From: Octopus bimaculoides
Lineage: Eukaryota
Assembly: GCF_001194135.2 (NCBI RefSeq)
Contig: NC_068998.1
Span: 2,202,433 to 2,266,432 of the forward strand
Direction of reading: 5' to 3'
DNA: 64,000 bases
The notes under the pieces were generated by a model. It was not told where the DNA came from. It ran no database searches and saw only the letters and a list, made by a program, of their open reading frames with translations. A program made the translations under genes and the position numbers. This document shows, piece by piece, positions 1 to 64,000 of this stretch; within the stretch, counting starts at the first letter, position 1; the number at the start of each line of letters is the position of its first letter.

Positions 1-954
1 GACCTTCCTGCCTTGTTATCAAGAATTCTGCAGCCTGTATTTACATTATCCAATGTGTGTTTTGTTTGAAAATGAAAGGGTGTATTTGGGAAGATTTGGT
101 TGTTATTTCTAGCAAAATTGAATTACCATGTATAATATCCTGTTACTGGTACCTGTAGGGAGTAGGGACACATTCTTAAGTGGGAGATGAAACATTTGTT
201 AAATGTAATAACATAAATATTCTACTTTTATTCCATTCCGTTTGAAAATTTGAAGACTTTCTGCACCTGTGTATACTTAAACTAACGAACAATTCCTCCA
301 TTTCTTCAGACTAACATTATTATTACCAATATGGGATTCTATATGAATAAATATATTCACGAGGAAAAATTCTTGCTGTAATTTTCCTTCGTGACAAAAT
401 GCAGTAAAAAGTTTTCTTACAGGTTTGAACTATGTCTCCAGTATATTTGAACTGGTAACAAATTTGTATTTACATACATACATACATATAAATATATATA
501 AATAATATATAAGATGCAGCACAAAATTTTGTCAGTGAACAGGTCAGGGTCTCAAAGCGCCGAAAATATTTTGGCCAATTAAATTTAAATGTTGAAGTGA
601 ATCTAACGGTTTTTGGCTGTGTGTTTGTATTTGTCCCCCACTATCATTTGATAACTGGGTTAGGTTTGTTTATATCCTCATAGCTTAGCGTTTCAACAAA
701 GAGACTGATAGAAGAAGTACCATGCTTGAAGAAAGAAAGGAAGATGTACTTAGGTTGAGTTCTTTGTCTAAGCCATTCTAGGCGATGCCCCAGTAGGGCC
801 GCAGTCCCATGACCGAAACAAGTGAAAGATAAAAGAATAACTTGTCACAGAAGGCAGGTCCTTCATATTAGTGTATTTAGGATGTTTCTGTGTTTCACAG
901 TATGTTACTAATCTATCTATCTATATATATTAAACACAGGATGTGTGTGTGTGT

Positions 955-1262
955 GTGTCTGTTTGTGTGTTGGTCATGACGTTATAACTCAAGATCCACC
1001 CAACCGATTATAATGAAATTTTACACATGCATTACATGGGGTCCATGGAGTGATATAGGCCAAAGAAATTTTCAACATCTTGCCTAATGTGGGCCCAGGG
1101 GCAGATAAACTGCATGATTTAAGCATTTTCACAGCGTTAAGGCCTGTAACTTGAAGAGTATCCAGTCACTTGCCTCATATTTGCAACAAACATTAATCAG
1201 GCTCCTCAAATGGCTGTTGACTAAAAAAATTTCCAATGCTGACTATGAGGTCCCCCCCAAAA
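955..1262. mobile_element. Helitron/Helentron-like non-autonomous element
   Basis: ctgtttgt..ataactcaagatcc..aaccgatt..atgaaattttacac signature typical of such elements. Related ends at 9695-9840 (3' hairpin cctctgcc..ggtggagg) and 38282-38430. Confidence 0.5.
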
Positions 1263-1923
1263 ACGCAGATTAATCAGATTTGAGTATACTTCACTGGCTC
1301 TTATCTTGGTTTTAAGCCATTTTCTGATGATAAAATATTGACACTACTTATGCATTATAAGTAGCATATAATATTTCATGAAAACCTTTTTGTCCAATTT
1401 GGCAGAGGAAATGGGAAGAACATTAGAATTTTTGTCAGCGTCCTGTTGATGCTTCATGTTACCATCTTGCACACCACCAGGCCAAGTGTGTGCGCGCGCG
1501 CAGCTGGGTAAAGGCACAACAAACCTATTCATTCATTCTCCAGAAGTGCCCTGTTGAAGTTCCATGTTTCCAAAATCTAGAAATACAAGGCCAGGTGTAA
1601 ATGGTTGTCCTGTCTTCCTTACTTCTGATTTCACTCTGTATTTCAATTTGCATTGTATTGGCTTTTGAATAATTTTAACATGCACGCATGCACACACGCA
1701 CACACACACACACACACAAAATAGTGTTGAAACGTGAGAATGAGTGCTCAGCACTGACTGTCTATACACACACTCATATACATAAACATATATATACATA
1801 CATACACACAGACATACACATATATACACATACAAATACACACTCATATACATACATGCATAGATATACACATAAGCATCTATGTGTGTGTGCAAATATA
1901 TATACATGCATATTATATATGTG

Positions 1924-1967
<44 letters not shown>

Positions 1968-1975
1968 CATGCATA

Positions 1976-2007
<32 letters not shown>

Positions 2008-5000
2008 NNNNNNNNNNNNNNNNNNNNNNNNNNNNNNNNNNNNNNNNNNNNNNNNNNNNNNNNNNNNNNNNNNNNNNNNNNNNNNNNNNNNNNNNNNNNN
2101 NNNNNNNNNNNNNNNNNNNNNNNNNNNNNNNNNNNNNNNNNNNNNNNNNNNNNNNNNNNNNNNNNNNNNNNNNNNNNNNNNNNNNNNNNNNNNNNNNNNN
2201 NNNNNNNNNNNNNNNNNNNNNNNNNNNNNNNNNNNNNNNNNNNNNNNNNNNNNNNNNNNNNNNNNNNNNNNNNNNNNNNNNNNNNNNNNNNNNNNNNNNN
2301 NNNNNNNNNNNNNNNNNNNNNNNNNNNNNNNNNNNNNNNNNNNNNNNNNNNNNNNNNNNNNNNNNNNNNNNNNNNNNNNNNNNNNNNNNNNNNNNNNNNN
2401 NNNNNNNNNNNNNNNNNNNNNNNNNNNNNNNNNNNNNNNNNNNNNNNNNNNNNNNNNNNNNNNNNNNNNNNNNNNNNNNNNNNNNNNNNNNNNNNNNNNN
2501 NNNNNNNNNNNNNNNCATCAGTTCTGATCTCTGAAGGCAATATTTTCCCAAAGTACTTCTCTCTATCTTCCCCCACCCCAACTCATCTTTCAACTTCTTC
2601 TATAAAGTAAATTGTTCAATATTTCTATCTCTCTATCCATCTATCTTTGTAGAATTGTATCCATTTTGGGATTAACTCTTCACTTATCTCTATCAATCTC
2701 TACCTGCCTGTCAGTCTAGCTATAAAGCTGTCTATCTGTCTGCTTGTCTATCTATATCTACTTATTTATCTGTCTATCCATTTGCTTATCTATCTTCCTA
2801 TCTATCTATCTACTTTTCTACCTACCTACCTACCTGCCTACCTACCTACCTACCTACCTACCTACCTACCTACCTACCTACCTATCTATCTATCTCCCCC
2901 CTCACTCTCCCCCTCTCTCTTGGTGGAACATCTACCTAAAGGTTATATTCTTGTTTTCTTTCTCAAATATCTTTGTGTATGCTATTGGGCATTTTATCAT
3001 ATAACTTTGGCTGTTAAAGAGCAATAGGTTAAACACTTTTCATTCTCTCTCACTCACTCTCTCTCTCACTCACTCAATCTCTCTCTCTCACTCACTCTCT
3101 CTCTCACTCACTCTCACAAGCTCAATGAAAAGTTTTCTATCTAAAGTTTTATGACTGTCACTGAAGTTGAATCATTATTATTATTATTATTATTATTATT
3201 ACAGCCAAGGCAGAATTATTGACACTGATAACTTAGCGTCAATTCATCTCTTCCACCTGTCCATCTTTGCCTTTCGTCCTTTCTGAATCAATAAAATAAA
3301 GTACAGGCAAGTACTGGGGTCGATATAACCAACTACCGTACTTCTCCAAAACTCCAGGCCTTGTACCTAGAGTACAAAGGAGGACGATGATTACTACTAC
3401 CACCACCTCTAGCCTCGACCATCACTTCATTGTTGGAATACGTCTTCCAAGGCAAGGTGTGGTTGAGGTTGATTTGGTTGCTATTTCTAGCAGATTGAAT
3501 GATCACGTGGGGGCTCCCTCATTGTTGAGGACAATGCCAATGATGATGATGATGATGTTACTTACTGCTGCTGCTGATTCAAAGACAGTGATGAATGTGA
3601 TTATAATGACCACACCGCCCTTCCCCCCACCCCCACAAAGAGATAGTCTTTCATATCTAAGTTATTCTCAGTTATGTTGATTAAGCTGTCATTAGATTAT
3701 TAATGACTCAGGAGTCCAACAACAGTCTGACTCATTAGCAGTCACCTCACACTACCCCCCCCCCCCCNNNNNNNNNNNNNNNNNNNNNNNNCCCCCCACT
3801 AAACTGCTGCTGCGTACCCCTGAACTTATACCACCTCATGCTACTTCTTTACTCTACCTCAGTCTACCCCGCTTACACACTCTATGTCTGACTACCCACC
3901 CCCTACACCCTTCATCCTCACCTTCTCTATTTTCTCCCCCCCCCCTCTCTGCATGGCTCTGTGGTTAGGAAGTTTGTTTCCCAAACTGCGTGATTCTGAG
4001 TTCAGTCCCACTGCACGACACCTCAGGCACGTGTCTTCTACCATGGTCTTGTGTGTGGAATGGATCGATGGAAACTAAAAGAAACCTGTCATGTATGTGT
4101 GTGTGTTTGTCTCCCTGTTGTGACAATTGTAAATGAATCTTCCCTCACCCCATAAGAGTGGTATTCTTTGTTTTTAATTTTTTGTGAAACCATGCTTGGC
4201 TATGGAGGAAATCTTACCTTCATTGCAAATGTGAAGTTGGTGACAGGAAGAGCATCCGCATCAAATTCTGTCCAAACCATCTGAGCAAGAAAAGTAGACA
4301 TTAAAGCAATGACAGTGATGTGTGCACATATGCATATGCTTGCACACACACACACACACACACGCACACACACGCACACATAAATATATATTTCATTATT
4401 GCCCACAAGGGGCTAAACATGGAATTTGAACTCAGAACACGCTAAGCATTTCGCCTGGTCTGCTACCAATTCTTCCAACTCTTTGCTATAAATATATAAA
4501 CCACAAAAAGTCAGGACATATGAGGGAGAAATATATTTGACTGCTTGACATCCTTAGAGTTACAGCTGTTTCACAGCATTCTTCATGGAGTCAGTACGCT
4601 CATATATATATATATATATAGACACATGGCCCTGGGTGCTGGAATTTGTGTTTGCATGCTAGAAAGAAACAGCAGCCTACTCTACCTCCGAATCACATCC
4701 TCTTCTATACTGGCCAATGTAATTGTAGGGACAGAAAAAAAAAAGGGGTTCTGATCAGCTGTCATTCATACATGTACTTGCAGGTCTTCTGGAATAGGGC
4801 TAACCCAGGGTTAAACAACCACCACCACCTCCACCACTAATATCAGACATCTACACCTGTCTGGTATTAGGTATAATGTAATCAGACTTCAATGGTCCCA
4901 CCTGTCTGAACAACTGTGTTTTGGTCAACTACTTTTAAATCTTCCATAAATCCACTTGTGTCGACTGGGGGTCTCTGATAACAGATGTTTAACGAATTGG

Positions 5001-5792
5001 GAGTATCACTTCTATGAAACTGTGTGTATGTATGTTCTTGTTGACCCATGATGTGAGTAAACAACTTACAAATGATGTACACTGTGTGTGTGTGTGTGTG
5101 AGTGTATGTGTGGAGAGTAAGAGGGGGGAAGATTGCCTGCACCCAGTCAAACTGAAAGAAGAATGTACCAATTTTACAAACATTTTTTGCTGTTTTTTTT
5201 CTTCTTAAACTTACATGTGTTCTGGCTATTCCAGACACTGTCAATGTTGTATAAGAAAGTACATGTGTATATAAGGGTTAAGGTGTATGTCTATGTGTAT
5301 CAAAGGGTACATGTATATCTGTGTGGGAGTGTAAATGTGTTAGAACATAAAAGAAGGATAAAAAGTAACCCTAAGACAAAAAAAAAAACCCCACTAAAAA
5401 GCCCCTACCTTATCAAACCCCCTACAAAATGCCAACTTGATAACTTGTTCTGGGTTCCATTGATATTGTATCATCGTTTTAAGACCGATGAGTCAGTCGG
5501 CTGTGTAAGCTGATGTTCTTACAGTACAAGTTGGGATATTAAAGCAGGTCGTTGCTGCTACACAAACAGCTTCTCATTTGCTTTCTTATGTTCTTCCTTA
5601 AATTACGGTTATGTTGACATTACAATTGTAGAGTTGCTATTCAATAAACCAAACATCCTCCCCCAACCTGCTTGATTTCGGCAGGGTAGGCCAGCCTCAA
5701 GCTTCTTTCTTAAGCTACTTACCACCTCATAAACACTCTCAACCCATCCACCCTCCTCTCTTTCTCTCTCTCTCTCTCTCTCNNNNNNNNNN

Positions 5793-5828
<36 letters not shown>

Positions 5829-6209
5829 CATCACTCCCCCTCTCTCTCTCTTGCCCTTTTTAAAAATTGTTACTGACCCTGTCCCCCTGTCTTTCTTTTT
5901 CTTTTTTGTTTTGGCACACAGTGTTGCTGAACCACATCATCTGCTGTCAAGTTGCAGGGACACTTATCTGATTGGTCATCTACAGGGGGTTCACTCTGCT
6001 TAGGACCCCTTATTCTTAACAAAATACATTTGTCTTTAGGATTCAATTAGTTTGGAAAACAATCAAGAATTTAGAGAGAGATTCTAATGAAACAAACTTT
6101 CTCCATTTACAAATACTTGGAGAGGGTGTTTCCAACACAATTGAGAAGTGATCAAAGAAAATCTGGAAGGTTTCAATTTAAACCATTTTAAACAAATGAT
6201 ATATATACA

Positions 6210-6557
6210 GGTGCAGGCATGGCTTTGTGGTAAGAAGTTTGCTTCCCAACCACATGGTTACAAGTTCAATCCCACTGTGTGGCAGCCTCTGGCTGACCAA
6301 TACCTTGTGAATGAATTTGATAGACAGAAACTGAAAGAAGCCTGTCATATGTGTCTGTTTGTGCCCCTGCCACTGCTTGACAACCATTGTTGGTGTATTT
6401 ACATCCCTGTAACTTAGTGGTTCGACAAAAGCAACTGATAAAATAAGTTCTAGGCTGAAAGGAAAAAAAGTCCTGGGGTCAATTTGTTTGACTAAAACTC
6501 TTTAAGGTGGTGCCCCAGCATGGCCGCAGTCAAATGTCTGAAACAAGTAAAAGAGTA
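6210..6557 (+). mobile_element. tRNA-derived CORE-like SINE (OR-type octopus family)
   Basis: ggcatggctttgtggtaagaagtttgcttcccaaccacatgg..gttcaatcccactg head. Other copies at about 3950, 10510, 23810-24140, 34845, 41510, 56085-56450 (-), 59560-59925 (-) and 59967-60355. Confidence 0.88.
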
Positions 6558-7216
6558 TATACTTGAGAAAAGTTTGAAGTCTGAATTTTCTGATAATTTT
6601 CCACCTTAATGATTAGGTATTAATTAACAAACTGTTAGATGTTTAAAGTTGTTAACATCTAATGATTTGTGAATATCTAACCATTAAAGTGGAAAATAAT
6701 TATCAGGAAAGACATTCGTAATCACTTTTCTAAATGTATAGCACTGTCTGGCAGAGTTTCTAGTTTGAGACGATGTGGCTGGGTGGTAAGCTGGCAGGGC
6801 CAGGAGCTGCACCAGGCTCCAGTTGTCTGTTTTTGCATGGCTTCTACAGCTGGATGCCCTTCTTAATGCTAACCACTTTACAGAGTATACAGGGTGAATT
6901 TGATCACTGCATTGAGGGTACGCATGACCGTGGAGCACTCTGCCACTTGCACATTAATTTCATAAGCAGGCTGTTCTGTTGATCGAATCAATTGGAACAT
7001 TCATCATTGTAATCGACAGTGTCACTCTGGGACTGCTGATTCAGATCATCTTGATAACAATGATGATGGTGATAAATGTGACACCAACGATGGTGGTGGA
7101 GGTGCTGGAGTGTGATGACGGTGACAAGGACGAGCAAGATTAATCAGTGAAGAATTTGTTATTTAAACAGAAAAAAAACCCCCAAACACCACAGAATATT
7201 AATCTTGGTGCAAATG

Positions 7217-7252
<36 letters not shown>

Positions 7253-7908
7253 ATTCATCTTGTTGCCATCTTTTGTTTCCCTTTTGTTTTATTTCTGCTT
7301 TGTTGTTGTTGTCGGTTCCCTCCCATGTCATTTCCTAATTGACTCTGTGGGGGTGATACAAACTACTTGGCATAAACTCATTTATCACCTCAGGTTTTGC
7401 ATCAGCCACCCCCACCACCATCTTCCTGCAGGTGTTTTAAATTCCAGCACTTGCCAAAAAAAAAAGACAAAAACCAAAAANNNNNNNNNNNNNNNNNNNN
7501 NNNNNNNNNNNNNNNNNNNNNNNNNNNNNNNNNNNNNNNNNNNNNNNNNNNNNNNNNNNNNNNNNNNNNNNNNNNNNNNNNNNNNNNNNNNNNNNNNNNN
7601 NNNNNNNNNNNNNNNNNNNNNNNGAATGAATAAATAGATGAATAGGAACTTCATTTTTTTCAACTCACCTACCTACCTTCCCACCCCTCCCTCTTATTTT
7701 GGTAAATTCTAAAAAAAAAAAAGAGCACAAACTAACTTCTGTGTTTATCAATGTCAAGGTTAGTTAGAATGGAAACAGCCAATTCCCACCTCATCCCCAC
7801 TCTGAAGATTATGACTCCAATTTTCTTTTGATGTAAAATACACACAAACCTGTTTGTCTGTGTCTGTCTACACACACACACACATGCATATATATATATA
7901 TATATATA

Positions 7909-8870
7909 TTGGGTCATCCCATAAATAATGTGGTTGGTGGGGTTCAAATGCATGAACTAAAAGTTGGAGGGGACAGGATAAACTACCTGTATCAACCTAC
8001 TATAAAAGTGGGTAATAATTTTACCTTCTACTTATTCTTAGTGCAAGTTTTGAAGAGTGCAGTTCTATTTTAACAGTTATTTTTTCAAAGCTATGGAAAG
8101 TGCGAGGAATATTAACACAGTATACGAAAGTCAGACAATAAGTGTAAGCGAGTGTTAACGGTGGTTCCAGAAATTCCAAGCTGGAAATTATAGTCTAGAA
8201 GACAAGCTTTGTCCTGGAAGATCTGTAGAGCTCAATAAGGATATTCTGCAAACCTTGGTGGAACAAAATCCCATCGTAACTGTTGTGGAACTAGCAGAGA
8301 GGCTTGGATTTGGTCAGTCAACCATTCATCGACACCTGCGAGCCATCAGAAAAGTCAGTAAATTGGGTCAATGGGTTCCTCACAAACTTTCCGAGTCTAA
8401 TCATGCGCAGAGAGGGAATGTGAGCTCTTCTTTGCTGTGATGTCTCACAAATGAACCTTTATTGGACTGAATAGTGACTGGTGACAAGAAATGGGTCCTC
8501 TATGAAACTGTCAATCACTGAAGACAGTGGGTAGGGAAAGGAGAAACACCAGCACCCCAGGCTAAAGAAGGTCTTCACTTACGTAAAGTGTCGTTATGTT
8601 TGGTCGGATATGAAAAGTTTAGTCCACTTTGAACTTTTAAACCGAAACCAAAAGATAACTAAGGAGATCTACTTTGAGCAGCTTGATCGGCTTAAGCCAG
8701 CGCTAGAAGAAAAATGACCATCTTTGGTTTCAAGATGAAAGGTGTTCTTCCATCAGGATAATGCTTGGCCACATATAGTGAGGATGATATTCCAAATGCT
8801 GGAGCAGTCTGAATGGGAAACGATGCTCCACCCACCATATTCGCTGGACATTGCCCCATCTGCATTCATC
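7909..8870 (+). mobile_element. Degraded mariner (Tc1/mariner) transposon
   Basis: TA followed by a TIR-like start ttgggtcatcccata; fragments GQWVPHKL, IVTGD(K)KWVLY, FHQDNAWPH, HPPYSLDIAPS; many stops. Confidence 0.92.
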
Positions 8871-9836
8871 ACAAATAAGATGCAGCTTCTTTCGTTTTTA
8901 ATCCTTTTTTTTTTTTTGTTTTTGTTTGAAATCCTTTCCTTCCAACATACAACGAAATCAATGGGAATAACCATTATCATCATTATGGTTTGAAAATTAC
9001 AAGAATTTCTTTCATCTTTGAAAAACATGCATGAAAATGTACAAAGATTAACAAAGATGTTGTTGTTACCGTCTCCTCTGTGTGGTCTGCTGAATGTCTA
9101 TTAATAGTCATTAAGCTAAAATAGTGACTTTACAGTTCCAACAGAACCAGGAATTGGTCTGTTATTATTTCATGAATGGTGGAGGAGGACTGTTGGGGAG
9201 CGGGGAAGATATTTGGAATAATAATTCCCATCTGTTTGAGAAAACTGGACCTGTGTCTCCGTAATGGGGTGGCTGTGTATTGGGTGGGTNNNNNNNNNNT
9301 GGGTGTGGTGGAGTATGGGAGGTGTAAGGGTGTGAGATAGATGATGCATGTATGGGGGTGTGGGGGTGGAGGAGGATGTCAGAATGTAAGAGGGTGTGAA
9401 GGGTGTGTTTGAAAGAACATTTATACTACCCCCACCTCTACTAGACCTGAAAGTCCTCTAGAGGAGATTACTCATAACCATCCTTGTTGATGCCGAAGAA
9501 TTGTTCTTAGATTGTTGCCTAATGACTCTTTCCATTATGAGCACAAAATGCCTGAGATTTGGATGGGAGGCAGGGTGGGAGAGATGCAATCGACTTCATG
9601 GACCCCAGTGCTCAACTAGTGTTTATTTTATTGATCTTGGAAGCGTGAAAGACTAAGTTAACCTTGGCATAATTTCAACTCAGAAATCTCAAAACCTAAT
9701 CAGTTTGTGCCAGTCACGAGACCAAACATCTCCAAAAGTTTCTTCTGAATCTATGCAGCGGTTCTTGAGATATCTTGTCCATGGACAAACAAACAAACAT
9801 GACTGAAAACAATACCTCTGCCTTCGCTACGGTGGA

Positions 9837-9870
<34 letters not shown>

Positions 9871-10018
9871 TTTAGGAAATGCAGAACTCTGTGTAAAATA
9901 ATACTTTATTTTTACTGTTATTGATGTATATCATTCTTTCACAGAATTATTTCTAAATTATTTTTTCTTTTTCTGTATTTCTTTCTTTCCTTTTCTCCCT
10001 TCCCCTCCCTCAAACTCT

Positions 10019-10067
<49 letters not shown>

Positions 10068-11293
10068 CTGCTAGCTTCCTAAAACATCTTCCTATCATAA
10101 CATCCCATGATGTCAGTTGTGAAACTGGCATTAGCTATTACATAAACCAGTGGAAAGAAGATGATGGGGAGGGGGCACCTCACCCACCAACCCTACATTA
10201 CAACAAACCCGTACAGTTAGGCAACATTACTCGTTAGCAGATTTCGTTAAATAGACCAGTGCCAAAATGGTTGGTTCACTTTGATTGGCATAAGTCATTT
10301 TCTTTTTGTTTTTTTATTTGACAGATTCATAATTAATTCCAAACTTGTTGCTATATTTGGTGATTTAATTAAGTAAATGGTGACGAGACAGCTGTCAGGG
10401 TTGAAAGCAAACTGGATTAATGGCTGAAGTAGAAGACATTGGGTGTCCAGTGAAAATCTCTTGAAATGGCCAAAGGACAGCGGAAGGGAGCACGAAATAA
10501 CACATGAGAAGGCATGGCTGTGTGGTAAGAGGTTTGCTTCCCAACCACATGGCCCTGGGTTCAGTCCCACTGCATGGCACCTGGGCAAGTAACTTCTACT
10601 ATAGCTTTGGGCTATATATCATTCATCATCTTCAGCAGCATCATACTCTAATGCCTGTTTTCCATGCTGGCTAGTTGAGGAGCTGTCCAAACTCCACTTG
10701 TCTGTTTTGGTATGGTTTCTAGGACTGGATGCCCTCCTCCTTACCATTCTGGCAGCATCATTGGCACACAGGGTGAAATGCTTAGCAGTGTTTTGCCCGT
10801 CGCCACATTCTGAGTTCAAATTCTGCCAAGGTCAACTTCACCTTTCATTCTTTCAGTGGGTGGGGTCGATAAAATAAATACCAGTTGTGTACTGGGGTCG
10901 ATGTGATCGACTCATCCCTTCCCCCAAAATTGCTGCCCTTGTGGCAAAATTTGAAACCAATGTTATTATTATTATTATTATTATTATTATCATTATCATC
11001 ATCATTATTATTATTAACAAATACTTTTTTTCTTAATTGTAGGAACCAGTTATAATTTGTCGAAAACTGCCATTGACCAAGGAAAAGAAAAAAGATAAAC
11101 AGAGATAAAAGGGACAAAATTAAAACCAGAAATAAATAAAGACGAATAATAATAATTAGGATTTACCAAATTTAAATTGAATCACAAGAAAAAGGAAAAC
11201 AAAGTTCGAAAGAGCAACGTCTTTCATTTGATTTTGTTTCTAAGTTGAGATTGCCAACAGATTGTGATGTCATTTCGGTGAAGTTGGTTCAAG

Positions 11294-11434
11294 ATGCCAT
11301 ATGAGGACCAATATGGCAGGACGTGTGGTTTCCTTAATATTGAGGAAGATGAGAATACGGGAGTGTTTAAAAGGAGGTACTTCCTACTGGATTCCAACAC
11401 AAACAAACTGCACTACTTCAAGGATAACCCGATA
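11294..11434 (+). CDS. PLEKHA1/2: TAPP (PLEKHA1/2-like) coding exon 1, start of N-terminal PH domain
   Basis: Translates MPYEDQYGRTCGFLNIEEDENTGVFKRRYFLLDSNTNKLHYFKDNPI, matching human TAPP1 [33 protein letters not shown]...DNPQ (recalled). In-frame TGA upstream at 11279; donor GTAAGT at 11435; phase 0. Confidence 0.95.
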
Positions 11435-13572
11435 GTAAGTTGACTTTATTGTTGTGGCTTTTCATCTTCGTCATCATCATCATCATCATCATCATTGCAA
11501 TTATCATTCCCATCATCAGCATCATTGTGGTCATCATCTTTATCATCCTTGACAGCATTTTTACCATCATCATCATCATCAATATTGCAATTACCATTGT
11601 CATCATATTCATTCATCATTGCCACCATCATCATCATCATTGCTATCAAGGCATTTACGTCAGCCAATTCTTGTACAAGTCAATCTTGAATGTATAGAAA
11701 TCACTTGGTCTGCTAGAAATAGCAGTCAAATCTCCCTCAAATGACACTACAGTGCCTAAATAATTACATTTACTATGTTTAAGAAAAAGAAAAAAAGGAA
11801 AAAAAAACAGGTGGGTTGGGTCATAGTTGGTATGCTTTTGATCATTGGTCTGCTGAACCAAGGCTGTCTCGGGGCTAAACAACAACAACAACAACCCAAT
11901 TCATGTCCCCATTATCTTTCCCCTATTGTCTACTTATTATTTCATTCAGCCCAATTTACTTGTGAGCTTTTTGAAACTTAGATCAAATTTCAAAAGGTTA
12001 CAGTGACATTTTGCTTGACTGGGCTTCTGTAAAACAGCCTTCGTAATCCACCGCCACCACCACCACCACCGCCACCACCACNNNNNNNNNNNNNNNNNNN
12101 NNNNNNNNNNNNNNNNNNNNNNNNNNNNNNNNNNNNNNNNNNNNNNNNNNNNNNNNNNNNNNNNNNNNNNNNNNNNNNNNNNNNNNNNNNNNNNNNNNNN
12201 NNNNNNNNNNNNNNNNNNNNNNNNNNNNNNNNNNNNNNNNNNNNNNNNNNNNNNNNNNNNNNNNNNNNNNNNNNNNNNNNNNNNNNNNNNNNNNNNNNNN
12301 NNNNNNNNNNNNNNNNNNNNNNNNNNNNNNNNNNNNNNNNNNNNNNNNNNNNNNNNNNNNNNNNNNNNNNNNNNNNNNNNNNNNNNNNNNNNNNNNNNNN
12401 NNNNNNNNNNNNNNNNNNNNNNNNNNNNNNNNNNNNNNNNNNNNNNNNNNNNNNNNNNNNNNNNNNNNNNNNNNNNNNNNNNNNNNNNNNNNNNNNNNNN
12501 NNNNNNNNNNNNNNNNNNNNNNNNNNNNNNNNNNNNNNNNNNNNNNNNNNNNNNNNNNNNNNNNNNNNNNNNNNNNNNNNNNNNNNNNNNNNNNNNNNNN
12601 NNNNNNNNNNNNNNNNNNNNNNNNNNNNNNNNNNNNNNNNNNNNNNNNNNNNNNNNNNNNNNNNNNNNNNNNNNNNNNNNNNNNNNNNNNNNNNNNNNNN
12701 NNNNNNNNNNNNNNNNNNNNNNNNNNNNNNNNNNNNNNNNNNNNNNNNNNNNNNNNNNNNNNNNNNNNNNNNNNNNNNNNNNNNNNNNNNNNNNNNNNNN
12801 NNNNNNNNNNNNNNNNNNNNNNNNNNNNNNNNNNNNNNNNNNNNNNNNNNNNNNNNNNNNNNNNNNNNNNNNNNNNNNNNNNNNNNNNNNNNNNNNNNNN
12901 NNNNNNNNNNNNNNNNNNNNNNNNNNNNNNNNNNNNNNNNNNNNNNNNNNNNNNNNNNNNNNNNNNNNNNNNNNNNNNNNNNNNNNCACCACCGCCGCCA
13001 CCACCACCACCGCCGCCACCAGTGTTGATAGTGGTGCTTGATATAGTATTATATATTTATATTGTGTTGTTGCTTATCTTTGTTGAGTTTCCTTCCTTCA
13101 CTTCTCTTTGATCTCTCCTTTGCTTTCTATCTATTTGTCTGTCTGTCTTTCTGTTTCTCTCCCTCTCTCTCTCTCTCTCTCTCATTCAATTGAAAACCTG
13201 GACTAATGAACCACAGTCTTTTAAACCATTTTCTTTTTTGTTTTGTTTTGAATCCTGAATCAACAAACCAAAATTATTCAGTGTAAAAACAGTCAGACAA
13301 TTTCTCTCCTAGCAAACCATTCAACCAATTTGTGAGTCAGCCATGAGGTTCCATAAAATGGCCAGTTCTACAAGTTTTGATTCACTTTGGCATTTATGTA
13401 GTCTTAGAAGAGCAAGTTGCAAGAAATGGTACAGTGCTGGATTATGTAGAGAATTTGGTTTTGTTCTGATGTCATCAGTTTTTGGAATGTGTCTCTTTAA
13501 TTTATAAAGATTACCAATGTATGTAGAAGGTTGCCACAGATTTTAGCAGAGAGAAGCTATTAATTGCATCAC

Positions 13573-13938
13573 TTAATCCTGTAGCATTTAAACTGGCTAT
13601 ATCTGACCCGAATGTTCTGTTTTTGTGTTCAAACCAGCCATATCCAGCCTCTCACACCTACCCTACAATGTCACTCTGAAAATAAACAATCACATCACCA
13701 AAATCTCAAAGCTATGAGATTAACAAAGGATTAATTCAAAAGCATTACATTTGACAGAGTAATCTGAATGCCACAAGATTAACTTTTTAGCATTTGGATT
13801 ACTCTGTTGTATGTTATGCTTAATTATTTTTAGAATGACATTGAAGGGTAGGTGTGAGAGGCCAGATCTGGTCAGTTTGAACATAAAACGGGGAGAATAT
13901 TTGGGCCGGATATGACCTGCTTAATTGCTAAAGGGTTA
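13573..13938. mobile_element. Two piggyBac-like (TTAA) MITEs joined tail-to-tail
   Basis: Copy 1 (+) 13573-13782 and copy 2 (-) 13779-13938 share the TTAA at 13779; same family as 35838-36051. Confidence 0.75.
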
Positions 13939-15017
13939 GGGGATCTTATGATCAAAAGCAACACTGGTGGTAGTAATTGAGGTATCATGGTGGAAATGGG
14001 GTTGCTAGTTGTGGAGGTTGAGGTGGTAGTGGTGAGAGTAGAGGTAGGAGTAATGGTACAAAAATGAGAAAAAAGGCCACAGCCAGAGGTTGTACAAAGT
14101 GATGGTCAGTCAGTAAAAGGAAGAAAGCTGTTGGGAGAAAGAAATGAGGTTTCTTTACTTATCAAAAAGACACACAGACAGACAGGCTGTTGTTGTTATT
14201 TTATTGTCATCTTATTGCAATGTTTTGTTTTCTTAGCTGTTTATATTTCTTTTCTTTCTGTTAATTCAACTTTATACAATGTTCAACAACAACTACATCC
14301 TGTTGAACATAACAAATTGTACGTCTGTCTGTCTGGCTGTCTTTCTCCCCCTCCCCCATCTCATTCTCAACCCCCTCCTATCTCTGTCTGTTTACCCCCC
14401 CCTCCACATTTCTTTCTCGTTTTTTACCAATTCCATTCATATAACCATTCTATAGTCTACCTACAACAAGTTGGGTTGTTGCCAATGAATTCTTGTGTTA
14501 CCCCTGCTCCACAAAAACAAATATCCATTTGTTTGTTTGTTTGTAACACCCCCCATACATGTGTGTGTGTGTATACATGTATAGTATGTATGCATGTGTT
14601 TTCAATCTCATCTCATCTTGTTTAAATAAGTTCCTTTCCTCTCCCTAAGCACACACACACACACACACATTAAAGATATTTACATGAAGAAAATCAAAGT
14701 ACTCAATATATAGCAGTGTTAAATAATCAGTGATATAGTCCATTAATGTGAATACATCTTGACACGTGTCCATACCACCAACCACTCCAGTATGTACTTG
14801 ATACATTTTTCTATACAGTTGAGTTTATCAACTTACAATCTTATAATGTAAGAACTGTAAAACACACACTAGTATATTATCTGACATAAAACTCAATACT
14901 TGCAGTAGAGTAAAAAGATAAGTTTACTGTTTGAAGAAGAGACAATTTACTAGAGTTTTGTCTAGTGACTAACAACCACTGTGTGAAACTAACTTGAGTA
15001 AACTGCCCCTTTTAGAT

Positions 15018-15107
<90 letters not shown>

Positions 15108-15544
15108 TTTCCATGCTCACATGGGTCAAGCAGTTTGTTGAGACGAATTTTCTTAGGTCAGATGCCCTTCCTGTCACTAACCCTCACCTGTTTCAAAGTG
15201 AGGTCATATTTCCTCCTTGGCCAGACATGTTTTCACAGAAGACTGGAAATGAAGGACACTGTTTGTATGACAGTGACACTCACTCATAACTTTTGCATGT
15301 CATGTATAAGATGGGTTTCTCTCTGTTTCTGTCTCTCAAATCCACTCACAAGGCTTCGGTTGGCCTAGGGTTATAGGAGGAAAAAAGGAAACTCACTCAA
15401 AGTACTATGCAGTGGGACTGAACATGAAACCTGTGCCTAATATGTAATATAATATTGATATGATATATTATAATATAATACTAGAATATATATGTATCTA
15501 TATACACACACTCACACACATCAGTATATAAGGGTGTGATCCAG

Positions 15545-15950
15545 GGATCCAAGAGTAGGAATTTAGCAAGCTTCAAGCAGTCCATAGCAGATGCAGTATG
15601 GTCAGGAATAATAACAGTTTATTGGCATCAAAGGTTACACCCTTTTTCCTATATCGAAGCTGCAAGGAAATTTGGTAAGCTGAAAGTTTCTATATAGCAG
15701 CGAGAGTTGCCATGAATGCGGATAAAAATCCAAATTGAGGGATTGGAATGTGTAAAAGCTTGACTATGTATATTTCTTGGCTAGCTGATTCTCTAATGTA
15801 ATGATTACTCAATGAGGGGTACTCAACATAACTAATCATCAGGCTGAGAAAACCTTAATTACATGAAGGTTACATTGTCGTTTGGGATTCCCAAGTTAAC
15901 TCAGTGCAGATCTGAGTTGAAATGAGTGGCAAAGCCAGAAGAACAGAATA
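15545..15950 (-). mobile_element. Possible degraded Penelope-like RT remnant
   Basis: Minus strand LNLDFYPHSWQLSLLYRNFQLTKFPCS resembles the PLE motif LxYxSxHPxxxKxSIxYSQFLRxxRICS; many stops. Confidence 0.3.
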
Positions 15951-16594
15951 AATAAACAGATGTTTGAAGAAATAAGATGTCAAGAAGAAAGGGAAGGGCG
16001 AGGTCAAATACGTGGGAGTGGGAATCGTATAAGGTTGTTAGGAATGAAGAAAAGGAGAAGTGGAAGAAAGAAGGGGGAGATAAGAGTAGGAGGTAGTTGC
16101 TGTTGTTAAATGAAAAGAATGGTTGTCATAAATATTGTGCTGGGATGGCTTAAGACAGAGGCTAGCTGAGTAGGTTTTACAGTACCCTGGTTTCCCAAGC
16201 AGTCACCCATCTAAACACTAACTAGGCTCAACTTTGCTTAACTTTGGTGATCACACAAGAATCAGTGCATTCAACATATGGCCCTGGGGGTGGCCAATGA
16301 GTTAAATTATCAGTCAAGTACTGGGCTCAATGTCATTGACTTGCTGCCCCTCCCTTCAAAAGTGACTGGCCTTGAGACTCCATGGAAACCCAATTACAGG
16401 CCTTTCAGAGTTGTAGGTGCTTGAGGTAAATAAAACAAAGTAAAAAAAATAAAGAAGGTGATGACAAGGTGGTTAATTAATTACACCTGTGGTTTGCTTT
16501 ACACTGGGATGTTGGGAGAGTATGTTTATTAAAAAAGCTAAACATTACATTTCAAATTATAACTCCAAAATACTGTGCGTGCACATGCACGCAT

Positions 16595-16630
<36 letters not shown>

Positions 16631-17477
16631 ACACACATACACACAGAGAGCAAGAGAGATAGACACATAGAAGCATGTCTTACAAAACAAGTAGAGATAG
16701 AAGCAACAAAGATCTCTATTCTGCTCTTAGCCTTTGTTGCCATTGTCCTCTTTCTCCTCCTCCTCCCCCNNNNNNNNNNNNNNNNNNNNNNNNNNNNNNN
16801 NNNNNNNNNNNNNNNNNNNNNNNNNNNNNNNNNNNNNNNNNNNNNNNNNNNNNNNNNNNNNNNNNNNNNNNNNNNNNNNNNNNNNNNNNNNNNNNNNNNN
16901 NNNNNNNNNNNNNNNNNNNNNNNNNNNNNNNNNNNNNNNNNNNNNNNNNNNNNNNNNNNNNNNNNNNNNNNNNNNNNNNNNNNNNNNNNNNNNNNNNNNN
17001 NNNNNNNNNNNNNNNNNNNNNNNNNNNNNNNNNNNNNNNNNNNNNNNNNNNNNNNNNNNNNNNNNNNNNNNNNNNNNNNNNNNNNNNNNNNNNNNNNNNN
17101 NNNNNNNNNNNNNNNNNNNNNNNNNNNNNNNNNNNNNNNNNNNNNNNNNNNNNNNNNNNNNNNNNNNNNNNNNNNNNNNNNNNNNNNNNNNNNNNNNNNN
17201 NNNNNNNNNNNNNNNNNNNNNNNNNNNNNNNNNNNNNNNNNNNNNNNNNNNNNNNNNNNNNNNNNNNNNNNNNNNNNNNNNNNNNNNNNNNNNNNNNNNN
17301 NNNNNNNNNNNNNNNNNNNNNNNNNNNNNNNNNNNNNNNNNNNNNNNNNNNNNNNNNNNNNNNNNNNNNNNNNNNNNNNNNNNNNNNNNNNNNNNNNNNN
17401 NNNNNNNNNNNNNNNNNNNNNNNNNNNNNNNNNNNNNNNNNNNNNNNNNNNNNNNNNNNNNNNNNNNNNNNNNNNNN

Positions 17478-17514
<37 letters not shown>

Positions 17515-18363
17515 TATATAGATAGGGTGATAAATTGAATATTAATTCAATTTAAAACCAACTGGCCTAGCATATAAAAAAATCTGAAAATTCAGAAAAA
17601 AAATTGTATTACATGTATTACATTGTGGTTGGGTCGTTGGTGACCTCTTTCTAGCATATTGGATGTCCACCTAGTAGTCATCCCTTATACACGTGTAATA
17701 CAGATTCCATCTGACCCATGCAGGCATTGAGATGCAGACATTAAATAATAATGATTTTCTGTGTACATGTCTCTTTGTGTGTGTTCGTATAAAATGTTCT
17801 GCCTCTTGACCTCCATCAATACCAGTTGTGCATGTGCTGTTGTTTTGCCAAATGATCAAGCAAACTTATGATCAAATGCATTCTAGCCATGATCATCCCA
17901 TCTTTTAAGAGTTTGAAGGACTACATTAATCAGTGTAGCCTTGTCTTACTTTGACTAAAAAGGGATTTTTAGAGAGATTTGATACCTGCGGCTGCTATAT
18001 CTTACAAAGGTAGGTGACATAAAATTAAGCATTTAGCTGTGACAATATAGAGAAATGTCTGCAGTGTGAGATAAACTCAGACCTTCTGTTTCTTTGATAG
18101 AGTTGAACTTTTACTTAACCTAGTTCACAGCCAACTTTTGATCCCTTGCTGTAGTCATTTTGCTTTCTGTATATGGTTGACGTTCTCCAGAATGGTATGT
18201 ACTCTGCAGACTCTTAATTTTCTTCTCCAAGAAGCCAAAGGCCATTGTGATTTCCAAGAGATCAATAATTTTTATTACAAACTGGTTGCTATCATGCTAG
18301 TCTTAACCCCAGGGAAGAATGAGATGTTTTTGAATTCATATAATTTGAGAATTCACATCTCTG

Positions 18364-18407
<44 letters not shown>

Positions 18408-18668
18408 AATCGTTATTTCAGTGTTTACTTCTCCATGCTTACATGTGTCACATGAATTTGTCAGAGCACATTTTCTATGCCCAAAAGCTCTTCCCATTGC
18501 CAACTATCTCTTGTTTCCAAGTAAGGGAATATTTCTCCCAACTTCAAACATGTTTTTACACAAGATTTCAATTGGCACTGTTACTATGGTGGCGAAGCTT
18601 GTTTACAACTAGCACACAATGTCAAGATAAGGAGTCACACACACACACACACACGTATGTATGTAGTA

Positions 18669-19297
18669 GAGGCCCAGTGGTTATGGCAGCAGACTCGCAG
18701 TTTCGATTCCCAGACTAGTCATCGTGAGATATGCTTTGGAGATATGCTGTGATTGAGAAAACCAGGCAACTAAGGTGAGATCGCAGCCATGGATGTCTGG
18801 CCCAGTTAAGAGTGCCCCAGATGCGTCAGGCGATATGATATACTTGCGAAGACCTGTTGAGTCAAGTAAAACCAATTTCGTAGCTGTGGCCAGTGTCCCC
18901 TGACCGGCTCCTATGCCAGTGGCATGTAAAAAGCACCATCCAAATGTGGTCGATACCAGGTCCACTTGACTGGCTCCTGTGCCAGTGGCACGTAAAAAGC
19001 ACCATCCGAACATGGCCAATGCTAGTACCCCCTGACTGGCTCTCATGCTGGTGGCACATAAAAACCACCAACCAAACGTGGCTGATGCCAGTACCATGTG
19101 ACTGGCTCCCGTACCGGTGGCACATAAAAAGCATCCACTACACTCTCTGAGTGGTTGGCATTCAGAAGGACATCCAGCTGTAGAAACATTGCCAGATTAG
19201 ATTGGAGCCTGGTGCAGCTGCTGGCTCTCAAGACCTCAGTCAAACTGTCCAACCCATGCCAGCATGGAAAATGGACGTTAAACAATGATGATGATGA
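18669..19297 (+). mobile_element. Full-length tRNA-derived SINE with four internal ~65-bp repeats and (GAT)n tail
   Basis: A-box-like cagtggtta, B-box gtttcgattcc, repeats of ctgactggctcc..gtggcacgtaaaaagcacc from 18897 to 19130. 3' fragments of the same family at 27230-27440, 27540-27720, 29632-29915, 36950-37110 and 48560-48640. Confidence 0.9.
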
Positions 19298-20233
19298 TAT
19301 ATATAATCTGGGAAAGTCTAAAATGTATAGAATAAATATTATAATGGAGTTAAGTCAGGATAATTACAAATTTTCTCCAATATAAAATGGTTTAAAACGG
19401 ATCGAAAAGGTAAAATTGAAAATATCTCCTGCTCTGTGTGTTTGGTTAAGAGAGAGAGAGAGAGAGAGAGAGAGATGTGTTAATTGTAAGAAATTATGAT
19501 GGCGTTGTGTGTCTTGAGATTACAATACAGAGAAAGTGCTCCATTTCCATTCTACAATATTATTTTAATCTATTAATGTGAAAGAGCTTTCTCCTCCTCT
19601 GCCTTCTCTTGTGATTCCACGAAGAAGAAGCAGTAATATTCCAATCTAATGGATTTGCTTTCACAAGGTTCGTTAACCCTGTTGATGGCAACCTGCCCAA
19701 GGCTAGCTTCAGTTCTGTCGCACCAAACACCAACTAAAAAAAAATTTCCATACTTAAATTAAAAATCTTGTCTTGTAATTTAATGTAAGAACATTTTGTT
19801 ATGTTCTCAACACCGGCTTCCTAATGAAAATATCAGCTATTTTATGAAATTCCTCAAAATAGCTCATTATTTTTCAAAAGCTCTCGGTGTATTTCTTTAA
19901 GAATCTGGTAATGAAAGAGTTTAGAATTTGCTTTGTTAGTGCCTGCACCTGGTTTTGAATGCTTGTCAGATGCTACACACTTATTGATTCCATAAAGAAC
20001 AGGTTTAGATCATTTCAAATAAAAATGAAGAAAAAGATAATTGATTTTACACATTCTAAAATGGTAACTTCCTGTTCTTTGAAAAGAGACCAGATTAAAA
20101 ATGGGTGACATTATATCTAATGAGAAAAATGGTTTCATAAACAGCTAAGATTAGACAATTTCAAACTATTTTCACAAAAATTTGTGTTTTTTGATTGCTG
20201 GTGGTAGTGGGGGGTACCTTTTTTTTTCTTTTT

Positions 20234-20274
<41 letters not shown>

Positions 20275-20483
20275 TGGTGGTTCTCTTTGAGAAATACTTG
20301 AAAAGCTTAAATTGTTTTAATTCCAGAAGTGAATAAATTGGTATAAACATAAAAGAAGAGATCTTTACCTCGTCCCCCACTCCGCCTCCATCAATCAACC
20401 AGTTGAAAGTTTTCGAAAAATCCTGTAACATTAGCAATATAAGACAATAACAGGGTTTGGTTTGAAAACTGATAGATAATGCC

Positions 20484-20514
<31 letters not shown>

Positions 20515-20956
20515 CCATCACACCATCATCATTACTATTATTATTACTATTATTATTGCGGTGAACTTTTAGAGTAGTAGTAGGTAGTAGTAGTAGTAGT
20601 AGTAGTTTTTTTTGTTTGTTTTTTTTCCTGCAAGATGTTTGGTGAGCCAAGAAGTCTTTGCATTTAAGGAATCGTCCACCACGGCTGACGTTTAATGACT
20701 TTCTAAACATTGGTGGCAGAACAGATGTAATCACAGTAATTAGATCACCTTGAATTCTGACACAACTTGCTAATAGTATTAAACTTGGTTAACTAGCATC
20801 ACCTCCTCCCTACCTCACCCCAACACCAGTCGATGTTCTTTTGGCGTAAATATTTCTTTTACTGCAACTCGTGTATCAAATTCTTCACATTGTCTTCCAC
20901 CATATTTCTTTCCTTCTACCTTCCGTTTCACCTTTACACAGCCCTACATCTGATTT

Positions 20957-20992
<36 letters not shown>

Positions 20993-21484
20993 TACTCCAT
21001 CTCATTTTTTTCTTCCTCTCTTCCTTTACTAAAAGATATCCTTAACTCATTTTACATTACTCTTACTCTTTACTCTTTTACTCGTTTCAGTCATTTGACT
21101 GCAGCCAGTATGAGGGACGTTCTGTTATCCTACTGAATTCCGCTCTGGGTTAGAAAAAGGTTTTATCTCTGACACCCTCCTCAAGTGTTTCAGATTTCCT
21201 TAATTCCTTAACCCCCAGATTAACCTGATTGATCAGATCAGTAATTAAAGGCCTTCTGGCCATGACCATCCCATGTATTTGTATATGCAGGGCTACATTG
21301 TTCAATGTAGCCTGATTTTATTTTGAGGCCAGTGAAGAGATTTAGCTGCTATTTGGAGGAGGTCGATCAACCCTGTAGGGTCTGACTTGCTGGGTGGGAG
21401 TAGGGGTGGGTGAGGGATACCCAACGACAACAAGCTGACCTGTGAACAATATCCAGCTTCCAAGAGTTAAAGATAAATGCACTT

Positions 21485-22200
21485 TCCACCACCACCACCA
21501 CCACCACCACCACCACCATTGTCACCACTATTACTACTACCGTTATCACCACTGTTATGACTGTTTCTCATACCATCACCATCAGTGTTGTCAATCAGTC
21601 ACTACCACCACATTACTACCTACTACTACTACACCCACTGACTACTACATCACTGCAACCACCAACACCACAACTACCACCACTATCATTGCTGTCATCG
21701 TCATTCACCATCACCACCACTAAGTTTACTACTACTACTACCAAACCACAATATCAACAACACCATTACCATACCACCTCCACTACATCACCAGTACTGC
21801 TACCTACCATCACCACCACCACCACCACCACCACCACCACCACAACCTATTTAGAATATTATCCATCTCTGTCACTATGACAACCATTCAGTGTTAATGA
21901 CCTTATCAAAATAGTTTTATATTCAGAGTAGTTACATCATCATCATCATCATAATCATCATCATCATCATTTCATCACCACCACCACCACCACCACCATT
22001 ATCACTATGACCACCCATCGCTGGTGCCTTCTCCAAAACCACTCCCAATTTCTACCATCACCACCACCACTACCACCACCACTTACATCATCTGAATTCT
22101 CAATATTGTCATCATCATCAAGACATCACCCTCCTACCACTACCATTATCATCACCACCACCACCACCACCATCGTCATCATCATCATCATCACCAACAA
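21485..22200. repeat. Degenerate (CAC/CAT/TAC)n low-complexity tract
   Basis: Read directly; explains the poly-His/Thr ORFs in the track. Confidence 0.95.
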
Positions 22201-22874
22201 GCTTGGAATGTTTCACAGTCAGGGAGAATGCCAGTTATTTGATTATTTATTTTATGCTTTTCTTCTCCTTCTGGTTGGGTGTGGTCATGGCTGGGTGAGT
22301 GGGTGGGTGACTGTCAGACAAGGAGTGTGTCCAAGTGGAATGGTTTCTAATGTTAATAGCAACAGTGTCTGTCTGTGTGTCTGCTAGTGTCTCTAGATAT
22401 TTCAGTGTTGCAGTGAGAAATTAGCAAGAGGCTTTAGCACTGGTGGCAGCAGTGGTGGTGGTGGTGGTGGTAGTAGTAATAGTAGTAGTAGTAGTAGTAG
22501 TAGTTGTAGTAGTTGTTGTTGTTGTTGTTGTTGTTGTTGTTATACAACCCTGAGCCAGTCTTGATTCAAGAGACCTATGATCAAAGGTGTTCCAGCCGTG
22601 ACCATCCATCCTCATTCTTCAGACCCCTGATGGCCTTTGAGTACCTTTGGTGGAGTCTACTCTCTTGCAAGTCTTTGGACCAGATTCCTTTCTTCTCTCC
22701 ACCAATCAGAGGCTCTTGAGAAAGGTCATGGGCACTGCCCTTCCTCACCTGTGCTCAACTGTTACTTATTTTATCGACCCAGAAAAGATGAAAGATAAAA
22801 TTAACCTCAGCAGAATTTGAACTCAGAATGACAATGATGACGATGTAGTAAACCACATTTGCACTTTATAATTA

Positions 22875-23175
22875 ATTTGTGTCCATTTGACCCAGGAATG
22901 GTTAAGAAGGAAGATGAAAGCCACGAGATAAAAATGGTGAAGATAGTGCCAATTATTGTTGGGTCTTTGGGGACAGTACCAAAAGGCATCAAGTGGAATA
23001 TAAAGGAAATCAGAATTAAGGGGCCCAGTAGAACTGTTGCAAAAAGTTTGCCTCTTTGGCATGGCCAGAATCCTCTGGAAAGTATTAAATAGTTGAAGAG
23101 AACAAACGGTAAAGTTCCATAGGCAGCAGGTAGCAAGCCTGCAACTCATACAAGACTCCAGGAGTTCCAGCAAAA
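22875..23175 (+). mobile_element. 3' remnant of R4/Dong-type (REL endonuclease) non-LTR retrotransposon
   Basis: VKIVPIIVGSLGTVPKGIKWNIKEIRIKGPVELLQKVCLFGMARILWKVLN, the typical REL C-terminus. Confidence 0.75.
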
Positions 23176-23342
23176 CAAGAATTTAAAGAATCATAATGGT
23201 TTTAAATTTTGGCACAAGATCTACGATTTTAGGGGGAGGTGGTTAGTCAATTGCATTAATCCCTGGGGCTCAACTGGTCTATTGACCCCTAAAGGATGAA
23301 AGGCAAAGTCGACCACCTCAGCAGAAGACAAAGGTGGGGACA

Positions 23343-23383
<41 letters not shown>

Positions 23384-23566
23384 CTGAAGACTGGAGTTAC
23401 TGGTATTCTCCAGTCTTCACTTTTTACAGCACAATTGTAAAAATAGAAAAAAAAAAGAATTATTTTTCATAAAGACACTTTTGTTTCCATTACTACAATA
23501 TGATGTTTATATTATATTTGTTGTCTTCTCTATATTGTTTCTATATGAGTGCCATTATTATTGCAG

Positions 23567-23626
23567 AATTTAAACAGTCAATCCCACAATCCAGTATGGG
23601 AGATTGAACTTCAAAAGGTCTCCAAG
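23567..23626 (+). CDS. PLEKHA1/2: TAPP coding exon 2
   Basis: ttgcag|NLNSQSHNPVWEIELQKVSK|gtatgt; 60 nt, phase 0-0; corresponds to TAPP1 NLPSGSSRVGAIKLTYISK. Confidence 0.88.
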
Positions 23627-25084
23627 GTATGTCTTTCTTCAGAACTCCCAGTTATGCGTTCGTTTATATATATATAAGAGAGTGAAATAGAATGTCTTTG
23701 ACAGATTCCTGCAAAATAGTGAGGTTGATGTGGTGTGTGTTCATTTTCTCTAAAGTTGAAGTTAATTGTGTATAAAGTTGAGAATATTAATTTAAAACAA
23801 TGTTGCAATCACAAGGTTCAGTTCCTTTGTACAATATCTTGAACTCAAGCCCCAGGCAAACCAATGTCTTGTGAGTAAATTTAGTTGACAGAAACTGTGA
23901 GGAAGCCTGTCATACATATATGTGTGTGTGTGTGTGTGTTCTATTTGTCCTCCTCCACCACTAGACAACTGGTGTTGGTTTGTTTACATTCCTGTAACTT
24001 AGTGGTTCAGCAAAAGACACTTGTAGAATATGTACAAGACTTTAAAAAATAAATACAGGTGTTGATTTGTTTGACGAAACCTTTCAAAGCAGTGCTCCAG
24101 CATGGCTGCAGTCCAATGACTGAAACAATGAGAAGAAAGACAAAACATAAACTTATCTCAGACATTTTGACGCTGATACCAGTTTTGGTTCTTCAGTGCC
24201 TTCGCCATTATTTGGTTCAACACATTTACAGCCTATGGAATCTACATTGTCCAACCTATATATGTCGAACAGTTGTGTGTCTGTTGGCCAAGTTCCACTT
24301 CCATAAATTAATAAAGATGGCACCAGAGCATCTTCATCATCATCATCATTATCACTACCAGATGACATCACCGATGCCATGTAATAACTTTGGTAGTTTT
24401 GTGTTGGACACTGCAGCCGCAGCTACTCTTGACTCCTATGCCATTATGGAATAATTCATCAAAAAATTGGCCATTAGCCATATATATATTATATAGTATA
24501 TTTGTGTATGTGTGTATATATAGAGAGAGATGTATGTATATTTATGTATAATTATGTGTGTGTGTGTCTATATATATGTATATACACATACATATATATT
24601 ATATAATATCACCATTTAATGTCCATATTGGTATGTAGGTGCAGCATGGCTGAATAATCATTCAGAAGTATGCTTTTACAACCATTGAGTCCCAAGTTCA
24701 ATCCTGCTTCTGGATATCTTAGATAAGTGTCACCCATACCTGTGCGTGAAATTGGGTCGAGAGAAGCTTAATTGGAAAAGACCTTTGGGTGGATTGTGCC
24801 TGGAATTTAAAAGGTTCAGCTTTGTCTCTCTCACACATTGATTTTGCCTACATTAAAAAGACAAAAATACTCCTCTAAGGGTGCATATATCTGTGGAATA
24901 CTCAACCACTTACACATTAATTCAGAAACAGACAAATGGCTACCATTTTTCTTTCTTTCTTTTCTTGCTAATTACTATAATATACATTTAATAGCTAATT
25001 CGGTTGAAACAAAAGAAAAACAAATTGATGATCGTTTATCATCTCGTCAATGTAATTATATTCCATTCGTTTAATTTTATCCAG

Positions 25085-25130
25085 GTCAGTGATGCTCGTA
25101 AACTCCGACCCAAGGTTGACTTCTGCTTTG
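25085..25130 (+). CDS. PLEKHA1/2: TAPP coding exon 3
   Basis: atccag|VSDARKLRPKVDFCF+G|gtacgt; 46 nt, phase 0-1; TAPP1 VSDATKLRPKAEFCF. Confidence 0.95.
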
Positions 25131-25801
25131 GTACGTTACGTTTTGTACTCGTCTCTTTTCTTCAACAATTTAGTTAAAATATCCAACCTAATGTGTGTAT
25201 AATTACTACATCACTGCCAATTAAACTAATTAGGGTGCGGTTAATTTTATGCATATTCATTACTTTGAAAATGGAAATTTTATGGAATTCAGAAATTGTA
25301 GAATTATTTCATTCTTAAATTCATTTCATCAAAAAGGAATCAACAGTTTAATTCTTGACATTCTTTTAGATTTTTACTTAATTTTTAAAAAAGTTGTTTT
25401 TTCTTCTTTTTCCGATCAATTCTGTTTCCAATTCTAACCTGGAAGCAGGACATGAGGTAGTTTTATTTAAAATTGGGGCTGCATGAGGGAATAACCACTG
25501 CCTGGTGCTGCATCAGGGCATTTATTATTATCCTTATCATTAGTTAAGGTGGTGTGCTGGCAGAATTGTTACTGCGCTGGACGAAATGCTTTGTGGTATT
25601 TCACTCGTCACTTCATTATGAGTTCAAATTCTGCTGAGGTCAACTTTGCCTTTCATCCTTTCGGGGGCCAATAAAATAAGTACCAGTTGCGCATTGGGGT
25701 GTCAATGTAATCAACTCATCCCCCTCCCCACCAAAATTGCTGCCCTTGTGGCAGAATTTGAAACCATGATTATTATTATTATTGTTATTATTATCTTTCA
25801 G

Positions 25802-25899
25802 TGGTCAACTTTGCTGGTCAGCGTTATTTTCTACAAGCGGAGGACCAGACAGACATGAACAAGTGGATTGATGTCCTCAACAATGCTAGTAAAATTATT
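25802..25899 (+). CDS. PLEKHA1/2: TAPP coding exon 4, end of PH1
   Basis: tttcag|TG+VNFAGQRYFLQAEDQTDMNKWIDVLNNASKII|gtaagt; 98 nt, phase 1-0; TAPP1 [32 protein letters not shown]. Confidence 0.95.
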
Positions 25900-26039
25900 G
25901 TAAGTATCTATAGTGTTTTGTTTTTTTTGTTTTTCTGTAGAGGGAGTAGGGTGGGGATGGGTGGGAATCGGATGGAGTGATGGATGGATTAGGACTCCCA
26001 GGTCAGGTCCTTTTTTGTTGATTCACTTCTGTTTCTGAA

Positions 26040-26340
26040 TAAAAGATGGGATGGTCATGGCTAGAACACCATTGATCATTGCTTTGGTGGATCAGGTTTG
26101 ACATGAGATTAAACAACAATGAAGAACACATTAGATGATGTAGTCCTAGATATACTATGTCTAAATAGAAGATGTGGTGGTTACAGTTGGCACATTTTTG
26201 ATTGTAAGTCTGCTGAATCAGGAACTGACCTAGGGCTAAACGATAACTAAACCTAACAATAAATAATGCAGTCCTATATACACTATCTTTGAATAAAAAG
26301 TGGGATGGTCACTGTTGGAGCCCCTTTGATCACTGAATCT
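26040..26340. repeat. Interspersed repeat family, two tandem copies
   Basis: gatgggatggtca(c/t)ggct.gaa..cc.ttgatca core, also at about 11690-11880, 17870, 21240-21360, 22540-22640, 33100-33230, 34440-34570, 49880-50050 and 52790-52990. Confidence 0.7.
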
Positions 26341-26660
26341 GTGTGTGTTTGTGAGAGAGAGAAATAGAACTGTGTGTGTGTGTGTAATGTGTCTAAACTA
26401 ATAAATCTTGTTTCATTTTGGGAAGGCGAGGGGGGAGTGTGAGGAGAGAGGCACTTGTAATAAGTCTGGTTTCACTGAGGAGGAGAAGAGAACAGAAAGA
26501 TATTAGTTGGGGAGTGAGAAAGACGAAGAAAGAGAGAGAGAGAGAGAGATGAAAGGCCTCCATTGTGCCTTTATTATCAGGGAAGAACGAGAGGAGTATC
26601 TAGTGGGTGTGTCATTTAGTGCCTGACTGTATAATATATATTAGTGTGTGTGTGTGTGTG

Positions 26661-26702
<42 letters not shown>

Positions 26703-26899
26703 CTATATTTGTATGCCTGTATTTGTGGAGCTAGTGTAAAAGGCTATATAGCTTAATAGTGTCTAATGAAAGTGGGTAGTTTAGAAATGTCACATCAATT
26801 AAGCTTAATAAGATTTTAATAAGGCCTGTTAGAAATGTCACTTGTACAGAAGAAGGATTGTCATAGCAGACCGACTTGCAGTAACAAACGCTGCGCTTA

Positions 26900-26933
<34 letters not shown>

Positions 26934-28666
26934 TTGTTGTGGTGGTTGTTGTTGTTGTTTTTAGAATTGTAACTTGTAGCAACTGTCAATCATTGTAGAA
27001 ACAACAGTAACTACCCCCACTATGGTGGGGGAGGGGGTGACAAGGACTGGCAACTGTGACTGCACACACACACACACTCGCATGTGCATTTAAACATATA
27101 CATGTGTGTGCATATATTTGTGTGTGTGTATATATATGTGTGTGTGTGTGTGTGTATACAATTTCTAGCAGATTGTTTGACTATAGTAGTTTATAGATAT
27201 ATGTGTGTGTGTGTGTGCATTTATATATATCATCATCATCAGCAGCATCGTTGTTTAACATCTGCTTTCCATGCTGGCATGGGTTGGATGGTTTGACTGA
27301 GGACTGATGAATCAGATGGCTACACTAGGCTCCAATCTGATCTGGCAAGGTTTCTACAGCTGGATGCCTTTCCTAATGCCAACCACTCCAAGAGTGTAAT
27401 GGGTGCTTTTATGTGCCACCAGCACGAGTGCCATTTGCGTGACACTGGTATCTGCCACAACTGTGATTTTGCCTAAGTTTAATCTTNNNNNNNNNNCCAC
27501 CCCAAAAAAACGTGTTACCATATTTCTACTGAAATATACTCATCATCATCATCATCATCATCATCATCTAATGTCTGTTTTCTATACTGGTTTGAGTTTG
27601 ATGGGTTGACAGGGGCTGGAGAGCTGCATCAGGCTCCATTGGTTTGTTTTGTCATGGTTTCTACAGCTGGATGCCCTTCCTGATGCGAACCATTTTACAG
27701 AGTGGACTGAGTCCTTTTGACATGATACTTTACATTAAATTTAATTTTGAAAATAATGAAGAATTTAGAAAAATAATTGTAATTATTCAATTGGGTTTGG
27801 AACATTAACACTAAATTTTGATGGAAGGTTAAAATTTAGATCATTTAAGAAAAAACAAAAAAAACACAAGTTTGTCATAGAACCAGGAGGGGTGATTATA
27901 GGTGGGTTGGCATCAAAAAGATTAAACTTGCAACAGACACACACACACACACACTCAGAATGAGATCTGCTGCTAAATCTGTTTTCAACTTTAAGACTTT
28001 TATAGAAAAGCAATTTCTTATCCTTCTTCACATTTATTCTTCTGACATTACCAAAATTACATTTACAATAAGCTGGAGTGGACAACAAGATAATTAATGC
28101 CTATCTTGCGTATATTATACCACTACTAATTATAGTTATTATATCAATAAATACTAATTAGGTTATATAATGATGGTCATTATTTAACAAGTCTACTCTG
28201 TATGTGATACAAACGCTGTGTAGACTCTCGCTTTCTCTCTTTCTCTTGATTTTACTTCTGAGCAATTTTTGTGGAAAGAATGATAATTATGTAGTTAGAG
28301 GTTTTTGGAATTCAGAAGTAAAATAAAGACACTTGGTACCAGAGAAAGGTGGCTGGTTGTAGAAGATGATATTATTTAACAGTCTTTCAAAATCTTTGTA
28401 TATTGTTTCTTGACGGTTTTTTTGTTTGTTTGAAATAACTGCCTGTGTAATGATACCGAGAGATGGAATAACCATGTTTGTAATGTTATAAATTGAAATG
28501 ATTCTTTGTAATGATATAGAAGGCTGGAATGACTGTCTTTGTAATGATGTAGAGGGTTGGATTTGATTTGATCCCTAATCCATACAACATCTGTCTATCT
28601 CCCTTCTACCATGTTTTGATCTGCATTCACCATCTCCATCTATTTCCCTCCCACTCAATCTTCCAG

Positions 28667-28783
28667 GTTCCCAAATCTGAAGCACAAAAACAAGAAGCAA
28701 TGGAATGGCATTATGGTGATCTAACACAGGCCAGTTACCGAACCCAGGTGGCTGGAGGGGTAGTTTGTAAAATTGCTCAGGAG
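28667..28783 (+). CDS. PLEKHA1/2: TAPP coding exon 5, linker
   Basis: ttccag|VPKSEAQKQEAMEWHYGDLTQASYRTQVAGGVVCKIAQE|gtcagt; 117 nt; keeps the TAPP VPK and SYRT..VGGV motifs. Confidence 0.92.
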
Positions 28784-29360
28784 GTCAGTTCAAATTTTAT
28801 TATTATTATTTTATGTTTGACTTTTGCTTTGCATTTGTACAAGTTGGCTCCAAGTCTCACCCAGAGACCTCAAGAGACAGTGTTTGTTTTAAAATTTGAG
28901 ATTACATAGACAGTATTTTACATAGGATATGGGCAGTTCCCATGAACACTATCTTTTGAATTTCTGCCATTTTGGGGTTTCCTGGTATCTGAGCTAGGTA
29001 GCAATCCCCCCATTGCTATCATCTAATATTTCAATTCTGCAGAATGGAATACCAAAATAAATCTAGTAATTGCTTGAGAAATTAGCAGAAACACAGCTTC
29101 TAAAATATGTTAAATGTAGATTCGATGCCTTGTCATGTCAACAACCGACCAGCAAGAAATATGTTGCTGTTGTTTTATTGTTGTTTCAACCATTTATTTA
29201 TTGGAAAATTACCTTTTCAATATGTGACCAATGATGTTACATATTTCTGTCTAAATAACGTGGGAATATACAAGAAATTTCTTTATTAAATGTTGTTGTT
29301 GTAAACTTTCAAAAGCAACAAAGTTGTTTTCTAGTTGTTTCATAATATCTAATTACACAG

Positions 29361-29480
29361 ACAAACCCTGACGAGTTAAGTGGAAGTGCTGATAGTGATG
29401 ATAATGTCTCCGGCCGAGGTACCCCAGCTTGCCATCTCGCAGCTCACAAGTCTGGTTATGCTGTCAAGCAGGGAGCTGTG
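29361..29480 (+). CDS. PLEKHA1/2: TAPP coding exon 6, start of PH2
   Basis: acacag|TNPDELSGSADSDDNVSGRGTPACHLAAHKSGYAVKQGAV|gtaagt; 120 nt; TAPP KAGYCVKQGAV. Confidence 0.93.
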
Positions 29481-29546
29481 GTAAGTTCATCCGAAATGTA
29501 AACATGTCATCTTATCAATTTCAAAACCTTTCTGTGACAGCAGGAC

Positions 29547-29633
<87 letters not shown>

Positions 29634-29963
29634 ATCATCATCATCGTTTAACGTCCGTTTTCCATGCTGGCATGGGTTGGACGGTTCGACTGGGGTCTGC
29701 AAAAGCCAGGAGGCTGCACCAGGCTCCAGTCTGATCTGGCAATGTTTCTACAGCTGGATGCCCTTCCTAATGCCCCACACTCTGAGAGTGTGGTGGGTGC
29801 TTTTTACATGCCACTGGCACTGGAGCCAGAGGGGGCTGGCATTGACCATGATTGGATCTGTCAAGCAGTCCAACTCATACCAGCATGGAAAATGGATGTT
29901 AAATGATGATGCTGATGATGATTATTATTATTATTATTATTATTATTTTCCTAATCTCTTTAG

Positions 29964-30032
29964 CGGAAAAGCTGGAAACGGAGGTTTTTTGTACTCACAG
30001 ATCAAGGAATTTCATACTATCAATCAGAACAA
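29964..30032 (+). CDS. PLEKHA1/2: TAPP coding exon 7, PH2 basic phosphoinositide-binding loop
   Basis: ctttag|RKSWKRRFFVLTDQGISYYQSEQ|gtaagt; 69 nt; same RKSWKRRFF as TAPP2 (recalled). Confidence 0.95.
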
Positions 30033-30469
30033 GTAAGTTTTTAATTATTTTCTGTAATTAGGAATTTGTCTTTTTTTTTTATTGTTTGTAATTTAAGAGT
30101 TTTTTTCAGTATTCTTTTAACTATTCTTCTTGTGGTGAGTAAAGGCACTTTATTGTATGTGTTCAAGTTCTGCCTAGATAGACTTTACCATTCTTCTTTC
30201 TACTGATGATAAAATAATGTACCAGTCATATACTAGTGTTGATACAATTAATGCAACCGTCCCCACTTCAAAAATCTGCAGCCTTGGGCTAATCTTGGCA
30301 GTGGATGGACAGAATTAGTAAGGTTCCAGGAAAAGATACCTTGTGGATTTTGTTGTGGCCCTATTGTGGAAAGTAAATGTTTTAAGATTTGGGAAAATTC
30401 TCTCCAGAAAGAGAATCTTCAACCAGATTCAAATCTGAGTCTTATAAGATGTTATCCTTGTATTTAAGA

Positions 30470-30640
30470 TGCAACCCTTGTGTCTAAAACATGACATTTG
30501 TTGTATCTAGACCCTTACTATGTCTTAAGACAAAACCCTTGCTGTGTACATGTGGAAACTCTTGCTGCATCCAAGATGTGATCTTTGCTGCATCTGAGGC
30601 AAGACCCTTGTTGTGTCCAAGGTGAGACCCTTGTTGCCTC
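30470..30640. repeat. Degenerate ~22-bp minisatellite in TAPP intron 7
   Basis: Units resembling gacccttgttgtgtccaaggtga recur about 7 times. Confidence 0.65.
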
Positions 30641-31329
30641 TATATTGATACATCACTACCAGGTTTAATATTAAAAGTCAGTGTGTTGGTGCAAACTGTA
30701 GGAAACTGGACTTCAGTGCTTGGAAGTATTTAGTTTTATCTCTCCCTGTTCTGACTTCAGTAAAATGATGACCCCTTATAAGCCAGTACAGTCCACTGAC
30801 CATACCTGTTCCTCTGTAAACACTTCTGACAAATCAAATAGCTATAAAAAACAAACAAACAACTGATTTATGTTGTTGCTATTGATCCAGCTTATCTTTT
30901 ACTATATTACCAAATATATCCTTTCTTTTGTAGGGTATTATTTGAGATGTTTCACTGCCATTTCTAGCTAGATCAAGTGAATGCATAGAGGCTTCCTTGT
31001 TCAGGTAGTCAAATAACTGAAATGATATTGTGGTAGTTGTGAGGTATTGGGAGTGGGGGGTGGGGTGGAAGGATAGGGTCTAAGCAGAGAGACCCTTCTG
31101 GGGCTGATAAAATAAAGTACCAGTTAAATACTGGTGTTAATACAATAAACAACTACTATTTTGGTTTTATGACTATATTCGAAATAATTATAATAGTTTG
31201 CTTTTATTACCATATTATCTGTGTGTGTGTAATAAACAGAAAACTGTATCTTGTGTGGCATTTATTATTCCTGATATTGTTCCTCCATAAATATCTCTTT
31301 AACTTCTCTTCTCTTGCCATTTCTTTCAG

Positions 31330-31391
31330 TCACTGTCTCCAATACGAACAATACCTAAAAATAATCTACTAGAAGTTAAAAAGTCAATTGC
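31330..31391 (+). CDS. PLEKHA1/2: TAPP coding exon 8
   Basis: tttcag|SLSPIRTIPKNNLLEVKKSI+GC|gtaagt; 62 nt, phase 0-2; corresponds to EPLRVIPLKEVHKV. Confidence 0.88.
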
Positions 31392-32174
31392 GTAAGTAGA
31401 CACATTGTCTCTTCTTGTCTCCATTGATCTTCTACTGCACCCTTCACTCTCTCACTCCCCGCTTCTTCCTCTCTCACTCCCCTCTTCTTCCCCTCTCACT
31501 CCCCTCTTCTTCCCCTCTCACTCCCCTCTTCTTCCTCTCTCACTCTCCGCTTCTCTGTTACTCTTTCTCTCTTATATATTGTGATTCCGTATTTCTATGT
31601 GTGAGAGAGACTTTTCACATTGTCACCATTATCTGGTCAACTGTATTCATCAGTGAATAAAAACAGGTTTATCAAATAATCGCTTAACATGAATGATGCA
31701 GTGGAGAAAGAAAAGCCATTGGATTTGGTTAAAAGAGACAATGAGCAAAGGCTTGAAGAATATTGAGCAAAACCTAGGGACCAATTGATCTAACGAGCAG
31801 GGCCTCATCTCAGTGAGTGGGTCTGGTGTGTATTGAGAGGAAGGCCCTGAAATGGCACACATTCTCTCTTAATGACCCCCATAACGTGTACTAGCACCCA
31901 ATATGTGGAGCTTTCAACTGGTAACACTTGCAGCTGCAAGTTGTTTGCAAATAATAACGATCATGATGAAAGGCTTTGTTTTGAGTTCAAATCCAACTGA
32001 GGCTAACTTCATGCTTCATCCTTCTGGAGGTGGGTAGGTGGGGGGTCAATAAAATAAAATACCAGTCAGATACTGAGGTCAATCTAATCCTGCCCACCAC
32101 CTTTCACAAAACTTGCTGACCATCTGCTTAAATTAGAAACAATTATTATTGTTATTTTTTGTAATTTGTTCCAG

Positions 32175-32238
32175 GACACACCTTGACAGAGATAACCTAT
32201 TTGAAATAATTACCTCAAAGAGAACATTCTATGTCCAG
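32175..32238 (+). CDS. PLEKHA1/2: TAPP coding exon 9
   Basis: ttccag|G+THLDRDNLFEIITSKRTFYVQ|gtaagt; 64 nt, phase 2-0; TAPP RDNLFEIVTTSRTFYVQ. Confidence 0.96.
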
Positions 32239-32394
32239 GTAAGTGACCAACTGACCAGACTGCTTTACTATCCATTTAGATCAGCACTAACCAAAATAAA
32301 ATAAAAATATGAAAACAAATTTTCTTAGAGAAGAGTCAGTCATTAAAGGAGCTTCTGGATGGTGGCTTAATATGCTAAAAATAGCAGCTAAATG

Positions 32395-32700
32395 TCAAAG
32401 ATGTATCAGAAAAACTGATATTCTGTCAGTTATCAAGGTTTCCTGTGGATGTGATGAATGGGACAGCCTGCTTGCGAAATGAATGTGTAAGTGGCTGAGT
32501 ACTCCACAGACATGAGAAACCTTAATGTAGTTCTCAGGGAGATTCAGCATGACACAGAGTGTGACGAGGCTGGCCCCTTTGAAATACAGGTACAACTCAT
32601 TTTTACCAGCTGAGTAAACTGGAGCAATGTGAAATAAAGTGTCTTGCTCAAAGACAGAACGTGCTGCTGGGAATTGAACTCCTGACCTTACAATCATGAG
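32395..32700 (-). mobile_element. tRNA-derived SINE
   Basis: Reverse strand has a B-box (ggagttcaattcc). A collinear partial copy lies at 62180-62325. Confidence 0.8.
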
Positions 32701-33305
32701 TTAAGCATCTTCATATATTAGATAATGTGTTCCTAGATACACTCTGCATGAAAAAATTGCAATATATACATGATGTCTGTGACTTAAAGACGAACACTTC
32801 TTATTTAGAACCAACTAATTATTCTGGCGAAAAGAAGATAAGACCAACAAGTTGTTTTCGTAATTCCTGATGCCACTAGAATATGGAACCAATAATTGTT
32901 TGATGACAATCTAGCACCTCAAGAATATGAGACTGACAAATTGTTTTCATGGCACCACAAAATATAGGGACCAATAATTGTTTTGGTAATTGTTGATACA
33001 AGAACAGGACTTACAAGTTGGTCTGTTGATTCTTGGCATCACAATAAATTGGCAAACCAACAAGAAATCTTTTACAAGGTCCTCCCTCGATTTGTTAGGA
33101 ATTGCAGCTAAATCCTTTAGCATCTTGGTGGGGTGGGCACATTGGATAATGTAGTTGAAGACATAGTAAAGCAGGCCAGATGGTCATGACTGTTATTGGT
33201 CATGGCTGACCTAGGGCTAAACAGCAACAACTAACCCTTAAAAAGGGGTTATCGAGATATTTTCTTCATGTGATGTGGATTTCTCTCCTCCATTTTCGTT
33301 CTCAG

Positions 33306-33386
33306 GCAGATTCTCCAACAGATATGAGCAGCTGGATTGATGCGATACAAAAACTCCTTAAAACTATTAAATGTGAAGAACGAAAG
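33306..33386 (+). CDS. PLEKHA1/2: TAPP coding exon 10, end of PH2
   Basis: tctcag|ADSPTDMSSWIDAIQKLLKTIKCEERK|gtaaga; 81 nt; TAPP ADSPEEMHSWIKAV. Confidence 0.95.
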
Positions 33387-33437
33387 GTAAGACAACTTTT
33401 TTAGGCACCACTACCATTTATCAAAACACATAACCTA

Positions 33438-33473
<36 letters not shown>

Positions 33474-35322
33474 TAAGAAGGGTATAGAAGGGCTGTAGGG
33501 GGACATCTAAAGAAACAACCCCCGTCTGTATACTTACTCCAGTCAGCATCCAACCAAAGCTGTTCTACCATTTTCCCTCCCTTTTCATTCCTTTAAGAAT
33601 TTCTGATTTAAAACTTAGTTTTAGTAGATTCTGTTTTTATTCTTAAGACGTAGGAATTGTTTTCTGCTCTTAAGTGACATGTNNNNNNNNNNNNNNNNNN
33701 NNNNNNNNNNNNNNNNNNNNNNNNNNNNNNNNNNNNNNNNNNNNNNNNNNNNNNNNNNNNNNNNNNNNNNNNNNNNNNNNNNNNNNNNNNNNNNNNNNNN
33801 NNNNNNNNNNNNNNNNNNNNNNNNNNNNNNNNNNNNNNNNNNNNNNNNNNNNNNCACCACCACCACCACCGTTGTCACCATTGCATTTGCACCCATCATC
33901 GTCATCACCACATTTCTCCCCACTCCATTATCATAATTAGCATCACATTCGTCATCACTGCATTCATCATTACAGTTATCATTACCACCACATTCATGCC
34001 CCCATTATCATCATTACATTCATCACCATCATATTCACACCTGTCATCATCATTACCCCATTCATTGTCGTCATCATAATCATCATCAATATATCCACCA
34101 CCACCACCAATGCTTCTAAAAGATTAAAGAAAATAAATACATTTTGTCTCCACTGTTTAGTTATTACTTAACTGCAATCATTATCATCGTCATCACTATT
34201 ATTAATTTATTCAACAATTAACAGGAAATTTAGTTAAGACATTTTCTCTCTCTCTCTGCAACCCACCTATTCCCTTCTATCCCCTACCTGGACCAATCTT
34301 CTACTAATTAATAGTTTATTTAGCGGATATTTTATTATTTAGATGTTTGTGAAGTCATTAGTGAGAAAACTCTGCCCATGCAGATGGACGCAACATAAAT
34401 CTGTCTTTGCCACAAACAAACACACAGAAATTCCATTGGAAATATCAGTCAAATCTCCATCAATATCACACCCTACATAATAAGAGGAAGGACACTTTGT
34501 GTATCTAGGACTACATTATTGAATGTCTGATAATATGATGGGATGGCTGCAGTTGGATTGTCTTTGATCATAAGTCCTGAGCTGGCAACAAACCAATACA
34601 GACATGACCACCCATGGAGACGAAGCAAATAAATGCGTAAAACGGCTTTGGAAATAGTTTTGCTCTTCTTTATTTGAACAAAACAACAAATTTGATTTGT
34701 TTTGTTTTTCTTTGTATGTTTTATTTGTTATTTCAGCTTTCCACGACTAAATTAACAGCCACGTCTGGCTTGTGGTCATTATTCCTGTTTTACTTTTAAC
34801 ACAAGTCTTTAAAATGGTAACTTAAATTAATTTTTTAGGAGAATAAGTGTGGCTGTGTGGTTAAGAACCCTGCTTCCCAACCATGTGGTTATTGGGTTCA
34901 GTACTGCTGGGTGGAACCATGAGCAAGTGTTATCTATTTATAGTCCCCAGCTGACCAAATCCTTGTGAGTAGATTTGGCAGGTGGAAGCTGTAAGTTTGA
35001 CTCAGGGTCAGCAATTTTAAAGGGTAGGTTCAGGTTTATTATGTTAAACCCCAATATTCAAAGATAATAATAATAATAATAATAGAAAAACCCTATCAAT
35101 TTAGATATTTGTGTTGTATGATATGGAGGTATTTCTTTACTGCTCTCACCACTTCCCCTTGCCAAGCTTTCAGTTATATTTCAACATCTCTTGACCGTCA
35201 CTGGCCGTAGGACACTGCATGTGTCCCAGCAAATGACTGCATCAAACATGCAGATCAACAACTAACAATGCAATTCTGTTAATTTCATTGTGCAGTGATT
35301 CCCTTCTGTTTTCTATTTTCAG

Positions 35323-35391
35323 TCTATGCAAGATGGCAGTAATAAAACTCCAAATTATGATATGGAAGTTGTCTATCCGAAGGGCCAGTGG
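35323..35391 (+). CDS. Candidate TAPP exon 11
   Basis: Strong acceptor ttctattttcag and donor gtatga; open in phase 0-0: SMQDGSNKTPNYDMEVVYPKGQW. Read-through of the donor gives ...GQWV-stop. No recognisable homology. Confidence 0.55.
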
Positions 35392-35837
35392 GTATGAACA
35401 CAATCCTCCACAAAGCATGAACCTCTTTTATCTGTCTGTAAATGGTGAATTCAGCCTGGCCAAAATCTTGTCTTTGCCTAGCATTCAATCCTTTCTCCTC
35501 TCTAAAACTGCATCTTCCTTTCAGCATGTTGCTTTTTATCTTTTTCTTTTAAATTTTTATAATTTTTATAATTTTTGTATAATTTTCTCATCTGTATTGT
35601 TGCCAGCAACACGCAGGTCCTCAAAACCTTGCTTGCTCTTCGTTTTTCCTTCATGTGCATAAACATATATACTTACATAAACACATGCATAACACATATA
35701 CATAGTTATATATACTTACACACATGCATATACATACTGTATTTGATGGTATATAAGACATGCTTTTTCCTAAAAAAAAAAAATTCTTTTAAATCACCTC
35801 AGATCCTATATGCTTAGTCAAGCCTACAATACATACT

Positions 35838-36051
35838 TTAACCCTTAATCAGCCATAATCATCCCAAATATTCTACCTGTTTTAGGCTCAAATAGGCCAG
35901 ATTTGGCCCCTTACACTTACCCTACACTGTTGTTCTAAAAATAACCATGTCATTAAAATTTCGAGGCTATGAGATAATCCAGGATTAATTCAAAACAATG
36001 AATAAATAAGGATTATATTTGACAGAGTAATCTGAATGTAGAAAGGGTTAA
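35838..36051 (+). mobile_element. piggyBac-like MITE
   Basis: ttaaccctt...aaagggttaa termini with TTAA at both ends. Confidence 0.8.
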
Positions 36052-37804
36052 TGCAATGGAAAACACTTCTTGATTTGTACGTCTGGAATCGGTCTTAGTT
36101 CAATATATCCGTGTCTTTTATGCTATCAAATACATACAAACAAAAACACATCTTTGCCTTAGCAGCAATGTCAAAAATGGACAAAAGAACTTAAAATACA
36201 TTATACATACATTTACTCACCAATATATAGTCACCCATGTATACATCTGTAATAAGGTTTATATAATGTTATACCCCTATTGCTTACATATATACACACA
36301 CATGCATAATACGTGTACACAAATGTCAGTTTTTAACTTTTTAAAATAAATTTTAATAAAATAAAACAAACTTGAGAGTTGTATTTGTGTGGCAAGTGAG
36401 TTGATCTGAGAATGTTTGAAACTGAAGGAATTACATCATGGAAGAACTATTTTAAATGTTTAAGACAACACACAGAAAGAAATTCTTAAATTCTTTTACA
36501 TTTAATTTTCTGTAAGTATCAAAAAATTTCATCACACCACTGTGACCAGGTCCATGATACAATTTGTATGAGGAAAATTTTGATACCAAGAAATAAATGG
36601 AAAGCAAATTTAATAAATTTTGCATGTATCTTTTTTTAATATGGTTAAAATGTTTCTTTCATGATGCAATTATAAAATAAATAAACTAAACTAAAAAAAA
36701 AAAAACTTAAATAGGTCTCCTGCTGTAAATTTTCTATAAAAATGGAAAAAGATGTGATTTCAAGAATAAACAATTTTATTCCTTCAGCAAAAATGATATT
36801 TTTACAGATGGAGGCTTTGAGATCAACACAGAAATACACCATCTAATAGCAGTAAACAGAGGAACATGTTGGCACAACCATTCCAACATTTTCCTCTAAT
36901 TTACTACCATTATATATATGTTATGTGATTTGACTATAATATATACATTCTCTGAGTGGTTGGCGTTAGGAAGGGCATCCAGCTGTAGAAACTCTGCCAA
37001 ATCAGACTGGAGCCTGGTGTTGCCATCCGGTTTCACCAGTCCTCAGTCAAATCGCCCAGCCCATGCTAGCATGGAAAGCGGACGTTAAACGATGATGATG
37101 ATGATGATGATGATATACATTATATGATTCTATGTTGTTATTTTTAAGANNNNNNNNNNNNNNNNNNNNNNNNNNNNNNNNNNNNNNNNNNNNNNNNNNN
37201 NNNNNNNNNNNNNNNNNNNNNNNNNNNNNNNNNNNNNNNNNNATCAGGATGCTTGACAAAGTATGACAATCTTCCTCTCCAACATTCCACCCACCCACAC
37301 ACATTCATACACACAACTGTTAGCTAATGAGAAAGCTTCTACTGAGTTGCTGAACCTTCTTGAAATAGCAGCCAAAACTTTTCCTCAAACTGTAGCAGCT
37401 TGAAAAAAAGATATATTTATAAAATTAAACAGAGGAGAAAACAAATTCAAAGGCCGATGTATCTATTCCTTTGATCCATATTAACGAAATCTCCATGGTA
37501 TACAAAGTACATACATAGATGCATTCATCTATATGATATATAAAAAATTTCTAAGAATTTATAAATGCATACATATACATGAAAATTTATAAAAATTCAT
37601 ACACATATAGGAATTTATAAACACATAAAAATTCATAAATATATAAAAAATGTAAGTCCATAAATGTACTTGGGAAGTCTGAATGTTCGAATTCGAATCA
37701 ATGAAGTGGATGATGAAACGGATGTAAAATGATTCATAAGGAGTCTGGAACATGTATAAGATCTATGTATAAAGTCTTATGGCCGTTTTGAAAAGATATA
37801 GGTT

Positions 37805-38275
37805 GCCATTTTCATAGAGGACCCTTCCTCGTCACCAGTCACTATTCGGTCCAAAAAAGGCTCATTTGTGAGATGTGACTGCAAAGAACACACATTCACT
37901 CTCTGCATGTGATTAGACTAGGAAAGTCTGTGAGGAACCCATTGACCCAATTTGCTGACTTTTCCAATGACACACAGGTATTGATGAATGGTTGAATGAC
38001 CAAATGCCAGCTTCTCTGCGAGTTACAATGGGATTTTGTTCCACCAGGGTTAGCAGGACATCCTCGTCGAGCATTACAGACCTTCCAGGATGAGGGTCGT
38101 CTTCTAGGCTGTAGTTTCCGTCTCGGAATTTCCGGAGCCACCCATGACACTGGCTTATGCTTAATGTCTGATCCCCATATACTGCATTAATATTCCTTGC
38201 ACCATCCTTTGCATTGGTGACTTTACTGAACTCATAAAGTAAAATATGTTGAATATGTTCCTTTGTCCAGTACCA
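37805..38275 (-). mobile_element. 5' half of a mariner, same family as 7909-8870
   Basis: Reverse strand reads WTKEHIQHILLYEF...HLTNEPFLDRIVTGDE and is collinear with 8090-8510. Confidence 0.88.
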
Positions 38276-39736
38276 GATCGATCCTAAAATCTAATTAGTT
38301 CATGCCAGTCACGAGGCCAAACATCCCTGAAAGTTTCATCCAAATCCATCCAGTGGTTCTTGAGATATCTCATCCACGGACGAACAAACAAACAAACACA
38401 ACTGAAAACAACACCTCCGCCTTCGTTAATAATGGTCTCAAATTTTGGCACAAGACCAGCAATTTTAGGGGTGGGGTAAGTTGATTACATCAACCCCAGT
38501 GTTCAGCTGGTCCTTATTTCATCGACCCTGAAAGGATGAAAGGCAAAGTCGACCTCAGAACATAAAGTCGGAAGAAATGGCACTAAGCACTTTTTTCCGG
38601 TGTGGTAACGTTTCTGCCAACTCAAATAATAAATATTAAAGTATGACAAACACACGAATACATTACGTTCAGCAGTATAGGATATGAACAAATATCTGTA
38701 ATACACTGGGGAAGACAGAGTCAACTGTAGAAGTACTTTTCTCACTGAAAAGAAATCAGTTTTAGAATAGAAATGGTATTGAGAAGAATGGACTGCATGG
38801 AAACTTCTTAAAACGTTTCATTTAATTACCATTGTTAATTCCATCAAGGAAGGCATGAATGTTACTTAATCACATTCTCTTTAAAAGATGAAGCTTATCC
38901 ATTAGAAATGTAAATACAAAGCTTAAAATTCAAAATTGAAATAAATTTTAATTTTAAATTTCATACAATTCATATTATATTTTAAGGTTCTTAATTCTAA
39001 AATTCAAAATATTACATTTAAATTTTAGATTCAAAATGTCATATTTAAATTTTTAATTTCTGGAATTAGAAATTTAAAACAAGAAACTTGGAATTTTATA
39101 GATTAGGTATATTTTTTAAATATCTTTATTGTGTTGTTATATTTTCAAAGTGAACAAGTTTCGAGTGGAACAAAACAAAAATAATGTCAGTTTATATTGA
39201 ATTGCTTTTGACATTTCCTGAAGAATTCTCAGAGTTCTTAAGACATTAGTCTCAAAAATTCTCCAAGTGAACATCACCACTTGTTGACATTTACCAATTA
39301 TGGAACAACAAAAACAGTAAGGTGGCACTTAAATGCTAGATATAGCAGCCAAAGTTTGCTAAAATCACATCTTATCTTGATTGAGATAACAAAGGTTTAA
39401 TCAGTATTATTAAAACCATTGCCAATTTGGGTGGCCGAGTGGTTAGGTTGTTGTATATAAGAGAATTTTATTCTAACAACTTTTCTCCATTTTTAACTAA
39501 ATTGATGAGTTTTATGGGACTTCTTTCCATAAATTCATCATATATATATATATATGCCTGAGGAAGGACATAAATATAAAATAAGGTGGAGAAAATAGTA
39601 CTCGACTACCAGAGGTAGAGTAATATGCTTTATTATTATTAAAGCTGCAAAGACATCACAAAACTGTTACTCAGAGTTTCATGTTTCCGTTTGTTGGACA
39701 GTTTTGTGATGTTTTTGCAGATTCAATAAAAAAAGA

Positions 39737-39773
<37 letters not shown>

Positions 39774-40076
39774 ATATTGCATACTCTCTTGTATTAGCTA
39801 TAATCATTGCTACTGTGTGCGTGTTTGGAGTAATTGACACAATAACATTTCACCTTTGAAACAAACTGAAATCAACGAAAAGTGATTCTCTATTTCAACA
39901 AAAACAAAGAGAAATATATAGAAAACAACAACAAAAGAAGAAATTAGAAAATGCCATTTTTACATCTTTCACGGAATTTCCTTAGAAACCACAAGTCATC
40001 ATTTCCACAGCAACAACATCAGCAACAAACATTTTTTCTTTTGTTTTTGCCATTTTTTTGCATGGTGATTTTCTAG

Positions 40077-40153
40077 AATGCTTTGCAATGTCTTCAAAGA
40101 GAAATCCCTGATTTCATGCCAACTTCCTCCAATATTTCCAGTAACAGAAACTA
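40077..40153 (+). CDS. Candidate C-terminal exon
   Basis: ttctag|NALQCLQREIPDFMPTSSNISSNRN+TA|gtattt; phase 0-2; weak donor, but it links in frame to the exon at 40462. Confidence 0.35.
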
Positions 40154-40461
40154 GTATTTTGTGCCATAACTTGCTGCTTTTATTTCCACGCCAACCATCT
40201 ACCACCACTACCCCAATTTACCATTCCTTGTAGCAAGCATGAAGTTAAATCATCTTCCCTGTTTGCATCTGGTCTACTAATTAAGCTCTTTTGATTGTGC
40301 CTGAGTTTATTATTATTATTATTATTAGTTTTTTACTTGTTTGTTTTTTTTTCTTTTCCCATTTATCCTTGCTTCCCCCCCCTTTACCGCCCCCCGTCCC
40401 TATGATTTTATCAACTGTATCACTGTCTCGACGACCAGACCACACTTTTGTTGTTTTCCAG

Positions 40462-40552
40462 TGATGCCACAAACCACTGGCTCAGAAGGCAGGCCACCAC
40501 CTCCCCTCGAACAGAATGCCAGTCTGTGACAGGGTTATCCAGTTGCAGCCAA
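40462..40552 (+). CDS. Candidate C-terminal exon
   Basis: ttgttttccag|T+DATNHWLRRQATTSPRTECQSVTGLSSCSQ|gtgaga; 91 nt, phase 2-0. Confidence 0.5.
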
Positions 40553-40559
40553 GTGAGAC

Positions 40560-40830
40560 GTAGGCAGTGAGTGTGGCGGAAGATCTGTGAAAATTAGAGT
40601 GGAATGAAAGTGGAGGGGAGAGGGTCTACGAGCTGAGGGAGTGGACGGGCTTTTGAAAGTAACATGTGATGTCAGTTGCAATGCCACTTGGTGATGAGAC
40701 ATGTAGCATTGAATGTGGGAGATCTGTGGGGAGAAATGAATCTGAAGTAATGTTAACCTCTGGGATAGGTGGCTGGGGGGGAGTAAAATCACCAGACCAT
40801 GTGATGTAGATGAGTTGGCTGTGTTAGTGT
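40560..40830 (-). mobile_element. Highly degraded CR1/Jockey-type LINE 3' remnant
   Basis: Frameshifted fragments ..ITWSG.., QCYMSHHQVA and LSPPLSFHS resemble the CR1 RT C-terminus (HIWSGA, QPLSHRRNVA, VPPPL); weak. Confidence 0.35.
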
Positions 40831-40865
40831 GTATACATATATACACACACATATATACACACATA

Positions 40866-41086
40866 TACGAAGGGCTGCTGAAAAGTTCCTGGTTGTAAGA
40901 GTATTGTGAAAGGCCTGACTGGAGGCCCAACCTTCAAGTTCTTTTTGCAAGGCTTAGAAAAACTGAAGGATCGCTGCAATAAGTGTGTGACTCTGAGAGG
41001 GGAATATGTTGAATAAAATCATAATTGACTGATTCTCCTGTATTTTCTTTTATCCAAAGCCAGGGACTTTTCAGCACTCCCTCATA
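40866..41086 (+). mobile_element. Mariner-derived MITE
   Basis: TIRs tacgaagggctgctgaaaagttcctgg / ccagggacttttcagcactccctcata; internal GLEKLKDRCNKCVTLRGEYVE is a transposase C-terminus. Confidence 0.85.
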
Positions 41087-41219
41087 CGTACACACATCCA
41101 CAAGCACACACATCTCATTCTATTCAGTAATTTCATTTATAACACAAACTCACCCCCGCTTGACCCCTCAGCCTCAGTTCCAAGACTGTTGCTTATAATC
41201 ATCAATTTACCAGTTTCAG

Positions 41220-41302
41220 AATCTCTCTTCATGTTGGTGCCGAGAAAGTGAATCTAACCAACAACAACAACATCAGCCGTCCACCACTGAGGTTACGGGT
41301 GG
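41220..41302 (+). CDS. Candidate C-terminal exon
   Basis: tttcag|NLSSCWCRESESNQQQQHQPSTTEVTG+GG|gtaagt; 83 nt, phase 0-2. Confidence 0.5.
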
Positions 41303-41423
41303 GTAAGTTGCTGGTTGCACAAACACCTCCATCTCCCCCCACCACCACACTCACGTTTTCAGCTGTTGCACTCATTAATCTCCTCTACATAATTACTGTG
41401 TCTTCCAATTAAAATTTCTTCAG

Positions 41424-41507
41424 TTCTGACACAGGTCCACAGACATTGCCAGCAAAACAGAAGTGTGGGAGGCAGGGAGCTGGGAACACACCTACAAGGG
41501 AACAAAG
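41424..41507 (+). CDS. Candidate C-terminal exon
   Basis: tttcttcag|T+SDTGPQTLPAKQKCGRQGAGNTPTREQ+AG|gtatgg; 84 nt, phase 2-2. The donor lies in the head of a SINE. Confidence 0.45.
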
Positions 41508-42539
41508 GTATGGCTGTGTAATGAAGTTTACCCCACAACAAAGTGGATTTGAGTTCAATCTCACTGCGTGGTACCTTGGACAAAGGTCTGCTTCTTTAGA
41601 TTCAGGTTGACCAGTGCTTAGTGAATGGAATTTGGTGGACAGAAGCTGTGGAGGTCCATTGTAGATAGCATCATTCAATGTCCACTTTTCTGTGCTTGCA
41701 TTTGTTAAGATGGAATGTGTTGAGGCAAATGTTTCTATAGCTGGATGCTCTTTCTGTCACCAACCCTCGTCTGTTTCCAATCAAAGGCTATCGTTTGACA
41801 GAAAACTAATTTCCATAAATGATTTATATATATATATATATATTTTTTTTATTATTATTTTTAAGTTTCTGAATATCTTAAGTATTTATTCAATCTCAAT
41901 TTTAAGAGAATTTAGACTATCAGCCAATATCAAAGATATGATATTTTGAATAGATGAACATAAGTGAACATAAGTAAACATAGGTGAACACACATATTAC
42001 ACATTAATGTATTTTCGAACAAATAATTAACAGGAACAATTTTTGCTTCAGCATGCTAGAACTTGCATGATTTTTGCTTTTTTGTTTGTTCGTTTGCTTG
42101 TATTGGGTTCTTTCTAAAGATATGGCTTTATCTCCTCCTCCTCCTCTTCATCAATGAAACTAATTATCATTACTATTATTGCTCTTTAGATACTAAGTTC
42201 AAATCCTGGCAAAATCTACTTAGCATCTCATTCTTTTTCTAATTAATAAAATAAAGTACCGCCTAACTACTGGGGTTCATGTCCATCTAATTGACTCTGC
42301 TTTGTCTCCCAAACATTTCTAGACTTAATAATTATGTTAGAAAGGCAGTGCGCTGGCAGAAACGTTACTCCAAGGTCGACTTTACCTTTCATCCTTTTGG
42401 GGGTTGATGAAATAAATATCAGTTGAACCCTGGGGTTGATGTAGTTGACTATCTCATACCCAACAAAAGTTCAGGTCTTGTATCTATAGCAGCAGAAAAG
42501 ACTATTACCTTATTTTAGTAAGACTTCAGGTCTTAACCA

Positions 42540-42900
42540 GTCACATACTGGGGGCTCTTCATCAAGTCATGTGACCCATGTACCTTTAGCAGGATTTCTA
42601 CAGTTCCAAGTTTTTGTCTATTTTTGTAAAGTTACAATATTAGACATTATATTTAGCTTGGAGATGTGTTGCAAACTTGGTAGGAACAAAGCCAACAGCT
42701 CCAATTACTATTGGCACGGCTTTAGTTCTTGAGTTCCACATTCTTGAAATTTCCAAACTGAACACTCAATATTTATCAATTTTTTTTTCTCAAACTCTTT
42801 GCCATACTGTGGGTATCTGGGGTAGCTACATTTGAAATGTCATATTTTTGCATTGCTTTTCTAAGCCATAAAACTCCCCAGTTAATGGTACTGTATCACT
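42540..42900 (-). mobile_element. R4/Dong-type remnant
   Basis: Reverse strand reads KIDKY..LEISRMWNSRTKAVPIVIGAVGFVPTKFATHL. Confidence 0.7.
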
Positions 42901-43995
42901 CAATCTGTTTGGATTTTAAACTCCCAAAACAGTTTTTGTAAGATTATTATTATTATTATAGTGACGGATTGGCCGAACCATTAGCATGTCAGATAAAAAA
43001 GCTAAGTGGTATTTCTTCCAGTGTTTTTTACATTGTGTTCAAATCCCACCAAAGTCACATTGCCTGTTGCCCTTTCAGGGTCAATGAAGTACCAATCACA
43101 TATTAAGGTTGATGTAATCAACTTGTCCCCTCCCTTCAAAATTGCTGGTCTTGTACCATTATTATTATTTTTATTATTATTATTATTAGTAGTAGTAGTA
43201 GTAGGGCAGCAGATTGACAGAATCAGCAGGGTACCAGACCAAATGCCTTATATATAATGATCAGTCCCAACCTATTTCATCTCTAGCTGGGGTCACCTTT
43301 ACCCATCAAATACTCCAGTGAATATAGTCAACAGTTCCTTTCATCAAAATTTGGTGGGGATTTCCAATATTAAAAAACCATCATAACATTAAATATCAAG
43401 ACAACTTATTAATACTACATTTTAGCATAAATTATTAGAATATAAATTATTACTATTTTAATATTATCAATAAATATTACTATTAATTTTATTAAATTGT
43501 TATTGTAATTTATAATTTTAATATTATGAGCATTGCTATTATTTTATTAAATATTTTTGATATCAAGACCTGTCCTGTTTTACCATTAGATATTATCATC
43601 ATTATTGATATTATTATTATCAAATATTACGAAGACTGAGTTGGCAGAATTGTTAGCACGCTGGGCAAAATGCTTAGCAGAATTTTGTTCAAATCCCACC
43701 AATGTCAGCTTTGTCTTTCATACCAGCTAAGCAGGGGGGGGGGGGGTCAAACCCTTCTCTTCAAATTGCTGACCTTGTACCAAAGATTGAAACCATTATT
43801 TCTCTTATTGTCATCACAAAATATTACAATTCTGCTTCTTCTTCTTATTATTATTATATAAACTATCAACAGTTTATTACAATTCCCATTGAGCTGTCTC
43901 ATAACAAGGCAGCCCCCTTTTTCATTCTTTATATATTTCATTTTCTATGCGTCCCCCTATTTTTTTTTCTTCTTTTCTTTTGGTATTTCATGTAG

Positions 43996-44023
43996 GGAGG
44001 AGCCACCAGTCCTGACCAACAAG
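43996..44023 (+). CDS. Candidate 28-nt microexon
   Basis: Long pyrimidine tract ...tttcatgtag|G+EEPPVLTNK|gtaaag; phase 2-0, compatible with the upstream chain. Confidence 0.5.
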
Positions 44024-44790
44024 GTAAAGGAGCTAAAAACACAAATTTGCTGAAAAAAATATGGCTTTTTCGGTAGCCGTTGGCTGTCTGTCTATCTTTC
44101 AATGTGATGATCAATTACTTTGTCGCTTCAGTGTGAGATCTACAAGAACACACTGACGACGACGACGATGATGCTAGTGGTGTTAATGTTTATATGATGA
44201 GGATGATGAGGAGGATATGGAGTCAAATAACAATGACAAGAACAACCACAAAATAATTATGGGACTGTTTCTATCGGTTGAAGTATTATGATACTGTATA
44301 AAGATAAAGCAGTTGGTGTCTTCAAGATAATTGTGTGTAAACAAATATATTTATACATATATATATAAACATATGTATATTCACTTATATATGTATATAT
44401 TTATAATTATATACATTATATATATATATATTTATGAATAGATTAAATGATAGGAAATTGAATGAATTGTATTATTTGAACTCACTGAGAAGTGGTTTTA
44501 AATAATGTCATTCATTCCTTTTTCTATCATTTATCTATTTGTATAAACTCTATGTATACTATGGAATTACTGATGTATATCCTGTTGCTGGAGCATTTCC
44601 ACTATATGATGACATTAGGTAGCCAATAATGGTGGACAAGCTTTACATAGCATTCTACAAGGTTTTTACCCGAATCTTATTTAACATATTTATGTGTATA
44701 CATACATATAATAATTGTATAATGAATTATATAACAATGTGTTATATATATATGCATATTTATATGTACTATATAATACATATAAAATAT

Positions 44791-44824
<34 letters not shown>

Positions 44825-44836
44825 CATATATATGCA

Positions 44837-44890
<54 letters not shown>

Positions 44891-44948
44891 TGATGATGAT
44901 TTATATGTAATGCATAATACATATAAAATATATGATTTTTACATTAAG

Positions 44949-44984
<36 letters not shown>

Positions 44985-45742
44985 AACCTCTCCAAGGTTT
45001 ATCTCTACAGGGGTCAATAAAAAGTATTAATCAAGTTTTGGGGGCCAATAAAATCAAATGGTCCCTTACCCCTGTATTATGGCCTTCTCCCCATATAAAA
45101 GCAATTATATATATATGCCATATACGATAATAAGGTTTATATGTATAATATACTCTAATACCATGCAATAAGATATTATTATTATTATTATTATATACAA
45201 GTCCTCCCCATCTGATATTTTTGCTTATGATTTCTTTAACTAGTTCAGGAAAGTGGGTTTTTTTTTTCTCTCATAACAGAAAAAGATTAGAGAACAAAAA
45301 AAAAACACATTCCTTAATCTTCTCTTCTGTTCTATTTGTGAATCAGTTTTCCTTTTTTCTGCACTTCTTCATTCTCGAGCAGCTGTTCTATATTATTATT
45401 ATTATTAAAGTGGTGAGCTGGCAGAATTGTTAGCGTACCGGGCAAAATGCTGTGCAGTATTCTGAGTTCAAATTCTGCCAAGGTTAACTTTGTTTTTCAT
45501 CCTTTCAAGGTTGATAAATAAAATACCAGTTAAACACTGTGGGTTGACATAATTGACTAGCCCACTCCCCACATATTTCAGGCCTTGTGCCTATATTAGA
45601 AAGGGTTGTTATTATAAATATTGTGTGATGTTTTTGAAGGCTAACTTGAATTTTAGACTAGCTTCAAAGATATGATTAGTCTAATACAATAACACAAATA
45701 TTGTGTGTGTGTGTGTGTAAGTGTGCACACATATCTATATAT

Positions 45743-46016
45743 TAAAGATTATTTGCCAACATAACATGGCAGTCCTGGTTTAGGACGAATGTTACTGTAA
45801 TTTAGCCCCAGGAGACATCATCTCCAGCTGGCTATACGACATGATCTGTGTCCTTATATTTTCGAACAAGGGCATTCAGCACCCACCCCTTGTTCAAAAA
45901 TATAAGGACACAGATTGTGTCATGTAGCCAGCTGGAGACAATGTCTCCAGGGGTTAAATTACAGCAACATTTGTCCTAAACCAGGACTACCATGTTAGGT
46001 TGGCAAATAATCTTTA
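45743..46016. mobile_element. Fold-back MITE with about 125-bp inverted arms
   Basis: Left arm taaagattatttgccaacataacatggcagtcctggtttagg... is the reverse complement of the right arm ending ...ggttggcaaataatcttta; loop about 20 nt. A partial copy lies at about 61075-61165. Confidence 0.9.
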
Positions 46017-46679
46017 CTCTAGAGGACTGTTGCTGAATATCTCTTGATGTGAGATTTACAAATAGTAATTTCCAATGTCTATATATATATACCTATGTAT
46101 ACATACACACACATACACGTGTATATATATATATATATTCATATGCATAAATGTATACATATACAAGCATATATATACACATGCTTCTTTCAAAGCCCAA
46201 ATACACAAAAACCTCAAATATTTTACATATATGTCACAAAGACATCCTGATAAATATGCAAAATTATTACAAAGGCATGTGAAAGCACACACACACACAC
46301 AAAGGAAATTTCAGCGTCTTTTGTTCACTTATTTATATATTTTTTTATTGTTTCATCCCCCACCCTGTCCACCACATGTTATATTTAAGCAAACACTCTT
46401 CCCAACTGCTCTTGTATTTGAACTCTTGTCCTTCCTTGATCATCCTGTCAATAAGTTTTCATTTATAAACCGCAGTAACGCCTACATTACCAAAATCTCT
46501 CTCATGTCCTCCCCTCACTGTCGCTCTGAACTTTTACCACTTTTCATTTTCCTCTCTCATATTGACTTGTAAACTCTCTGCCTCCACCTCACTGTATAAG
46601 TATGTATTTATCTGTATCTGTGTGTGGATGTGAGTGTGTATGTGTCTTTGTTTGTAAGTGTTCATTTCTGTCTATATGC

Positions 46680-46720
<41 letters not shown>

Positions 46721-48189
46721 TTCTTTTCTATTTGTCTATCACTATCTGCTTGCCTATCTGTACCTGCTTCTCTCTCTCTCTCTCTCTCTGTATTTATCTG
46801 TCTCTTTCTCCCTGTCTGTCTCTTTAAGTCAGTCTCTCTCTCTCTCTTTCTCGCCCTCTCTCTTTCTCGCTCTCTCCTAAAACTCTCACCCCGTCTGACT
46901 TAATGTTGAAGAAATTAACTGAAGATCTATTGGAATATTAAACTGACCCCAACGTTAAGTTAAATGGTTACTGATTCCTCCAGTTGACCAAAAAAAAATA
47001 AATAAAAAAGAAAAAAACTGTTAAAAATCAAAACTCCAGTGGCCAGAATCCAATGGCCAGTAAATTATTCAATGTAAACAAACACCAAAAAATACAAACA
47101 AATTATTTGGTGATATCTTCTGTCCATTGTATTATTTAAAAACAAAGTCTGAATTTTGTGTAAAAAAAACAAAAAAAAAACTCGGTAAATTAACCTCATT
47201 ATGTTTTGTCATCAGTGTTGTTGTTCTTAAATTATTATTATTATTATTGCAAGTGAAAAATTGGCAGAATTGTTAGCATGTTGGGAAAATGCTTTATGTC
47301 TTGAGTTCAAATTCCATTAGGGTCATCATCTTTGTCTTTTATTGTTTTGAGGTTGATAAAATAAGTTCCAACTGGACATGAATTGATCCAACCCTGCTAC
47401 ATACAAAATTTCGGACCCTGGGCCGATAATACAAAGAATGATTATTATCATTATTATGATTAATGCTGCTGTTGGTTTGTTTTAAAGAAGCCATTCCTGG
47501 AAACCTAAACAGCAAGTTGGACATTTTACTCTGGATGTTATTTCTGATTAGCAATGACATATTCTAAGAATATTTTATATAAAGAAAATGAAAGATATTG
47601 GATTCAAGAGAAGATTATACATATAGTATGAAATATTGTATCTACAATACTGGACATGTTGCAAGGTTCTGTTATATAATAATAGAGGTGTATAACTTTT
47701 ATTTAATGTGTACCTATATAGCTGAAGATAAATGTTGGTGAGAAAACCTAGTGTTTCTGTTTAATTAACTGTTCACTTCATTAACTGTTCACTTCAGAGA
47801 ATACCTCTTGCCATTATCACCATTAGTAAGACAGTAAACCAATGGTTTGGAAATCAACACCATTCCTCTTGAACAATTATGGTATAAAACATAAAGCTTG
47901 TTAAATTTCGTTGCAGTTGTTGTGAAGAGGGTCTTTAGTAGAGGAAGGAGAAACTACTTGAGCGTCATTCTATTGTGGAGACAAATTACAAATAAAAATA
48001 TAAAGAAAGAAAATAACCTTTGATTCCACAAATGGTTATTGGTTTGTTTGTAATTTACCATTACCATGACATATTAAACTATGATGTACGAATAAATGTA
48101 CAATCTCTATACGCTACATGTTAAATTGTGTTATCTCATATAGACACACACACGCACACACAAAGGTCTGCTGGGTTGATACTTTATTG

Positions 48190-48409
48190 TATAAAGGGCT
48201 GCTGAAAAGTTTCTAGCATGAAGGATCTTGTAAAAAGCCTGGCTGGAGGCCCAACATTCCAAGTTCTTATACAGGGTTTAGAAAACCTGAAGGACCACTG
48301 CAATAACTGTGTGAATCTGAGAGGGGAGCATGTTAAATAAAATCTGAATTAACTGATCCTTCAGTATTTTTTTGGTCCAGAGCTAAGAACTTTTCAGCAC
48401 CCTCTTGTA
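48190..48409 (+). mobile_element. Mariner-derived MITE, second copy
   Basis: Collinear with 40866-41086, with the same TIRs and TA ends. Confidence 0.85.
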
Positions 48410-49558
48410 TTTTTTTCCCCAGTTGCTGGTAAATGAATGCAAAGCAAGTTTTTAATGCATGCCACTGGATAGAGAATATTGGCCATTGAACAAGGAACTC
48501 CAGTATCCAGACCCCTACAAGATCTGGTAAGTATTTCATACACCAAGGTAAAACTGAACATGGAACCTTCTGTGGCTCCTGCTGAAAAGTCCAACCCATG
48601 CCAGCATGAAAAATGGACGTTAAATGATGATGATGATATATAAAATAAAATGTTAAAAATAGTTTTTAAAAAATACATTGAAACACACACACGCATATAA
48701 ATGGTGGATATTCCGTTGGTATCAACAGTGAGTTTTGTATTGCTGGACCAACTCAATTCATTCTTGTGAAATTAACGTGCAAGTGGCTGTGTATACCACA
48801 GATATACTGTACTGTCTCGGGTCAAATCAATGTGACGAGGTTGGGCTTTAAATTACGGACACAATTCATAAAGAGAAAGTAAAATCTACCCCCGAAGGAT
48901 GAATGTTAAGTTGAACTAAGCAGGATTTGAACTCAGAAATCTGAGACAAATGCAACAGAACGTTCTACCCATCGCTCTAAACATCTAGGAGCCCCCATGC
49001 CAAGCCTGTTCCGTCAGTGCTTTTTCAAAGTATATTTAGAACTACATATGTAATGTATCTTTTCTTTATGAAGACAATTAGATGTGGTCTGAGGGAGATT
49101 TGGCTGTTGTTTCCGTTGCTCCGGTGAGCACGTAAGGATTGTTCCAGTTGACAATCTGACGACAGCCTGGAATAAGAAAGCAAGCCTAAAAAGACGCAGT
49201 TATCTCCCGTAAGCCTTCTGTAGTTATCTCCCTTTAACATGGGAGATAACTGCGACCTCAGACTAATATATTTTTACAGAAAGAAAAGAAAGAAAAACAT
49301 TAAAAGTATAAAAGATAAATTTATCGAAAAAACCCCCCAGCTATCTCAAGCAACGAAAATAAAAGAAAAAAATTATGTGGGGAAGCAGTAGAAGACAGAG
49401 TGGGAGGGAATAACGGGTTATACGTCTCAGAACAACTGGCGTGTTCAGCCGCAACTCGCGCATGACAAAATGCTTAGCATTTTGATTTCAAATTCCGCTG
49501 CGGTCAGCTTTGTCTTTCATCCTTTCGGGGTTGATAAAATAAAATACTACTGCCACTA

Positions 49559-49601
<43 letters not shown>

Positions 49602-51381
49602 AGCAACAATGAACGAAAGAAACTCAAGAGAAAGTAACTCACTCGTCCGCTGATAACAATTTTTGAAACATTTTTATCATAAAAAGAAAAAAATATATAT
49701 AATTTGCAACGGAAGCAGTATCAGTTAAGAAAAGCATTCTGTATATCCTACTCAACGAAGAGTTGTCCCCCATTAAAGGTGATGAGTGTCGCGATAATTA
49801 TCTCCCTTGAATTAATAACCATTTGTTTCAATGTTGACGAGTCATGTGGAAGATCGCGTTTAACAACAAAATGAGTTTTGTTTCAGGTGAGCTATAATCA
49901 ACAGCGTTCCAGCCATGGCCGTTTGTCTCTTTGCATACCTAAGATTAAACTAATGTAATCTCTTATATTTCTAAGTCAATAGGAAATTAAGTTGAGGAAG
50001 TTTTAGTTACTATTTCTAGCATGTCCAACGACCATGCAGAGGTTGTTATTCGCTGTCCCGTAGGGACATGAAGCAGAGGTAAATGCCAGCTCAACGTCGG
50101 TCTCACACATCAGACGTTATTTCTATATGATGACAGCCGATAAAAATATGGACTGATTGGTTGATCTCACACTTTACATTGTATAGAGAGAAGGAAAGAG
50201 AGAGAGAGAGAGGAGGGGGAGGAGAAAGAGAAAGGGGGAAGAGAGTTAATATAAGAAGATAACGTCAACAGACCATTGAAGTCGACAAGAGTGGTAAGTT
50301 GATGGTGAAGATGATAAAAGTTATATAGTCGATGGATGCCAAATACACATCACACACACATGCGTGCATGTATACAAATAACAAATTTGTTTTAGTTAAT
50401 CTTTTCGAAAATTAGTATTCATTTCAAAGTCGACCTCGGAGGAATTTGAACTCAGAGCATAAAGACAGGCGAAATACCGTTAAGCATTTCGCCCGACGTG
50501 CTAACGTTTCTTATTTCTTTACTGCCCGCAAGGGGCTACACACAGAGGGGACAAACAAGGACAGACAAAGGAAAAGGGATTAAGTCGATTATATCGACCT
50601 CAGTGCGTAACTGGTACTTATTTAATCGACCCCGAAAGGATGAAAGGCAAAGTCGACCTCGGCGGAATTTAAACTTAGAATGTAACGGCAGACGAAATAC
50701 CGCTAAGCATTTCGCAAAATTTTTATTTACCACAAGGGGACAACAAAGAGGGGATAGTACAATCTGATATGGGGTCAGATTTCACGTATGAGTTAACAAA
50801 AAGATGAATTAAAAAATTTTACATAAATATGAATAGTTCGAATGATGACATATACAAGACAGCAATGCGGAATGAAGTGGGGAGGCGGGATATGCTCGGA
50901 CCCCACGAGCCCCGTCTCATCACTGATGCGTCGGGTTCTTCCTGCGTTGTATTCATGCAGTTCCATCCACACGCAACATTTATGCGACATTCTTTCATCG
51001 ATCTTGGAAAATTTTCGCGGACAGGTATTTTTTCTCTAACACTATTTTCCTTCTTAGGTGGACGGTGAAGAAATTCGCCAAGCCAGGACCAGAGATAAAG
51101 ATGCCTGTTATTAACCCTTTCATTCGCGTCTTCCAAATCACCTCTGTCGCAATTGCTACTACGATGTATCTATATACATGTTATATACATGTATTTATAT
51201 ACATGTGTATATATATATATATATNNNNNNNNNNNNNNNNNNNNNNNNNNNNNNNNNNNNNNNNNNNNNNNNNNNNNNNNNNNNNNNNNNNNNNNNNNNN
51301 NNNNNNNNNNNNNNNNNNNNNNNNNNAAAATGACAGTTAAAACAAAGGGTAGCCATGATAAAACTCGGAGCTTTATCATGG

Positions 51382-51417
<36 letters not shown>

Positions 51418-54167
51418 TTATTTATTTATTTATTTAATTATTTGTCGCGTGTCTGCAGCTCACAGCAGTGTATATATGTATATATTCAAGGTTATTACGA
51501 ATTCAAATATACTTGGGGCATATTCGAACACTTGACAAAACCATTCTGTTTCTATAATATGCGGCAACAGTTCCAATACATTCTCACGACAAACAAACCA
51601 GACGAAATACAGCAAATAAAAGAAATAAAGCCACACCGACAATCTTAATAGAAAAAAACGATATTTAGATAAAAGAAAGGAAATTATACATTGCGATAAA
51701 ATAATCCGTATTTTCGCAAATACGCATGAAATGAGTAATTGTCACGGATTGTAAAATCTCTTTTATCAAAAATCAACGTACGTATGTTACTCGGTGCTAA
51801 GCCACATGCTAAGTATATGATACGGCAGAAATAATAATAACTGTCACGCAAATATGTAAAAAATATTGAACAAACAATCATATAAACCACACCTCGGGAA
51901 GTCGTGAGGGCTTAACAAAGAACACAAGCACTGCTTTATCTACAACAAAAGAGCCTAAAGGAGGTCTGTTCGATATTTCAATGAATTTATTAAATTGTTT
52001 GGAACCCGTCAACAAAATAATTTGATTAAACTGTATCGGTGTATTGGATGGATATGTGTGTATGTATGTATGTATGTAAAATTGTAGAGTTATATATATA
52101 CGTATATGAGTTATATACACATGTATATATAATGTATGCACAAATAGAAGTATAAGTATGCATGTATATATATGTATATGGGATAAGAAGCTTGGTCGAA
52201 TCCGGTTGAATCTGGTCCAGTACAATATTTGGCTTCTCGGAACTATGCAGCACATTCAGGCGATGGTGAATATCTTCAGCGATGTAGACGCTACTTACCC
52301 CTGCACCTCTTTTATGTACAGCCCCCCCTCTCATTATCCACCTCTTTCGCAAATGTTCCCAACTGATTTAACCTGAACAAAACCAAAGCCACTTGCACTT
52401 TAATAGGAAGAACATTGTTGACATGCCTTGGCTTCCTTCTTCGGGTGTCCAGTTGCAAAGCCACCGACTGCTCTCTTTAATGTGTGTTGATGGTAACAGC
52501 TGATACACTTCCCGATTGGTGTCGATTACATTAATTTCTGGTATTTCTCTCTCTTTAGCAGTGATATCATCTACCTTTGTGGATGCGCCACACCCATATC
52601 CCACTCTTTGTGGAAAACACTGCAATCACTGACAAATACTCAAAGATGGGAAACGGCACCCTTGATGGAAGGATCGATTGGTTTGAAAGCCCTCGAATGT
52701 ACAGAGTGATTTCCCGTCCTTACACACACACACATACACACACAATAAAGCTATATAATCATAAAAGGAATTTACAATACAATGATTTTTCTTAGGTATT
52801 TAGCCCCAGGTGAGCAATGATTGAGTAGACAAATGATCGAAGGTTTTGCACAGGGATTATCACATCTAGCTAAGACTACATTATCCAATGTGGTCCCCGT
52901 TTCTTAAAACAGCTGTGTATGATGTGAGGGATATTTGGTTGTTATTTCTAGAGGTTAGCTGAACGATCATGTAGAGGCTGTCCCTCGCTAGTTCGTGTAA
53001 TCAACTTAATATGTGAGAACGAGGATGTATGCAAACGAAAATAAAGGCAACAGAAAAACAGGAAAAAACAGGCTGTTCCGTTGATCGGATCGACTGGAAC
53101 CCTCGAACGTCGTAAACGACGGAGTGCTAATAACATTTGAAAATATAGCCACGAAACGTGCGTAGTCATTTTTATACCATTTACTAGTTATTCCTTTATG
53201 TACTTTATTGATTTTTAGAATAAGGTTTTTATGATATATTTATTTTCTAGAGGGTATGAATTACACACGTACGCATATATTTAAACAAATCACAGCCTTT
53301 CGAGGTCGATAAAATAAGTACTGTTTGAGCGTTGGGACCGATGTAATCGACTTACCATCTGCCCGTCTCACCCCCACCTATCCTGCTGGCCTTGTGCCAA
53401 AATTTGAAGCCAGAATATTCTCCTCAGTTGTTCGTGACTTCTTGCCAGCTTTCGGCGAGCATTGGTAACAGGAATCATCGGCTCTTAACTAGAAGAGTTC
53501 ATCGAGTTACTTTTTCAGCTCCACGGCGTTGGTGAAACACCTCGTAGACTAATGGCTAGTGACCAAGAAAAGGGTTACCCTGTAGGTGCGGTAGAACTAC
53601 TCAGCCAAGCTTTTGAATAGCAACTTGTTTTTTCTTTCTTTTGTTCAAATTAGTTCCATGGTGGTGAGTACCATTGTGTTGAATTTGCCCACCGTGTTCT
53701 GTACCGGAAACGCCTTGGCATGCAACACAGTTACTTATGTCATTAAACCCACATATACATCACACAAACAAAACAGTGAGAATATGTACTCTTTTTATGC
53801 CCGTCGTTAAAAGATTGTACCGGACGGCACTACCCCATTCACTGTTTAAAGGTGCGCTTCCAGATTTAGAAAATACAATTTGCAAAAATCTTCCACAATA
53901 CGTTTCTGGAAACCTCAGTAACTTTTCTTTTCAAACCAGAACGAAAAATAATTTTAAAATGATAAACCAGACGAATCAAAGAGACTGGCTAAAAATTCCC
54001 CAGGGAAATAAAATTGAGGAAGAAGTAATAGTAAATGAAAGAGAAAATGCAACAACGAAAGACAAGGATTTTTCTAGAAACTTCAGGTTTTGGAGAAATG
54101 ATGCTTCATTTTTGTTACAATGAAATCACAATTGGGGCATTTTGATGCCCGAGAAATTTGGACACAG

Positions 54168-54247
54168 TTTTCGGGGTCTAATCGGTTACTCAGCTTTGTT
54201 TTTCTGTTCAGAATAACAAAGCAGAATAATCGATTGGACCCCGAAAA
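54168..54247 (+). other. 80-nt stem-loop
   Basis: 36-nt arms 54168-54203 and 54212-54247; 31 Watson-Crick plus 2 G-U pairs on the + strand; 8-nt loop ctgttcag. Confidence 0.85.
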
Positions 54248-54310
54248 AAAATCCTCGCGCATGCGCACAGCCTATTATCGTTTCTGGATCAAAGCACACC
54301 ACGTAACCAG
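54231..54310. promoter_or_regulatory. Promoter-like site: CCAAT box and NRF-1 consensus
   Basis: ATTGG at 54233-54237 and CGCGCATGCGCA at 54256-54267 (perfect YGCGCAYGCGCR), in CpG-retaining unique sequence. Confidence 0.5.
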
Positions 54311-55065
54311 TCGTGACTGTTTTTAGTTTTGGGTATTTTCAGAAAATTCTTCTGAATTTGTGTTCTACAAACTCTCTCGTACGATTATGCCAAGAATATT
54401 TTTTGATTAAAATTTTTTCATTCACCTCACCACTCCCGCATCGATCACATATAAGTAAATAAATAAAGCGCGACATAAAAAATATTTTTCGAATAACTTC
54501 AAATATCGGAAAGAAACGAACACATTTATCTGACAACTCTCTCTCTCTCTCTCTCTCTCTTTCTCTGAGTGTGCGCGCGTGTGCATGTAATTGTGTGTGC
54601 ACGCATGATAGTATAAAATGAAGAACTAAGCACAAAGAGACATCTGTCAGGCTGTGAGTGTATATTCACGTGTATCTATAAATTTATGCACTTGAGTCAT
54701 TACCCCACACCTATAATATAAATAAATAAATGAGAAGACTTCTTTTTACTTTACGACATCTTCGCCTCCAGGAATGCACCGATCGACAACCCTCCGTTAC
54801 ACAAAAACTAAATAGGGGAGCGTGCGGACAGCTGGCATTAAACCGCCCTTGTTCTTTCCTGTTTAATCATCCCATAGAATTATGTAGGTGTCTGTCTCAA
54901 TCATATTCTTCTCTTCATGAACCTGTTCTTTTCTATATTTCTGACAATGAATGGACAATAAAGAACGTTTAAATTATGCAGACGACATAGAGTTTTTTTC
55001 TTTTGTTTTCCTTTTTTAAAAATTCATCTTAATGAGAATTGAAATTCGGAGAATAAGGAAGGGCG

Positions 55066-55113
<48 letters not shown>

Positions 55114-55134
55114 GGAGTAGAAGGACAGCTGACA

Positions 55135-55440
55135 ACTGATGAAGAGTCGTTCTTTATGTTACTTGTCTTGTTTTCCATTTGTTTCTCGCGTTGTTTGCGT
55201 ACCCATCTTTATTTTCGTTTTTCATGTTGTTTACGTTTTGTGATGTCCTGTACCCATAGATGCATATCTATATACATATATATGTATACAGTTATTTAAG
55301 AGATGAAGATTTATGTACATTATTTACATTTGACGGATATTTGTCCTCATCTTGTTTGTTGTTAACACAACGTTTCGGATGATATACCATCCAGTCTTCA
55401 TCAGGTGTCTTAGGGAAATTTCGAACTTGGGTTCCCATTC
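55135..55440 (-). mobile_element. Penelope-like pLTR fragment
   Basis: Contains a hammerhead-like motif on the minus strand and a short inverted ctgatgaag copy at 55136, an arrangement typical of PLE termini. Confidence 0.6.
55364..55409 (-). ncRNA. Minimal type I hammerhead-ribozyme-like motif
   Basis: Minus strand gacac-CTGATGA-agact-ggatg gtatat catcc-GAAAC-GTT-gtgtt: stem I gacac/gtgtt, stem II ggatg/catcc, palindromic ACGT stem III, GUU cleavage triplet. Confidence 0.6.
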
Positions 55441-55549
55441 GTGCACATCTTAAAGAAAGTATTATCTCTGTCTGAGGTCCTTGTTGTAACTTGACAGATG
55501 ACTAAAGACTCCGGTGCATTTTTACCTACACCGTGTTACGAAGGGATAG

Positions 55550-55552
<3 letters not shown>

Positions 55553-55611
<59 letters not shown>

Positions 55612-55737
55612 TTAATAACAACAACAACAACAACAGCAACAACAAAAGGAAGAAGAAGAAGAAGAAGAAGAAGAAGAAGAAGAAGAAGAAGAAGAAGAAG
55701 AACAACAACAACAACAACAACAACAATAATAATAATA
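55553..55737. repeat. Compound trinucleotide microsatellite (AAT)n(AAC)n(AAG)n(AAC)n(AAT)n
   Basis: Read directly from the sequence. Confidence 0.97.
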
Positions 55738-56572
55738 GTCAAAATAGCGAACAAAGCAACAGTAAAATTGGAGGTTAGCACAATGACTTTTTTATGGGTC
55801 AACGACCGAAAGTATTTCTAGATTTTTCACTGCGGTTATTTTTGTAACATCAAAGAAACAAAAAAAACACATAAAGCTACATAAAATATAATGCCATTGA
55901 CCACACAGCTGAATAAGTTGTCATAACCTGGTTACTATGTTACTGAACATCAGACTTGCTCTCCAACGCAGTTCCTTTAAAATAATTGTTAAGGGTTTAA
56001 AATTAAAAGGGTTGTCGTCCCCTGCCCTTTTGACTGGAATTAATTTGAATTATTTACATAACTTTATTATTTTTAAAAATCTTTTCGTTGCTTCAGTCAT
56101 TGAGCTGCGAACATGCTGGAGCACTGCCTTCAGCGGTTTTTAAGTCGAACAAATCGCCCCCAGGCAGTGTGGTATTTATTTTATCGGTCTCTCTAGCCAA
56201 ACCGCTATGTCACGAAGTCGTAAGTATACCAACACCGATTGTCAAGCGGTGGTGGGAACAAACATAACACAAACACATACACACACATACATATGCTCAC
56301 ACACACATACACATACACATACACACAAATATAATAGGCTACCACACAGTTTCCATCTACCAAATCCACTGACAAGACTTTGATCGGCCCGAAGGTTTAG
56401 TAGAAGACTCCTGCCAAAGGTACTGCGCTGTAGGACTCGACCCCAAATCACATAGTTGATTTCTTTATTGAATGAAAGTATAATTTTAATTGGTTAATCA
56501 ATGAATTAAATTACTTGGTCTGTTTCTTCAAATATGTTTACAGCCACTTTACGATATTATTTTGTAGTTATT

Positions 56573-56790
56573 CGGCTGCGAGCTGGCAGAAACGTTGGCA
56601 CGCCGGGCGAAATGCTTAGCGGTATTTCGTCTGTCTTTACGTTCTGAGTTCATATTCCGCCAAGGTCGACTTTGCCTTTCATCCTTTCGGGGTTGATGAA
56701 TTATTAAGTACCAGTTGCGTACTAGGGCCGATCTAATCGACTGGCGCCCTCCCCCAAAATTTCGGGCCTTGTGCCTTGAGTAGAAAAAAA
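56573..56790 (+). mobile_element. tRNA-derived SINE (Meta-domain-like octopus family), CpG-intact copy
   Basis: gagctggcagaaacgttggcacgccgggcgaaatgcttagcgg..gcctttcatcctttcggggttgat..aagtaccagtt. Many other copies, e.g. 10770-10965, 25545-25770, 31975-32150, 38430-38620, 43630-43800, 45405-45605, 50430-50720, 53290-53410. Confidence 0.9.
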
Positions 56791-59004
56791 AGGAATTATT
56801 CTTTAGTTATTATAATTGCTACTAGAGTGTTAGCCGTCATGTGAGGGGTAGCTTTGCAAGTTTACCTTTTTACCGAAAGCGCGTGGCTTAATACTCAGTG
56901 ACTTCTTGATAAGATCATTTGGACAGATGAGGCNNNNNNNNNNNNNNNNNNNNNNNNNNNNNNNNNNNNNNNNNNNNNNNNNNNNNNNNNNNNNNNNNNN
57001 NNNNNNNNNNNNNNNNNNNNNNNNNNNNNNNNNNNNNNNNNNNNNNNNNNNNNNNNNNNNNNNNNNNNNNNNNNNNNNNNNNNNNNNNNNNNNNNNNNNN
57101 NNNNNNNNNNNNNNNNNNNNNNNNNNNNNNNNNNNNNNNNNNNNNNNNNNNNNNNNNNNNNNNNNNNNNNNNNNNNNNNNNNNNNNNNNNNNNNNNNNNN
57201 NNNNNNNNNNNNNNNNNNNNNNNNNNNNNNNNNNNNNNNNNNNNNNNNNNNNNNNNNNNNNNNNNNNNNNNNNNNNNNNNNNNNNNNNNNNNNNNNNNNN
57301 NNNNNNNNNNNNNNNNNNNNNNNNNNNNNNNNNNNNNNNNNNNNNNNNNNNNNNNNNNNNNNNNNNNNNNNNNNNNNNNNNNNNNNNNNNNNNNNNNNNN
57401 NNNNNNNNGTGGTGGTGGTGGGGGGGTCGTCGTCATCGTCGTGGTGGTCGTGGTACTGTTGCAATGGTGGTGATGATGGTGATGATTGTACTAATGATGG
57501 TGGTAGTCGTGTAGGTGGGGGTGGGGATGGCGGTGGTAGAATTAGCAAACAGTAGTGGCGATAATGTGAAGTAATGCATGACCATGGTCAAGTTTGTCGA
57601 TTGTCCACTCGGTATCAGTCAGTCCAAAGCAGTGATAGCTGACAAGAAGTTGATGGACATTCTGTAAACGCCAAACGAATTCATGGAGTCAACGGTATTT
57701 TATATTTTTGTTTCCAGATTCCGCAATGTCACTGCCAGCTTCCTTTTCTGAATTTGGCGGACTCCATTTGTCTGCTTTACCACCTTCTATTTTCGTCGCA
57801 ATTTCCTCATCTTTTGCTTGTTCCACATTTTTATTTATTCATTAATTAATCTCCACCTTGTTTTACGGTTTTGCAATAAGTATTTTCCAGTTTCTCGATC
57901 GCTTATTTTTCCCTTTATCTGTCTCTCAACCAACACTATGCATCTGCTATTCAGTATGTCTACAAGCCTACGTGTCTTTTGACCAGCATGGCTATCTGTC
58001 GTCTGCTTATCACCTATTTATCGTTAGTCCTATCTCTATCTGTTTTCTACCTGTAGTTTGCGTATTTGTCTAATACCTGTTAATAATTTATTTGTCCGCC
58101 CCTTGTCTAGTTATATATTTGTCAACCCATCCCTTGTTTAACGCCTGTTTGCCATTCCATTGTCTATGTATAATACGTTTATCCTTTGTGTGCATGTGTG
58201 TGCATGTGTGTGCGTGTGTTTGTGTGTATCGAAGGTAAAAAAGAGAGAAAATAGAAAGTTTCTGACAATGCGGGTAGTTTTTTTTATAAAATTTTTATAT
58301 TTCTGACGCAAACGCCCACCATCAAAAGAAAAACAGTCTGAGAAATGTCCATATATATATATGTTCATTTTGTCCGTTTGTCATCTATTTGTCTATCTAT
58401 TGTCGATCATCTTTCTTTCTGTCCTATATTACTACTGGCTTGATTATTATGTTTGTTGTTTTCAGTCTCATTGTCAATTTATCATCACCTTGCCCATCGT
58501 CGGCCCTTCTTCTATATATCCATGGCTCTATTTTGTCATCTTTTTGTCTGTCTAATGCAGTGGTTCTCAACCGGGGGTCAAGATTTTGTTGTTAGAAATT
58601 ATTTGCAATATATTGCTTATGCTTCTACAAAACACGTTTTAATAATTTTCTTAAATACAATTCCTAATGATATTAAATAATAAAAATGCAATGAGATTTT
58701 TTTAAAACATGGAACGGGTGTGAGGGTCCTTCCGGGTAAAATAAGAATCAAAAGACTCCATAGGTAGAAAAATAGTAGAGAAACACTAGTCTAAAGTCTA
58801 CTTAATATATATTTATTCATTGCTAATGTATCGAATTTTTTTTCAGACTCCTGTCTATTTATCGTATGCCTATCTTTCACCTATTTGTCTACAATCGTCT
58901 ACCTTATGATGTCTCCATTACCTATCATTTAACAGTTCGACTGGTCATAGGCTATCGATCATGTTCGTCTGATGACTGTCTATCATATATTTGTGTGTGC
59001 AATG

Positions 59005-59054
<50 letters not shown>

Positions 59055-59188
59055 AACGGAGTCGCAAATGCAAAATATCAGTTAGTTCTAGAGCACACAA
59101 TGTTCCTGAAGGTCAGCAATGGTCTTCGTCGGTCACGAGTGGAGGCCATCATGTATGTATGTATATATGTATGCGAATGTGTGTAAAT

Positions 59189-59222
<34 letters not shown>

Positions 59223-61165
59223 CTGTCTATGTAAAGCTTTAAAAAATAAACTGGTGTATCTATCTCTATTCACTGCGTAATATTGCGTTTTGGTCAACAG
59301 ATTATTTTTAGACAACCTGTTGGAAGCCCCCGCCCTCCTCCTCCTCCATCCCTGGCATTAAAAGCATCAATGTCAACATCCTTACTGCTTGTCTTTCAAT
59401 ACGTCTTGAAATGACGTTAAGTTATGTCACAAATTGGTATCTTGTTCATCATACCGTATCGACCAATGTAAATCGATATCAAGTCACTGTTCTACCACAC
59501 CTTCGAGATCGCGATTCAACGAAAGAGCCTTTGCTTTGTCATTCGGTCTCTTTAACTCTTTAACTCTTTTATTTCAGTGATTTACACTGCGGCCATGCTG
59601 GAGCACCGCCTTTAGTCGAACTTATTCTTTGTAAGCCTAGTACTTATTCTATCGTTCTTCTTTTACCGAACTGCTAAGTTTCGGGGACGTAAATACACCA
59701 GCATCGGATGGCAAGCGATAGTTGGGGGACAAACACAGACACACAAACATATACATATATATATATATATGAAGGGCTTCTTTTCAGTTTCCGCCTACGA
59801 AATTCACTCACAAGACTTTGGTCAGCCCGAGGCTATAGCAGAAGACGCTCGCCCAACGTGTCGCGCAGTGGGACTGAACCCAGAACCATGAGGTTGGTAA
59901 GCAAACTACTTACCACACAGCTACTCTTAGCAACCAAACTTGCTACAAATGACGCCTTACCGTTTTAAATATGTATAGGCATGACTGTGTGGTTTCAGGT
60001 TCAGTCCTACTGCACAGCCTCCTTAGGCAAGTGTCTTTTATAATAGTCCCGGGTCGAGTAATGCCTTATGAGTAAATTTGGCAGATGGAAACTGTGTGGA
60101 AGTCTATCGTGTATATGTCTGTGTATTTTTGTGTCCCCCATCCCGCTTGACAACCGCTGTTGGTTTGTTTATGTTTCCGTAACTCAGCTGTTCCGTATAA
60201 GACACCGATAGAATAAGTACTAACTAGAATTTTTTTTTTCTAAAAAAAAAAAAGAAAGAAACAGAAGTACTGCAGTCAATGATTTCGACTGAAACCCTTC
60301 AAGGCGGTGCTCCAGCATGGCCGCAGTCTAATGACCGAAACTAGTAAAAGATAAATATAAAAAGACATCTCGAACAGCAAGGCTCTGGGTTTATTCCTCG
60401 TGGGGGAGATGTAGGACCGTCATGTCGGAATGTAGATCAGTTCTTGAGACTAAACAACATCCGCAACAACAACAAACTAAACAACAACCACAACAATAAC
60501 AGTGTAAACAACAACAACAACAACGTTCAACGATTTCAGCCATTACAACCCCCCATTACAACCTCATTTTCACGCTTCACTGAACGGCGTCATTTTGGCT
60601 TCTTGACCTTTTCGTTCGTGCTGTCTTATATGTCTTGTAGCCTTCCGTTTTCCGAGTTGCTGCTGCTGTTGCTATACTCACTGACTATTTTCGGCACCTG
60701 TAGTTACTGTCGCAGATAGTGTTATTATTAGCGCTACTATCCGTGCTGTTGTTGTTATTGCAGTACGCTGAAAATAAATAAATAAACAAATAAATAAATA
60801 GATAAAAGGCCCCGGCAGAACAATTTGTTAATATGAATACCAACGTGACAGCAGATATTTTGATAATACACCTATCCCTCCTTCAAGATAAATTTAAAAA
60901 GTAACAAAGAATGTTATTTATGACGACAAAGACACGGCGCGACGCACAGTCATATACCAGATGGTGTCAAAAAGTTCCCAAACTAGTTATGTTTAATAAT
61001 AATAAAAAAAATAGAAACATTATTATTTCTAAATCTCTGAAAGAGAGATATTCAGTAACAGTCCTTTAAAGTAAAAACTATTTGCCAACATAATGTGTCT
61101 GCCCTGGATAAGACGATTGTTACTGTTGTTTAGCCCCAGGAAACATCGTTTCCAGCTGGCTATTT

Positions 61166-62165
61166 ACTTAAGTTTTATCACCATCTCCTTCGAAATAGTC
61201 TCCTTGCGCAGCGATACACGGGTCCCAGCGTTCCTGCCACTTTTGGAATCCGGCCTGGAAGTCGTTTTCCATAAGCGAGTATAGGACCTTCTAGGATTCG
61301 CTCTGGATCCCGACAACAATGTTAAAACGGCAACCTTTCAGCTTCATTTTCATGTTGGGGGAAGAGATGGAAGTCCACAGGTGATAAATCTGACAAATAG
61401 GGCAGGTGCTGAAGCAATACCATGTTGTTTTTGAGGAGAACTTGGTGACAGAGTGCCTTCTCGTCGTGAAGGATCCAATTCTTTGCGCTCCACAAATCCG
61501 GTCGCTTTCGCCGAATGTCCTCCTCCAAACGCTACAAAACGTCACATTAGATCACTCTATTGACGGCCTGGCCCGGGGTGGGGTCGGCAGAATTCTCGAT
61601 GCACAATATCGCGGATGTCGGAAAAAGAAGAAAAGAAAACGCGGAGCATGCTTTTGATTGAGTTGCAGCTCTGTTGTGCTTTCTTCGGTCGTGGAGATGA
61701 ACGCCTCTTCCATTGTGACGACTGCTGCTTCATCTCAGGGTCGTACTCGTAGACCCAACTCCTGTCACCTGGGATGATGGTCGACATGAAGGAGGAGGTC
61801 ATCAGCGATACGCTGACGGAGATCTTGACAGACTTCGACGTTCTTACTGTTCAATGGTCAGTAGGCGAGGGACAAACTTAGAAGTGACACGCCGCATGTT
61901 CAATCCAGACGTGAGGATTGCCTGCACGGACCCATACGACAGGCCAAAAATATCAGCAATGTCGTTGATTGTCCCCTCCGACGATCCTCATACACAAGCT
62001 GATGCATTTTCTCCACATTTCCGGGGGTGACGCTCATGGCAGGTCTTCCAGACCGATCATCGTCTTCCAGACCGATCATCGTCTTCCAGGGACGTTCTTC
62101 CGCTTTTGAAGCGCCCGTGCGACCCAAATTTCCGAAAATACATGTTAGCAACGTTTTCATGGTGA
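61166..62165 (-). mobile_element. Degraded mariner transposase, second subfamily
   Basis: Fragments IPGDRSWVYEYDPEMKQQSSQWK, WILHDEKA, HLPYLSDLSPVDFHLFP and C-terminal DFQAGFQKWQERWDPCIAAQGDYFEGD. TIR-like taccagatggtgtcaaaaagttcc near 60955. Confidence 0.92.
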
Positions 62166-62329
62166 TCCAAAATTAGTGAAATCCAATGTGACAAGGCTGG
62201 CCCCTTTGAATTACAGGTACAAGTCATTTTTGCCAGCCGAATGGAGCAATGTGATCTAAAGCGTCTTGCTCAAGGACACAACGCATCGCCAGGAATTGAA
62301 CTCAAGACCTTACGATCGTGAGCCGTAAA

Positions 62330-62590
62330 AGAATTCTTGCAGCTCCAAGCATTGCTGATTCTTGTAGGCGTTCTACCTTCACACTTGCACCGATCTTTTT
62401 CAGCCATGCTGGTAGTTGAGTTCTGATACTTCCAAGAGCACCAATTACTTTGGTATCACGTCTTCTCTCTTCATTGACCACAACCTTCGTATTTCCCACT
62501 TCAAATCGTCATAGTTGTTTTATTTTTTCTTCTTCTTTCTCTTTGATCCTGTTGTCATCAGGATATGCTATATCAATTATCATGCATGTT
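62330..62590 (-). mobile_element. R4/Dong-type remnant
   Basis: Reverse strand reads EEEKIK.YDDLKWEIRRLWSM...VIGALGSIRTQLPAWLKKIGASVKVERLQESAMLGAARIL; adjacent to a (TTA)n run. Confidence 0.78.
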
Positions 62591-62623
62591 CTTTCTTTTT
62601 TATTCACCACCACAACAACAACA

Positions 62624-62625
<2 letters not shown>

Positions 62626-62712
<87 letters not shown>
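62626..62712. repeat. (TTA)n microsatellite directly upstream of a splice-acceptor-like site at 62728
   Basis: Read directly. Confidence 0.95.
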
Positions 62713-62713
<1 letters not shown>

Positions 62714-63088
62714 TGTTATTCTTGGCAGAATGTAACCAAAATGGTGTCTGAAGAAAACCAAAACGATGAAGTACTTTAGATGGAAATCTGTCGAAGTGTT
62801 CCAAAATGATAAAATGTGACGAAATGTAAAGAAGAAAACATGAAAGAACAGCCATCGAAACGCAATAAATCGTAACGAAGAAGATCCAAACCAAGAACGA
62901 AGGAAAGAAAACGTAACCAATAAGGACACACAAAAAAAAAAAAAAAAAAACCAATATAGAATAAAGTAATTACAAGAAAAATTAAAGCAACAAAACAAAT
63001 TAAACTATAAAAATGATATACAAAAAGAGTTTAAGAAAACATGTAAAACTATAAAATAGTAAAGATTGATAAAAGAGAATTATGTACA

Positions 63089-64000
63089 ATGAATATAGGA
63101 AGTTTTTTATATTTTATGTTATGGATCGTTTTTGCTCTGTGTAGTGTTGCTCTAAATATTTTCAATATTGACTGGCACAAGACAAGCATACCACAAGGTA
63201 TTATTCTTGTCATTGTGCTTGGAATCCTGCAAGGTTCTGTTTACGAATTTCCGGTGCAGACGATTGCTACATTGATTGTCGGCGGCAACAGAAGGAAAAA
63301 CCCAACGGCTGAAGGCGACAATTTAACGCTCATTCTCAACTATAACTTGTTAGCAGTTACAGTTGATGATATTGAAGAATGCTTCCAGACAATGTTTCAA
63401 GCATTCATGGGCAATTTATGTTTCAATGTATCTGCTGTTCTTGTCAGTGCAACTTCGAAAGAAGATCTCATATCATGTGAGTTAGAATGCCGTGATAAAT
63501 ACCGGAAGTTAATATACGATGAACTTTTCAAAGAAGGTGTCTGTTTCGCTAATGGCTACTATGACGATATCAATCAAGACCGTTTTAAGAACGTATGGAT
63601 GTATTTCCAATACTGTCCAGGGGATATTTTCATCCATCAACACCTTGATTCAATATGTGATCGATTTGCACGAGAATTTATGGTAATTCATCGCACCAGT
63701 AAAGTTTTACGTAAATGTGGACAATATCAAGATCTAATGTTGCTATCTGAGGGAGAATCTTTTGCTTACACATATACTGACATTGAATATTATGGAAAGA
63801 TGGCCCGTCCTTATAACCAGCCCACCTTTTACTATTCATCTGACGTGCAAAATATATTTAACCGGCGATTTGATTACACCTTAGTATTGGATGCCGATAC
63901 AGGGGTGCCGGATGGAACGGTAGAAAAACTTCTCGGAATAGCTGCAGCAAACCCAGAGAAAGGGATCATCCAACCATCTATAAAACTAAGTCGCGATGTA
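63089..64000 (+). CDS. Membrane GT2 glycosyltransferase, OpgH/MdoH-like; 5' part, truncated by window end
   Basis: 304 codons without a stop. First ATG after an in-frame TAA at 63044. Two hydrophobic segments (FLYFMLWIVFALCSVALNIF; GIILVIVLGILQGSV). Motifs FMVIHRTSKVLRKCGQYQDL, FDYTLVLDADTGV (DxD at 63890-63898) and ANPEKGIIQPS correspond to E. coli OpgH [33 protein letters not shown] and [11 protein letters not shown] (recalled from memory, not searched). Confidence 0.85.
   Translation, partial: MNIGSFLYFMLWIVFALCSVALNIFNIDWHKTSIPQGIILVIVLGILQGSVYEFPVQTIATLIVGGNRRKNPTAEGDNLTLILNYNLLAVTVDDIEECFQTMFQAFMGNLCFNVSAVLVSATSKEDLISCELECRDKYRKLIYDELFKEGVCFANGYYDDINQDRFKNVWMYFQYCPGDIFIHQHLDSICDRFAREFMVIHRTSKVLRKCGQYQDLMLLSEGESFAYTYTDIEYYGKMARPYNQPTFYYSSDVQNIFNRRFDYTLVLDADTGVPDGTVEKLLGIAAANPEKGIIQPSIKLSRDV

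Follow-up and report, generated by a model that had tools for sequence, protein, structure and literature searches.

A single-exon gene of Octopus bimaculoides and the patchily distributed eukaryotic family of OpgH/Cgs-like glycosyltransferases

The open reading frame (ORF) that closes the 64,000-nucleotide stretch of Octopus bimaculoides DNA analysed here (the window) is the 5' part of a real, intact, and selectively constrained gene of this animal, LOC106871375. Considering all the data, it is probable that the ORF represents the beginning of a functional single-exon host gene, one member of a convergent pair of paralogues, coding for a processive synthase-translocase of a eukaryotic family with a patchy distribution. 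The processive polysaccharide synthases that are well known from animals are few, i.e., chitin synthase, hyaluronan synthase, and the cellulose synthase of tunicates; a fourth family, conserved and under constraint in molluscs and hemichordates and frequently multiplied there in tandem, would suggest that animals make a further glycan so far overlooked, whose possible settings include mucus, egg coats, the shell or cuticle matrix, and interactions with microbes.

Reconstruction of LOC106871375 and its genomic setting

The ORF begins with an ATG and runs for 304 codons without a stop (Table 1). The preliminary description of this DNA had reported such a stop-free run, with no intron in the visible part, and the translation of positions 63089-64000 agrees with it. 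A run of this length far exceeds the chance expectation, and animal homologues match the window ORF with E-values from 1e-206 to 1e-54. The interval 57409-64000 contains no run of Ns, as previously stated; a 6,184-bp gap of Ns begins, on the chromosome scaffold, at the base directly after position 64000. The remaining 363 codons of the gene are located on the unplaced scaffold LGKD02005792.1, which overlaps window positions 63711-64000 (290 nt, one mismatch) and extends the ORF to a stop codon. The merged ORF codes for 667 amino acids, with no stops, frameshifts, or introns; the join is based on the 290-nt overlap and on the tail of the Octopus vulgaris orthologue, rather than on reads that cross the gap. 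Catalytic motifs (SHD and RxxRW) and C-terminal transmembrane (TM) helices, which the preliminary description advised looking for downstream, are all present on this continuation.

Table 1. Features of LOC106871375 located within the window (aa, amino acid positions)
Feature	Position	Strand	Basis
Copy A, 5' 304 codons of the intronless 667-codon LOC106871375	63089..64000	+	Overlap with LGKD02005792.1; homologues
Two N-terminal TM helices (aa 6-24, 33-56)	63104..63256	+	Kyte-Doolittle; AF2 of the Argonauta orthologue
First GT-A beta-strand and LNYNLLA, aligned to OpgH LIMPICNE, with Leu in place of the acidic residue	63326..63358	+	MAFFT
Second beta-strand VLVSATS, with Ala121 at the site of the first conserved Asp of the GT2 pattern D,D,D,Q/RxxRW	63437..63457	+	Alignment
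RKCGQYQDL, invariant in the family, aligned to a 10-residue OpgH segment	63710..63736	+	MAFFT; family alignment
DxD (D268-A-D270 in FDYTLVLDADT), predicted metal and diphosphate binding site	63890..63898	+	Invariant columns; aligned to DAD of OpgH and Cgs
ANPEKGIIQPS with invariant Q-P, aligned to an 11-residue OpgH segment and to Cgs GLLQP	63947..63979	+	Alignment

The annotated models of LOC106871375 are much shorter (342 and 346 aa; P0001 and P0002), and both end soon after ...KLSRD. Taken at face value, they would imply that the locus encodes only a protein devoid of the catalytic half, or that it is a pseudogene. A truncated or decaying gene is, however, improbable: the two models diverge exactly at the N gap, splicing over it into small downstream exons; on LGKD02005792.1 the frame stays open past SHD, RxxRW, and the TM helices until the stop codon; no interruption is found in the ORFs of O. 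vulgaris and Argonauta; and the dN/dS values reported below are well under 1. The short models are products of the gap. In at least two octopus genomes, the gene is currently annotated wrongly, with models of 342/346 aa and 410 aa where the ORFs are actually 667 and 654 codons long, respectively. A practical gain of the analysis is, in fact, the identification of these wrong octopus models, together with the possibility of assigning the 4.1-kb scaffold LGKD02005792.1 to a specific gap, that is, the one following window position 64000.

Across the gap, O. bimaculoides harbors a convergent paralogue, which appears in the assembly as an inverted partial copy sharing 93.6% nucleotide and 89% amino acid identity with the gene in the window. 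That this copy is an assembly duplicate was considered and rejected, as it has the divergence of a paralogue and an N-terminus matching that of the O. vulgaris copy annotated as P0003 (MGRQIYFYF... and MGKQIYLYF..., respectively). The same convergent gene pair exists in O. vulgaris, on a gap-free chromosome, where an intact paralogue of 654 codons and the gene for a 667-aa product are about 10 kb apart. In Argonauta, the orthologue is a single exon of 669 codons, and its protein is 83% identical to the octopus one. The dN/dS ratios, calculated according to Nei-Gojobori, are 0.21 for the orthologues of O. bimaculoides and O. vulgaris, 0.07 for Octopus versus Argonauta, and 0.39 for the paralogues. 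The gene has been passed down vertically at least within cephalopods, with conserved synteny of the gene pair.

The composition of the ORF is AT-rich like that of the host, as had been noticed: its GC content is 0.383 (GC3 0.349), versus 0.396 for the flank and 0.373 for the whole window. As for the neighbouring repeats, the (TTA)n tract is located at about 62625-62712, while the mariner is weakly supported, corresponding to a degenerate transposase remnant at 61560-61850 on the minus strand (Pfam Transposase_1, E 0.0022); a repeat search of 57409-64000 retrieved only microsatellite-driven pairs. No other coding ORF is present within about 5.7 kb upstream of LOC106871375, and on the downstream side the gap is followed by the paralogue; these surroundings showed no OpgG-type partner adjoining the gene.

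The region is ridden with gaps, the ORF abuts one of 6.2 kb, its 3' part lies on an unplaced scaffold, and an inverted partial copy is found on the other side; on these grounds, one might suspect that the ORF is microbial DNA or the product of a misjoin. This artefact is scarcely credible in the light of the convergent gene pair on the gap-free O. vulgaris chromosome, the single-exon Argonauta orthologue, the interspersed host repeat that the window and LGKD02005792.1 have in common, the host-like GC content, and the divergence of the inverted copy. Contamination or misassembly was rejected on the basis of the synteny in three cephalopods. The assignment of the gene to the host genome, already put forward in the preliminary description, is thus sustained by the orthologous loci in O. 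vulgaris and Argonauta, the host-like GC, the chromosome-scale scaffold, and the host repeats on both contigs.

Sequence motifs and relationship with OpgH and Cgs

The motifs listed in the preliminary description are present in the octopus protein in the order given there (aa 80, 112, 197, 263, and 287). The two N-terminal hydrophobic helices were recovered both as Kyte-Doolittle segments (Table 1) and as helices 3-28 and 36-66 of the AF2 model of the Argonauta orthologue. The first nucleotide-binding motif was said to read YNL instead of xNE; YNLL is indeed found in the octopus and in all the animal members, and YNLLA is nearly invariant across the eukaryotic family. Moreover, the position of Ala121 is occupied by Asp in OpgH (ILSDS) and in Cgs (LVSDW). 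The S-A-T sequence is nearly invariant in the eukaryotic family, the first GT2 Asp being retained only in the prokaryotic bridge group described below. RKCGQYQDL presumably corresponds to K-x-G-N, the motif with which processive GT2 enzymes bind the nucleotide sugar (KAGN in BcsA). Beyond the window, the LGKD02005792.1 continuation carries SHDTFEA at aa 368 and RERRW at aa 401, which align to SHDFVEA and RDRRW of OpgH. The motifs CGQYQDL, LDxDT, QP, GKG, SHDTFEA, and RERRWNxGE are invariant in the family, and the merged octopus ORF embeds all of them, as well as YNLLA. The motif positions also bear out the two sizeable insertions relative to OpgH, of about 51 and 37 aa.

According to these data, the 667-aa protein would start with two TM helices, continue with a cytosolic catalytic domain of the GT-A fold (GT2-type) that contains two insertions peculiar to the family, and end, after amphipathic helices at the interface, with about six further TM helices. 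The AF2 model, which refers to the Argonauta orthologue and not to the octopus protein, has a pLDDT of 85.3 and a pTM of 0.84. The Pfam search of the window ORF gave only noise. The gathering thresholds of Glyco_trans_2_3 and Glycos_transf_2 were missed by P0017 (13.7 bits versus 23.3) and P0020 (16.3 versus 27); among the members tested, only the dinoflagellate P0119 passes the Pfam GT2 threshold (30 versus 27).

The similarity to OpgH/MdoH, the GT2 enzyme with which E. coli builds the linear beta-1,2-glucan backbone of its osmoregulated periplasmic glucans, had been proposed from five E. coli strings, all of which (5/5) occur exactly in K-12 OpgH, at residues 244, 278, 312, 341, and 365. The pairings of the DxD and of ANPxxGIIQ are statistically supported (hhalign 97.4%, E 1.2e-11; BLASTP E 7e-12), and the remaining three were reproduced by the MAFFT alignment. 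The two proteins share the order of the motifs, LDADT and ANPEKGIIQP aligning to LDADS and to a 10-residue segment of OpgH, and the organization as a stand-alone membrane-integrated glycosyltransferase (GT) flanked by TM helices. However, the similarity to E. coli OpgH is confined to about 164 aa, from the DxD to RxxRW, with 29% identity (BLASTP E 7e-12). The MdoH/OpgH models are the sole NCBIfam family matches, and the scores are far from their cut-offs: the window ORF reaches at best 14.5 bits against the OpgH PRK05454 equivalogs (cut-off 419), and the longest homologues reach no more than 43 bits (cut-offs 328-1131). Furthermore, the octopus protein lacks the N-terminal cytoplasmic region of OpgH (about 190 aa), its first TM helix starting at aa 6, whereas in E. 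coli OpgH no strongly hydrophobic segment precedes aa 194. The first Asp (LSDS) and the Glu of CNE of OpgH are replaced in the octopus (VSATS and YNLL); the two insertions and the location in a eukaryotic membrane rather than at a periplasm are additional differences, and no opgG neighbour was seen. Hence, of the proposed OpgH-like identity, a distant relationship stands, while membership in the OpgH equivalogs, with their first conserved Asp, does not; judging from the alignments, the two proteins are genuinely but distantly similar.

The octopus family is no further from Cgs, the cyclic beta-1,2-glucan synthase, than from OpgH. When the PDB was searched with the family profile, only Cgs/NdvB was retrieved (E 1.2e-5), with DAD, QP, GKG, SHD, and RxxRW in register; phmmer of the window fragment against the PDB sequences gave only noise. 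In Foldseek, the best match of the Argonauta model was again Cgs (E 1.9e-15, TMq 0.59, about 690 columns), and the N-terminal TM and GT domain of Cgs/NdvB (PDB 8RF0, 8RF9, 8RFE) matches nearly the whole octopus-family protein, TM region included. The identity in the structural alignment is about 13-14%, and Cgs keeps the first Asp (VSDW) where the octopus has Ala. Moreover, Cgs is about 2,800 aa long and comprises a cyclase (PF10091-type) and a GH94 phosphorylase, whereas the 667-aa octopus protein does not extend beyond its TM region; Pfam found neither PF10091-type cyclase nor GH94 domains in the octopus-family proteins.

After Cgs, Foldseek retrieved BcsA, HAS, CesA, Fks1, and chitin synthases, the probability being 1.00 for all of them and for Cgs when the Argonauta model is used. 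BcsA, hyaluronan synthases, CesA, and chitin synthases (E 1e-9 to 1e-4) have the same fold class, the same channel-forming architecture, and the same D,D,Q/RxxRW logic, but their structural scores are below that of Cgs and they share no significant sequence similarity with the octopus family, which is also devoid of PilZ, myosin, or other accessory domains of this class. The predicted structure, with a GT-A fold joined to TM helices, fits the class of processive membrane-integrated GT2 enzymes.

Distribution and origin of the family

The octopus protein displays homology over its full length to, and all the invariant motifs of, a eukaryotic OpgH/Cgs-like family, to which it can be assigned on these sequence grounds. 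The family accounts for 154 matches in the named protein collection, and a set of 1.84 billion proteins yielded 111 representatives with E<=1e-30. It occurs in cephalopods, gastropods, bivalves, and hemichordates; more distant members are found in dinoflagellates, an ichthyosporean, and a stramenopile alga. Mollusc and hemichordate proteins, e.g., those of Haliotis rufescens, Saccostrea cucullata, and Saccoglossus kowalevskii (LOC102807443), are 45-60% identical over their full length and have the same motifs and architecture. Some bivalve members are longer, about 800-900 aa, with extra regions (Pfam revealed no accessory domains in those of about 900 aa), and several species harbor tandem arrays. 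The preliminary description had left open whether homologues were annotated in other invertebrates; NCBI already names some of them "glucans biosynthesis glucosyltransferase H-like". A literature search for OpgH-like enzymes of animals or other eukaryotes found no paper, and the main text of a metazoan HGT compendium mentions neither octopus nor glucan.

The original suggestion was that of a bacterial-type gene embedded in an octopus genome, that is, a bacterial opgH that the lineage of the octopus or of the cephalopods had recently acquired and domesticated. The OpgH models as the only NCBIfam matches and the lack of introns would agree with it, and the cellulose synthase of tunicates offers a precedent for an animal processive GT2 family of bacterial origin. 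Nevertheless, such a recent transfer is very unlikely. The best matches are animal proteins (46-89% identity) from bivalves, gastropods, cephalopods, and hemichordates, against the 29% over 164 aa shared with E. coli OpgH; the family motifs were found in 0 of 185,579 prokaryote species genomes, so that no close prokaryotic relative with these motif patterns was retrieved; the NJ tree places the cephalopods within the animal cluster and OpgH on a very long branch; and the composition of the ORF matches that of the host. The animal best matches and the vertical inheritance with conserved synteny in cephalopods largely amount to the findings by which, according to the preliminary description, a recent transfer would be refuted. 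This is a patchily distributed eukaryotic family, with members in four animal groups and in protists, and not an octopus-specific bacterial import.

For the family as a whole, an ancient non-animal origin is possible. Through its outer members, the family is connected to bacterial proteins of the Cgs type; its closest relatives encoded by prokaryotes are stand-alone GTs of 620-631 aa (P0269, P0273, and P0326-P0329), only about 20% identical to the protist members of alignment A3. These bridge proteins share KxGxYQDL, DxD, GKG, SHD, and RW with the eukaryotic family and differ from it in keeping the first Asp (LSDT) and in their location in a gene-dense operon, with a 4-nt overlap with a PF10091 "glycoamylase" gene. 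With this family, ancient exchange of genes among marine eukaryotes can be tested on a specific example.

Proposed function and product

On the basis of the motifs and of the predicted fold, the octopus protein is most likely a processive glycan synthase-translocase. Like Cgs, OpgH, BcsA, and hyaluronan synthase, it would bind, on the cytosolic side of the membrane, a nucleotide sugar at its DxD/KxGQ site; sugars would be added processively to a chain, with the Asp of SHD acting as the base and RxxRW holding the acceptor; and the polymer would be threaded through a channel formed by the protein's own TM helices, reaching the cell surface or a secretory compartment. The product is perhaps a beta-linked glucan, since all of its detectable relatives among bacteria synthesise beta-1,2-glucan. 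To our knowledge, this polymer is currently described from bacteria only.

In this context, we tentatively propose, as a possibility that we do not favour, that molluscs, hemichordates, and some marine protists make an undescribed extracellular or luminal polysaccharide, possibly beta-1,2-glucan, by means of a synthase-translocase descended from Cgs/OpgH, and that the patchiness of the family derives from ancient transfer among marine eukaryotes and not from simple vertical descent. Beta-1,2-glucans are rare in nature, and a review of them treats bacterial synthases only (PMC11842490).

The replacement of the first GT2 Asp and of the NE acid across the eukaryotic family implies that the donor sugar or nucleotide may differ from UDP-glucose, or that its binding may be rearranged. 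This would fit an alternative to which we give a substantial, although less than even, chance, i.e., that the fold has been kept with a different chemistry: an active processive synthase whose product differs from beta-1,2-glucan in its linkage or its sugar, or is a glycan attached to lipid or protein, or even a protein with a non-catalytic role. Besides the loss of the two acidic residues in all the eukaryotic members and their retention in the prokaryotic bridge group, this alternative is favoured by the two family-specific insertions, by the absence of the Cgs cyclase and GH94 domains, by the fact that no adjoining OpgG-type partner was seen, and by the fact that, as far as we know, the sequence of a GT2 enzyme does not reveal which linkage it makes. 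Conversely, the bacterial relatives that can be detected are all beta-1,2-glucan synthases, and the invariance of DxD, SHD, and RxxRW under strong purifying selection argues against a non-catalytic role.

The octopus locus and its complete reading frame

The window derives from the chromosome scaffold CM046618.1 of Octopus bimaculoides, and translation of positions 63089-64000 (+), starting at an ATG, gave the 304 stop-free codons that the preliminary description had reported; that observation is confirmed. In the databases the ORF carries the name "uncharacterized protein LOC106871375", and its gene models are 346 (NCBI) and 342 (UniProt A0A0L8IE07) residues long; both depart from the ORF directly after ...KLSRD, because they splice across an N gap that begins just past window position 64000. 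The unplaced scaffold LGKD02005792.1, which is 4,112 bp long and free of Ns, shares 290 nt with window positions 63711-64000 (one mismatch) and extends the frame to a stop codon, by way of ...SRDVNDTLYMRLEAM..., VLSHDTFEAA, RERRWNRGE and several hydrophobic helices. The catalytic SHD and RxxRW motifs, which the preliminary description asked to have checked in the full ORF, are present on this scaffold as SHDTFEA and RERRW, with hydrophobic helices following up to the stop. The merged ORF counts 667 codons, intact and intronless; the two database models (P0001 and P0002, 342/346 aa), which span the gap, are wrong.

Beyond the gap lies a convergent paralogue (89% amino acid and 93.6% nucleotide identity with the window ORF), truncated by the same gap at about the same codon; both copies are probably interrupted because their near-identical 3' halves were beyond the assembler's resolution. 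On the gap-free O. vulgaris chromosome, the copy annotated with 410 residues (P0003) is an uninterrupted 654-codon ORF (L004, a stretch of OX597831.1, 10001-11965), and that model carries a spurious intron. A convergent gene some 10 kb further downstream has a 667-residue product, and the C-terminal tail of this product shares 94% identity with the tail encoded by LGKD02005792.1; therefore, this scaffold belongs to the window's gene and can be assigned to the gap. Argonauta hians harbors a 669-codon single-exon orthologue, and the contig on which it lies carries a second copy. The dN/dS values (Nei-Gojobori) were 0.21 for the O. bimaculoides/O. vulgaris orthologues, 0.07 for Octopus/Argonauta (dS being saturated and dN only 0.11) and 0.39 between the paralogues. 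The merged ORF, the loci of the other two species and these ratios therefore identify a genuine host gene that is intact and under purifying selection.

Contamination or misassembly was rejected in view of the convergent pair in gap-free O. vulgaris and the single-exon Argonauta orthologue; a pseudogene, in view of the intact 667-codon frame and a dN/dS of 0.07-0.39.

The base composition of the ORF is host-like (GC 0.383, GC3 0.349; 0.396 in the flanks and 0.373 in the whole window), and no N run occurs in 57409-64000. Positions 1-57408 contain 12 N runs of 10-905 bp, so that the assembly of the region is fragmented and its gene models call for caution. The long (TTA)n is present; the mariner neighbor would be a degenerate remnant some 1.2 kb 5' of the ORF, with a Pfam match that does not reach the threshold. 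The repeat of about 210 bp, which recurs at two sites past the ORF on the unplaced scaffold, would fit a host SINE-like element.

Coordinates of the features (L001, chromosome-scaffold stretch running past the window end; L002, unplaced scaffold LGKD02005792.1; L006, metagenome contig Ga0272441_10000087)
Feature	Position	Strand	Remarks
N gap	L001 10913-17096		6,184 bp; first base is the next after window 64000
Convergent paralogue, 5' part (aa 1 to ~298)	L001 17097-17992	-	across the gap; up to ~7,080 bases past window 64000
3' part of the ORF	L002 1-1382		LGKD02005792.1
Mariner-type transposase remnant, degenerate	window 61560-61850	-	neighboring frames 61294-62172; Pfam Transposase_1, E 0.0022, below threshold
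Interspersed repeat, ~210 bp	window 56574-56787; L002 1718-1920, 3009-3218		85-88% identity
(TTA)n microsatellite, long	window 62625-62712		~380 bp upstream of start codon
A-run	window 62930-62952		~140 bp upstream of start codon
Stand-alone GT and PF10091 gene	L006 8001-9896 and 9893-11218		Ga0272441_10000087

Relationship to bacterial glucan synthases

The octopus protein scores below threshold with the Pfam GT2 models, and the MdoH/OpgH equivalogs were the only NCBIfam families matched (15-43 bits vs. cut-offs of at least 328). The preliminary interpretation is supported in part. The proposed likeness to OpgH is real, though remote: the family profile aligned to E. coli OpgH with 97.4% probability (hhalign, E 1.2e-11) in a stretch of 155 columns reaching from DxD to RxxRW, and BLASTP found an alignment of 164 aa with 29% identity (E 7e-12). 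All the octopus motifs quoted in the preliminary description occur in the order given (aa 80, 112, 197, 263 and 287), and the five E. coli strings that it listed are exact in K-12 OpgH (residues 244, 278, 312, 341 and 365). The two N-terminal hydrophobic helices are likewise supported, motif spacing gives the two insertions lengths of about 51 and 37 aa, and a MAFFT alignment returned the three N-terminal motif pairings of that description.

In the PDB, the family profile matched the cyclic beta-1,2-glucan synthase Cgs/NdvB alone (8RF0, 8RF9; E 1.2e-5), and the DAD, QP, GKG, SHD and RxxRW motifs align in register. The Argonauta orthologue, whose sequence is 83% identical to that of the window ORF, was modelled with AlphaFold2 (pLDDT 85.3, pTM 0.84); the best PDB matches of the model were the three Cgs entries (E 1.9e-15, TMq 0.59, ~690 aligned columns), ahead of BcsA, hyaluronan synthases, plant CesA, Fks1 and chitin synthases. 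Cgs is at least as close to the octopus family as OpgH.

A profile of the most divergent members retrieved bacterial Cgs-type proteins with PF10091 and PF06165, and a small group of stand-alone GTs of 620-631 aa, apparently uncharacterised, which among prokaryotes come closest to the eukaryotic family. One of them, on a gene-dense 197-kb JGI metagenome contig, overlaps by 4 nt a PF10091 "glycoamylase" gene, resembling a Cgs split into two genes. Judging from these matches, the detectable bacterial relatives would thus all be beta-1,2-glucan synthases.

In the MAFFT alignment, the first Asp of the GT2 signature, present in OpgH (ILSDS) and Cgs (LVSDW), is replaced by Ala in all the animal members (VSATS in octopus) and by Val or Gly in protists; among the family and bridge-group sequences, only the stand-alone prokaryotic GTs retain it (LSDT). 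Moreover, the "CNE" of OpgH aligns with octopus "YNLL", and the protein has neither the extended cytoplasmic N-terminus of E. coli OpgH nor the cyclase and GH94 domains found in Cgs. Therefore, it is not an orthologue of either; it represents a distinct eukaryotic branch of the OpgH/Cgs superfamily.

The protein comprises two TM helices, a GT-A domain, interface helices and about six TM helices, with DxD, KxGQ, QP, GKG, SHD and RxxRW conserved. Such an enzyme would transfer sugar from a nucleotide sugar processively at the cytosolic face, and transfer would be coupled to translocation of the chain through its own channel. More tentatively, the product might be a beta-glucan, perhaps with beta-1,2 linkages; as the first Asp is lost, the donor may differ from UDP-glucose.

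Distribution of the family

The best matches of the window fragment are animal proteins. With the family profile, 154 proteins were retrieved from the named collection. They belong to numerous bivalves, gastropods and cephalopods and to three hemichordates (Saccoglossus, Ptychodera and Glandiceps); Sinanodonta and Dreissena harbor tandem arrays. No other animal phylum appeared among the named hits; many further members are unnamed ENA and Logan sequences. The preliminary description could not tell whether homologues were annotated in other invertebrates; those of Haliotis rufescens and Saccostrea cucullata are already auto-named "glucans biosynthesis glucosyltransferase H-like" by NCBI, with similar names in UniRef. 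Of 1.84 billion representatives searched exhaustively with HMMER, 111 matched at E<=1e-30 and 500 when the limit was E<=1e-3. Outside the animals, the family is represented in dinoflagellates (Biecheleria cincta, Noctiluca scintillans, Abedinium folium and Cladocopium goreaui), in an ichthyosporean (Chromosphaera perkinsii) and in a stramenopile alga (Tribonema minus). A scan of 185,579 species genomes of bacteria and archaea found the family's motifs in not a single one.

In a rough neighbor-joining distance tree on a 171-column core, cephalopods (100% bootstrap) and hemichordates (93%) fall inside one animal cluster; outside it lie unnamed and dinoflagellate sequences, then the ichthyosporean and other dinoflagellates, then Tribonema, and E. 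coli OpgH has a very long branch. The idea of a bacterial gene transferred into the octopus lineage is not supported, the family being shared with other molluscs and hemichordates and inherited vertically within cephalopods; its deep origin is possibly non-vertical, e.g., an ancient transfer into animals. No published study of these animal or eukaryotic synthases was found in the literature searched, and a review (PMC11842490) treats only bacterial beta-1,2-glucan synthases. The family is an uncharacterised, conserved and divergent variant of this synthase type in animals, and the interest rests with the family itself.

Some members have unusual architectures. P0150 (3301 aa, from a 10,053-nt Logan contig) is a single ORF with three complete synthase units in tandem, and P0151 and P0152 contain two each; these look like polyproteins, possibly from dinoflagellate transcripts. 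Extra domains occur in P0097 of Batillaria attramentaria (Glyco_hydro_cc, PF11790, aa 549-623), P0178 (a second, canonical Glycos_transf_2, aa 42-178) and P0228 (FKBP_C, aa 112-202), which may be true fusions or merged gene models.
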